Assembly: GCA_001179505.1 (NCBI GenBank)
Contig: CDMY01000027.1
Span: 143,948-207,947 of the forward strand
Origin: Vitrella brassicaformis CCMP3155
Taxonomy: Eukaryota > Protista > Chromerida
DNA: 64,000 nt
Direction: 5' to 3'
Shown here one piece after another: positions 1 through 64,000 of this stretch. The notes beneath the pieces were generated by a model. It did not search any database. It was not told the origin of the DNA and worked only from the letters and a program-made list of their open reading frames with translations. Made by a program: the position numbers and the translations under genes. Positions within the stretch are counted from its first letter, which is position 1. The number at the start of each line of letters is the position of its first letter.

Positions 1-635
1 TCCACCAGCCGGCAGGCCGCCGCAAGAGGCTCACAGAAGGCCGCTGCCGCATCGGACACCTCATCAGGCACGAGATGCAGATTGGCGAGCGGCACTGTGA
101 CGTAATCGGCAAAGCAGCCGTCCCTGTTGATAATGCCCAAGCAGGTGCGTGAGGGGCAGTGGTTTCTCCGCTGCACTGGGTCTGGGGGGGTCTCGGGGTG
201 ACATGCGGGGCAGGTGTCCTGGTCGCAGGGGAGGTTGATCTCTGCGACGACTCGCCTGGACAGGTATGGGTGAGAGGGGTCATCCCGCCCGTCGACGGCC
301 GTCACGCTGACCACCCGGCCGACGAACTCATGGCCGAGGATGCAGTGGAAGCCCTCCTTATAGCCCTTGAGGATCTCCTCGTCCTGATGACAATGGATGA
401 CGGACGGCAGGCAGATACACGCATACACAGAACAGAAGCATCATGATGCGATGCATGACAATGAGCGGCTCCATCTGCCCGACTGACTGACTGACTGGAT
501 CTTCGCCCGTGCGCTCACCGTCTTGCAGATGCCTGCCCTGAGCACACGAAGGAGGGCTTCGTCTGCCTGTGGGGTGGGTACTGGCAGATCTTCTCTCAAG
601 ACAGCTCTGCCGTCATCTACCTTGACGCCTCGCAT
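1..635 (-). CDS. Zn-dependent medium-chain alcohol dehydrogenase (MDR/GroES-like), 5' part; continues beyond window start
   Basis: Exon 1 (635-519) MRGVKVDDGRAVLREDLPVPTPQADEALLRVLRAGICKT, GT-AG intron 518-384, exon 2 (383-1) DEEILKGYKEGFHCILGHEFVGRVV...VVAEINLPCDQDTCPACH...NHCPSRTCLGIINRDGCFADYV...FCEPLAAA. Contains GxCxTD, GHEFVG and structural-Zn Cys motifs. Confidence 0.9.
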
Positions 636-1016
636 TGGCCGCAGCAGTTCTGTCCTTTCCCCTTGAAGTTCTCCCTCAAAGCGGTGGGTTGCCTTGCATC
701 CAATGCTTCCTTCTTCTGACTTGTGATTTTATCGACGTCACACAGATTCGTTCGTTCGTCAGCAAGGTCCCCGTGAGGTTAACGAACGAACGAACCCTCT
801 TTCTGACGCGAGCTTGATGACGATCGTGACCTCGTCGCAGTTTCTTCATCCCCCGAGCCTCCCTGTTAGCCTGCTGCCACGCTGTGCTGTCGGCCTATTG
901 ATCGTGAGCCCCGATCTGCGCAAAACCATCCTGTCGATACTGCACAAGAAGACACACAAGTCTTCGAGGTTGATGTGTTCAGCGGTCCTGTCCGGGGCGT
1001 GTCTGGTGTTCAGGGG

Positions 1017-2037
1017 ATGCTGCTTTCTCTATTCCTTTCTCTGCTGTGGGCTGCGAAGTGCGCCATCTCGGCCTTCCACGGGACGCTCCCCGTTGGGTTG
1101 GTTCTGCATCCAGCCAGTTTCCTGCACCAGAGACATCTGCAGCTGCAACGTCGCCTCTCTGCCGACTTCTCTGCCCTTTACCACAGAGAGAGTGTACAGT
1201 ACGTCAGAGTTTCACTGTGTCACACGCCATTTCTTGTATCATCCGTTTTTACAGGGCGACGAACGGCAGCTACGGGCGCTGCCTGACGAGAAGGCGGAAC
1301 TGGCCCCTGATCTGGCCCCTGATGCCAACCGATATACGGACGCAAAGCTGAAGGCGAATTGGGCGGTGTGTCATTTTGTGTGTGTGTGGGTGGGTGGGTG
1401 GGTGGGTGAGTGCTATGTGTTGCTATATCGTATACCCACTGTCTGTCTGTCTCTGTCTGTGTCTGTAGGATGGTTACCTTCGAATGGACGCCTATCTTCG
1501 ACAGCGAGTTGAAGAGAAAACAAGAGACCGAGATCTATATGAGGCACAGCTGGCGCAGTTGAATAAAGAGATGGCCGCCACACGAGCAGAAGGAAGGCTG
1601 CCATCACTTAGCGACACTGAGAAAGAGAAGCGGCTGTTGAAGCTCATAGACTCCTGCGATGCGCAAATCATAAACGTCGATGACAAACGTACAATCAATT
1701 GGTCCCAGCGGGTAGTTGGTCATCTTTTATGTTTTTCTCATGCAGGGCGTGAGCTTGTGAAGGTCGCAACAGAAGAATCAGCTCAGCGTTTGTCGCCCCT
1801 GTATCGGGCACAGCTAGGAAAAGGGGTGCGAGACAGAGCAGTGCCAAAGACATGCCAGGCACAGCTGTCATAGAGGCGTGAGTATGTGTGTCTGTGTGGG
1901 CAGAGCAGGCAGAGGTGCAGAAGCTCACCTCAGAAGCACAGCTGAATGCCGCAGAAACAAACCTCATATACTTCGTCTCTGCGGTCATCATGGTCGCCGT
2001 CCTTGCCTACGCGAATCACGTCCTCCGGGTGCTCTAA
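1017..2037 (+). CDS. Hypothetical protein with bipartite (signal + transit) peptide and C-terminal TM helix; probably plastid-targeted
   Basis: MLLSLFLSLLWAAKCAISA|FHGTLPVGLVLHPASFLHQRHLQLQRRLSA; in-phase GT-AG exons GDERQLRALPDEK... and DGYLRMDAYLRQRVEEK...; last exon ...AETNLIYFVSAVIMVAVLAYANHVLRVL* (TAA 2035-2037). Connectivity of the 1745-1877 exon is unresolved. Confidence 0.5.
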
Positions 2038-2352
2038 GTCCTGTCAGGCGCTGCAGGACCTAGCAGGACCTCCAGACGTCAAAAGAGGCGCCCGCCGCCC
2101 AGCAGACAGACAAGACGAATACACACAACTGGAAGCTGACCCAAGGGAGACATCGTGGACGGCAGCGGCACACCGACCTTGGAGCGAGAGCTGTGTGCGG
2201 CGTCCTGGATTGAAGCGCACCCTTCGCACGCCTGACGGATTGGGATCTGTCAGAGTATTTGCCTGCTGCTACTGGTTTTGCGTCGCGCCACGTCATGGCC
2301 TATTGTCACACTAGCGATCGTTTCATCCAGCTGGCTGTGTGTGGTTGCATCG

Positions 2353-2464
2353 AGGCAGGCAGGGAGGCAGGGATGGATGGATGGATGGATGGATGGAGGG
2401 AGGGAGGGAGGGAGGGAGGGAGGAAGGGATGGAGGGAGGGAGGGAGGGAGGGATGGAGGGAGGC
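2353..2464. repeat. (GGAT)n/(GGAG)n tetranucleotide microsatellite tract
   Basis: Direct reading: ggatggatggatggat...ggagggagggagggag. Confidence 0.95.
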
Positions 2465-2932
2465 AGTGCAAAAATACCATCCACTCCAGGAATGGGGGGT
2501 AGGAGTGGGGTGGGGTGGGTGTGTCTTGTCTGTGTGACCTTCGTTCGGCTCATTGAATCTGCACGTATGGATTCAATATGTATGTCATCGGGCAGACACA
2601 TACGTACACCGCACACAGGGTGTGGTCTACTCTGTCTCATCAGCAATTCATGTAGTCTCACTTGTCCGTCCGTCACACGCACGCACACGGAGCGATCGAT
2701 GGATTAGTCAGTCAGTCTGGGCTGCACAAACGCCTCGACCACTGACTGCATGCGCACATCACATCCTCTCCGACTGACAGTGACTGACAGCTCTTGTTCG
2801 ATCCCTGACCGACAAACAGATAAATACTGTCTACATGCACACACAACCAAAACAGGCCAACTGCAAAGAAAGAGTCCCGTCTAGCCTCCTTTCTCGTCCA
2901 TTCAGCTTCAGCCTCCGCTGCATGTCAGTCAG

Positions 2933-4720
2933 TCATTGCCCTCCCTCCTCCACACATCCCATCATCAGCGTCTCGTCCAGCTCGTCTATGAAGCGACAAG
3001 ACGAGCTAAGGGACGATGCACCACCCACAGTGGCAGCGGCACCGCCACAGCCGTGTGCACCGCTTGCGTCACCCTGTATCCGCGCATCACAGAACCAACA
3101 CACAATGACGCCACCAAGGCACTCGCTAGCCGGCCGTCGCCGGCCTCCCTTATTATGTACCTCCGTTTGCACATCGGCGCCATGTACAGGTGCGGCGAAG
3201 ATCTGTGCCATGCGATAGTGGTGCGCGTCTCGAGCCATGAGCACCTGATCGCCTGTCTGCTTTCCCCTTGGTGTCGATGCTGCCGCCTTGGCCTTGGCCA
3301 TCTTCTTGCTGCCTGCCTGGCGCGAGAGTCTGTCGCGGACCTGCTTGTGGACGGGACTGAAAGGGAGGCGCCGCATGTGCTCCAGATGGAGACGCTGGAC
3401 CAGGTCCCACAAACCGCTGGTGGACAAAGAAGGAGGCGACAGAGAGAGAGTGGGGAACAGGTATGTAAAATAGTCGATCGACGAACCATCGGTACGCCAG
3501 ACGGAGGAGCTCCTCATTTTTGAGCTCACAAACGCGCGTCCCTTGCTCATCACCTGCATGACACAACAGACAGAACATCAGCCCCATGGCACTTGTCAAC
3601 CAACCGCATGGAATGCATTGCTGGCCCGCCCACCCACGCACCGACCTGAGCGGCCTTTGAGGCGGATGCATCGCCTCAGCATTTCTCTCCCGCCGTCACC
3701 CAGCGTCAGGGTCATGCCGTCTTCATACTCAAAGCGCTGCACCCACACATGCACAGCACATACAATACAGAAACACGAGCAGAGCACGGGACGTTCATTC
3801 ATGTACATAAATGTACCGACCCACCGACCGACCGACCAAACTCACTCACTCACCAATTTGGGCGGTATGGTCGAAGCGTCGGAGAGCCGCAGCAGGTCGT
3901 CCTTGCGGATCTTCAGCCCTTGTATGGTGACCTCCTCCACGCCCGTATCCCTTGTCCGCAGGTATCCCTCCACCTTGGCGTGTCGCGACTTGCCGGGCGG
4001 CGGCCGATATCGGCCGCCCTCCTCTATTATCATCTCGCCCGTTGTGGCCACCTCCAGCAACTTGGGCACCCGCGGACCTGTGGGCACCCCTCGTTGTGGC
4101 ACGGGCTCGTCGTCGTCGTTGTCCTCGTCCTGATCGTAATCGTCATCCTCATCCCAGCTCCCCTCACCGTCGTCGGCACAGGGGTCCTCAGGCATCATGA
4201 TGCCTGGGGGAGTAGGCGTCACCGTCGTGCTGCTGTAGGCTTTTGCCTCCTGTTTGACGGCAGCTCTCGCTCTCTGCCGTGCCAGCTCATTCAGGGCAGC
4301 GTCGCGTTGAGCTTCGACCTGCATGCAACCATCCATCCATCCATCCATCCATCCAGTGGCCACAGAAAGGAATCCACGTGTGTGTTGTGTGCGTCAGGCA
4401 ACACCTGTTGGCAGCGTCGCTTCCATTGGTCTCTCTGGGCTTCGAGCTCAGCGATTCGTTTCCTCGATTCGTGCCGAGGAGTTCCACGATATCCAGGAAG
4501 CATGGAACCTCGGCTGAGGTCTGCAGGCAACAAGGAAGCAAGGCAGCGTGGAAGTAGCAGACAGACACACGCAGACGCACGAAGGATGTGCGCACCATTG
4601 AGCGGTTGCTGACAGCAGCGACTCGTCCTGAGCAGCAAACGCACACACACAACGCCAGGTCGATGAACCATGAACACACACGAGCGATGGTACCTGTAGC
4701 CCCTGAGGAAATCTAGCCTC
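2933..4720 (-). CDS. Hypothetical protein (N-terminal coiled coil, acidic tract), multi-exon
   Basis: In-phase exons ...DLSRGSMLPGYRGTPRHESRKRIAELEAQRDQWKRRCQQ | VEAQRDAALNELARQRARA...DEDDDYDQDEDNDDDE...IPPKL | RFEYEDGMTLTLGDGG... | ...GLWDLVQRLHLEHMRR...; start not defined. Confidence 0.55.
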
Positions 4721-4900
4721 TGAGGATCTCCTCGTTCTGCCTGCCTTGAGGATCTCCTCGTTCTGCCTGCCTCAGATACACACAGAACAGCATTCACTGA
4801 CTGACTGACTTTGACTGACTGGATCTTCCCTCCTGCACAGATCTCCCTTCTCTGCTCACCGTCGTGCAGACGCCTGCTCTGACCTGACGAAGTAGCCACT
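4695..4900 (-). pseudogene. Degenerate duplicate of the ADH exon1/intron1/exon2 junction
   Basis: Matches 360-550: gctcaccgtcgtgcagacgcctgctctgac vs gctcaccgtcttgcagatgcctgccctgag; gactgactggatcttc; cagatacacacagaacagca; tgaggatctcctcgt (present twice). Translates LLRQVRAGVCTT vs ADH LLRVLRAGICKT. Confidence 0.8.
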
Positions 4901-5334
4901 CGACTCGAGGTGGCGAGCTTGAGACTGGGGCGTCGTGCCCCCCCGCGTCTCGTCAAACGCATAACGACCGACCGACCCAGGGAGAGGGATTCTATCATCT
5001 TTTCAGGTGAATGCGATGCACATAAATCTGTCAAGTGGCTCTCTCATCCCTTTCATGCAGCAACACAGGCCTCCTATAGCTACATACATACATCGCCGGT
5101 GCCCTCCGCATTTGAGTCAATCAGTGGCTAGTCGTTGCTCGGCTCGGCCCTTCGGGCCTCGCCTTCGCCACACATATACATCGATGGAGCCGAGTGCAAG
5201 TAGCTACACACATCGCATGACCAGAACTTTCACGGCCTTTCGCACAGGCAATAGAGAAATACAAGCAACAACCTCTGCGATTCCTTGGTACTGTATGTCA
5301 AATGTAAGTGCCTGGAACAGGGTGTTGCTGGCAC

Positions 5335-8300
5335 TCAGTCATCATCTTCTTCGTCGAGGGTGGTGATGTTCTGCAGCGCCTCTCGATGACACCTCAACCG
5401 TTGGTGTATCTGCTCCACACGGTCGTTGAGCGTGTTGAACGACTCCAACCGACGGGCCTCCTGTGTCATCAAGGACCTGAAAGAGACACACAAGACAAAG
5501 ACGGTGTCTCCAGTGACTCGACATCAAGGCGGCAGCTCACTCGAGCGCCCGTGCGTGTCGTCGAATGCCCTCCGGTTCGTCCCCCTCCCTCAGACGAGCA
5601 AGTCTTAGCGCAGGGGGAGGCGGCGGAGGCGTGTGAGACCGACGCGGCTGGGGCACACAGGTGGACTTAGGCCGACAGGGCGGCGGCTCCCAATGTGGCG
5701 CAGGGTTCGTCACGCTGGGAGGTGGGGCGGCCAGATTCGGTGGCGACATGTTCTGTTCTGTCCTGGCGTCGTTGCGCCAGCGAGTGCCGCTGCCGTACAG
5801 ACGCGTGTCTCGCTCGCCTGGCTGGCCCCGAAAAGTGGTCGATGTCGACTCGACCTGATCAAACTGATAAGACGAATGGGAAAGACTGTATGTGACGCTC
5901 CCACTTGCACTTCGCGACTGTTTCCTTACCTGTTCTCGGACGTTTCGGCGGAGGTCTTTCTGTGCTCGTTCCATGCGACCCTGTCTCTGCAACTGCCAGT
6001 CGCGTTCACATGGTTGTGGGACGGTCACTTGACACCGCCTGTAACAGCACATCAAGGCAGAGCATGTCGCTTTCGTGTATCGTTCAAAGGGTGCTCACCT
6101 TGCTTTGCATATTTCGCTTTTGAGGAACGAAAACTCCGAGTTCATCTTGTCGAGGTCAGCCCTGACCTGCTCCCTCTGCTTCAGGGTCCGCCGAAGCGCC
6201 TCGTCCAGCTCCGAGACGGCTGACGCATACTTGTGCACTTTTGCGTCCGTCTGCTGTCGCTCGGGAGGCGCCTCTGCCGCAGGCAGAAGGGCCGCTGCCT
6301 CTGAGCCCCGCCCTTTCCCCTCTGTCTGCTCTTTCAGCTTGTTGACGCACAGCAGGGCTCCATGCAGGTCTTTGTTCGTCTGATCCACCAACTCCTGGGC
6401 CTCCCGCAGGCACCCATTCAGCCGATCAGTGACCTCCTGCAGCTCGCTGCCGCCCATCGTCTGCTGCCCTTTGGTCTTCATACGGTTGAGCACTGATGTC
6501 TGCATCTCCTGCAGAAGCCGAGACAGATGCTGCTGGTCCGAGGCATGGCCACGCAGCCGATTTCTGAGAATGTCGGCCAGACGATCAGCCTCAGTGATGC
6601 CGTGTTTCAGGCGCTGAGCTTCGTCGTCCGAGATTGCTGCTTGAGGGCTGCCGAGGCAATCCAGCGCCTTGCTCATCCGCTCAAATAGTTCGGCGCCTGC
6701 CTGTTTAGCATCCTCCATTTCCCGCCGCGCCTCGCTGAGAGCGCTCCGGTGGTTCTTGAGCACACTGCGGACTTCCCTCAGACGTACCTCACCATCTTGA
6801 GAAACAAGCAAATAGATGCAATTTTAATTCCATGCTCATCGTATCAGTAGAAGATTTGTTTCACCTTGAATGGCGACTGCCTCCCCGACGGGTGTGCCTT
6901 TGTCCTTCTCAAGCTGTGCAAGCTTGTCAGACAAGACATCCCTCTCATGAGCAATCGCCTCCATGCCCTCCTCGGCCTTGCGCAGAGCCTCAGTGGCGCT
7001 CTTTACCTCCTTGGTGAGCTCCTCAATCGTGTCAGCGGCATCCTTGTGCTGCCCGGCCAAGCGGTCCCTCTCCTCTTCGGCCTGATGAAGAGCCCTTTCT
7101 GCCGCAGCGACGCCCTCAGCCTGCTTGTGGAGCTTCTCTGTCATCTCCGCAAGGGTGACGGCATTTTGTGCGTCCTGACTGAGAAGCTCTTCTTGTCTTT
7201 CCTTGGCCGCACGTGCCTCCTCTCTTGCTTCCTCCAGTGCGGCCGTCTCTCCCTCCAGCTGTGCCTTGAGGCTGGCCATCTTGGATGATGTCTCGATGTC
7301 CTTGGCCTCCACTTCAGCCTTCTCTCGCCTCATTTGGTCAAGCTTAGCCCGAGCCGACTCCAGTGCACTTGTCTCGTGCTCCAGCCTCTCGGCCAGCTGG
7401 TTGCGATCGCGCTGCAGGTCGTCCTTCGCCTTTCTTGCGGCTTCTGCGGCTTTTCGTTCGCTGCCCAGCTGCTCAGAGAGGGTCGTCAGCCGGTTGGCGG
7501 AGTCTTGATATTGCTGCTCCAGACGAGGAATCTCGGCGCTCTGTGCCTCGAGGCGATGATTGGCGGACTCCAAGCGCCTGATTTTGTCGCGTTCTTCGTC
7601 AAGACATGCTTTCTGCTTGTGCATGGTGGCGGTGAGGGACGCCACTGCTCGCTCCTTCTCCCTCTCCGCGTCCAGCTTGGCTTCGTTGGCCTCTTGCATT
7701 GCCTTCTTGGCCGCCAGCACCTCGTCGGCCTGCTTGCGGAGGTTCTCGCTGAGGGTCGACACCGACTGGGCCAAGCTGTTTCGTTTGGCAGCCTGGGTGT
7801 CGCTGTCGTCCCTCAGGCGCTTGAGCTCACGCTGGGCGGCGGCCAGGTCAGCCTTTGCCTTCTCTGCTTCTTCCGACAGTGTTGCCGTCTTGGCCATGGC
7901 CTCGTGCTGACGCTCCTTCCAGAACCCCGCCTCACGCTGAGCCTCGGTGAGGTCGTCTGTCTTGGCCGCGAGAGCCGATGTCTCCCTTGCCAGCAGCGCC
8001 TCTAGTCGCGTTACTTTCTCAAGAATCTCTTGCTGGGTCGACTCGAGCGCGACGCACTCCTCTTCGGCCTTTTCCGCTCTCTGAGTCGCCTCCGTGAGGG
8101 CAATCGATCCTCGTCGAAGCTCTTGCGCAAGCCGTCCTGATTGTTCCTCAAGATCGTCTTTCTCTTTCTGTAGCTCCTCGAGGTATCGCTGGCCCGACTC
8201 TGCTGCTTCCTGGGCAATCTGGAGCTCTTTCTCGAGGCGCTCTTCTTCGCTGACTGCCTTGGTGTTCTCTGTCCGCAATTTCTCGACCTCGGCTTGTGTC

Positions 8301-11300
8301 TCGTCCTTGGTAGCCTCCAATCTGCTGTTGAGCTGGGCCACCTCATGTTCCAGGTGCTCGATGCGCTGCCGCGCTTCATTGAGCGCCGTGGTTCCCTTGG
8401 CAAGAGTCTCATTCAGGTCCTCCACTGTAGCCTCCGCTTCTGCTTTTTCTTTCTCGAGTCGCTCTATCTTGTCTCGTGCCTCGGTGAGTGCCGCCGTTCC
8501 CTCCTCGAGGCGACGGTTGTACTCCTCATCGGCCGACGCGAGCGCTGCGCTGCCCTCGGTCAGCTTCTGCTTGAGGTCAGATATCGTCTCGGACATGCCC
8601 TGGCTGGACTCCTTCAGTGCAGCCTCGCTGGCCCTGAGCTTCTCCATCTCCTCCACGGCGGCGGCCTGGGCGGCGGACTCTTTCTCAAGGGCACTTTCGA
8701 GCTCTTTAGCACGCGCCAGCACCTCATCATGACTCTTTGCAGCCTCCTGTCGCTGGTGCTCTAGACCCTCGATAGTCTTCTTGGCCTCCTCAAGTGCTGT
8801 GGTCTTCTCTCGCAGCTCCTCTTGCAAGGCAGCGAGACTCGCGGAGGCCTGCTGGGAGCTTTCCTTCAACTGGGTCTCCAGCGTTGCGATCCGTCCCTGA
8901 GCGGTAGCTAACTCCTTTGACTCTTCCTCCAGCTCTGCAACCACCGTTTCCAGCTTCTCTGTGAGCGTTTGCACTGATCGCTCCGTGTCTCCCTCGCGTT
9001 TCTCAAGGGCCTCCTTGATCTTGTTGAGGCTCTCCAGCTGGTCACGCACAGAGGCCAGCGCAGAGGCGTCCTCCAGCCCTTTCTCGGTAAGCGCGGCGAT
9101 CTCGTCTTTGAGGGACTTCTGCTCCCTCTCCAGCCGATTGTTTTCCTCCCGTGAGGCCTGCAGGTCCTGCAGCGCTTTGGAGAGGCTGCCCTCGCCCGTG
9201 GTGGAACGCTGCAAGTACAGACACACAAACGGATGCAATTGGACGGATGCGTACATCTGCGCACCTCTTCGAGACTCTTGACAGCGGCGGTTGCCAATTC
9301 TAGCGCTTGCTTGGTCCTTTCCTGCTCATCGAGAGCCTCTGCCAGTTTCTCACGGGTTTCCGTCAGCGTCTCATCCACCTCAGCTTTCTCTCTCTCGAGT
9401 CTGTCCACCATGGCCCCGACCTCAGCCCTTTCCCTTTCGAGCCCATCCAGCGTGACATCCGCCTCCGCCTTTTCTTTCTCTAGCCTCTCTATCTTGTCTC
9501 GTGCCTCGGTGAGTGCCGCCGCTCCCTCCTCGAGGCGACGGTTGTACTCCTCATCGGCCGACGCGAGCGCTGCGCTGCCCTCGGCCAGCTTCTGCTTGAG
9601 GTCAGATATCTCGCTCGTCATCTGCTCATTTGACTCTGTCAATGCCTCCTCGCTTGTTCGCAACCTCTCCATCTCCTCGATAGCGGTGCTGAGGGCGGCG
9701 GACTCCTTCTCAAGGGCAGTCTCGAGCTCTTTTGTACGCGCCAGCACCTTCTTATGATCCCTGGCTGCCTCCTGCCGCTGGTGCTCCAGACCCTCGATAG
9801 TCTTCTTGGCCTCTGCTTCAAAGCTGCGAGCGGAAGCCTCTTGTGTCCGGAGTCTGTCGATGAGCGCCCGCTTCTCTTCATCGAATTGTCGCTGCATCAC
9901 ATGCCTCACAAGCTGCCCGACCGTGCGGATAGCCGTCGTCTCAGTGATCCAGCGGGTATTCTGCGTCTCCATCTCACTCTTCAATGCGGCGATGCTTTCA
10001 TTGGCCTCTTCAAGCTGTTCTTCGCATCGAGTCACCTCCGCCCGGAGCCTCTGGACTTCTTCTTTGGCGTTTCGGAATGTGCCGTCAGGCAGCGATCGCA
10101 CCGAGCGCGCCGACACTGGTGTTGCCGCGCCACCTTCCCAGTCGCCCGAGTTGCCTCCATAGATGCTTCCCAGCTCAGCCTCCTCAAGTTTCTGCGTCAG
10201 TGCGCGGCTCACAGCGGCACTCACGGCCTTGCTGGCCTCCATCCGCCTCTTTGCGTCATCGAGCTGTTTCAGGTAGTCTTGCTGCTGAGCGTAGAGGTTG
10301 TGTCGGAGGATGCTGAGGGCTTCCTGTGCGTCGAGGAGGGTCGATTCCATGATGGCGCTGTCTCGCTGCAAATCTGCGATGTACTTGTTTAGCTGCTCAT
10401 TCTCCACGTTGAGCTCGACGACTTGCGCAGCTTGGCGTCGCATGAGGAAGGTGTTCGCCTTCAACAAGCCGTGCTGGACAGCGCTCGCGACCACGCGGGC
10501 TGCCTCTGCCTTGATCCTGTTGTTATCAAGGTCTTTCTGCAATCGGCGATGCTCCTCGGGGTCCACCTCAGGCTCTTTGGATTTCTCCCTCTCAAGGATC
10601 GTCTCCAGACGCTGAGATTCAGCAATGGCATACAGCTTCGCCAGCGTCAGTTTTGCCGCAAAGATGGCCGTGTCTCTGCCTTGCTGATCCGAGGTCTCCT
10701 GCAGGAGGGCCAAGGCGGCATGGGCATCTCTCGCCTGCTTGCTTGCCGTGGCTGCGAAGGCTTGGATGGTCTCGGCGTCTCCTTTCATCTTCTCGATCTC
10801 TTTGACGAGGGTTTCGATGTTGTCTCGCAGTTCCTGGACCATTTTCCTCTCAGCAGCCTGCTCGAGCCGCTTGTGGCCCAATAGGTCGACCGCTCTCTGC
10901 AGCTCCTCCAGAAGGCGCTGCTCCTTGCCTTTGTGCGTCAGGATGTCGTCTTTCAGATGCTGGATCTGGTTTTCGAGGTGCTGGTTGGCCTCGCCGACAC
11001 CCCAGATGTTCTCGATCGCTTTGAAGAGGCCCTTTGTGCGTGTCTCCATCTCTTGGCGAAGTCGCCGCAGCTCTGGGTCTTCTTCGTGATCAACTGGAAG
11101 CGAAGAGTTTGTGGGGTTGTCAGTAGGGTTGTCCATCACCACCATGACATTTCTCTCCAGCTCCTTCTCCTCCGCCGCCCTCAGCTCTTCCGAGATACCG
11201 AAGAGAGCTGCCAGCGCATCCTCGAAGGTCGGAGGCTTTTTGTCGTCTGTGTCCTGTCTTTCAGCTGGCTTGACGCTCTGCAGCATGTTTTTTATCTCCG

Positions 11301-14300
11301 CGAAATGGTCTTCGCCGTGTCTCTTGGCGAGCTCCTGGAAGATCGAGCGGATGGCAGCTGACTGGACAAAGGCTCGGGCGTAGGCGGCGGCATTCAGTCG
11401 GCGATTCTCCTCAGTTAGGTCGCGGCACATGTTGCGCCAGTACCGGCGCAGCACTTCGAGGAATCTCCCGCGATGCGTTTTGGCCTTGTTCAGCCTTTCC
11501 AGGTTATCAGCTCTGCAGAGGCACACACCCGACTCAAAACGAGCGTCTACCACGGTCCATTCTCTGCCTACTTACTTGTCGATCAGGGTTTGCAAGGTGC
11601 CATCCTTCTCCGTCAAGGCCCGGGACCACGCCTCTATTTGTCTGTCGGCCTCAGAGAGGGCGTCCTCCTTTGCCATGTAAAGCCGCTCGAGCTCGTCTCG
11701 GTCCATTACCGCCTGGTTGAAGTCAGCCATGCTGACTCGCTTAGATTCTCGGCGAATAAACTCCTGGATCTTCTGCTCCTTGACCTCAACAATGCCGCGC
11801 AGCCTGATGACGCAAGTCAATATCTCATGTACTTGATGCGTCCCGTACAGAGGATGGCCTTCACCTTTCAAGTTCATCTCGTAATCTGTTGAGTTCGTCT
11901 AGTGTTGCAAACTGGAGCTGCGCTTCGAGCGATGAGTCGTACCCACCGCCCTGTCTTAACCGTAGCTGCTCGAGCTAACACACACACACAGGATCGAAGA
12001 CAGTCACGCAGATTGAGAAATGAAAGTTTCTGTTGCACCTCTTCTTCTATCTGTTTGCGGCGCTGCTCCGAGTGCTCCTGCAGAGACAAGACGAGATATG
12101 GTGGCTGCCCGTCTTTCCTTTCTACTTGTGGCGAATCATGCCCGACCCAGAGATTGCGTGTGTCACTGAGGGCAGATTTTGCGTCATCCTGCGCCATCGT
12201 GAGCTCGTCTGAACACAGACACAATCTTGTATGTTCAGTGAACTTCGATCTGCCGCGTTGACTGACTTACGCAGTTTCTTGTTTGCCCTCCGTGCCCTGA
12301 ACCGCTCGACAATTCTCATGAAGGCATTGACCTGATTCAGCCGCTTCACCTGACGTAAGCAAAACACACGTATTCACACCCACTCAAGCCTCCTGCCAAT
12401 CGACCGATTTTCCTGCCTTGTCATAGTTGGTTTTCAGCCTATTGACGGTCAGCTCCTTTTCGTCCAGCCGTGACAGCAGCTGCTCCTCTTGGTGGCCTGA
12501 TGAATGATTCACACGAAGGAACATACCTGTGCAGGCAGCACGAATCGTGTCTCACTCAAGCCGCCTTCCTACCAAAAAGGTCCTCGTAATCGATCCGCCT
12601 CATCTCATCGCTGCTCGTGCCGGCACGCGAGAAACCACCGCTGCTCGCAACGCGCAAAGAGCCTGACAGGAGACACGACATCTCCGCTCACCCACATGCT
12701 GACCAGCCAGCGGCGTGTGTGAGTCATGTGTACGTCCGCTCTTGGGTCGATTTTTGGAGAAGAGTTCCTCTTCAAGCTCCTGGACACGACCGCTCAGACT
12801 CGTGATCTGGTCCTCCGCCTCGGATTGCTGGCCGCGCAGAGAGACAAGAGCCAGTGACATTGTTCTGTGGTCGACGCAAAGACTGAGCTTTTACGTTGAC
12901 TTGCAGGGTCCCAACTTTGGTCTCCGTTTCGGCGAGCGCCTTTTCCACTTCGACAAGGTCGTCCCGCAGCACCTCATTCTCCCGCTCTGTCTCAAAGAGC
13001 TCCTCGTAAATCTCCTCGTTCTCCGCCACGAGGGACTCCATCTTCTGCTGCAGCTTCTGGGCACCCTGGAAACACAAGTAAAGGCATCAGCGAAAGGAAA
13101 GTGGAGCAAGTGAGTCAGCGTACCTGGATGAGGAGGTCATTCTCTTTGATGAGGTCTTTGTTTTCCTTCTCCAGCTGCAGCATCCTATTCTCGAAGTCAA
13201 GGTTGGTCTCCTTCAGCAGCGCATGCCTGCCAGCACAAAGGAAGACCCGACCGATCGGTGAGCTCGCTCTGATACATGGACACATACCTCCTCTTTGTGG
13301 TGTGGCTGAGGCCCGATCTGAGCCTCTGGAGCTTCTTGTGCAGTTTCTTCTTTGTGCTCTCCGACAGCCCGCCAGTGGTCTGGGCGAACCTGGCCATGGA
13401 TGCAGCCATCGAGGGAGACACCCGGCTGAGCCGCCGGCCGTGATCGCCGAAGAGCCCAGCTTCCGAATGGAATGAGCAGTGGGACTCCTGATATGACAGG
13501 CCTCCCTGCCACGTGGGTGAGGCCTGACCCGACTGGTCGCTGCGATGCGACACAGGTGACAGCTGATCGGACACCTGGCTCAGCAGACGAGATGGACCCC
13601 GCGAGACAGTCCTCCCACGGTCAGCCCCATCCGCCATCGGCGAGGTCCCCGTGCTCTCGGGGATCGTCTCAATCGGCGCTGTGGTCGTGATCTCCATTAG
13701 GCCGGGCAACCTTGACTGTCTGCGCGACCCTCTGCTCGGTGACCGGCGCATGACACCCCCAAAGGCCTCCGATAGAGTCAGGCCCTCAGGTTCAACATGT
13801 GGCGTTTTGATGGACATCCGGCGAGCGGCAATGCTGATGAATGGCTGAGGGCCTGCATAGCCATCGGCCCCTTCAGGCGGAGGAGCCACAGACAGCCGAC
13901 GTGCCCTTGCCCTCGCAGCCGAAAGGGGCGTAATTCCAGGTTCCTCCGTCGTCGGCACAGCTGCTGTCTCGCCCCCTTCCTGACTGATCCGTCTCATCAC
14001 GGCCATCGACACCCGCCGCGCCCGCATACGGGCCATGGACAAGGCGTCGCTGGGCTGGTCCTCTCTGCCAGCCGTCTCATTATCTCCCTCTTGGCTCGGA
14101 GTCACCCTTCGCATGACAGACGTCCGCCTCACCACACTTGGAGATGCGCCCAGGCCGCCTGCAGTTGGAGACTCTTCCAGCAGATGGGGCGCCAGCGACG
14201 TGCGGCGAGAGGGAGAGATCCTGGTCTGCGTCTCGGCTTGCTGGGCCATCAGCCCTTGGAAGAAATCGACGGCCATCGACACGCGCCTGCCCGTGTCGCG

Positions 14301-14705
14301 AGCCGGTGAGACAGGCAGGTGTTGTGAGGGAGAGGGCTCGGTGACTGGCTCCGTGACGGTCACAGCCGTATGCGTGGGGGAGGTGTCCTGCCCCTCCTCC
14401 TCGAGTGTTGTGGAAAGCTGCTGGGGCGGGCGGGACTTGGACGTGTCGCTTTGAAGGCTGGCAGCGCTGCCCCCGGCCGACTCCCGGAAGCGCACGCTTC
14501 TGCTTTTGCCCATTTCATGCCTTCTCCTTCGCGCGGCCTTGCTACCAGCTCCCTTGGCTGTGAGGTAGTGTTGAGACGGCCCCGAGATGCTGCCGGTGCT
14601 GACAGCGATGAGGACACGCGTGTCCTCCTCCCCCTCCTCGGCCGAAGAGATCTTGACGTCAGAGACGTCCTCCCAGTCACTCGAATGATCAGAGTCCGTC
14701 TCCAT
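5335..14705 (-). CDS. Giant coiled-coil protein (myosin-tail/SMC-like heptads) with disordered Ser/Arg-rich N-terminus
   Basis: ATG 14705 (METDSD). Long ORFs 13197-14738, 8908-11553, 6836-9256, 6095-6811 and 5537-6055 join through GT-AG introns (one GC-AG, 12865-12904). Final exon SLMTQEARRLESFNTLNDRVEQIHQRLRCHREALQNITTLDEEDDD* (TGA 5335-5337). E/K/A/L-rich heptads; no motor domain seen. Confidence 0.85.
8438..9822 (-). repeat. Internal duplication of about 118 aa within the coiled-coil gene (copies ~9469-9822 and ~8438-8790)
   Basis: KKTIEGLEHQRQEAA...DLKQKL(A/T)EGSAALASADEEYNRRLEEG(A/T)AALTEARDKIERLEKEKAEA in both copies. Confidence 0.9.
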
Positions 14706-15024
14706 TGCACTATGGTGCGCTACCTGATCATGTGACACAGGGGGAATAGTTGTCTTCCGTCTCGGAGCCCCATGTACTCACCTTCGCTTATCTGCCGCTT
14801 CTGCGGCCCTTCATGTCCGTGGGTTTGCTTGATAGTTCGCTCCTTGTACTCATCACACTCGAGATTCGACGTCGAAGTTCGCGTGCCCCCCCAGAAGACG
14901 CCCCCACCCCTTGCAGTAAAGCTCGCAGACCGGTCGCAGACGGAAGCCACATCAAAGTTGAGAGGTGAGGGTGTAAAACACCCACCGGGGGGCTGCGAGT
15001 CAGCAGTTCGAGAGAGATCTTGAG

Positions 15025-18000
15025 ATGGCTCGTTGTGTGGAGGCTGTGAAGGCGTGGGAAGTCAAGTCAGGCCTCCGCTTCCCGCATGAAAAGATGGAGG
15101 AGGAGTTCGTACTGTGGCAGGTCAGTCAGAAGGGGCAAGCAACAATGAGGCCGACAGGGGCAACTTCAACGCTGATTGGTGCCTGTGTGACTGTCTGTCT
15201 GCAGGTGTTTGAGGGGCTTGCCTTTTATCGATTATGCCTTTGGGTCACTCTGGTGGCCTGCGCCATCGGTTTCTTCAGGCAGGCTGCGCAGACGGCTTTT
15301 CGGTTTTGGGATATCCACAACCTCGTGTGGCTGGCGTGTTCCGCTGGGAGGTGCTGTTTTCAATGGTGGGTGGCCCGCAGTGTGTCCTTGTGCATGAAGA
15401 CGCAGGACGCGGCCAGCTTGCGCATCATTCGCCGAGTGCTGCTATTGATGGTTGTCTTTGCGGCTCTCAACCAAGTGGTGGGAGCCAACGATTTGGTCCG
15501 GCGATTTGTCAACATGTACTCATTCAGTACACCGATGGGCGTGTCCTTCCCTGTCGCGACGTCGCTGCTCGTGCTGTCCGCTCCTGGTGAGCATGATGAC
15601 AAACACATGATAGGGCAGTGAGTGGGTGGGACACACACGTACGTGTGTACGTGTGTGTGGGTCCCTGGTGCTCTGGTGGTGCACTCACTCAGGTCTCTTC
15701 TTTCTGGAGCGCATCTTTCTGTTCACGTGTGCGACTGCTTTGCACATGGTGCTGGGCCTGCTGATGCTGCATGGGTCTCCGACGACGGACTACGGCGTGG
15801 GAGGCGCAGCCGGCTACTCTCTCGTGACCCTAGTTAGTCTGCTCTTCGCCCCAAGTGAGTGAGTGAGTGAGTGAGTGAAGGATACGAAAGGACGATGCGT
15901 GCGTCTTTGCAGCCGTCTTCTACTCCTGGTTTCACCACGAGCGGCTGCAGCGCATTGTGTGGGAAAAGCAGTCGAGCTCCCAAAGCCACTTGGTTGGCAT
16001 ATCGCACGACGCTTACGCGACCGACTTCCCGCTTTCTGTATCTGTGCCCATCTCAGCGTCAGCTCTCAGACGTCACAAACGACCTCGTCTGCGAGGTAGA
16101 CGATCAGGGCCACATTCTCTACGCCTCCCCTAACTTCGAGAGCGTCCTCGGGCCGTCAGGCGGCGCGGGCGGCACCAAGACAGGCGAGAGAGACGGGCTT
16201 GTCACGAAGGAGGGGCCGTTGCGGTCCACTGACGGCGAGAGCAGCAGCTACATCGGCACCAGGCTCGTGGATCTCATTCTGGAGGAAGACAGGCACTTGT
16301 ACGAGGGATGCTTCCGCAATGCAGACTGCAAAGAGGACACAGGTGGGTAGGTGCATTGGTCCACAACAGACACCGCAGCACGTTGGTTCCGTCCATGCGT
16401 GTATGTGTCACGGGTTGCCTTCAGGTAGCGATAGCACGCATGACGGGACCAGCGAGACTCTCAGCAACACGAGCCGATCCCCCAGCTGCAATACCCCACA
16501 ACCTCCAGGCGTCAGCGGCGCTTCATCGTCCTTCTCGTTCAACTCCCACCTCGGGCAGCGGCTGACCAAGGACACCTGCAGTGCCGGCCCGCGGACTGTC
16601 TTCAGCCGGGTATCCAGTGCCGAGGAGGGCGGTGGAAGGTGGAGGTGCTGCATCCTACGCCTGAAGAGGCAGCGAGATGGCCACGAAGAGCCCTCCTACC
16701 TATCCTGCGAGCTCTATGTGGCCGCGCAGCTGGCGGACTCCCAGTCATCATCCCGCCGCTTCATCTGTGCGATGCGGGACGTCACTGAGGTGCAGCGGAC
16801 CATGGCCAAATTGTCCTCTCTTCTGGAGGGGTGCGCTCAGCAGATGGACCTGTCCATATGGGGAATGGACACTCGCACAATGAAGGCAGTAGAGACCCAG
16901 CACCGCACATGCGGCGGGCTGCACACCCAGCAGCACCAGCCGGCCTCCAGCACCCAATCTACCTGCTGCCAGCAGCCAGTCCCCCAACAGCAGCAGCAGC
17001 AAGACCAGCCGTCCCCCCCTCCCGAGTCGCTTGTGCCCCAAGCAGGAGATGCCGATGGTGGATCTTGCTATTCGTCATCGGACAGCCGCGCTCACACCAC
17101 CGACCCACACAGCACCGACAGCACATCCACCAGCCACCACTTATCATCGCAGGACAACAGCCATGGCAATGGCCTCGCCATCCATCGTCTGACCACAGAT
17201 GACATCAAGGCCTGTGGGAAGGCGCCTGTGCGGCTGGCGAGTTCTGGAGTGAGTGGGTCCTTCTCGCCCACCTGCTCGCCCACCGATCCCGCGTGGATGC
17301 AAAGTCTTAAGGAGCCGGAGAGGGAAAAGATGGAGGCGGCCATGCGCGATTTGCTGGAGGGGGGGAAGTCCTTCCAACAGGAGGTGCAGTACGAGCAGGC
17401 CGACGGGGCGATCAAGTGGCTGAAGGTCGCAGGCCGGCTCGCCAACGGTGTCCCTGACTTAGTATGGGGTTTCGTAATGGATATCACTGTGTAAGCATAC
17501 ACCAGGATCACATATCACCCACTCATCCATCGCTTTTGTGTGTGCGCGCGCCACAGAGAGCGTTTACGTGAGAGTGAGACCGGTTCTCGGGCCGAGAAGC
17601 TGCAGTGGCTGGCGGATGCCTCCTTTGACGGCTGGGGGGTCGCCGAAGTAATGGACTCCAAGTGAGGACGAGACGAAATGGCTGACAGAGGCACGGCAGC
17701 GTGCAACCGACTTTTGCACCTCTGTCTGCTCCCAGGTTGATATTGGAGAGCTCACCAAGGCTGAATATCCTTTACGGAGCGTCCCTCGAGGTACGTGAGA
17801 CAGACCAGCAATCGATGCTCTAAGGACCGACCAACCACCGATGACGATTGCAATGTCTCGTGATAATGATGATTTCAGGGCTGTCGTGTGGAGACGATCC
17901 TGCCCGTGGACGTGCTTCAGACGATCATGCAGAGGGGATCATGCAAGGACGTCCTCATTACTGTAGGTCACCTCGGCCAGCCAGCGGCACTCACTCATCT

Positions 18001-19195
18001 GACCGACACGGACACATGTGATCTCTCTGTGTGTGCGCGTTCCCTCCATGGCAGATCCATCCGCAGAAGTTCGTCGCCCGTCCGCCTCAGTATGTCTTCT
18101 GCTCGGCCGTCCAGGACCCGCTGGACCCAGCTATGGTGCTCTTCGCCCTCCGCGACGCCCCATACATCGAGCAGCCGCCCACCGATCCACCCACCGACAA
18201 CACAGACGACCACCCGGGCGACCTTTGTCGGTCGTCCTTCACGGGCCTCTGCGAGTCGCACATCCCGCAGCACAAGTCTTCCTTCCCCCCTCAGTACTGC
18301 GCGGCGAGAGACTGCTACAACGGCGACGATGAGAGCAGCGTCAGCGTCAGCGTCAATCGGCCTGCCTACGAGATGGCGGTGAGGCGAGCCATGGAGTGGT
18401 CCTCAGACGGGCCTGCATGCCCACCACCGCCGTCAAGAGCGCCCTGTGAAGCGATGGCGAGCAACGGAGAGGGGAAAAGGGAGGCGGAGAGCATATGGGA
18501 GGCGGAATCGGAAAGTGTTGACGATGAGTACCAGCTGCTGAAGCAGCAAGTGCTATCCAGCTTGCCTCGTGGGGCCAGCCCCCGGGCCAACGAGACGGAG
18601 CCACACCCTCCAATGAGCATGAAGTCCAACATGAGAAGAGAGGCGCCACCGACCACGGGGACAGAAGACGGCCTCAGGCGGCGAGTGCGGCCCAGGAGCG
18701 ATGCGTCCTTGGACGCCCATTCCGTGCCCTCGTCCACCAAGTCTGATGACGGCCCCGTGGCAAGGCCTGACCACACCGCCCCCCTGACCACCCGTACGAG
18801 GATCGTGCGTCCGTCCTCTCCCCCCCTGTCGGCACCATCTGAGCTGCGAGCCGACGACGACGACGCTCATGGGAAGGATGATGGGGGGAGCAAAGGGAGT
18901 GGTGGGAACGGCAATGGCTCGTCGCAATGGGGGCAGAGGGGGGCCGTTGTCACGCAGAGAAGGTATGTTGCGCACACAGGCAGACAGACAGACAGACAGA
19001 CAAAAAGTGTGTGTACATGTGGCTATCTGCCTGTCTGCCTGTCTGCTTGTCTGTGCGTGCAGGCGTGTGTCTCATTCGTGGGCTGGTGGCGGCTCGACAA
19101 TGCAACGGCGCTTGCCGCCGATACAAGAGGAAGACACTCACCACCAGAACCACCACCAGCAGCACAGTGCTGCTCCAGACAGAGAGGAAAGGTGA
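15025..19195 (+). CDS. Multi-pass membrane protein with three PAS/PAC-like domains and a long disordered tail
   Basis: Hydrophobic exons 15206-15860; PAS NDLVCEVDDQGHILYASPNFESVLG...RLVDLILEEDRHLY...RRFICAMRDVT; PAS_3 WMQSLKEPEREKMEAAMRDLLEGGKSFQQEVQYEQADGAIKWLKVAGR...VWGFVMDIT; third LQWLADASFDGWGV...VLFALRD; stop TGA 19193-19195. Confidence 0.75.
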
Positions 19196-20101
19196 CCGCG
19201 GTGGTCAGGTCTTGCATCCTCCGTGCATGTGTAGATGATGTGTAGGTGACTTAGTATGGTTCAGATTTCATTGATTTCATGTTGCGTCACTCTTTGAAGG
19301 TTTTGCGGCTGCGCGTTGTGGGCATTTTGATGTTCCCTTCATAAGAGAGACAGACAGACAGACAGACATGGGGATATACTGCAGTTCTCCCCGTGACCCC
19401 CTCAGTACGTACGTACTCTTTTTCCCTTTCAATGTCGTCGTGTGTCGTATCCAGCGCATGACATCATATGTGCATTTATCGATAGACGTCTTCGCCTGCG
19501 CTGCCTTTTTCCGGCGTTTGTGCATGCAGAAGAAGTTTGTATCATGCCTATGTCAGTATTGCGCGTGTCTTCCACTCATGCCAGTAGGGAGGAAGTCGAT
19601 ACGACTGCCTGATCAACACGGAGGCCGACAGACAGACGGTCATGAAGAGACAGGCGTTTTTGCGTTTGACTGCTGGCTTGGTGCGTCGAGAACGTTACCC
19701 GCCGTGACCGACGGCTGCATGGGTCACGACGACATGACGTGCACATGCAGTCGTGCGAGAGTGAGACATCGCAGTCGTCTGTGACATGAAACGCACTGAG
19801 TCACAAACCGATCACAACCATTGTCAGTACCTCCAGACGATTTCATTCCGTCTTTATTTGGATCTTGCGTCGCAGAAAACAGAGAAACAGTGTGATGTTT
19901 CTCGTGTAAGCAATTTGTGAACCTCATGCAGGGTTTGAGTGCAGGGTTCAGTCTTAAGCTCGCACATCCGAATTAGTCAAGTTTCCCTTTCCTTCCTTCC
20001 CTTCCCTTTCCTTTCCTTCCTCTCTCCCTCCTCCCAGGATCCCCTCGGGGTTACAGACACGAGTCTCGTTAAACACACTAACCAACCAACCTCCCCTCTA
20101 G

Positions 20102-21252
20102 ATGGCGTCCAAGCCAGTCGTCGGTGTGTGTGCGACCTGCGGCTGCCCCGCGAAGCAATGGTGTTCCAAGTGCAACTCCATTTATTTCTGTGGCAAAGAC
20201 TGTCAAGTAAGCGCCTCATATACGGCACATACAGCCCTTCTCATTGTCCCCATTTGTGTCGCCCGTCAGCGTCAGGCGTGGCCGGAACACAAAAAGCTCT
20301 GCGCTGCGCTTCAAGAGGAGTATCTCAAGACTCACCCGCCCAAGAAACAGCAGGAAGGGACGAAGCAGCCGCAGCAGAAGCCACAGAAGCGACAGCAGGA
20401 CGTGAACCTTAGAAGCAAGTGGTGGCGTCTGCGGTACGTGTGACATTGTGTGACATAGTATGTGTGACTCATTGACTTCCCTCCTTGCTTCATCACTCAG
20501 GGCAGGCGCATATCGCACCAAAGAGGAGTTGCTGCAGCTGATGGAGCCGTTTGATTTGCCAGAGGGCCTGTCAGAGCACGAGGAGAACGCACGCATCAAG
20601 AGAATGTTTGGTCTATGTGACATTCAAGAGACACTCAAATTCTATCCCCCCCAGGGCGATAACTGGTAACACTATGCCTGGCATATGGAATAGCTCTCAG
20701 AGCAGAATGTGGATGCACTGCACTTGCAGGTACCACTATGGCCTTGCCGACCCGACGAATCGCTCCGGACCTGTGAATCAGGTGGCCTCTCGTACCACCC
20801 ATCGGAACTTGGCCAGACCCATCCATGGAGATGTGTTCATCGTGTGAGCAGCAAGAGGGAGGGGCAGGGAGAGCAGTGTACGACACATGCATACACCATT
20901 TCCATGTGTCTGTTTTCGCTGCAGTAAGAGCGGGCCAACTTGGACGGGCCACTTCCCAGGTATCTCCTCGTGTGCTTGAAAGCGGTGACGCATCTTCATC
21001 CGACTGTTGTCCTGTGTGCAGGCTCGTGGGAGGCGGAGCCACTGCTGAAGAAAGGCGACCTTGCCGATGCCATAATGTGGTATGAGACCCAGGACGGGCA
21101 CCAGACATTTGTCCAGCGGGAACACTCGGTGAGTGAGTGATGACACATCAGCCAGCAAAAGATGTGCGTGATCTTTGTCTACTTGTCTGCAGCGGGCGTG
21201 CAGGCGTTTCGGTGTGAACGTGCCGCCCGACGTCTTCACTGTGCTGGCATAG
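20102..21252 (+). CDS. MYND-type zinc-finger protein
   Basis: CATCGCPAKQWCSKCNSIYFCGKDCQ|RQAWPEHKKLC (zf-MYND); in-phase exons to ...VPPDVFTVLA* (TAG 21250-21252). Confidence 0.85.
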
Positions 21253-21511
21253 CGGTCAAGATACGCAGAGCACAGTTGCCGTGCGTGTCCCTGGTCGCGT
21301 GTGGTCCTTTTCTGTACTTATGTCTTTCTCGTCTTTCGTCCGTAGCTGCTTTTTCATGAGTAAACGTGTGATGCGATCCTGTGGATGTAGAAAAGCAGCG
21401 AGAATTCGAGCAGTCGTGACTGAGACTGGGGGCGCATGCATGCGGTGTGTGGGTTGAAACGTGTACGTACTCGTCCGGCCTCCCATCAGCCAGCTCTTCT
21501 TTCCGCCACGT

Positions 21512-24450
21512 ATGTACGGCAGCTGTCCCTCCATCGCCAATCAGGTGTTTGGAAGCGGTGTTCCGCGCCTCCCAACGAGCGCCGCAGCCCCTTCAGAGCC
21601 GGAGACCTTTGATGCCATCATCCGCTCGGCAGAGTCTAATATCCGCTTCGTCAGCCAGCCGATGGACCCTCCCGTGATCCCTCTGGGTGGCGATTCACGG
21701 CTTCTGCTGACAGAGCTGAGAGGAGGGCGACCCTTTTTTGTCTCGCCCGTCAGCAGTCGCCACTATCAGACAGCACGCTCGCCGCCCTCCCCTCCCCCGC
21801 ACGCGCATCAAGACGAGCAGGCGAAGGGCTCCGCTGGACAACATGCTTTCTTGACGGCGAGGGACGGCAGTGAAGGTGGACCGACGCCTCGTATGCCTCA
21901 TCCAGCGACAGTGTCTGGTCAGGGAGCCTCGGGGGAGACGGGAAGCGTAGATCTCGTCACTGTCGCGGCCAATGCCGTTGCCCTGCAACACCAGTACGCT
22001 GAGCTGGCCTCTCATCTGCAAGACATGAATCAAAACTACGCCGAGGTGAGACAGGAACTGTTGGGGCGGCTGGAGACGACCCAGCTGGAGCAGGAAAAGC
22101 AAATGCACCGAATGGAGGACAATATGACGGAGAAACTAGAGAACCTCAAAAGTGAAGACACAGAGACAACAAGCAACCCACGCACGGGATGGATGGGGTG
22201 CACGATGTCTCTGTGCGTGATGCAGGTGAGCTGGTTGGCGTGCTGAAGCTGTTGAAGGACACCATGGATGGAAAGGGCCGCAAGATGGATGACCAGCTAG
22301 CTCTCGTGCGACAGCAAATCACCGACCTCGACCTGCGCCTCTCATCCCTCAATGAGAAATGCGCGCGCCAAGCCTCTGACATCCACACAGTCCGTGACGA
22401 CGTGCGGTCTCTCACGGCGGCCGTCGACGGCAAGATCAAGAAGATTGTAGACGAATTGACGGATCTCTTGTACAAGAAGGTGGACGCACTCGAGACCAAG
22501 CAACGGGAGCTCTCTGCAGACTTGCAGGTAGCGAAAGAACATATCACTGTTTGTGTCTGTGTCTCTTCTCATTCATGTGTCTCTGAGGTGCAGGAGCGTC
22601 AATCGAAAGCGCTGTTGGAGGTGGCTGAGGACCATGCAAAGCTGATCCGGCTGATGGGCGAGAAGGAGGACAGCTTCAAGAACCAGCTGAGCGACACACA
22701 GAAGGGCCTCAAGACCACACCAGTCATCCGAGACATCGAGCGCACCATCGAAGGCTGTACGGCGCGGCTGGCTGTCTGTGAGGCGTCGATCGATGAAATG
22801 GAGAAAGAGAAGCTCGCCGACAGTGGAGGAGTGTCGACGGCTGACCTCTCTTCGCTCCGCGCGGCGCTATCGCACGAGATCGCAGCTCAGAACCAGGCTT
22901 TGCGGGAAGAGATGTACAACATCCTCTATGCCTTGTTTCAGCGACAGCCCGGACCATCCGGGCTCACATACCCCGAGCCGCCCCCGCTGCCTCTTGACGG
23001 CAGCCTCAGCGAGCGTGGGCAGAAATCGCAGCACAGCGAGCAGTGGGCCAGGTTTGCCGAAGCGTTCCTCAAGGCGGCCAGTGAGAGACAGCCGAAAACC
23101 GGTGCCGGAGCGAACGCCCTCTTCAGCGAAGACAAGGAGCCAGAAGCTCGAGGACGGTCGCCTGTATCCCTCTCTCCGTCACGCTCGCCTGCCCCATGCC
23201 CCTTGTCCCCCATCTACTGCGCCCGCGAGCGCGACCCGTTCCTCATCTACGAGAACCACATCGCCCGACTCAACTCGACCCTTTTTGATTTGCAGCACCG
23301 CTTCGACCACCAGACAGACCTACTCGAGAAGCTTGTGAAGGCCACACCAAGGGCTTCACCCCCACAGCCGCCGCCAGCCGTTGGCGGGGACGGCATGACG
23401 GTGGTGCGCCTGCCGCCGCGCGTCTTCCCCTCCGCTTCCAGCGATTTCGACTTCATCATTCCTGACGGCAAAAGCAAAAGCGGCAGGCACATCATGGCCA
23501 AACCCAAACCGATGGCGGGAAAGACACAGCAGGAAGGGGAAAAGGTTCCCACGACGATCAAGGAGGAGAGCGAGAAGGAGAGAGAGGAAAAGGTCAAGGA
23601 AGAGAAGAAAGCACCCCCACCTGTGCTGCATGAAGACCTCATCGCACCAGCACCAGCACCAGCAGCACCAGCAGCAAACAAGGAAGAAGCCCTGCCGCCC
23701 ACACCATCATTTGAGGCAGCGGCAAAGGAAGAGACCCCTCCAGCCCCTCACCACGAAGATCACGACATGGTGTCTCACCGGTCAAAGGAGAGCGGCCTTG
23801 AGGACGTGCTTGACCTCATTCGTCAGTCGGAGCAGGCTGACAACAAAGACAAAGAGAAGGCCAGCGAGAGCAGCTGGGACGACTCGCCCGCGGCGGCAGT
23901 GAGGGAGCCGCAGACCAAGAAGGAGACACAAGAGGAGACACAGGCTCCCCCACCCAAGCCGAAGCCGTTTGAGCCGCCCCCTCCTGTGTCGCAGACACAC
24001 GACGAGAAGGCCCCTTCGCACAAAGATGACATCGACCTTGACGACGATGAGCGGCCGGATGTCTTCATGTCCATGAGGAAGGACGACATTCCCTCCCCAA
24101 CCATCCCCAAAGCAGCCGAGCCCAAGGCGAAGACGAAGGCTTCACCAGCAGCAGCCGCGGCAGAGGAAGATGATGATTCTGACATCGATATGCCGATCGA
24201 TGACCTCTACACGCCACCAGCCCCCGCACCGGCACCCAAGAGAGAGCCACTGCCGCCCCTCGGAGGCAGGCCGGCAGGCACATTGCCCCCCCTCACCGGC
24301 GCTGGTGCACGGCCCAAGGGTGGTGAGGCGGAGGCACGAGAGACCCGCGACTTCCTGAAGAGCCTGTACGACAACGACAAGAAGGACGACTACGGGGATG
24401 ACACAGACGAGGATGAGGACGACACGTGGGGGGTCAGTGAGGGCAAGTGA
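21512..24450 (+). CDS. Hypothetical coiled-coil protein with acidic/Pro-rich C-terminus
   Basis: ORFs 21461-22246 and 22189-24450 joined by a GT-AG intron (ENLKS|GELVGVLKLL); heptads QQITDLDLRLSSLNEK... Confidence 0.75.
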
Positions 24451-24865
24451 GTGAGTGGGTGAGCGAGTGAATGGCGGACTCGGGCATGGGCATGAGTACA
24501 ATGCAATGGAGCCTCATTGAAGGCAGGTGTGCGTCGGCAGAATGGGTTTCGTCACATCTGAATGTACGCAGCATTGATTGTGTCGTAGAAGTCTCATCAC
24601 GGGTCCATGAGTGCACCACCAGCCCTTTCGCCCAAGAGCTCAACAGAGACTCCCGCACGCACATGTACAGAAGTTTAGCTCTGTTGGGTGTCGGCATGGC
24701 ATGAGAGGGGAGAGAGAAGACATGCACACATTCAACCGTCACACCAGCACTGACGTATGCTTGCATACAGACAGATAGACAGGCCCGACCCACCAAAGAG
24801 AGGTGCACCACGATCACACATCGCGGCTGCAGACACCAGCCAGCTGTCACGCTCCCGGCTGCTCA

Positions 24866-26424
24866 TCAGGAGGGGAAGGTCGGCACGAACTGCATGTCGT
24901 TGTCGACATCGATGGTGTACTTGACGATGTGCTCGTCGATGTACTCCTGCATGCCGCCCTGATAGAAGCCGATGTGATCGACGTCATTGCAGCAGAGAAA
25001 GGCACGGTGCCCCTTGGCGAGCTCCATCATCAGTTCGATGTCTGAACAATCGTTTAAACACGCATACACACACATGTGTGCGTGAGTGGGCGCGCGTGTG
25101 TGGGTGCGGTGCGCATTTCACCGGATCCTTTCATCCTCGTTCGGCCGATGCTGATGGTGGGGTGGTACGTCGACTGCTCGGGCGCCACGTGAACATGCAC
25201 CTCTTCGCTCAGGTGCATCTCGGTCACTTTCTGACACACAAGACACACACCCACATTTACTCAGACAGACAGGCATCACATCACACGGGTCCGACGCATG
25301 GTTTGCTCACGTACCTGCAGTACTTCCATGTTTTCCTCATGGGCGGTGGGGCAGAGATCCTCACATGCGCGCGTGTCGTTGTACAACCAGTGGGGGAAGA
25401 AGACCTGCACACGTTTTTGATCCACTTGCATATTGGGCAGCCGCGTGTGCTTTGTGCGTGTGTCGGTCGTCGTACGATGGGAGTCAATCCCCGCCGCCGC
25501 ATGACATCGATGGCCCTCAGAACGCCGATCAGCAGCAGCTTGTCCCCGAATGCAGCATCTCGCTGCCTGACGTTCTGCGCGTAGTTGTACGCCACGTCCG
25601 CAGCGTCAATCACCACATGCGTCACACTCATACCCTCATCACCCTGAACCGCAGCAAAAGGACATTGAGCCCACAAAAATGGCACCATTGAGTGGCGTTG
25701 GCTTACTGAAGGCATCGGCTGCCTCAGGTCCACTTGAGGAGTTACCTCATTGGCCGCTGCTGCTACCGCTGCCGCTGGTGGGGGTGTATCTGGTGGTGGC
25801 TGGGAAGGGATCACGTCATTCGAGGCGTCGTACCACTCCTCGTCGAGGGCGTTACCAGCGCTGCCACCGCCACCACCACCAGCACTGGAGCAGCACAATA
25901 CACGCACACGCATATCCTGATGCCGTCTGTTCGTCTCTTTCCTCTTTCGCACCTCTCGGCGTTGCCAGGATGCGGCACGTCGTAATCTAGGGGCAGCATG
26001 ATTCTCCTGCACGACAGCAGCCAAAAGCGCTGCTTTCGCGACGGCTCCTTCGCACCATCGTAGCCTGAACGAACACACACAGCGTCACAGATCAAACGCA
26101 TGGTCAGAGTTGTCCTCTGCTTACCCACTGCAATGCGCTCTGGCCAGTGCATGCGCATATCGACTCCATGGAGCTCGAAGTCCGCGTGGCCCTGCTCCTC
26201 CTGCTCAGCCGACTCGATGATGGTCGACTCCAAATCGCTGAGAAAAACACACCGCACACAGCAGTGAAGAGAGCAAGATGATGGTCTCGGTGGATGATCA
26301 GGAGCTGCGTCACGGTGTCGTGTGTGTTGCTGGGAGCGCGGCCCATGCAATGCTCATCTCTGACTGACCCGAAAGGATGCCATGTCGGTCCTCCGTCGTA
26401 CGAATACTGCCACTGCACCGTCAT
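24866..26424 (-). CDS. WWE domain + Zc3h12a/NYN-type PIN ribonuclease fusion protein
   Basis: Spliced N-terminus MTVQWQYSYDGGPTWHPFG|DLESTIIESAEQEEQGHADFELHGVDMRMHWPERIAV|GYDG...SCRRIM (WWE pattern). C-terminus HVVIDAADVAYNY...GVLRAIDVMRRRG...VFFPHW...GS|DIELMMELAKGHRAFLCCND...VKYTIDVDNDMQFVP* (PIN/NYN pattern). Confidence 0.7.
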
Positions 26425-26639
26425 GCTCACGCCTTTGAATGCAAATAAACTTCAAGTTGACTCCCTTCCCCCCAACCAACCAACCCCGCAATTCTGAGCT
26501 CGCACCCGATCGTTCCATGAACTGAAGGCAGATCTGAGCAGCAATGCATGCATTGGTCAACCATGAGATGCATCCTGTCGGTTTTATTCATAACTTCTGC
26601 ACCCGGAGCTCACCTGTTGCTCAGGCGGAGAGGCAGCGG

Positions 26640-28189
26640 CATGGAAGATCAGCGCAGCTATGGGCGCATCAGCGGCTTTGCCGAAGCCTATTTGCTACCC
26701 AGGACTGCGGCAAGAGCACGTGGCAAGCATCGCAGCTTGATCCGAGGGCAGCTTCAAGACTCATCGCGAGGCGAGAAGGGGCCGACGAAGGCGAGCATCC
26801 TCTGTGATGACGGGCCGGCATGGCAGCCGGCGCTGATCGATTGGATATGTGCGAATGGAGGGCGGGTGGGCGATGCTGTCGAGTGTCGCACTGAGGCACT
26901 CAACGACGGGAAGTCCTTGCGAGGTGCACTGAAGCCATGCCTTTGACCGCTGTGTGTGTTTGTGCCATTGTTGTGCCCTCTGTTCAGGGTTGATGGCCAT
27001 GCGACCAATCGAAGGCCAACGGGTCATTGCAGAGGTCCCGCTGACGTGCTGCGTTAGCTCTGATGAGTCGATGTTTCTCGAGACGCCCCTAGCTGCTGCC
27101 GTGGTCGAGACGAGCTCAGAGAAGCTGAAAGCCATGCCTTGGCACAGTCGGTAAGGCTGGTGGAGAGATGGTTTCCTCGTCTGTCTTTTGCTACGCCCAT
27201 GTGTGTGTGGCTGTTCTGCATTCAGTATGGCCATTGCTCTGCTGTACGAGAGGCGGAAGGGGCCGGCATCGATGTTTGCTCCCTGGCTCGAGTCGCTGCC
27301 CGAGCCGCCCACACTGCCGGTAAGTAAGATGCAGGAGTGTGCGTGGACAAACGAAATGCATTTCGAGACGATGGGCCAGTCGTGATGTGTGCTCTTCTTC
27401 AGGTTGATTGGCCTGAGGAGCTGGTTCGCCTGGCGGGGTCTGAGGAGCTCGAGGTGATGGTCGACGAGCAGTCTGTGTACACAGCCGAGCTCTACATGGA
27501 CATACAGGTGAGTGGGTGAAGACGGGCATGGGAATCGATGAAAAGAGGATTTTCATGGTCACGTGATGCAGGATCTGTTTGAGTCGCTTCCCCAGCAGCT
27601 GAGGTCGCAGGTGAGGCAGCGAGGAAGAGAGGCAGAAGGCACCATCGATCGATTGGCCTTTCTCACTGTTTGGCAGGTGGAGTTTCCTGAGGAGGAGTTC
27701 CGAGCCGCCCACCGCCTCGTCACCACCCGCACCATGAGGCTGCCACTAGACCGAGAGCCGCTGAGGGCAGTGGTGCCGTTGATAGACCTCGCCAACCACA
27801 ACGACAAGCCAAACTGTCACTTCCAACTCAACGATGCCAAAGACGCCGTGCAGCTCATCTACACTGGTGAGGTGCCGCTGCAGCCGCCCTGTCAGCTGAC
27901 CATCGACTACGGCGTTGAAGGAGGGGAAGCTGAGTGTCTCGGCAAGTACGGCTTCTTGCCGCCATTGGGCGAGAGCGAGGGACATTGTGATGATGTGCTT
28001 GGCCTTGGTGAGCTGTTTCGGTTGTGTTGTGGTGCCGATTGGCGGAAGTTGGATGAGAAGAGTGTGGCTGACCTGCTGGATAGGCTGGAGGCTGTAGACA
28101 GTGTCAGTGGGGATGATGAGTGTGGGGAGGCGAGAGACTGGCTGCTGAGATGGTCACGAAGACGGATACGCCGTGCCTTTGTGGCGTGA
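26640..28189 (+). CDS. SET-domain protein lysine methyltransferase (Rubisco LSMT/SETD3-like class)
   Basis: LIDWICANGG...GLMAMRPI...IAEVP; FAPWLESLP; VTTRT...AVVPLIDLANH...LTIDYG...LGKYGF. Confidence 0.85.
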
Positions 28190-28725
28190 AGGACGTCTCT
28201 CGGAGGGCGTCTTTGCGATGTCCAATGCCCCAAAACCCTCCCCCTCGACTACGACAGACAGCGGATGTCGGTTCCCGCAAGCAAACTTGGGGGAGGATGA
28301 CGCATAGGCTTCCGGGGCCGCCAACATATTCAAGTCATTTCCATGCGGGCGTGACTACTGACTACCCAGATTTGTAGGTTTGAGCCTTTCTGTCAGTCAG
28401 TCAGTGTGTCAGACCGCGTCTGTCTGAGCGATCGTGGCGTGTTTCATGTCATGTACCTTTACCCACCTGTATATCTGTCTGTGTGTAGCTTTGAATGAGT
28501 GTGACACGCGGGGATGAGGCGTGTTGGACGGGTGGAGGGCTTCAGGCAGGGACCTTGATTGATTGTGACTGACATCCGTCGTTCTCTGTCCACTTGTGCT
28601 GCTTTCCCCGCTACTCCCCGACACACATGTATCCTCTATGGATGGATTCGCCCGCCCCCTGTCATGCACATGGAGGCACACCTGTGTTTCAGGCGGGCGG
28701 GGCGGATAGCTGATGGACTGACTGG

Positions 28726-28878
28726 TCAGATTCTGCACATGCATTCCTTGTCGACGATCGAGTAGAAGCACGTGCCGTTCTTCTCCCCCTCGACACACTT
28801 GTTTGTTCTCATTTCCGCGTGGGGCTGCCAACAATCACCGTATTCGCCACACCAACACGTACAATGGTATATGCGCTG

Positions 28879-28912
<34 letters not shown>

Positions 28913-29357
28913 ACACATAACCACGAGGTTGGTGTGGATGGGAGAGATCAGTGCATGTGTGCATTGGTTGTTGGTTGCGGTAGACTCACCTTGCACTCCT
29001 TCATTGTGTCGAAGTAGCTGCATGTTTGGTATTCCCAGGGAGCCTCAGGGAGGGTTGCCGTAGCAGGTGCCGTGTCGTTGCGGGAGGCTGTCAAGGTGGC
29101 CATGCGGTGCAGGAAGGGACGGGCCTTAACCTGGCCCAGGACACCGGCCGACAGAGACTTTGAAGCTGCATGAGACACACACGCACCGTGACGGAGACGG
29201 GCGGTTCTGCCGCCCTTCTCCTTTTCGACACGCACCCACCCAGGTTGGTGGCATTGATGCGTTGCTGGTGGGCTTGCGCAGGTTGGTTGACCGACAGGCA
29301 CATTACCAGTGCAATACCGACAGCCATCATGATGAAATTCAGCGTCTTGGACAGCAT
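28726..29357 (-). CDS. Small secreted cysteine-rich protein (10 Cys in C-terminal 60 aa)
   Basis: Three in-phase exons: MLSKTLNFIMMAVGIALVMCLSVNQPAQAHQQRINATNL|ASKSLSAG...EYQTCSYFDTMKECK|RIYHCTCWCGEYGDCWQPHAEMRTNKCVEGEKNGTCFYSIVDKECMCRI*. Confidence 0.75.
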
Positions 29358-29533
29358 CGTTCGTCTAGGCGTCTCTCGAACGAAGAGATGATTCAGCTGT
29401 ATCAGGATGGGGCAGACAAGGAATGGCTCAAAGCAGCGTTCCTCTCGCGTCTCAAATCCGAGACGGGGGGCTAGTGGGGGCGAATTTGGGGCCATCATCC
29501 ATCGGCCCTCTCTCCCCTCCATCCCCCGCGTCC

Positions 29534-30834
29534 CTAGGTGGTTCTTTGCTCGTCGCTGGTTGCGCTGCTGCTGCCGGAGCGGCCCGCCTTGTCCGCAGCC
29601 ATGACCTCTACTGAACCCATCCCCCGCCGCGGAGAGCTCGAAGTCACTGCGGAAGGTGGGTTCGTCGATGTGAGCCCCCTGCTCCACAGGCAGCTGCTGC
29701 TGACGAAAACACACGTACACACACATACACATAAGTACCAGCAAGGTGATGCGGGCGGGCACTCTCCTCACTTTGATGACATCAAAGTGAGCGGATTTCA
29801 CGCAATCTGACCTCATCTGCGGCAGCGGCCATCCTCTCTGCTTCTGTCTGCCTTCTGTGGCCTCCCGTCGTCCGCAGAAAGGCGCGGCGAGATTTTCGCG
29901 CCACGAGACGGAGACAGACTCGCAAACCCTGATTTGCGTACGAGCTTGCATCTTCACATTTTCTCTCACGTTCACCTCTTCTACTCAGGCCACAGATCCT
30001 CCATTTCTTTTTCTTTTCGGCTGGTCGTTGGCTTGTGCTGTCCGCCTCATCTCCATCTACCCCTCCCGACTCGTCCGGATCCCATCGGCCACTTTTTTCC
30101 TCCACCGCCGCGCCCCGGGCGAGACCTCGCCTGGTGGCGCCCTGCTTTCTGAGGAGCGGCTGGCGACTGTCTGGCATCAGCTGAGTGCGCAGGCGCCTTC
30201 TTCTCGCATATACCGATCTCCATATGAGTGTGGCCTCGTGTGTCTCTTGCCAATGGGTGTGTGATGGTGTGGTGTCTGGATGATTCGTAGGAATGAAGGC
30301 ATGGTGCATCTCGTTGCCATGGGTGTGCTCAGATGCCTGCCCTTGTCATGTCTGTGTGTGCAGATGAACTGGTGGTTTATTCTTTTTGTTCCCGTCTCAT
30401 TTTCTCGACGTTTCTCTGAAGGTTGGTGAGGTGGGTGATGGCCTCCCTCAGTCTCATGTTCACGCTCACATCGGATTTCCTATCTGCCCCTTTCCAGAAA
30501 CGAGACAGATTCAAAAATTCATCTGATTCATCTTTGTGCCTTGCAGCCTGCCGAGAGGTTTTCCCAGCGAACGAGACGCCCTCATGGGGATCGCGATGCC
30601 TGAGGACGACTCCCTCCCGACCCCGCCTCTCAAGGCGAGCTGAGGGACGGGGGATCAACCTGACTGTGACACAGAATCAAGCAGGAAGACATACATGTGT
30701 CTCGTCTGTGTGCAGTCTATTCATTCACACACCCGCAGGATTGTGTGGAGTGGATCCATGGGTCGGGGCTGCCCATCACGATGCCCATCACGATGCCCAT
30801 CACGATGCCCATCCGGAGAAAAAGGGTGCGGCAT
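29534..30834 (-). CDS. Poorly resolved hypothetical coding region(s)
   Basis: Open frames flanked by splice-like sites (MPHPFSPDGHRDGHRDGHRDGQ...; ...REAITHLTNLQRNVEKMRREQKE*; 29782-30309); no recognisable domain. Confidence 0.3.
30771..30813. repeat. 12-bp tandem repeat (gcccatcacgat) x3.5
   Basis: Direct reading; encodes GHRD repeats on the minus strand. Confidence 0.9.
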
Positions 30835-31411
30835 TGCTGATCGAGGCCCTCCGCCCCTCTCGCATCGCCCACCCCCCCTTCGCCCAAGACCCGGCGGCCC
30901 TCCAGCTGGTCTAGGACCGGCAGAGCGGGGTGGAGCTGCTGGTTGAGACTCCCGAGACATGGGTCACAGTGCGGTCCCTCTTCCATCTGCCCATCTCGGT
31001 CAACAGCAAGGTGCCAGCCCTCATGGCCGTGGAGCTGTCCAGCCGAGCAGAAAAAAGTAGCTGGTGTATTGCGCTGAGGGAAGGAACAGCAGAACGGGAG
31101 AAACAGAGGAGGTCACATGTGTTTGTGTGTGTGTGTGTCTGTGTGTGTGTGCAGGCGTGTTGGTAGGCGCGAAGCTGGTCTGTCGAGGGCAGGTTGCAAT
31201 CAGGCGTGTGAGATGCTATCTGCGACTGGAGAGTCGAATAAGAGGTCGCCTCCACCGGACGTCCAGCGGGGCGGGGAATTTTTATCTGCTGCCGAGGACT
31301 CTTTCGTGGGATTGCAAAAAGAGATACGCCGTACGGCGTCCACGTGCAGTTTTCATAGGGGCAGGAATGGCTTAGTTGGGATACTTCATTTGGACGAAAT
31401 CTGCGTCGGCC

Positions 31412-32260
31412 GAGGACCGCACAAGTGAGCAGGGAGAGGGGGACGCAACTAGGTAGGCCGGGAGGAACGTGTGTGGGTGCATCTTGCACTCTTGCGTTGT
31501 ATTGGCTGACATCTTCTGTGGCGTGGCATGACCTGTCTCTGGTCCGTCAGAGAGAGGGGCATTCATCTGGCCACACGGCAGCGGCAGGACAAGGGCCATG
31601 GTCGCGGCGCCCGAGAAGAACAACCTCAACCACACGAAGAGGACACGCCGCACGGGGAGCCGCCATACGAGAAAGTGCTGTGTTGGAGCGGGCGACGCCG
31701 AGCCTCGACGATTACGAGAAGGGCACCGACGGGTGGGTCAGCTCAGCCAAATTGGCTGGCTGGCTGCACAGATGTCTGTCTATCTGTCTGTCTGTCTGCC
31801 CCTTGTCGGGTGCGGATGACGAGTTGCCGCCAGCTCGGGAGGCCGGCAGAGGACCGCACAAGTGAGCAGGGAGGCAGGCAGCCAAGGAGGGAAGGTGTGG
31901 GCGCATCTTGCACAAGTGCATTGCATTTGCGTGAGATCTCATCTTCTGTGGCGTGGCATGATCTGTCTGCTCTCCGTCAGAGGGAGGGGCGCTCAGCTGG
32001 CCGCACGGCAGCGGCAGGGCGAGGGTTATGGTCGCGGCGCCGGAGGAGAACAGCCTCACCCACACGATGAGGAGCCGCCATACGAGAAGGTGCTGTGGGG
32101 AGCGCTGGAGCGGGCGACGCCGAGCCTCGACGAGTACGAAAAGGAGGCCGTCCTGGGAGAGGGCACAGACGGGTGAGTGGGTCAGCTTAGTCAGGTTGGC
32201 TGGCTGGCTGAACGGATGTCTGTGTCTCTGTGTGTCTGTGTGTCTGTGTGTCCCCTCCCA
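31412..32260 (+). repeat. Tandem duplication (~437-bp period) of the intron + first kinase exon
   Basis: Copy A ~31412-31800, copy B ~31849-32260; both start gaggaccgcacaagtgagcaggga and contain atggtcgcggcgcc...gagcgggcgacgccgagcctcgacga. Confidence 0.9.
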
Positions 32261-33819
32261 GGACAATATATCGTGCTCGCCACAAGCCCACCGGCAGACA
32301 GGTCGCCATCAAGACCCTCAGCTACGACGACTGCACCGTCGGTAGGCACAGACGATGACCGACGCGCAGCACCCACTCAGTGTTATGTTGTGTGTGCAGT
32401 TGCCCTGAGGCCCACATCTTATCCTTCGTGGCAAGGACGTCAAGGAACCGATACCATGGTGAAGAGGTGAGCAAAGCTCAGGAAAGCGTGCGATGTCTTC
32501 TCATCCCGTTCGCCTGCCTGCGTGATTTGTTGTGTATTCATATGCAGGTCGAAAGCGTACTCTCGACGATGACGACGGGACACCAGTGGCCGTCTCAAGA
32601 TTATCCGTCGTCGTGGGGTCGCCGTGAACCCACCAGCCCAAGAACACTCCCATCCCCGGCCGCATCCAAAATGTCCCGCCCTGCGACGGCAGCACCCCAA
32701 CGGCAAGTCCACCCACACACTGATCCAGCACGCACTCCCACATCCGTTTGGACTCTGTGTGTGTGTCTTGCTTGTCCCGTGCGTGTGTGGGTGCAGTTAT
32801 CCAGCTGCTCGACCTCGTCATCGAGCATGCCCCCGGCGGCAACGGCAGGGCCACCGCACACCTTATCTTTGAGCTTATCGAGCAGTAAGCAACACACCAG
32901 CCAGCCAACACGACGTAAGCCAGCCGGCTGTTTGCACTCACTGCATCATGGCACTCGTGGCTCTTCGCAGCGACCTGTTTAGTGCGTGCCGCAAGCGCGG
33001 ACACGCCATGGTGGGTGCCAACACAGGGAGAGGGAGAGAAAAGACTGACAGGCGCGCACGAACGTACACGTGTGTGTGTGTGTGTGTCTGTCAGCTCGAC
33101 ACTAGGGAGGTCAACAGCATTATGCAGCAGCTGCTGGCCGGGCTGGTCTACCTCCACGGCCACTTGGTGCTGCACAGGGACATCAAACGTTGAAACCCAC
33201 ACGACGGAATACTAACACGTCTTGTGTGTGTCTATGTACGTCTTCGTTCGTTCGTTCGTTCGTTTCTTCAGTGTCGAATCTGCTGATGGGGCGCGATGGC
33301 CAGCTAAAGATAGCAGACTTCGGCCTGGCCCGCAGCACACGCAACGCGGCGCCCACATAAATCGTACGTGCCCCCAGACAGACAGACAGACAGACAGATG
33401 GACAGACAAACGGTCACAGTATTACGTACCAAACACTCACCCCTGCGTGCACTCACTTGATGCAGATGACCAACGACGTCGTCACCCCGTGGTACCGCTC
33501 CCCAGGTGGGTGACGCAATCACGCCGTACTGACAGCTAGGACACACACACACACACACACTTTACACACACTGGCTGTCGGTCCAACAGAGCTCCTCATG
33601 GCTTCTATCAAGTACCGGGGCGAGGTGGATATTTGGTCAGCGGGGTGTGTGCTGGGCCAGCTGCTGTCTAACACAATACTCTTCCCTGGAAGTACGGAGG
33701 ACGCACACTCACACCACACGCACACACCATGTCTGTCTGTCTGTCTATCTATCTGTCTGTCTGTCTGTCTGTCTGCCATCTCAGCCTCAGAGATCAACAT
33801 ACTCGCCTACATACACACC
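31981..33819 (+). pseudogene. CDK-family (CMGC) protein kinase, apparently disabled
   Basis: DEYEKEAVLGEGTDG|TIYRARHKPTGRQVAIK; HPN|VIQLLDL; LHGHLVLHRDIK|LSNLL...KIADFGLAR; in-frame TAA 33358-33360; MTNDVVTPWYRSP|ELL...DIWSAGCV. The alphaC region is out of frame and no clean subdomain XI is present. Confidence 0.7.
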
Positions 33820-34349
33820 GTGAGTATCAGTCTTTGTTGTCGTCCGTCTGGCTGTTTCGTTTCTTTGCGAGAGACCGGAGGGGAGCAAGGGGTGGGTTGG
33901 GGGAGTTAGGTGTGTGGTGTGCGCAGCGTGCAGCCCAAAGAGGCGTGGAGGGAGAGTGAGGAGGTAGCGCTCAATGCGGATGTAGCAGATCTCGATCCTG
34001 CAAGGCCGTGTCTCTGTGTGTGTGCTGCAGTCATTCATCGCTGCTTACATTTTATATCTGTGGGTCGGTGTTTCTCCTTCCTGCCGTGACGCACTGTGTC
34101 AGTCGATGTCACGTACATATCCGGTAAGGGCGGGCGGCAAGGGATGGTCAGAAGTGAGACGCACATGTGATGCCCATCTATCTATATGCCTGTCTGTTTT
34201 TGTGTGTCCTGGCGTGACAGTTAGGCTTGTCTGCAGCAAAGGGCAGGTCGAAGATGCCATGAATTCGGTCTGAGTACAGCGAAGCAGACAGAACACACAG
34301 TGTCACACACATGAATAAAGACATCGGTCTTTTCTCTGTGTCTTCGCTG

Positions 34350-34780
34350 CAGTCGACCGTGCCTGACGTGGCTGCGCCGACCTCAGCCCCCAGCCCCCAT
34401 GGTGGCAGTGGGCGTCGCTGCGAATCACCAAGAACATTCTGCTCGCCCTCGTCGGCGTGTTCGGGGGCCTCTTCGTCGCCTCCGTGTGGTGGGAGAGCAT
34501 ATGTTCGTGCCTGAGTATTTGGTTACCATCGGCTCACCCAGACGCTCGCCTTCATGAGACTGTGCCCAGTGACGCAGCTCAACTGCTACGCAGCCATGGG
34601 GGGGCTCACCGCCCTCCTAGGCTCATGCTGCTGCTCCTGCTGGTGGCTGCGGTATTCATCCTCTTCTACGACATCCAAGCACACATCCGAGGCTGCAAGC
34701 CGCTGCTGCTGGACGATGTGGCCGATTTCTTCCAGGGTGTGCTGAAGACTCGAGCGCGCTGGGGACAAGATGCCTGCCTG
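34350..34780 (+). pseudogene. Fragment of a membrane-protein gene (two hydrophobic segments)
   Basis: WWQWASLRITKNILLALVGVFGGLFVASVWWES and RLMLLLLLVAAVFILFYDIQAHI in one frame, preceded by an in-frame TGA; no coherent start. Confidence 0.35.
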
Positions 34781-35353
34781 CCTGCCTGGCTGGCTGGCTG
34801 TGTGTGTATGTGTGCGCGTGCGCAGCAAAGAGGAGAGAGGCACGGAGGTCATGACGGGTTCGTCCCTTTGTGTCTCTTTCTGCTGCGTGTGTGCAGGCAG
34901 TGATCGATGGATTGCTGCTTACATTTTATATCCAGACGCTCGTTTGTTGACTTTGTTGTCCCGCTCAGTCAGTCAGTGCATTGTCACTCAGTCTGTGACA
35001 GACAGATGGCCATGTTCAATGAACTGTGGACGTCCCTTTCCATGCAGGAAGGCATATAGGCACACAGCAATCTCTGCCTGCATTTTATATTTCGTGTGTT
35101 CTTGTCGATGATGGTTGGTGGACGTTGACGTGTGCGTGCGGCCGTTGCAGCTCGGGAGGGATGTTTGTGACTGACAAAGATTGAAACAAACCGACACATG
35201 ACAAATACGCACGCACAGGGTCCACCCATCGTCAAACGAAAACCATGCAGGAACGAATGGAACAGTTACCGAAAAACCTCGACACTGCAGTCAGGCCGAT
35301 TGCACCACTTCACACATCGACTGCTTCGTTGCCAAGCCAGATCAACCCAGCTA

Positions 35354-37859
35354 TCACTTGCTGCCCCCCTCACTGCCCTCCCCTTGGTCGTTGCCCTCGT
35401 CAGTCTGCCCGCCCTGCTCTTTGCCCTCTCCCCCAGCATCATCTGGTGCTGGCTGTGGTGCCTCGGACGGCGCCTCGACGAGCGTGCTGTCTCCCCCGAA
35501 GTAGAGGTTGCCCTTGCCCTTCCTGTCGTCGCTTTGCAGAATGCCCGAGCTCCACAACGTCGCCTCCTTCTTGGCTGCTGGTGATCGGCGCAGCTTTGGC
35601 CGTCTTGATGGTGGTGGTTGTGACGGTGATGTTGACTCATCCACTGCTGTCGCTTCCGCACCCTCCGCTTGCTCTTGTCTTTGTCTGCGGAGCATCGCTG
35701 TGCGCCGCAGGAAGTCGCTGGCGTCAGCTGATGATGGCTGATGCTGCTGCTCGTCTTGTGTGGCGGGCAGCGGTGTGCCGGTGCGTGGTCGGCAGACGCC
35801 GTCGGTGCCGCACTCCATCTGCTGAGAGGTCCCTGCAGCAATCGGCATCGGCTCAGGAGTCGTCATGACGGCCGGGGCAGCCGGTGCTGTGGGTGTCGTC
35901 TCTGGCGGATGCTCCTCCACGTCTACCCCTCTCTCCTCCTGCTGATACTGCGCCCTATGCCGGTGGGGCAACGGGATGGGCATACCCACGACGTCACCCG
36001 ACACCTGCTTCGCCTTCCATGCGGTGAGGGTCTTGTACGCCGCCGTCACGGGGGCGAGGTTCCTGCTCTCGTAGGACATGGCAACCGGGGCGCCAGCAGA
36101 GACGTCAGCAGAGTCCTGGAAGCCCACCAGTCGGAGGATGGCGAGTGCGGGTGGATAGGGGGCGACGGTCTCGGCTGCTTTGGCGTTGAGGAGGTTGATG
36201 CGCCTGTACTTGGGGTCTTGTGGGTGCCGGGCGACGTTCTTGAGATAGATGGACAGAATGCGCACCGTCTCCTGTGCCTTGTCAGACGTCATGCCGGGCG
36301 CCTGCATCCACAAATCAATCAATCAACACAGAGAGAGAATGGTGCAGTGCAACACTAGAAAGAGATGTATGCGATGCGCGTCTCTGTGGCTCTGTATGTG
36401 ACCTTGAGGAGCTGATCGAGCTGTTTCTTGATGTCATAGTCGAGCTTCTCACTCTTGGCGAAGCCAAAGGCGGCCCTCCCACACATGGACGAGAACCGCC
36501 TGCAGGCCACAACAAACACGCATATGACACGTGCGTCCATCCACCCAACCATCCATGCTGTTGACTTACTTACCGGCTGACTGGCTGCAGTTTCTCCTTC
36601 TGTGAGAGTTCCGGCTGCCTCTGGGCCAGCCGTGTGATGAGCGCCTGGAGCTGGTCGCTGCCGCCGACGCCAGTGGACTTCTCGACGATGTCGCCGTCGA
36701 TGACCGATAAGAGTGTGGGCAGCCCCTCCACCTCCAGACACTGAGATAATGACTTGTGCTTGTCGCTGTTGATCTTGACCAATCTGAACAGCACATTACA
36801 CACACACACATGGATGTGATCTTTCTGCCTGTGGGCGAGAGGCCTTTCAGGACTGACCTGAACATGCCCCCAAATTGCGTGACGACGTCTTCGAGGATGG
36901 GTTTGAGCTGCTGGCAGGGGCCGCACCAGTCGGCATACACGTCAATCAGCACAGGCACCGGCGACTCGATCACCAGACGCTGCAGCTCGCTCTCCTCCGG
37001 CTCAAATATCACGCTGTTCTTCTCCGCTGGCTCGGGCATCCTGCCGCCTCCAGATGCTGGTGCTGCCGCCCTGCCTTTGCCCTTGAGTGTGGCTGTGGTG
37101 CGCCCAAGGCTGTCCTGACCCTCACTGACGAACGAGCGATAGTCGGGATCACTTGTGGTCCTGCGTCTGATCATGGCCATGACGCGCCGGGTGCTGACGC
37201 CCCCCACTCCAGCCGCCGTCTGCCATGCCTTGATGACGCCTTCCCGAGCCGTCTGCTCGTCGACGCCTCTCCTGACCTTCCGCGTCACCTTGTCCTCAAA
37301 GACTCGCTGCAGCTGCTGCTCCTGCCTGGTCAGGAGGCTGTCTGCCTGCTGGCCTATCGCCTCGATGGCTTCACGCACAGCTACGTCCTGCGGCCGCTTG
37401 GCGATGGCCGCATCCTGAAGCGAAGTGAGTGCCGGCGCGATGCCGATCTCACGGACGGCAGCGTCGACCACAGATGGAGACCAACCTGAGACCACACACA
37501 CACACACATGAAAGGTACACAAAGAGATGATGACATGGGCTTGTGGGTGTCTGTCTGTCTGTCTATCTACCTTTCTGTCGCAGCCAGTTGGCAGCCGCCA
37601 GCGTCAATCTCTCCATGGCGATCTTCTCCATGGCCTGCTGCTCTCCCTCCTCTATCAGATCTTCCCCCTGCGTGTCAATGGCATAGTACCCCGCCTGTAT
37701 GGATGGGTCGATGCGGCCGCTGCTGCCCTCCCGTCCCTGCAGGGCCATCGGCACGCCCCATGCCCGCTGCCGAAGGGGCACTGTGAGGGTGCCGGTCTCT
37801 GACGATGCCTTGATGAAGGGCAGCAAGGAGATCAAGAGGCAAACAGAGGACGCACGCAT
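35354..37859 (-). CDS. Signal-peptide protein with thioredoxin (WCGPC) and PUB domains
   Basis: MRASSVCLLISLLPFIKA signal peptide; VPVLIDVYADWCGPCQQLKPILE|LVKINSD...GLPTLL; PUB TVRILSIYLKNVARHPQDPKYRRINLLN...ALAILRLVGF. Confidence 0.85.
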
Positions 37860-38032
37860 GCCGTAGACCAAAGGTTGATGAATGAGGCTCCAGCGTCCAG
37901 ATCTTGAGGTCAGATAAGCTCGCAAAAAGCCACCGTGAAACCGCTCTCTCTCTCCGAAGATCGCCCGCGAGAAAGAAGAGAAGCGCCGCCATCTCTCTCA
38001 GTAATCAGGTATGAAAGGGCAGAAAGACCACA

Positions 38033-39524
38033 ATGAAAGGGCAGAATACAACCAACGCACTCACTTATGATGGCATGTGTGACCGTTCTGTCCCGTGTCA
38101 CCGACTGGCCCTTCGTGAGCCAGTGACTCATCAGCTTCCCGTGATGGATGCCCTGACGCGTCACGGTGTCCTCTGTGATCTCGACAGCACCATCGTCGGC
38201 CCCTTGGAGGACCTGGCAGACCAGCAGAGAGATTTGTCGTCGGCGTACGACATCATCGCCTTGCTGAACGACCATGGCGCCAATCAGCTTTCAAGGGCCT
38301 CGGGCGACGAGATGCTGCAGCTCAACGTGGGCGGCAGCCTGTCGAGTGTGCAGCGGCGGCACCTGACGAGGTGTAGTGGTTCCCTGCTTAATTACTCCCC
38401 TGCTTACATACTTGTGTCATGTGCAGCGTCGAGGGGTCGCCCCTGTCCATCTTGTTCAGCGGCAAGTGGGATGGCCGATTCATCCGGGACCAGGACAGTC
38501 GAGTGTTCGTCGACATGGACCCCCGCGCCTTTGAGCAGGCGCGCAACGCCCTGTTTGAGGGGCAGGAGGGCGTGGACCATCTGCTCTGTGAGGCCCACAA
38601 GAGACAATTCACTGGTAGGGAGGGAGGGATGGGTGTGATGTTTGCACTCACACACATGCATACGCCGGATGTTTTGTTCAGGAGTTCATGACTTCTGGTT
38701 TAAGCTGCTGCTGTCACCGCTCCCGCCGGTCGTAGAGGAGAAACGGTCCGCAGAGAGGCCCCAATTGACGGCCACAAACATCCCTCCCGAGTTGAACGCC
38801 TTCTGGGCGGCTGTCAAGAAATTCATAGAGGGCTTCGCTGCCCGCAAGGGAAGGCTGGCGCGAGAGCGGCAACCAAGAAGGCGGCATACGACAAGGTCAT
38901 GGCCGAGATACAGGTGACCCACACGGACAGACAGACAGTGCTATGCATCAGCAAGCATGGAGCTGTTTATGTGTATGTGTGTCATGGATGGATGTATCAG
39001 GCGGTGCGGCCCTTCCTGGCTCCCCTGTCTGCCGCCCATCCGTTCCTGCCACACGTCCGCAAGGGCTACGAAATCCGCTCAGTGGACTTGTGCGGAACGA
39101 CTATCGCCACCACTCAGGCCACCCTGGACGACATGGGCGACATTCCTCTGCGCAATCGATTCGATATGTGTGTGAGGAGGGAGGGGCAGAGAAACAAATG
39201 CAACGAGTGTGTGTGGATGTGTGTGCATCCAATCAGGTGGTCGGGCGCTGTGCACGGAGTTTCTGACGAACATTTCCGCCGTCTGGTGGACTTCTATCGC
39301 CGCCAGCGGCACACTGCGGCCGGCGCACAGCTGCCTCTGGCCTGTGTGGTGCTGCGGGGGGCCAACGCGACAGAGCAACGATTCCTGGACAAGACCGCCC
39401 GGATGTACGGCGTCATTGAGGGTGGCGCTGCCGCCAAGGGGAACGCCATCACACAGGCACTCCAACAAAGGTATGCAGGCGCACGTACGCGTCATGAAGG
39501 CAGGTTTTTGTTGACTGACAGTGG

Positions 39525-39559
<35 letters not shown>

Positions 39560-39897
39560 TGTGCAGTTTGTCCCGTTTGTGCCGGGCGAGTGGCGAACCT
39601 GATGATTGCTTCTGTGGGAGTGTGTCGCCGTCCGGTGTGCGGTATCAGATTGTGGAGGAGGGGACGGGATTGATGCCGCTGAGACACCAGGTGGTCACAT
39701 ACGACTGCACGTACTGGCGGGACAAGTTTAATGGCAGCCAGAAGGTCCACGAGGCCCGACGGTACGAGTATCCTATGAGCAGTGTGCGAGCCGAGTGGTT
39801 CCGTGAGGCGCTGATGGCCATGAGAGTGGGCGAGACCAGACGTGTGATAACGCCCTTTAAGATGTACGTTGAGCTGCGGCTCATTAGCATCATGTGA
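38033..39897 (+). CDS. KCTD-type BTB/POZ protein with second degenerate BTB and C-terminal FKBP-like domain; apparent 1-nt frameshift
   Basis: MLQLNVGGSLSSVQRRHLTR|VEGSPLSILFSGKWDGRFIRDQDSRVFVDMDP; EIRSVDLCGTTIATTQATL; SGVRYQIVEEGTG...VVTYD...WFREALMAMRVGETRRVITP...YVELRLISI*. Frame changes near 38866. Confidence 0.7.
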
Positions 39898-40271
39898 CCC
39901 ATGCGTGCTGACTTGGTTGGTGAGATAACGGCCACATCGTATTGATGGATTTTGTTGATTGATGACTACCCGATAGATGCGGTCTGTAACCGATTTGGTG
40001 CACCCCTGTGTCTGTCTGAGAGAGGGCTCGCCAGCAGCACAGAAACCACAGGCGGGGGCAGAAGTGCTCTGCTTTAGCAGACGCGGCATGTAGAGTCGCG
40101 TCCCTTCTGTCTTGTGTGCGTCTCTCATGGAGAGAATCCCTTCGAGAGACACTCGAGCTCGCAATTGCGATCGGGAGGAAGATCCCCTCGTTGACGGAGG
40201 AAAAAGGGAACACAAACACCACAGCAAAGCAGATCAGAGACGAACTGAATGCCAAGCATTCGTCAGCAGCC

Positions 40272-41937
40272 ATGACGTCGGCTGCCTCAGGCTGCATTCT
40301 TCTTCTCTTGGGGCCCGTCTTGTTGAGCGCCGAGGCCGTCGATGACGCCGTCCTTGACCTCTACAGGACACCAAGGGAGGGCTCGCTGTCTTATTACTGG
40401 AATCTGAGCGAGTCGCAACGCGGGACGTGCTTCCAGTGGCCTGAGCCGGCCGCCGGCAAGAATGGCGTGTGGACAAGGTGGGAGACACACACATTGTCAA
40501 GGATGTGCAACCAAGGCTTCTGGACTGCCCTATATGGCCAATCGACGCTGTCTTCTGCCTTTTTGTTGCAGCGTAGCGTTACCTGTCGTGTCGTCGCAGA
40601 CCTTTTACGACGGGAGGACTTGCGGCATGTGCATCGAGTTCCTCCACACGGATGTCGGCCGGGGGCCGCGCTACTTGGGGTCCAAACATGGAGGGCCAGA
40701 GGAGCACCAACCGCCAGCCAACGAGCGGACTCGTCTGTTTGTCAACAATGCGTGAGCTGCCGGCTGATACGTCCATGGAGACACACATCTGTGCCTGTGT
40801 CTGTCTCCATCTGCCCATGTTGCCGGCAGCTGTGGCGACTGCGAGTATGAGAATCAGATGGACGTGTCGCTCAATAGCAGGTCGGCCTTGCACACACACC
40901 TACACACACACATATATGAGCGCACTCAGCAAAGGAAGACACAAAGATGACCATCTTATGTCTTGTGTCGATCGGCAGGAAGGGGCTGTGGCAAGCGACC
41001 TGGGTGGCTGTGGACTGTGAGCCAGACACCACTCCCGTGCAGTTCATCTTCGGCCGTGGCTCCTCGGAGCACTTCATCGGGGTAGCCTGACTAACAGAGA
41101 CATGGCCCAAACATCACGCCCATGTATTGTGTGTTAGTCTATCTCTTGGATGCAGTTGCAGGCCCGCAATCTGCCGATACCCGTCAAGGGTATCGAATAC
41201 TACCATCCGATCAACGACAAGTGGTATACGATGAGCCAAGGCTTCACAGGTCTGCTCATATCGGCCGGCCATGCAGTGGATGAGAGAAAGGGTACATACT
41301 GACATGTGTTGTGTTATATCCGGTATGCATCACTCACTGGACGGACGCAGGCATGTTCAAGTTCCAAGCGACAGAGACTGGCCTTGGCTGGCCCGACGAG
41401 CTCTTGAAGCCTCCATTGCGGGTTCGAGTCACCTCACTCAAGGCAAGCAACCAAGCAAGCCCCCTCAACCACCACTTCCCACATCCATCCCTGTCTCCCC
41501 CCTGTCCTGTTTGCCTTCAGGGGCAGGCTCTCGAGACAAATGTCTCCCGCATAGGGGAGGCCTTCGAGGTCATCGACTCTGATCCACCCATATTTTTTGA
41601 GGGCATCACGGGCGACGCCCCCACCGGCTCATGCACCGCAGTTGAAGAGGCCAGCAGGACGCCATGCGGCCCCTCAGACGTGAGTGAGAATGGCTGTGCG
41701 CTGCTCCACTGCTGCTGGAGTGGAGAGGGAGAGGAAGGCCCGTCGTGTTACCGCCGTGAGGGGGATGAGAGGACCGATTTGTCATCAGGTGGCCAACGTG
41801 TTACGGATCAGTACGACTCGAGTGCATGGAAGCCACACAGGAGGCTGCCGTGGCTGCTGGTTGGTGTGTTGGTCTGCGTCAGGTGGCTAGCTTGTCAACG
41901 ACCCACCATTGCGCTGGCTGATGTGGTGATGTGGTGA
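40272..41937 (+). CDS. Expansin-like protein (DPBB + CBM63) with C-terminal trefoil domain and TM segment
   Basis: Signal MTSAASGCILLLLGPVLLSAEA; FYDGRTCGMCIE...FVNN(A)CGDC...MDVS...GLWQATWVAVDC; GSSEHFIG|LQARNLPIPVKGIEY...LRVRVTSLK|GQ; trefoil CTAVEEASRTPCGPSDVSENGCALLHCCW...PSCY; WLLVGVLVCV. Confidence 0.75.
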
Positions 41938-42430
41938 ATTTTTCCGTCCTATTTTTCGTCGACCGCAGGATGATAGGCTGGGTTGACTGGTGTGTGGGTG
42001 TGGGTGTGGGTGTAGGTTTGGGTGGATGTGGGTGTGGGTGGACGTGACGACTGTCCTTTGCTGTCTTTGGCAGTTTTGGACCCTGACTGAACTGTGAGCC
42101 TGTCTGCACTTGAAGCCTCTTCGTGTGTTGGTAGGAACACATGACACACGCTTTCAGAGGATCGGTCGTCTGTCTGTCTCTGTCCAGAGAGAGGGAAAAA
42201 AGACACAAATCACATGCACGCATCCCATGCACCCACCTAACCAACCAGTGCGGTCATTGTAAATCAGTTATTGTCCGTCAAGGCATTGCACGCACCCACA
42301 TATGCACAGCGTATGCATGTTCATGCACACACAAGCGTCTCACTCATCGGCCACGCCTGCCCGCGCCATCGCCTCCGATCCGACAGTTGTCCTCCAGCAG
42401 CTCAACCTACACTCACACATCAAATGATCA

Positions 42431-44393
42431 CTATACATCCACTGGTGCCGTGTGTCTCTTCTGTCGTGTAATGTTGTGTATGCTGACCTTGAAAAAGCAT
42501 ATGGACGCGTTCTCCACCACAGCCACCAAATGACCCATCCGGGGGGCACCGCCTGCGCCATCCTCACCCCCGACGCCACACGCACTCCCCGCCTCTTCAC
42601 CACATTCACCACCACCACCACCATCAGCAGCAGCAGCGGCTGGAGGCACCTGACGGGTGTCATCTTCCGCCGTTGTCCTGGCCTTCTTGGCCGGCGGGAT
42701 GTCAGATGGCTCAGCTGGCGGTGATGAGGCGGCATGCAGGTCGTGGAGCACCTCAGGGTCCTCAAAGAACTCACACAGAGGCTCGGTCCACCTGACACGC
42801 ACATACACACACACACACACACACACATACACACACTCACATATCCAGACAGACCTCATCATATCTCTCACTTGGCCACGTGCAGTACGTAGTCCGGCGC
42901 TTCGTCGAAGCTGGGCCGCCTGTCGCAGGGCATGAACACCCGCCACACACGCTCACCGGCATCGCACTCGACCTCCTTCACAGCACTCATCGCACCGCCA
43001 CCACCATCACAATCACCCAGCCGACTCAACGCACTCGACAGCACGTCGGGGGCCTCTCCAGATGCCTTGTCTGGTTCAGTCGGGCGGTCGCTTTGTGCAC
43101 TGCGCTGGAAGTTGGCGAAAACTCGTCGGCTCATGTTGGTGGATGGGTGGGGTGCGGGCAGCCGGGCCATGGCTTCCTCAGGACTCGGCAACGAGTCGGT
43201 GGGCAGGGCCGCTGGGTGCCTGGAGAGAGGAGAGAGAGAGAGAGAATGTGTGTGTAAATGCATTTGTGTGTGGCATGGACTTGGCGGCGTACCTCCGTTG
43301 CAGAGCGTATCCTGCCCTCTTCATGTGGGCGTAGACGATGTAGCACGTCAAGCTCACACTCAGCGGACGACCCGCCTCATCTAAAATACACACACACACA
43401 CACACAAGAAGAGTAGGAAGGACGGAAAGGCGATATATGATGCGTGGATGCAATGTGTATCTATGGCTGGCTGGCTGACCGACCCTTGAGTTGTCTGTCG
43501 TGCAGGTCCATGAGGGTGTCGTATGCGTCCTGCACCGACCAGCGGCGGCCTGACTCGTCCCACACATCCAACGAACCTGTCAGTCACGTCACACACACAT
43601 GACACCCACACCACACCCACAGGCATTTCATTTGCAGCCCAGTGAATGCAATGCATGTGCGGCATCCATCTTAAGATATACAGGTAGGCTAGGCATTTAC
43701 CTCTTTCCTTGAGGTAGAGGACCTCTTCCACATGCAGCATCTGCCGGCCGGGGGGGATGTTCCACCCCAAACTCTGCACCACCTTGCCGCGAGGACGCAC
43801 CACCATTCCCTGAATGAATGGAATGAACCAACACAACACACAGAGAGAGAGAGAGAGAGAGTGTGGCTGGCTGGCACTTCTGTTCACCGTGTTTGCTCAC
43901 TCACCACGCCCAGGTCATTCATCCAGATCACCACCGTCCCTACACACATAACACACACACAGACAAGGAAGGCACCCATAGGCCCGGCAAGATGGGAGCT
44001 ACCGATGTTCTCCTCCATGTGTAGCCCACTCACTTTGTGAGGCGTCTGGGTCTGAGGCCGATGCGGCAGCAGCTGCACCACCCGGCTTTGCACTGTCGGT
44101 GTGTGCCTCCACCTGCTGCCTGTAAAGCGCCACCAGCTTCGGGCACGCCTCCTCGATATCCACCCCAATGCTGCACGACAGACACAACACACAAAACACA
44201 CACGGTGACTGGAAACTCCTCGACGTTTGGTTGGTTGGTTCAGTCACCCTTGGCTTGTTCCAGCCTCCTTTGGCGTCTGTGTGAGTCGCTGGCCTCTCTT
44301 GGGCATCAGCTGCCCCCTCTTGACGCGCTCACGCTTCGACCTCGGCTGATCCGTGGCCATGGATGACGGAGTCGACCCACCAGATGGTTCCAT
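42431..44393 (-). CDS. TSEN54: tRNA-splicing endonuclease subunit Sen54
   Basis: GMVVRPRGKVVQSLGWNIPPGRQMLHVEEVLYLKERG; WSVQDAYDTL; CYIVYAHMKRAGYALQR; C-terminal LVAVVENASICFFKV. Confidence 0.7.
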
Positions 44394-44751
44394 AGAGCTC
44401 ATCGATGACGCGTCGATGGATAAAGAGGTGACATCGTCACGGGCAGAGATCTGCAAAAGCTCGCTTGCGAGCTTCCTCGCCCGTGCGACTTCGTTCGTTC
44501 GAGTTTATCGCATGTGCTAAGCTGCCACGTGGTCCTTGAGGCGTCATCTCTGCAAACTCGGGATTGCTGCTGCAGCGTAGAGCAGATCTGGACAGCCCAG
44601 CAGCTCTGGTGCAAGATGGCGAGGGTGTGCTGGAGATAGCCACCGCCTGACGACGTCCCTGCCATCGCAAGAGCGGCTCATTATATACCATCCGGAGCCC
44701 TCGACTGCGTTCGTTACTGACGACTGGCTGAGTTAGTGTACTGAGTCAGCA

Positions 44752-47700
44752 ATGGTGGTGCCATCTCTGATCGAGACTGGCACCAAGAAGCTGGACATCG
44801 CCCGCAAGAAGGGCCACAGACTGTCACTGGAGCTGAGGCGACGGCTTGGCGTCGTCATCGTCACACTCTGCCTGCTGGTCGCCGCATCCACATGGCTCGC
44901 CAGGTCGCTCGTCCTACTCGTGTCCATCATCTACGAGATCGGCGTGAGCGCTTCGCCGCGACTGCGGCTGGTGCAGGCCACCCGGCCATGGCGGCTGTTC
45001 GGCACTTACACCGTGCTGCAGCTGATCTTGCTCACCCTGATGGAGACCAGATTCACACTGCCCACGACCGTTGCTGTGGAGAGCAGCAAGAGCGGGCAGG
45101 GGGGAGGGTCTGGTGAGCAGCAGCTGGTGCTGAACGAGCAGCCGCCTGCCGCTGCTGCTGCTAATCCTGCTGCTGGTGTCAAAGGGGTGGTGGTTGACGA
45201 AGATGACGATACCCTGGTCATCGAGGAAGAGCCAGCAGCGGGGCCCGAGCAGATCAGGTGACTGTCAGAGGGGGGGATGGATGGGAGGGAACAGACTAGA
45301 CTGGTCTCTGAGGACACCTTTCGTCGTGTGTGTGGTGTGTGGTGTGTGTGTGTATGTTGCAGCATTGTGGTCCCAGTGCGCGATGAGGAGCTGTACCTGA
45401 CCAAGACCATCGAGTACACCGTCAACGACACGCCGGCCCACATGCTCAGGGAAATACTCATCGTCGACGACGCATCAGACAAACCAGGCAGGCACACATA
45501 CATACCAGGCAGGCACACATACCACACTACACACGCGTCCCTGTCATTTGTGTCTGTGTTTGTGTGTCATCTATCCCATCCATCCATCAGTTGAGAAGAT
45601 GTTGGAGGAGGAGTTGGATCGCAAGTACTGGCCCAAGGTGAAGATCCTCCGCTACGACGAGAGGCAGGGACTCATCAGGGCAAGAATCGCTGGCGCCGAC
45701 GCCGCATCGGCACCATACATCGTACGACAGACACCACACAAAGGAAGGACGTCCCCAACACATGACGTGACGGACAGAGACGCCCATGGCCTCGGTGTGT
45801 GTGTCTGTGTGTCCGTGTGTGTGTTTGGGTGCAGTTGTTCCTCGACGGTCACTGCCGTCCCATCCCCGGGTGGCTCCCACCACTCATACGCAACCTCAAG
45901 GAAAACTACAAACGGTGCCAAGGGATGTGGGAACACACATTGGAACCCATGGATGAGCACACCTGCGAATGTCTGTGTCTATGTGTGTGTGTGTGTGTGT
46001 GTGGCTTGCTGTGTTGCAGGATAGTTGTGCCGATAGTGTCCGACGTGAACGGCACAACATGGCAGGAGATCCCGGCGAGGGGCGTCAAGATGATGTTTGA
46101 GTGGGACTTCAACTTCAATTGGTACGACGACAACACTCCCGAGGTGCCCGTGGCCTCCGGCGGCATTCTAGCCATCACCAAACAATGGTACACACACATG
46201 GGCAGCAGGCGGGCCTTTTCTTGCTCGATTCGATCATCGTGTCTCTGTGTGTGTGTGTGTGCGTGTGTCTGTCTGTCTGGTCATCAGGTGGATAGAGAGC
46301 GGCAAGTATGACCCCGGGATGCGCGAGTGGGGCGGGGAGAACATCGAGCAGTCTATACGAGTCTGGCTATGCGGTACGCACATTGTGGGGCAACACACAA
46401 CACTTGACACAGCAGACACAAAGGAGGGCAGCTTTGTGTTATTCTTCAACCAATGCCACATGCAGGTGGTGAGATCATTGTGGAGCGGAATTCCAGGATA
46501 GGACACATCTTCAAACGACCACCCAAACCCAACAAAGTCAGTGTGCCCACCAAAAGAGCTGTTCGTCCCAGAATGCGCTGAACGTCCCTCTCCTGGTGTG
46601 CGTCCGTGCCGTGCCGTCGTGTGCAGATAACGATACCCAATCAAGTGCAGAGAAATCACGTACGTGGCTGGCTGAGTCATTGATTACGAAGTGCACATCC
46701 ATGTGTGCGTGTGTGTGGAGTGCAGGCGCGAGCGGCCAAGGTGTGGCTGGACGATTACTACAAGTACTTTGTCGAAGCACAGCCCATGGCAAAGACACTT
46801 GACCTCGGTAGGTACACAACACTGACAGACACACCCACACAAATAGCCATGGCTGGGTGTGGTGTGGTGTGGTGTTGTGTGTGCAGGTCCCGGTTTGGAG
46901 CAGCGGATGGCTCTCCGGCCGGCACTCAAGTGCAAAGACTTCCAATGGTAAGTAACCACTGACGCACTCGACGGACACTACCCCATCTCCGTCTGCTACA
47001 CGCTGTCCTGTCTGTGTGTGTGCATTAATTCAGGTATGTGGATAAGTTCCGGCATGCCTTTGAACGAAAGGGGCTCCTTATGGAAAGTGAGCAAGATTGC
47101 TGCACAGACAGACAGACATACATATCTCATTCTCCCTCTGTGGTGACTGTGGTTAGACTTCCACCATCTGCGCCACACGGCCTCCCGTCTGTGTCTGACG
47201 GCCGTCGAGGCCGACAAGGACAAACCAAAGGACGACTGGAGACACAAAGACCACCTCATACTCGTCAGCCAACCACACACCCACCACACACACCCAGGCC
47301 TCCACCATTCATCCAGTCCCCCCTCTCCCCCTCCCTGTCTGTCTGTCTGTCGGTGTGTCAGGAGCCGTGCAAGCGCCCCGACGACCGCCAGCGATGGTCG
47401 ACTGTCGGTGGGAACCGCATGCTATTCAACAGGAAGGTCAAGAAGTGCCTCGACCGGTTCTCCATCCCCTTCGGCAACGAGGAGGAGCGAAGGCCCATTC
47501 TGTGGGAGTGCGACTGGCTCAACGTCCCGCTGGGCAAGAACCAGAACCAGCTGTGGCAGCACGACCAACACCCAGCCACCGACACCCCCAAACATGACGG
47601 GGCGCACGAGCCGAGGACGGGCCATGTGTTTGCCGTGCCGAATGGCTTCAATGGGAGAGCGTCCAGGCCAGGGGAAATGGTGAGTGAGTCAGTGAGGGTG

Positions 47701-48043
47701 TGAGTTGGGGCCCGAGGGGGGAAGGGGGGAGGGAGGGAGCAAGAGCATATTGGCGAGTGCGTTGTCTGTCTCGTGTGCTTCGCAGGAGCTGGATCCAGGA
47801 TTGGCGACGGACAGCGGATCTCTGTGTCTGACTGCAAAGCTCCTGTACCACGAAGCATTCCAAGACAAAAAGGTGGGTGGGTGCGATGGGCCCTGGAAGC
47901 ACAGCACCAGAGGAAAAGTGTGTGTGATGTGGCGGTGTGTGCAGCTTCGTCGTCACGGCCACCTGCCGACGGAGCCCTACCTGGCGCCCTGCAGGCCGGT
48001 GACGGATGACCCATGGCAGGACACCCAGGGATGGGAACCGTAA
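44752..48043 (+). CDS. GALNT: Polypeptide N-acetylgalactosaminyltransferase (GT27) with ricin-B lectin domain
   Basis: SIVVPVRDE...EILIVDDAS; [12 protein letters not shown]; FLDGHC (DxH); ASGGILAI; [23 protein letters not shown]; SRIGHIFK; [10 protein letters not shown]; lectin CLT/CLD...QNQLW; stop at 48043. Confidence 0.92.
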
Positions 48044-48953
48044 GCAATGCAATACACATGGCCACACACACACTCGACGGACATCACATGCTGACTTCCC
48101 CGTTATGTGTCCTTTTCCATCAGTGTATGGTGAGTGACATCCAATGGGGGGCGTGTAAAGGAGAGAGGGGGGCCTGCCATGGCCTGGTTGTCTTCCTCTG
48201 TAAGTACGTGACTTTCGGTCACTCTTCAGTCAGTCAGTCATCAGTGGGGGAAGGAGTGAGTGAGTGGATCAGCTCAGCTCAGACCATGTCGGGCCAGCCG
48301 GCCGGCGCAGCCATCCATCCCCCCATTCGTCGCTGAGATGGATGGAGTGCGCCTTTTTCCGTTGTGTATAGCTAAGTAGCCAGCCGGCTGCCATGCCAGC
48401 AGCCCTGCCTATCGACAACACAACACGCACATACAGACACTTATTGCGGACGCACTTATGCATTATGTATGTGCACCATACCTTCATACCATACCTCCGG
48501 TGTGTGTGTGTGTGTGAGGCCCACCCACCCCACCCGCCATGGCCATGACTGGTTTAATTAAAGGACGGACAGGCAGGCAACGCTGACGGACGGGGACAGT
48601 GACGACGTTTTTGTGTGTCGGTGTCGGTGTGTGTGTCCATCCATCTCTCTGTCTGGGTGCGTGTGCGTATTTGTGACGAACATGGCTGTGGTGGTGGTTC
48701 GACAATGCAGAGCCACGCCACGGCCTGTTATCTAATCCGTAATTGAATGAAGCCTTCCTTGCTGCGTGTGAAAACACCACATTCAGTCAATCACGACAGC
48801 AGATGTATCGATGCGCGTCTCTTCACATGTAATCAGTCCCCACGAGCCAAGCGCGAATAAAGGCGACATGCAGACCCCAATCAATCAGTCCGTCTGTAAC
48901 ATATGGAGCTATGTCCCCTATCTATTCACGTGTGTATCTATCTGTCGTGTCGT

Positions 48954-50748
48954 CTATGGCGTCTGGCCATCGAGAAAGACGGGCGCGATGAAGCCGAGTG
49001 ACCGCCGAGCCAGCCATGCCGAGCGCCGATACCTGGCCGGGAGGGGGTCGCCCGGATTGCCTACCGGCTGCTCTGTCGTCGCCAGAACGACTTTCACTGA
49101 CACAGAGAGAGACAACAGGGCCTGCTTGCACGAGACGCCGTTGGCTTTGCCCTTCCCCTCCCTCCGCTCACCGGTCTGACGGATGTCAGCTGCGACACAG
49201 AAGTTGATCCATACTATGAATGGGTCGTCGAACGCCGTCAGCAGATGAGTCTGATATGCAGACCCATCATCCCACTCCCCCGTCACGACGGCTGTGCATC
49301 CCTCCAGCGATGTGTGGGGCGACCGCGTCAGCAGGCCGTCCAAATAACCACCCCTCGCCCCACTACATACACACATACACACATGCAAGGACGGAGAACA
49401 CGCTGCTTCTCCCATGTATGACGCTACGTCCCCTTCCCCCACATGACGTACCGATCGATATTCATCTCCGTGGTGTGGAACTCGACGCCACTGCTGTAGT
49501 AATGCGAGTTGATGACATCCACGATGAAGGCGCTGCCCGATGCGAAGATGAAGTCAGCCCCGCCTGCCACCCACTCCCCGTCCTCCTCGGTGTCATAATA
49601 GATTGTCGACCGGACGGGAGGGTCGTCGTGCTTCATGTGCTGCTGTAAGGGGTGCTGCTGCAGGGGGTGCAGGTGGTCGGTGGGGAGGGGCGGGTTGAGG
49701 GTGAGGACGAACTCGGGCTCGTCGCGGATGGCTCGGATCTCGTGGTGGTGGGGTCGTGGAACAGCTCGAAGGTGCCGGCCTGCTGGCCATCAGCGCGGCG
49801 GAAGACGACATGGCGACCGACGATCACCCACTGGGCTGTCACACGGGGCATTGACAAATAGGCCTGACACACACAGATGCAGACACACGCCCATATGGCT
49901 CGATTCGCCGCGTGTTTGTGTGCTCCCTTACCGTCTTGGTGTTGTGCTTTTGGAGATCTCCAGCATCTATAGTGATGGGCAGCTGACAGTACCCCAGCTG
50001 CCCCGCAAACCGCAGCCCGTTCCCCACCTCCCCCCACCGGCCCCCCTCCTCCATCAGCCACAGGGCCTTCGTCACACCGCCGTCGCCCAGCTGAGGAGCG
50101 AACCGCACCACACCCGTCAGACCCGCCTTGTCGACGGCGTCGGTCAGCCGGCTGCGGAGGGCATCTCGGATGTGGCTCCTGATCAGTCGCGCGGTCGTCC
50201 TGAGGCGGCCCACGCCCGTCAGGTCTGTGGATGTCTGCAAACGAGCCATGGCGTCGGCCGGGAGGTCCTTCAACTTGGCCTGACCAAGGCAAACGAACAC
50301 ACAACAGACACGCGATTGGTGACACGCGACACACGAATCACTCGCGTGTATCGTGTCACGGTTTGGCTGACCGATGCGCCAGTGCGCGGCTGAGGGAAGG
50401 TGGCCGACTTGACAAGCGCCTTCAGCGTGGCCTTCAGCTTGGCATACTGATGCAATGCGGCTATCATGTGAAGCGAACAATCCTGCATGCGTGACACACA
50501 CACACACAGCGGCAGGGGCGTGTGTATCCGCCCTTGTTCTGCCGATGTCGCTTCGTGAGTGCTGCCTGCCTCTGGGCGTACGTACCTGCGATGAGAGTGC
50601 TGATGGGTCCAGTGCGGACAGGCGGTACATCAGGCAGCTGATCTGCATGAGAAGAGAAAACAAGCGTGGCCTGGCTTCCGGTGAGGCTGCCGATGGATCA
50701 ATTCCATGCTTGCTGACCTCCGAATGCTCCTGTTCGAGCCCAGTCATG
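48954..50748 (-). pseudogene. Hypothetical lineage-family protein with apparent frameshift near 49750
   Basis: Exons ...AKLKDLPADAMARL...GQLGYCQLPITIDAGDL | AYLSMPRVTAQWVIVGRHVVFRRADGQQAGTFELFHD; coding-like sequence resumes in a shifted frame (HEIRAIRDEPEFVLTLNPPLP...PPVRSTIYY) then ...TAFDDPFIVWI... Confidence 0.5.
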
Positions 50749-52249
50749 GTGGGCGCTCGTAGTGGGTGCATTTTTGCGCTCCTTCTCCCTCCAAGCGTTA
50801 CACGGGACACACTGCGATCATGACGGCCACCATCCTGACATCGATCATGGAAGACAGCGGGTGTGATGCGGTGGGGGAGGGAGGGACGCCCCATAAGCGA
50901 CGCAGGGTGGAGCTGAGCCACGGACAGACCAATACACATGTTAGATAGTGACAGGTGGTGTTTGGTAAGCGTGTGGACTCACTCGCCTCGCTGCTGATCA
51001 GTGTGTATTGGTAGAGGTTCGTATTTCAGCTAGCTGAGCGGTATTAGGAATGCATGCATTTCTGACCGAGTGGCCGTGATTGTCCAATGGTTTCTGTGTC
51101 TCAACTGATGCCAGCTGGGTGTAGTGCAGACAGACACACAGACACGTCACACACCACTCAAAACCACCACAGCACCCAGCAAGGCGTGCAGGCAGGTATG
51201 AATACGTATCTGCGAACGGCTGGCCTTTCTCGAGGAGGCAACGTGACGGTCTATCCTCGGGAGACACTCAGACTAAGTCACTGAAAAAACAGTTTCTAGA
51301 TGGCTGTGCCATCAGGTGTGTGTGTGTGAGTGTGTATGTGCAGCCATGTGTGTGTGGATGTTGGTATGGATATCGACAAGACCAAGTGGCTCTTCACACC
51401 CGTACATACCCACATGGACTAGACCACCATGGCGGCGGGCACCATCGGCACAGAAGTGGCCGAGAAATGGCTGGGACAAACACCATGTGGCACCCACTAT
51501 GAAACGACCCGTTTCGCCGCCGCCGACAAAAAAGAGTGCAGCGCCGTACCGCACTCGTGCACAACACAGCACATCGCACCCACCACCCAGGACAGCACAC
51601 TCCACCTTGATATAAAAACACTTTTCCCCTCTCTCTTAAAGCAACCAGGAAGTACGCACGGCGACACACACCCCTGCGGTGCCGTGCCGTGCGAGCCCTC
51701 TTTGTTTACCAAAATCGTCATGGCCAAAAAGAGTCAAGACCGCAAAACCATCAATCACCGCATGTCACGGAGGAAAGACAGACAGACAGACAGACACTGG
51801 CGCGCTTCAATAAGGTGCTTCTCTCGTCAGCGAGCCGTCACAAGCGTGCGTCACTCTTCTGCAATCCAATCCTCACACACATGCAATCAAAGCGCGCATC
51901 GCATGCCATGCACCTATCTATCCTGTTGACAATAGACGAGGGCAGTAGCAAGTAGGCACGCTCCGATCCAGCCAGTGAGTTTCGACACATACATACATAC
52001 GAGTGAGTCCAGAACATAACACTCTCTCTGGCCACGCCATGGCCGCCACGATCGGACATATGGGTGGCCCAGCCCACGGTACGCACGGTGCGTTCGGTGC
52101 GTACGTACATCTGCGCACGTACACACCCTTTATCTATCTACACATACAATTCCACACACGCATACGCACACACACACACGCACACATACACACACGCAAC
52201 ACAAGACGACAAAGATAGAGCAGAGCAGAGCACGTCGACTGGTAGATAA

Positions 52250-52480
52250 ACACCAGACAACAGACAAGACAAGACAAGACTTAAGACAAAGCACCGAGAG
52301 ATGTTGAGGAAATGAGAGAACTTTGTAAAAAGTGACTGACCCAGATCAGACAGACAGACAGACACCGGATCAGAGAGAGAGAGAGAGACAGAGACGACAC
52401 ACACCACTGATAGATAAACACCGAAACATAACATAACATAACATAACAAATGACAAGACAAGACAAGACAAGACACAAAA
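52250..52480. repeat. Pentanucleotide/dinucleotide microsatellite cluster (CAAGA)n, (ATAAC)n, (GA)n
   Basis: Direct reading. Confidence 0.85.
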
Positions 52481-52591
52481 CTGCACACCGCCCTCCACAC
52501 ACATGTGATGTGCCCACAGGGCGAGGAAACCATTTCTTTCTTCATGATGCATGCACACATATATACCATCCCCTCCCAAGCAGCCCATCGC

Positions 52592-55500
52592 TTATCGCCT
52601 GAAGCTTGGCACACACCCCACAGTCATGCGCCGGCGCGTCTTGCCCCAGCCCTTGCCCTTGGTGCTGTCCACACACAGGGCGTCAAAGCGCCGGTCCTCC
52701 TCGTCCAGGCCGAAGTCACCGATGGTCGCGGGCACTGACTTGAGCAGGCTCCGCTGGCTCCTGTTGGCGACTACCACCCTCCCAATGGCAGCACCGGTCT
52801 GGGAGGAGAAGGGCAGCCTGAGCTTCCTGTACACTGTCCTGACAGAGCTGAGGGGATTGGCCATGAGGTCCTTAAAAACTACGTCAGCAAACTGGCCCTT
52901 CAGGTGGGCGTGGCGCCTCCTGAAGTCAGCCGCTGCTCTGGCGTTGGCCGCCATCTGCTGCAGCTCACTCTCGGCCAGTTTGCATACGTCGACCGCCATA
53001 AGGCCACGACGGAGAGACAGCACCTCCTCACAGCGGCCGGCGACGGTCTCGCATGCATCCCTGACAGACAACCAGACAGACACAGAAGAAAGATGATTAG
53101 ACAGACAGAAAAAGAGAGAGGATAATTGACCAACACAACACCAGCGAGCTCGCCCATCGTTGCGCTACCGGTGGGCGAAGATGATCTTTGCTCCGGGGTA
53201 GGTCGCCAAGATATCGTCAAGGTGGCCCACATGGTCCGACGACGCCAGTAGCCACTTCTTTGGCTCGCCTGCCCGCTGCCACTGCAGGTGCTGCAGGAAG
53301 GTCTTGTGGAAGGTGTAGCTCGGGTGGTTGCTCGACAGCCACGACTGGTACACGGGGGCATCGAACTGTGTGGCAAAGGAGGCAGATCGGAGCGAGTTTT
53401 CGAGAATCATTGAATCGTCAAAGGGCGTGTCGGCTGTGAGGGTGCCGAGGCGGGTCAGGTAGTCGTTGGTCGAGAACATCAAATCCATGGCCTCCTGGGC
53501 AGCAACAAGCCGTGTCTGAGAATCCTGGACAGACAGACACAAGTCAGACAGATAGACAGACAGACAGACGATCAGCATGAAGGTCATGCACATGAACGCC
53601 ATATTGCCATCAATAACGTCCACCCACTCACCTCTTGGGGGGATGCACCCTGCACGTACTCGCCCTGCTCGCCAAATGGGTATAGCATCTCGCTGAATGT
53701 CGGTGCCCGGTTGGCCTCATCGCAGGCCAGCAGCTGCTGCACGAGTGACACGGAGACTCGGTCGAAACCCACAACGAAGATGGGCTGCTCTATCTGCTGG
53801 CGAAGGATGGCGGGGTGGCTGTGGGCCTCGGCCATGTAGAGCAGGTTGCAGAAGGCCTGGCGGACCCTTTGGCTCAGCAGGAACCTGCCCAGGAAGGACA
53901 TGTCCTTGCCCTCCGGCAGGGCCGACTTCACCAAGACATCAGCAGCCGCGAGCACATCTTCCTCGGAGAGCACCAGCTGCTCCAGTCCTGTCTGTTGCCG
54001 CGCCATGTCGAGGAGCTCCTGAGGGTCCAGAGGGATGGCATTGGCATCGTCTGACGGCGAGGCGACAGTGGAGGAATCGCCGTCAGATCCGCCGGGCTTG
54101 GCCAGTCGCTGGCGAAGGCTCTTGGCAGCCTTCTGCATCATCTTCTGCATCATCACCTCCATGGTGTCCCATACGAAGGGCTCGCGCTTCCACGTGGAAG
54201 AGACAGGGTTGTCGAGGCGTTCGCGGCCCAGGCCGCCGGCACGTGCCTCAACGACGACGTACGCGTTGGCGCCTGCCATTCCAAAATTGCTGGCACTACC
54301 AATGAGCGTGCCAGTGTGCTTGGTCTCTTCTGTGGGCTCAACTTTGACGCCTCCTCCCCCTTGGATCGGCAGGACGAAGGGGAAGTCTCCAGGGCTGTCG
54401 ATGTCGATGTGTGGGTTGAGCTGACTGAGATGAAGGTTGGGCGGCGCCATGCCGTGGCGCAAGGTGAGGACGACCTTTATGAGGCTCGTGATCCCCGATG
54501 CGGCCTCGGGGTGGCCCACGGTGCTCTTAAAGGCGCCCAACACAAGCGGCGATGAAGCAGGCCTCTTGCGGAACACGGCCCTTAGGGCCCCGACCTCGAT
54601 CGCGTCACCCATAAGCGTGCCGGTCCCGTGCACTTCGGCAAACGAGAGCGCGCTGGGCGGCAGGCCGGCCTCTTTCAGTGCCTCGCGGATGACGACTTGC
54701 TGCGCCGGTCCCGAGGGAGCGGTGAGGCTCGCGCCACAGTTGTGGTTGGCAGCGCTACCGCGGATCAATGCGTACGGCTCGACGTCGCCAGACGGGTCGA
54801 GACGCTGAAGGAACGCAGCCGTCACACCTTCGGCGCGAACGTAGCCGTTGGCACCCGAATCGAATGTTTTGCAGCGGCCGTCGATGCTCAGCATCTGGGC
54901 CCTGAGAGAGGACACACACGAGCAAGCAAACAAGGGTCAAGTAATATCTTTCCAGTATCCTTACCTGCAATCGGCTATGTAGGCATGTTGTGAGAGGATG
55001 AGATTGACGCCGCCACACAGTGCACCCTCTCTGCATGCGTCCGCCGAGAGCAGTGCCTTAACGCCGAGGTCGACAGCGATGAGGGACGAGGAGCAGCCCG
55101 TGTCGACAGAAAGCGACGGCCCCTTGAGACCGAAGATGTAGCTGATGCGATTCGACAGTAGGCAAGATGCGGTGCCCATAGTGGAGAACCTTGATGCTTC
55201 GTGCTGCATTAAGCACCAATCCTGCGACATGGACCCGACGTAGACGCCGATGCTCTTCCCATTCAGGGCTTGCAACTTGCCGCTGCCGAACACTCCAGCG
55301 CTGTGGAATGCCTCGTAGCTGACCTCCAGCAGAAGTCTCTGCTGAGGGTCCATGAACTTAGCCTCGAGGGGCGCGATCCGGAAGAACTGGTTGTCAAAGA
55401 GCTCCACGCCATCGATGAAGGCACCCGCCTTCGTGTAGTAGCTGTCAGGCACCTGGCCCGTCGGGTCGTACCACAGATCCGCATTCCACCGCGCTCTGGG

Positions 55501-58500
55501 GATCGTGGTGACGCAATCGCGCCCCTCACACATCACCCGCCAGAAGCTCCCCAGCGAGTCAACGCCACCGGGCAATCGGCAGGCCAGACCCATGATGGCG
55601 ATTGGCGGGCTTCCGCCGCGACTGTCGAGAGCCTGCACTTTGACCCTGTCGTCGACGGCAGGCATCTCGTCCGCCGCGCCAGAGATCTCATTGCAGATGA
55701 AGCCGATGATGGCGTTCAGAGTGGGGTAGTCGAACAGAGTGGTGGCGGGCAGCTTGACGCCGATCTTGGACGACAAGGCATTTCTGAACTCGACAGCGCC
55801 GAGTGAGTCGATGCCCAGCTCCTGCAGAGGCGAGTCCAGGGGAGGCTCTTCCGTCATGCCAAGCACCGTCGCAGCCGTCTCCACGACTGCCTTGTGGATG
55901 CGCTCTTTGAGAGCCGCCGCGTCCATGCTGCGCAGCTCGGCAGACACGCCTGCAGCCGCGCCTTCGGTGGCAGCCGACGCCACCGTCTCGAAGAAGGGCG
56001 GGATGGCAATATACATCGACAGGAAGGTTTGCCACTTGACGAGAGCACAGCACGTCACCCCGACGCTCTCAGAGTGCCGCATGACGTCGCCGAGCACCCG
56101 AAGGCCGAGCTCGTTGGTGATGCCGCGCATTCCCCCCTTGGCGAGCTGCTGCATCATTTCGGCCGCCATGCCCTGTTCTGCCCACGGGCCCCACTGGATG
56201 CTCTGGGCGGCGAGCTTCTTGGATCGGCGGTACTCAGTCAGGGCATCCAGACACGAGTTGGCCGCAGAGTAGTTGGCTGGACGAAGGCCGAAGAACGAAG
56301 ACATCGACGAGAACATCACAAAATGGTCGAGTGGAAGCTTCGTGTCGACCGACAGCTCATGGAGATGCATCGCACCCATCACCTGGAAACACGGACGGAG
56401 GAGACAACAGACATGTCACTGCTCGTGAAAGCGGTAGGCAATCTCACCTTGGGCAAGTAGACCTTCTCCACCTTGGCCTGTGTCTGGTTGCTGAGGGCAG
56501 CGTCGTCAGGCACACCAGCGGCGTGAAAGATGCCCCTCACTGCGTTGTTGGGCAGTCGCTCATCCAGATCGGCGAAGGCCTTCTCACACTCGTCCTTCCT
56601 GGACACGTCTGCGGCCAAGCAGTGGATGGCCGCCTTGGAGCGGCCATGAGGTTCTGGTGCCGTCAGCTTTTTCCACAGCTCAGAGGCAGCCACCGCATCG
56701 GTCGGCCTGCCGCGCCTCGACACAAGAGCGATGTGTTTGGCTCCCTCCTCCACCAGCCAGTCGGCCACGAGGAGCCCGAGCCCCCCGAAGCCGCCCGTGA
56801 TGACGTAGCATCCGTCGATATCTGTGGTCTGGTCGGCAGTCCCATATGCCTCGTTTGCCGTGCCTGCCATCGGGCGGCGGAGGGCGCTCGGTATTTGTAT
56901 GACGACTTTGCCGATGTGCTGGGCCCTCTGCAGGAACCTGAAGGCCGCGATGCCGCCGGTTGTCTTGTCGGCGGAAGTCATGTCGAATGTGTGGAGGGCG
57001 ATGGGCTTGATCTTGCCACTGTCGACCAGGCCCCGGACGCGACCGAGCATGGCGCCGAACCACTTGGGATCTTGCTCTATCATCTGGTCGATGGCGATCG
57101 CCTCGTACATGGCCAAGTCGGGCCGCCTGGCGAGCACCTCCTCTTTGCTCCAGATGCCGCGCTTGCCCAGCTCCATGAAGCGGCCCTTGGGCGCCATGGA
57201 GTCGAGCGACAAGGGAATGAAGTCCTCGATGAGGCAGTTGAGCACCACGTCGACCTTGCTGTTGGCCTGCTGCATGTCGGCCTGGAACTTGCTGGCGTCG
57301 CGCGAGCTCGTGACGAGCTGCAGGCCCTGCTGTCGTAGGAAGTCTTGTTTGTGCTGGCTGCCCGCCGTGCCGTAGACATTGGCCCCGACGGCCCTGCAGT
57401 ACTGGATGGCCGCGAGCCCCACGCCGCCCGATGCCGCGTGCACGAGGACGTTGTCTCCCTTGGTGACCTTGGCGAGCTCTCGGAAGGCCACCTCGACGGT
57501 GACAAAGACGGTCGGCAGGGCGGCCGCCTTTTCGAAGGTCATCGATGCGGGCTTGATGGCCATCAGGTTGGCCTCCGTCGTCACGTAGGTCCGCAGGCAA
57601 CCGGGGGCCACGCCGTAGACGTCATCTCCCACACACAGATGACTCACGCCCTCCCCAACGCCCACAATCGTCCCCGAGCAGTCGCCGCCCGGCGGGCCGG
57701 GGTCGCCCGGATACAATCCCATGACGTTCAACACGTCACGGAAATTCAGACCGATCGCACGAACACGAACCTCGATGCAGCCGACACGAGGTGGAATGCG
57801 GGCCGCCTGGGCCAGTGGTCTTAGCTTGAGGTTGTTGATGGCCCCCCGCTGTGGCATGAACTGCTCAACCGCTCCCCTGATGTCCACCTTTCCCTTCTGC
57901 AATCGCGAGTAGAAGCACGCGGACTGGCTTGGGGTCTCGTCGGTCGCAGGTGTCTTGCGGAGGGCCACCTCCGGTTCGTAGCCCTCGATGCCTTTCTGCG
58001 TGTCGACCAGCACGGTAATCTGCTNNNNNNNNNNNNNNNNNNNNNNNNNNNNNNNNNNNNNNNNNNNNNNNNNNNNNNNNNNNNNNNNNNNNNNNNNNNN
58101 NNNNNNNNNNNNNNNNNNNNNNNNNNNNNNNNNNNNNNNNNNNNNNNNNNNNNNNNNNNNNNNNNNNNNNNNNNNNNNNNNNNNNNNNNNNNNNNNNNNN
58201 NNNNNNNNNNNNNNNNNNNNNNNNNNNNNNNNNNNNNNNNNNNNNNNNNNNNNNNNNNNNNNNNNNNNNNNNNNNNNNNNNNNNNNNNNNNNNNNNNNNN
58301 NNNNNNNNNNNNNNNNNNNNNNNNATGACGACTTTGCCGATGTGCTGGGCCCTCTGCATGAACCTGAAGGCCGCGACGCCGCCGGTGACTTGGTCGGCGC
58401 TGCTCATGTCGAATGTGTGCAGAGGGATGGGCTTGACCTTGCCAACATCGACCAGGCCCCGGAGGCGGTCGAGCATGCCGCCGAACCACTTGGGATCTTG

Positions 58501-61500
58501 CTCCATCATCTGGTCGATGGCGATCGCCTCGTACATGGCCAAGTCGGGACGCCTGGCCAGCACCTCCTCTTTGCTCCAGATGCCGCGCTTGCCCAGCTCC
58601 ATGAAGCGGCCCTTGGGCGCCATCGCGTCGAGCGAGAAGGGAATGAAGTCCTCGATCAGGCAGTTGAGCACCACGTCCATCTTGCTGTTGGTCTGCTTCA
58701 TGTCGGCCTGGAACTGGTTGGCGTCGCGCGAGCTCGTGACCAACTGCACGCCCTGCTGTCGCACGAAGTCTTGTTTGTGCTGGCTGCCGGCCGTGCCGAA
58801 GACGTTAGCGCCAATGTTTCTGCAGTACTGGATGGCCGCGAGCCCCACGCCGCCGCTGGCCGCGTGCACGAGGACGTTGTCTCCCTTGGTGACCTTGGCG
58901 AGCTCTCCAAAGGCGACCTCGACCGTGACAAAGACGACCGGCAGGGCGGCCGCCTCTTCCAAGGTCATGGATGCGGGCTTGAGGGCCAGCAGGTTGGCGT
59001 CCGTCGTCACGTAGGTCCGCAGGCAGCCGGGCGCCACGCCGTAGACGTCATCGCCCACACTCAGGTGACTCACGCCCTCGCCCACGCCAACCACCGTCCC
59101 CGAGCAGTCGCCCCCCGGCGGACCGGGGTCGCCAGGATACAATCCCATCACATTCAACACGTCACGGAAATTCAGTCCGACAGCACGAACACGAACCTCG
59201 ATGCAGCCCACGTGAGGCGGGATGCGGGCCGCCTGGGCCAGTGGTCTTAGCTTGAGGTTGTTGATGGCCCCCCGCTGTGGCATGAACAGCTCAACTGCTC
59301 CCCTGATGTCCACCTTTCCCTTCTGCAATCGCGAGTAGAAGCACGCGGACTGGCTTGGGGTCTCGTCGGTCGCAGGTGTCTTGCGGAGGGCCACCTCCGG
59401 TTCGTAGCCCTCGATGCCTTTCTGCGTGTCGACCAGCACGGTAATCTGCTCCAGGAATCCGTCGACGGTGTCAGGCGACGTGGGGTCGATGTCGACGCAG
59501 CCCATCTTGATGAGAGTCCCGATGTTGTTCTCCAGCTCCAGCCGTGCTGTCTTGGAGAATCCCCACAGGCCGGCGTGACGAGGCACCTCGGGCAGCGGGT
59601 CGTCGGGGAGCGCCCGCTGGGTGCCGCGAGTCACGAGCCAGATGGCAGGCAATACATCGACGTTGGTGCCCAGCTTGAGGATGACTTGTGCCATGCTGAG
59701 GGCCTCGCTGACGACCACCACTGGGTCGGATCGCTTCTCGAGGCTGCCCATGTGGAGGATGCAGTCCCACTGGCTCTTGTCAGCAAGGATCTTCTCCATG
59801 TCTATGGCGTCCGGCGTCTCGCCGCAGGCGATCAGCCGGGAATCCTTACTCATGCCGGCCTCCACGAGTCTGTTGTACAGCATCTTCTTCCATGCAGCCG
59901 GCACGCCCAAGACCAGCAATCTTGGTTCAGCGGCAGCAGCCCCCTCCTCGGCAGCAGCAGGCTCCTTGCTTGGCTCGGCCTGTTTCCACGTGACCTCCCA
60001 GAGGATGTCCCTCGGGATGCCTACGGGCGGCGTGGTGTCCATCTGCCGCAGGCTGACGTTCTTCAGGTAGGCGGCCATCCGGCCCCTGGTGTCCTGAATG
60101 ACCACATCGATGGTGGCAGCACGCTCTTCGCGCTTCAGCAGGCGGGCGTGGCTCCACAGCTCGCTCGACGGGCTCACACGCGCCAGTGAGACCCTCTCCA
60201 CCCCCGCGGGCACCAGAAGTGCCTTGGTATTCCCCTTGCCGGACTGATCGGCCGCGAGTACCGCAGCGGCTGACTGCAGCGCACCATCTAGGATGGCGGG
60301 ATGCAGCCGGAAGCCCCCCTCGAATGGCTTGATGGGCGGGTCGAGCTTGAGCAGGGCCAGAGCCTGGTCGTCCGACACCAACAGCTCCCTCACCGTCTGG
60401 AACCTCGGACCGTACGCCAAACCGATCTCCTTGAGCTGCGTGTAGAACTCTGCAACTGGGGCGACCTTGTTGCACCGGTGTTTGAGGGCCGTGAGGTCCT
60501 CCACCAGGTCTCTCTCGCCGTCCCCCGCACCCGCGACCTTGACCAAACGAGCGGTGGCATGCGGCACAAAGTCCTCCTCGCCTGGCGCCCGTGTGGAGAT
60601 CTCGACGGCCATGGGGGGCATGGCAGCGTCGGTATCGGTGGTCGGCTGCTTCTCGACGGTGACACAGAGGGTGGGNNNNNNNNNNNNNNNNNNNNNNNNN
60701 NNNNNNNNNNNNNNNNNNNNNNNNNNNNNNNNNNNNNNNNNNNNNNNNNNNNNNNNNNNNNNNNNNNNNNNNNNNNNNNNNNNNNNNNNNNNNNNNNNNN
60801 NNNNNNNNNNNNNNNNNNNNNNNNNNNNNNNNNNNNNNNNNNNNNNNNNNNNNNNNNNNNNNNNNNNNNNNNNNNNNNNNNNNNNNNNNNNNNNNNNNNN
60901 NNNNNNNNNNNNNNNNNNNNNNNNNNNNNNNNNNNNNNNNNNNNNNNNNNNNNNNNNNNNNNNNNNNNNNNNNNNGCCTTTCTGCGTGTCGACCAGCACG
61001 GTAATCTGCTCCAGGAATCCGTCGACGGTGTCAGGCGACGTGGGGTCGATGTCGACGCAGCCCATCTTGATGAGAGTCCCGATGTTGTTCTCCAGCTCCA
61101 GCCGTGCTGTCTTGGAGAATCCCCATAGGCCGGCGTGACGAGGCACCTCGGGCAGCGTGTCGTCGGGGAGCGCCCGCTGGGTGCCGCGAGTCACGAGCCA
61201 GATGGCAGGCAATACATCGACGTTGGTGCCCAGCTTGAGGATGACTTGTGCCATGCTGAGGGCCTCGCTGACGACCACCACTGGGTCGGATCGCTTCTCG
61301 AGGCTGCCCATGTGGAGGATGCAGTCCCACTGGCTCTTGTCAGCAAGGATCTTCTCCATGTCTATGGCGTCCGGCGTCTCGCCGCAGGCGATCAGCCGGG
61401 ACTCCTTACTCGTGCCGGCCTCCACGAGTCTGTTGTACAGCATCTTCTTCCATGCAGCCGGCACGCCCAAGACCAGCCACCGCGGCTCCGCAAGCCCCCC

Positions 61501-64000
61501 GACAGCACCTGCTGGCCTCTTGGCCGCTTCGCCCTGTTTCCACGTGACCTCCCAGAGGATGTCCCTCGGGATGCCTACGGGCGGCGTGGTGTCCATCTGC
61601 CGCAGGCTGACGTTCTTCAGGTAGGCGGCCATCCGGCCCCTGGTGTCCTGAATGACCACATCGATGGTGGCAGCACGCTCTTCGCGCTTCAGCAGGCGGG
61701 CGTGGCTCCACAGCTCGCTCGACGGGCTCATACGCGCCAGTGAGACCCTCTCCACCCTCGCGGGCACCAGAACTGCCTTAGTATTCCCCTTGCCGGAGTG
61801 ATCGGCCGCGAGTACCGCAGCGGCTGACTGCAGCGCACCGTCTAGGATGGCGGGATGCAGCCGGAAGCCTCCCTCGAATGGCTTGATGGGCGGGTCGAGC
61901 TTGAGCAGGGCCAGAGCCTGGTCGTCCGACACCAACAGCTCCCTCACCGTCTGGAACCTCGGACCGTACGCCAAACCGATCTCCTTGAGCTGCGTGTAGA
62001 ACTCTGCAACTGGGGCGACCTTGTTGCACCGGTGTTTGAGGGCCGTGAGGTCCTCCACCAGGTCTCTCTCGCCGTCCCCCGCACCCGCGACCTTGACCAA
62101 ACGGGCGGTGGCATGCGGCACAAAGTCCTCCTCGCCTGGCGCCCGTGTGGAGACCTCGACGGCCATGGGGGGCATGGCAGCGTCGGCATCGGTGGTCGGC
62201 TGCTTCTCGACGGTGACACGGAGGGTGGGCATCTTCGGCTCAGGGTGGTGTTTGTCGTCAGCTTTGGCCAGCATGAGCGGCCGCTCGAACGACACCTCCT
62301 CCAGGTGCACCAGCTCCTCCGCCGATGACGTCTTGGCGCCCCTCTCCGCCTGCGCAGCCGCCAGGCCTGCACAGGCCATAATGTCAATCCACCCTGCGCC
62401 AGGCATCAGAGGCACGCCTGCGTAAAAATCAAGACATAGAAACACAGCCAGCCACATGATGTGTTTTTCAAGCAGCAAGGAGGTGTGTGCTTCGAAGGTC
62501 AGGCCGGTCGGGGTCGTGTGCCGGCGACCGAGCGCAGGATGGGCCGCCTCGACCCACGGAAAGCTCCGGTGCTTCCACTGGTGAGTGCCCTTGAGCTTGG
62601 CGAGGCACGTCGCGACCGTCAGGCTGACACCGTCCTGGTCGTCCTTGGTGGGGTCCATGGGCGCCAGCCAATGCAGGTCCATCTCTTGGGCAACGTCTTG
62701 CAGGCACTGCTTGCCCATTCCGATAAGTGTGGGCCGTGGGCCAACCTCAACGATCACACGGGCGCCGGCCTCGACCATGGCTCGCATGCCGTCCATGAAG
62801 CGGACGGGGTGGGGGATGTGATTTGCCCAGTACTCGCCCCTCACGACCTCGTCGCCGGCCACCTTGCCGCTGACGTTGGACACCAGGGGGATCTTGGGCG
62901 TCTTGAGGTCCACGGTCGACAGCACCTGCTGGAAGGGAGCCACCGTCTCGGCCATCAGCGGCGAGTGGAAGGCATGTGACACTCTGAGGAGCTTGTAACG
63001 GCCCCCCACGTTGAGCGCCTTCATCACGGCCTCGACCTCGCCCCGCTTGCCAGACACCACCACACTCTTGGGGCCGTTGACAGCCGCCACAGAGACGGTC
63101 CTGGTCTGATCCTCGCCAACGGATGCGATGCCCTTGAGCACCTCCTCCTCGCTGAGACGACAGGCGGCCATGACGCCATCATTCTGTGGAGCGTCGTTCA
63201 TGATTCGTGCTCGTTCCGCGATGAGCTTGAGTCCGTCTTCGAGGCTCATGACGCCGGCGACCGTGGCGGCCACGTACTCGCCCAGGCTGTGGCCCATGAC
63301 CACATCGGGCGTCACACCACGGCTCCGCAGCAGCTCAGCCAACGAGTACTCGACAGCGAAGATCAGCGGCTGGGAGAACCGAGTCTGGTCGATGAGCTTC
63401 TGCATTCTGACCTTGTCCTTGTCGGTCTTGGGGTAGAGGATGCCCGTAAGTGGAACGGGCAGCAGCGGATCCAAGATGGTCGCGCACTCGTCGATGCACT
63501 CCCGGAATACCTCCTCGTTGCCATAGAGCTTGCGCCCCATCTCGACGTACTGGGAACCCTGCCCGGTGAACATGAACCCGATCTTGTTCTGCAGCGCCGC
63601 CGGCGCCTTGTCCTCGTTGAGCATCTCATCGATCTGCGCGGCACTGAGCGCCTTGGTCTCCACCAGGATATGGGCATTGGCGCCACCGAATCCGAATGAG
63701 CTGACGCCGCCGACCATGCCGTCCTTGCCCGGCAGACCGGACACCAGTGGCACTGGCTCGGTGGGAAAGACCACTGGGAAGGTGTCGTTCATCGCTAAGT
63801 AGGAGTTCAGCTGAGTGAAGTGCAGATTGGGGGCCGCGCAGCCGTGCAGGAGCGTCATGATGAGCTTCGCGAGACCCGCTATGCCCGCGGATCCCTCCAA
63901 GTGGCCGATATTGGTCTTGAGTGCACCCAGCACAAGAGGATTCTTGTCACTGCGGCCAGGGCCGAACACAGCCTTCAGGGCGCCGAACTCGATGGGGTCG
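52592..64000 (-). CDS. Modular type I polyketide synthase, 3' part: KS(partial)-AT-DH-linker-[gap]-DH'-linker-ER-[gap]-ER-KR-ACP-KS-sulfotransferase-like; extends beyond window end
   Basis: KS KTNIGHLEGSAG; AT FTGQGSQ, GHSLGE, HAFHS; DH HPAILDGALQ; ER VLVHAASGGVG (two copies); KR YVITGGFGGLG, NYSAAN; ACP LGIDSLGAVE; KS2 DTGCSSS, HGTGT, GHPEAASG; ST IEQPIFVVG...YPGAKIIFAHRD. Introns 56383-56447, 54902-54964, ~53527-53630, ~53062-53169. Confidence 0.95.
58025..58324. other. Assembly gap (300 N placeholder)
   Basis: Run of N. Confidence 1.
60676..60975. other. Assembly gap (300 N placeholder)
   Basis: Run of N. Confidence 1.

What the first reader, a model, noticed from the sequence alone, without database searches (positions are those of the whole stretch)
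52592..55950. PKS terminates in ACP-KS-sulfotransferase with no downstream AT, ACP or thioesterase
Seen: after the last KR and ACP (GIDSL) comes a complete KS with an intact Cys-His-His triad (DTGCSSS, HGTGT, GHPEA). It is fused directly to a sulfotransferase-fold domain that includes the helical N-terminal extension typical of bacterial Stf-like enzymes (ARQQTGL...GRF...NLL...HPAIL...IEQPIFVVG), then the stop codon. Known: canonical release uses TE or a reductase, and CurM/Ols/PKZILLA-type termini use ACP-ST-TE. Inference: a catalytically intact terminal KS with no acceptor ACP implies an unusual off-loading route, such as a trans-acting ACP, KS-catalysed transfer to a small-molecule acceptor, or hand-off through the ST-fold domain. 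This is a candidate undescribed long-chain lipid/polyketide termination system in an alveolate.
Basis: partly seen in the sequence, partly recalled or inferred. Interest (0 to 1): 0.82.

Follow-up and report, generated by a model that had tools for sequence, protein, structure and literature searches.

The report
Polyketide synthase tail missing its release domains
A giant lipid-building enzyme gene of the alga Vitrella brassicaformis really does end in a ketosynthase fused to a sulfotransferase-like domain, but sister genes show this is a shortened version of a known "reduce-then-sulfate" tail that lost its carrier and reductase domains, and the sulfotransferase part has lost its cofactor-binding motifs.

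Summary
On the minus strand, four exons with GT-AG introns encode KR-ACP-KS-linker-sulfotransferase-like domain, then a stop at 52592-52594. cDNA-bearing contigs from two public runs carry all three predicted splice joints. The KS keeps its Cys-His-His triad. No AT, ACP, TE or reductase follows, either in the gene or in the 52.6 kb downstream.

The interpretation needs revising. The genome is Vitrella brassicaformis. Two paralogues in it (CEL96740.1, CEL93275.1) end in KS-ACP-TR-ST. They align colinearly with the window on both sides of a gap of about 570 residues, so the window's tail is an in-frame ACP-TR deletion derivative. The TR-ST tail itself occurs in Chromera and several apicomplexan-lineage organisms. 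It was noted in 2013 for SwfB and coccidian synthases, and this scan found it twice on other DNA of this genome.

A sibling contig (CDMY01000151.1) has also lost the KS, leaving ACP-ST-like. Its junction appears in two public runs.

In the Vitrella clade the ST-like domain has lost three PAPS-binding signatures, yet it still looks selectively constrained.

My reading is a truncated release module with a probable pseudo-sulfotransferase, which is a new variant of a known kind. The mechanism is untested. Interest 0.4.

The parts
56176..56382 (-). C-terminal part of the last KR domain. It opens the exon that follows a short GT-AG intron.
   Evidence: Pfam KR 1.8e-18. The upstream splice was read from the sequence.
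55696..55890 (-). Last ACP (phosphopantetheine site GIDSL).
   Evidence: Pfam PP-binding 1.2e-15.
54237..55611 (-). Terminal ketosynthase, interrupted by the 63-nt intron 54902-54964. It carries DTGCSSS, HGTGT and GHPEA, but NFGMAGAN where relatives have xFGFGGxN.
   Evidence: Pfam ketoacyl-synt N and C; KS alignment; spliced joint in X1 and X6.
54049..54236 (-). Post-KS linker (NPVSSTWKREPFVWD...). About 54048-54171 holds the scar where paralogues carry ACP-TR. The sibling KS-less copy breaks at 54239/54240.
   Evidence: Colinear alignment to P0152 and P0003; blastn of L003; loose ends at 54239 in X1 and X6.
52595..54048 (-). Sulfotransferase-like domain of the Stf1/Stf9 type, with a helical N-terminal extension. 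It spans three exons; the introns are 53525-53631 and 53061-53168.
   Evidence: Pfam Sulfotransfer_3; 61-67% identity to the ST tails of the Vitrella paralogues; relatives match PDB 2ZQ5 and 2Z6V, and exon D matches 2ZQ5 weakly; splice joints.
53746..53769 (-). Degenerate 5'-phosphosulfate-binding loop: GFDRVSVS, where canonical relatives have G(L/M)(N/P)R(S/T)GTT.
   Evidence: Motif alignment; Stf1 and Stf9 alignments.
53231..53251 (-). LLASSDH, where relatives have LLKMPxH. The Lys is lost and the His is kept.
53036..53059 (-). Altered 3'-phosphate-binding region: (HR)DACETVAG against HRDPxxxxGS. The Arg is kept; the Pro and Ser are lost. His-Arg lie across the intron at 53170-53174 plus 53060.
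52592..52594 (-). Stop codon TAA. The C-terminus ...VGCVPSFRR is conserved with CEL96740.1 (...VGCAPSFRR).

Best explanation
This is the 3' end of a multimodular, fully reducing type I PKS/FAS-like megasynthase of Vitrella brassicaformis.

Its ancestor ended, as two paralogues still do, in an AT-less last module plus a release cassette: KS-ACP-TR-ST. That cassette probably performs a last extension, reductive release by the thioester reductase, and then handling of the alcohol by the ST. An in-frame deletion of about 570 residues removed ACP and TR and left KS-linker-ST-like. A later event in a sibling copy removed the KS too.

Shown here: the architecture, the splicing, the transcription, the deletion relationship, the degenerate PAPS motifs, and signs of continued constraint on the ST-like domain.

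Inferred: the tail no longer extends or releases the chain by itself. The KS can at most accept the acyl chain from the preceding ACP. The ST-like domain is a PAPS-incompetent pseudo-enzyme kept for a non-catalytic role such as lipid binding, dimerisation or docking. The long saturated chain would then leave the last ACP through a trans-acting partner, either a TR-ST paralogue or a hydrolase.
For: - **Domains and splice model:**
- **Transcription:** cDNA joints at all three introns in runs from two studies.
- **Relatives of the ST:** phmmer against 1.84 billion representatives plus Pfam. Every long relative I domain-scanned carries TR-ST, with an ACP before the TR wherever the protein extends that far. 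They come from Vitrella (CEL96740.1, CEL93275.1, CEM36688.1), Chromera Cvel_17954, Rhytidocystis, Selenidium, Digyalum and Cardiosporidium.
- **Deletion relationship:** window aa 1-717 align with P0152 1538-2279, and aa 758-1170 with P0152 2853-3268. The ACP-TR between them is absent. Intron positions are shared.
- **Deletion junction seen independently:** the same junction sequence is in contig CDMY01000151.1 (P0155/L003) and in the MMETSP protein P0001. Logan contigs of X3 and X4 span the KS-to-linker join, and the X4 contig also spans the scar.
- **KS-less sibling:** L003 matches the window at 56388-55677 and 54239-53478 only. Its junction 30-mer equals the loose end at 54239 in X1 and X6.
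- **ST motifs:** GFDRVSVS, LLASSDH and HRDACETVAG against canonical GLNRSGTT, LLKMPFH and HRDPxxxxGS. The two closest Vitrella TR-ST paralogues (P0152 and P0003) share the degenerate forms, so motif loss came before the deletion.
- **Constraint after the deletion:** differences between near-identical copies give 15 synonymous to 12 non-synonymous in the ST part, against 0 to 8 in the linker. Window against L003 is 96.9% identical in the exon and 91.9% in the intron, which also has indels.
- **KS:** GFGG is GMAG only in the window.
- **Downstream:** nothing PKS-like.
Against: - The KS keeps the full Cys-His-His triad. It evolves no faster than the paralogous KS of P0152, and only modestly faster than that of L001 (42 against 25 unique changes, chi-square 4.3; not significant with more distant outgroups). 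Loss of condensing activity is therefore not shown.
- Motif loss makes loss of PAPS binding likely but does not prove it. Nothing was assayed.
- The locus is multi-copy or heterozygous. All four runs differ from the window by about 2-3% in the exons, and their contigs are mosaic. Copy number, and which copy makes protein, are unresolved.
- No trans-acting release partner was identified.
- The synonymous and non-synonymous counts are raw counts from a partial list; 41 differences were not shown.
Confidence: 0.6

Rival explanations
1. The terminal KS is still an active condensing enzyme. It works with a carrier it does not own. That carrier could be the ACP just upstream, reloaded with malonate by the module's cis-AT as in an iterative FAS. 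Or it could be an ACP on a separate protein, as in the split modules of trans-AT PKSs, with the ST-like domain acting as a docking or dimerisation element.
For: The Cys-His-His triad is intact. The KS shows no clear rate acceleration. KS exons are spliced and transcribed. In the paralogues the last module is already AT-less, so its ACP must be loaded in trans or by self-acylation. Self-acylating ACPs and an ACP-KS-TR terminus are reported for TgPKS2 (bioRxiv 10.1101/2023.05.23.541938). The ST-like domain is under constraint despite its lost PAPS motifs.
Against: The gating Phe of GFGG is Met and the next Gly is Ala, in this copy only. A sibling copy dispenses with the KS altogether while keeping the same tail. 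TgKS5, the nearest precedent, was inactive in vitro (same preprint). No partner ACP was found in the window.
Confidence: 0.2
2. One reading: KS-ST is a new off-loading device. Either the KS transfers the chain to a small-molecule acceptor bound by the ST-fold domain, or the ST fold itself takes part in release.
For: There is no TE, TR or ACP after the KS. The ST-like domain is conserved although it is no longer a canonical sulfotransferase. The catalytic-base His and both motif Arg residues are retained.
Against: The arrangement arose by deleting a working release cassette rather than by gaining a function. The same degenerate ST-like domain sits after a normal TR in the paralogues, where no new release chemistry is needed. 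The KS-less sibling keeps the tail. No acyltransferase or hydrolase motif was detected in the tail by Pfam or NCBIfam.
Confidence: 0.1
3. The gene is a decaying, functionless paralogue (an expressed pseudogene in the making) in a recently duplicated PKS family, and the KS-ST tail has no role.
For: Successive domain losses: ACP-TR, then the KS in a sibling. Degenerate ST motifs and an altered GFGG. Many near-identical copies or haplotypes. An unusual stretch in the last KR.
Against: The frame is open for more than 1170 codons across four exons, and all indels seen in the variant copies are in frame. Splicing is correct and the gene is expressed. Synonymous changes are in excess in the ST part and in KR-ACP (47 synonymous to 35 non-synonymous against L003). 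The exon is more conserved than the intron.
Confidence: 0.08
4. Assembly artefact: the scaffold wrongly joins a KS to an ST tail in a repeat-rich region full of N gaps.
For: There are 300-N gaps and near-identical modules just upstream. The runs differ from the window by 2-3%.
Against: The KS C-terminus, linker and ST N-extension lie in one exon with no gap. Logan contigs of X3, X4 and X6 cross the KS-to-linker join, and the X4 contig also crosses the deletion scar. The same scar sequence is in L003 and P0001.
Confidence: 0.02

Closest known systems
Vitrella brassicaformis paralogues CEL96740.1 (AL-ACP-KS-AT-DH-KR-ACP-KS-ACP-TR-ST) and CEL93275.1
   Same: KR-ACP-KS is 53% identical and colinear. 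The ST-like tail is 61-67% identical and carries the same degenerate motifs, the same intron positions and, in CEL96740.1, the same ...SFRR C-terminus.
   Different: They keep ACP and the thioester reductase between the KS and the ST. The window lacks about 570 residues there.
TR-ST (R+ST) release didomain: SwfB of sponge symbionts and the C-termini of coccidian type I FAS (PMC3908369). Also found here in Chromera, Rhytidocystis, Selenidium, Digyalum and Cardiosporidium.
   Same: The ST domain is homologous (Pfam PF13469, Stf1/Stf9-like). It sits at the C-terminus of a fully reducing synthase.
   Different: There is no reductase. The PAPS motifs are canonical in the apicomplexan-lineage members but degenerate here. 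Even for the canonical members the function (alkyl sulfate release) is only predicted.
Toxoplasma gondii TgPKS2 terminus ACP-KS-TR (bioRxiv 10.1101/2023.05.23.541938)
   Same: A terminal KS with an intact Cys-His-His triad follows the last ACP and has no ACP of its own, in the same broad lineage. Its role is unknown, and it was inactive in a decarboxylation assay.
   Different: The TgPKS2 KS is followed by an active reductase. Here it is followed by an ST-like domain and nothing that can release the chain.
CurM/OLS-type ACP-ST-TE termini (known from the literature; mentioned in PMC3908369 and in the TgPKS2 preprint)
   Same: A sulfotransferase-fold domain at the end of a PKS.
   Different: In that system the ST follows an ACP, uses PAPS to activate a beta-hydroxyl, and is followed by a TE. 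Here there is no TE, a KS precedes the ST, and the PAPS motifs are lost. I did not test homology to the CurM ST.
Mycobacterial sulfotransferases Stf1 (PDB 2ZQ5) and Stf9 (PDB 2Z6V); the Stf names are from my own knowledge, as both entries are titled 'putative uncharacterized protein'
   Same: Same family and same N-terminal helical extension. A canonical relative (P0020) matches both at 1e-30 to 1e-32 over nearly the full length. The window's exon D matches 2ZQ5 weakly.
   Different: Those are stand-alone enzymes with GxxRTGTT, LKxPSH and HR(D)P...S motifs, which are not conserved here.

Membership tests
Type I PKS/FAS ketosynthase domain | Match to the ketoacyl-synt N and C domain models | tested here: met
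   Pfam PF00109 1.2e-58 and PF02801 5.8e-35; NCBIfam PKS models.
Type I PKS/FAS ketosynthase domain | Cys-His-His catalytic triad | tested here: met
   DTGCSSS, HGTGT and GHPEA align with DTACSSS, HGTGT and GH(T/L)EG of relatives.
Type I PKS/FAS ketosynthase domain | Conserved GFGG loop (gating Phe and oxyanion region) | tested here: not met
   NFGMAGAN against xFGFGGxN in all six compared KS sequences.
Type I PKS/FAS ketosynthase domain | A cognate downstream ACP (and an AT in cis or trans) to accept the extended chain | tested here: not met
   No ACP or AT after the KS in the gene or in bases 1-52600.
PAPS-dependent sulfotransferase (Pfam Sulfotransfer_3, Stf1/Stf9-like) | Match to the family model or fold | tested here: met
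   PF13469 on exon C (34.7 bits) and exon D (29.2 bits), cut-off 27. The 67%-identical P0002 scores 5.6e-22. PDB 2ZQ5 and 2Z6V are matched through relatives.
PAPS-dependent sulfotransferase (Pfam Sulfotransfer_3, Stf1/Stf9-like) | 5'-phosphosulfate-binding loop R-(S/T)-G-T-T | tested here: not met
   GFDRVSVS. Only the Arg is kept.
PAPS-dependent sulfotransferase (Pfam Sulfotransfer_3, Stf1/Stf9-like) | LKxPxH motif (Lys plus catalytic-base His) | tested here: inconclusive
   LLASSDH. The His is kept and the Lys and Pro are lost.
PAPS-dependent sulfotransferase (Pfam Sulfotransfer_3, Stf1/Stf9-like) | 3'-phosphate-binding HRDP....(G)S motif | tested here: not met
   HRDACETVAG. The Arg is kept and the Pro and Ser are lost.
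PAPS-dependent sulfotransferase (Pfam Sulfotransfer_3, Stf1/Stf9-like) | PAPS binding and sulfuryl transfer | not testable with these tools
   Needs a binding or activity assay.
TR-ST reductive release cassette (SwfB / coccidian FAS type) | Thioester reductase (NAD_binding_4) immediately before the ST, preceded by an ACP | tested here: not met
   There is no NAD_binding_4 anywhere in the tail. P0003, P0007 and P0009 match the window by tblastn only outside their TR regions. The paralogues have it.
TR-ST reductive release cassette (SwfB / coccidian FAS type) | ST domain homologous to that of the cassette | tested here: met
   28-67% identity to the ST of TR-ST proteins over about 330-445 aligned residues.
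CurM/OLS ACP-ST-TE terminus | ST directly after an ACP and followed by a thioesterase | tested here: not met
   A KS precedes the ST and a stop codon follows it. Only the sibling contig L003 has ACP followed by the ST-like domain.
TgPKS2-type ACP-KS-TR terminus | Terminal KS after the last ACP, followed by an active TR | tested here: not met
   The ACP-KS part is present and the TR is absent.

The most novel reading that the evidence does not exclude
The ST-fold domain of the chromerid synthases may be a selected pseudo-enzyme with a new job. It could bind the alkyl product, or it could dock or dimerise synthase tails. If so, the KS-ST protein would hand its chain in trans to an ACP-TR-ST paralogue, or off-load it by a KS-dependent route not yet described. 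The natural series KS-ACP-TR-ST, KS-ST and ACP-ST would then be functional isoforms rather than decay products.
Probability: 0.15. Interest if true: 0.7.

Novelty: new variant of a known kind. Interest (0 to 1): 0.4.

Why it matters
Chain release in apicomplexan and chromerid megasynthases is poorly understood, and no product is known. Terminal KS domains without their own ACP (TgPKS2) and TR-ST tails are both open puzzles. Vitrella appears to hold a natural deletion series of one release module: KS-ACP-TR-ST, KS-ST and ACP-ST. It also holds an ST fold that has shed its PAPS motifs while staying conserved. That gives a small set of constructs with which to test what the terminal KS and the ST-like domain do. 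The finding is not a new termination system as first proposed, and it may be confined to one species.

Tried and rejected
- **Hidden AT, ACP, KS, KR, ER, DH or ST exons downstream.** tblastn of the window's own domains against bases 1-52600 gave only chance hits with E above 0.1. Pfam on ten downstream ORFs gave nothing PKS-like.
- **ACP-TR elsewhere in the window.** tblastn with P0003, P0007 and P0009 matched only outside their TR regions. The only ACP-like match was to the window's own last ACP.
- **NCBIfam on the ST exons.** No family matched.
- **KS decay by relative-rate test.** Not decisive: 42 against 25 versus L001 with P0152 as outgroup, not significant with Rhytidocystis or GHVH outgroups, and P0152's own KS is faster.
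- **The KS-less junction as alternative splicing.** Rejected. There is no AG acceptor at 54240. The junction ACP differs from the window's ACP, and a 30-mer search with 3 mismatches found nothing. The junction lies on a genomic contig that keeps intron 2.
- **P0001 as evidence for a canonical C-terminal half of this gene.** Rejected. Its residues from about 250 onward are 93-100% identical to another Vitrella paralogue (P0008, the CEM36688.1 cluster). It is therefore a mosaic, probably an assembly chimera at the conserved FLQHLQWQ stretch.
- **Look-up of the P0001 contig.** Not on record.
- **Structure prediction.** Not run. The spliced ST domain has no single reference and I did not type it in. 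A proxy model would give confidence values only, not a view of the pocket.

Full report
**What is there**

The feature lies on the minus strand. ORF listing and Pfam show, in order:
- the end of a KR domain;
- an ACP (GIDSL);
- a complete KS (ketoacyl-synt N 1.2e-58, C 5.8e-35);
- a Sulfotransfer_3 domain split over further exons (2.8e-8 and 1.4e-6, both above the gathering score).

Reading the sequence and building the splice model gives these exons...56382-54965, 54901-53632, 53524-53169 and 53060-52592. The three GT-AG introns are 63, 107 and 108 nt long. The model is one open frame of 1170 codons ending in TAA at 52594-52592. The end of the KS, a linker and the N-terminal extension of the ST-like domain all sit in one uninterrupted exon, so this is a true fusion.

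**Transcripts**

One reads call was available, and I laid 4.9 kb. Contigs of runs X1 and X6, from two different studies, carry the joints 54900/54964, 53523/53631 and 53059/53168 exactly as predicted. Runs X3 and X4 show no joints and behave as DNA. So the introns are real, and both the KS exons and the ST exons are transcribed.

Contigs stop 18 nt past the stop codon, at a low-complexity repeat. The C-terminus ...VGCVPSFRR is matched by ...VGCAPSFRR-stop in a paralogue, which supports the stop codon.

**Nothing follows the tail**

- tblastn with the window's own KS, AT, DH, ER, KR, ACP and ST sequences finds nothing in bases 1-52600.
- Ten downstream ORFs have no PKS-related Pfam hit.
- The ACP-TR parts of the paralogues I laid on the window (P0003, P0007, P0009) find no TR anywhere in it, and no ACP other than the window's own last ACP.

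**Whose gene, and what are its relatives**

I ran phmmer with ST exon C against 1.84 billion representatives. It gave 694 hits. The best three are from Vitrella brassicaformis.

Every long hit I scanned with Pfam ends in a thioester reductase followed by the ST, with an ACP before the TR wherever the protein extends that far. By organism they are:
- Vitrella CEL96740.1, CEL93275.1 and the CEM36688.1 cluster;
- Chromera Cvel_17954;
- Rhytidocystis, Selenidium, Digyalum and Cardiosporidium ("type I fatty acid synthase");
- several metagenomic and Logan proteins.

A 2013 paper described this R+ST pairing for SwfB of sponge symbionts. It noted that the only other contiguous R-ST occurs at the C-termini of two coccidian type I FAS, and proposed an alkyl sulfate product, which has not been tested (PMC3908369). 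Two earlier notes of this scan reached the same view for other pieces of this genome. My Pfam results agree with them independently.

**The KS-ST tail is a deletion derivative**

CEL96740.1 reads AL-ACP-KS-AT-DH-KR-ACP-KS-ACP-TR-ST. The locus of CEL93275.1 ends the same way.

The alignment of the window's tail to CEL96740.1 is colinear:
- aa 1-717 (KR-ACP-KS-linker) match residues 1538-2279 at 53% identity;
- aa 758-1170 (ST-like) match residues 2853-3268 at 67% identity;
- the roughly 570 residues of ACP-TR in between are absent.

Intron positions in the KS and the ST are shared. The post-KS linker motif NPVS...PFxWD follows the KS in the paralogue too.

The scar lies at about 54048-54171, inside an exon. 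The X4 contig crosses it, and contigs of X3, X4 and X6 cross the KS-to-linker join. The same scar sequence occurs in a separate genomic contig and in an MMETSP transcript. Misassembly is therefore very unlikely.

**A sibling copy has lost the KS as well**

The word search with the linker plus the ST N-extension found P0155. This is a partial protein on the 1507-nt contig CDMY01000151.1 of the CCMP3155 assembly. It reads KR-ACP ...IIGFIYSEVSG|GLGRERLDNPVSS... linker, then ST-like.

Its DNA matches the window in two blocks only: 56388-55677 at 87% and 54239-53478 at 94%. It skips the whole KS and intron 1 but keeps intron 2. The 30 bases on the ACP side of this junction are exactly the loose end seen at 54239 in runs X1 and X6. 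They are not present in the window.

Many of the 2-3% differences between the runs and the window are the L003 variants. An X4 contig combines such variants with the KS. The locus is therefore multi-copy or heterozygous, with both KS-containing and KS-less forms. I could not resolve copy number.

**State of the two domains**

*KS.* The triad is intact (DTGCSSS, HGTGT, GHPEA). The otherwise invariant xFGFGGxN is NFGMAGAN in this copy only. A relative-rate test gives only a modest excess of unique changes, and the result depends on the outgroup. Decay of the KS is not demonstrated.

A canonical relative matches PDB 2ZQ5 and 2Z6V at 1e-30 to 1e-32. The Stf names for those two entries are from my own knowledge. 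Three conserved PAPS-binding signatures are altered:

| Signature | Window | Canonical relatives |
|---|---|---|
| 5'-phosphosulfate loop | GFDRVSVS | G(L/M)(N/P)R(S/T)GTT |
| Lys/His motif | LLASSDH | LLKMPxH |
| 3'-phosphate motif | HRDACETVAG | HRDPxxxxGS |

That these motifs bind PAPS is established knowledge of sulfotransferases; I did not test it here. The two closest Vitrella TR-ST paralogues (CEL96740.1 and CEL93275.1) share the same degenerate forms. Chromera and the third Vitrella paralogue are degenerate in other ways, while most of the apicomplexan-lineage tails keep canonical motifs. Motif loss therefore came before the ACP-TR deletion.

*Constraint.* The domain still looks constrained.
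- Differences between near-identical copies are 15 synonymous to 12 non-synonymous in the ST part, against 0 to 8 in the linker.
- Against L003, the exon is 96.9% identical and the intron 91.9% with indels. The ST N-extension shows about 6 synonymous to 3-4 mostly conservative changes.
- These are raw counts from a partial list.

**How it most likely works**

*Shown:* a transcribed megasynthase whose tail is KS-ST-like, derived from KS-ACP-TR-ST.

*Inferred:* the tail has lost both the acceptor for a last extension and the release catalyst. The KS could at most take the chain from the preceding ACP. The ST-like domain is probably PAPS-incompetent and kept for a non-catalytic role. The saturated chain would need a trans-acting partner to leave. 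I give this reading about 0.6.

*Rivals:*
- An active KS that borrows the upstream ACP or a trans ACP, with the ST-like domain as a docking element (0.2).
- A functionless decaying paralogue (0.08).
- An assembly artefact (0.02).

The nearest precedent for a terminal KS with no ACP of its own is TgPKS2 (ACP-KS-TR). Its KS5 has the triad but was inactive in vitro, and the authors say that KS-before-TR is widespread in apicomplexans (bioRxiv 10.1101/2023.05.23.541938).

**Novelty and score**

I found no KS-ST terminus in the papers I searched. None appeared among the long proteins I domain-scanned in the top 150 relatives either; 544 weaker hits were not inspected.

The terminus is best filed as a new variant of the known, biochemically untested TR-ST tail. 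So far it is seen in one species only. Its value is as a natural deletion series for testing the terminal KS and the ST-like pseudo-enzyme. Interest 0.4.

Noticed in passing
window 56379-63969 (minus strand): The upstream part of the gene consists of near-identical DH-ER-KR modules repeated at least three times and broken by runs of N. The module number is therefore uncertain and this part of the scaffold is probably collapsed.
   Followed up: no
window 56290-56330 (minus strand; last KR): The last KR reads FSSMSSFFGLRPANYSAAN. The sibling contig L003 has the usual FSSVASLFGNLGQSNYSAAN. The window is one residue shorter and lacks the G..GQ, while the Ser and Tyr are kept.
   Followed up: partly
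L003 (CDMY01000151.1) 38-752 against 747-1507: The sibling contig is a mosaic. Its KR-ACP part is only 88% identical to the window, but its linker-ST part is about 96-97% identical. This suggests recombination or gene conversion between PKS copies.
   Followed up: partly
P0001 (UniRef A0A7S1KFH3, Vitrella MMETSP): This transcript-derived protein joins a window-like linker and ST N-half to the C-half of another paralogue (P0008, the CEM36688.1 cluster). The switch is at the conserved FLQHLQWQRAG stretch, so it is probably an assembly chimera.
   Followed up: yes
window 51500-52363: Contigs of all four runs match this stretch downstream of the stop with almost no differences, while the exons differ by 2-3%. 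Depth in X6 is several-fold higher here. It could be a long 3' UTR, another transcript or a repeat. None of its ORFs has a Pfam hit.
   Followed up: partly
L001 57-1199 and 6930-8137: In the CEL93275.1 locus the first KS and the terminal KS are nearly identical in sequence. This is another sign of recent module duplication in this gene family. The annotated gene there is split in the middle of the terminal KS.
   Followed up: no
window 47038-47703 (+): This ORF has a weak Ricin-type beta-trefoil lectin hit (E 4e-4, below the gathering score). It lies about 5 kb from the expansin-trefoil gene that another reader noted at 40272-41937.
   Followed up: no
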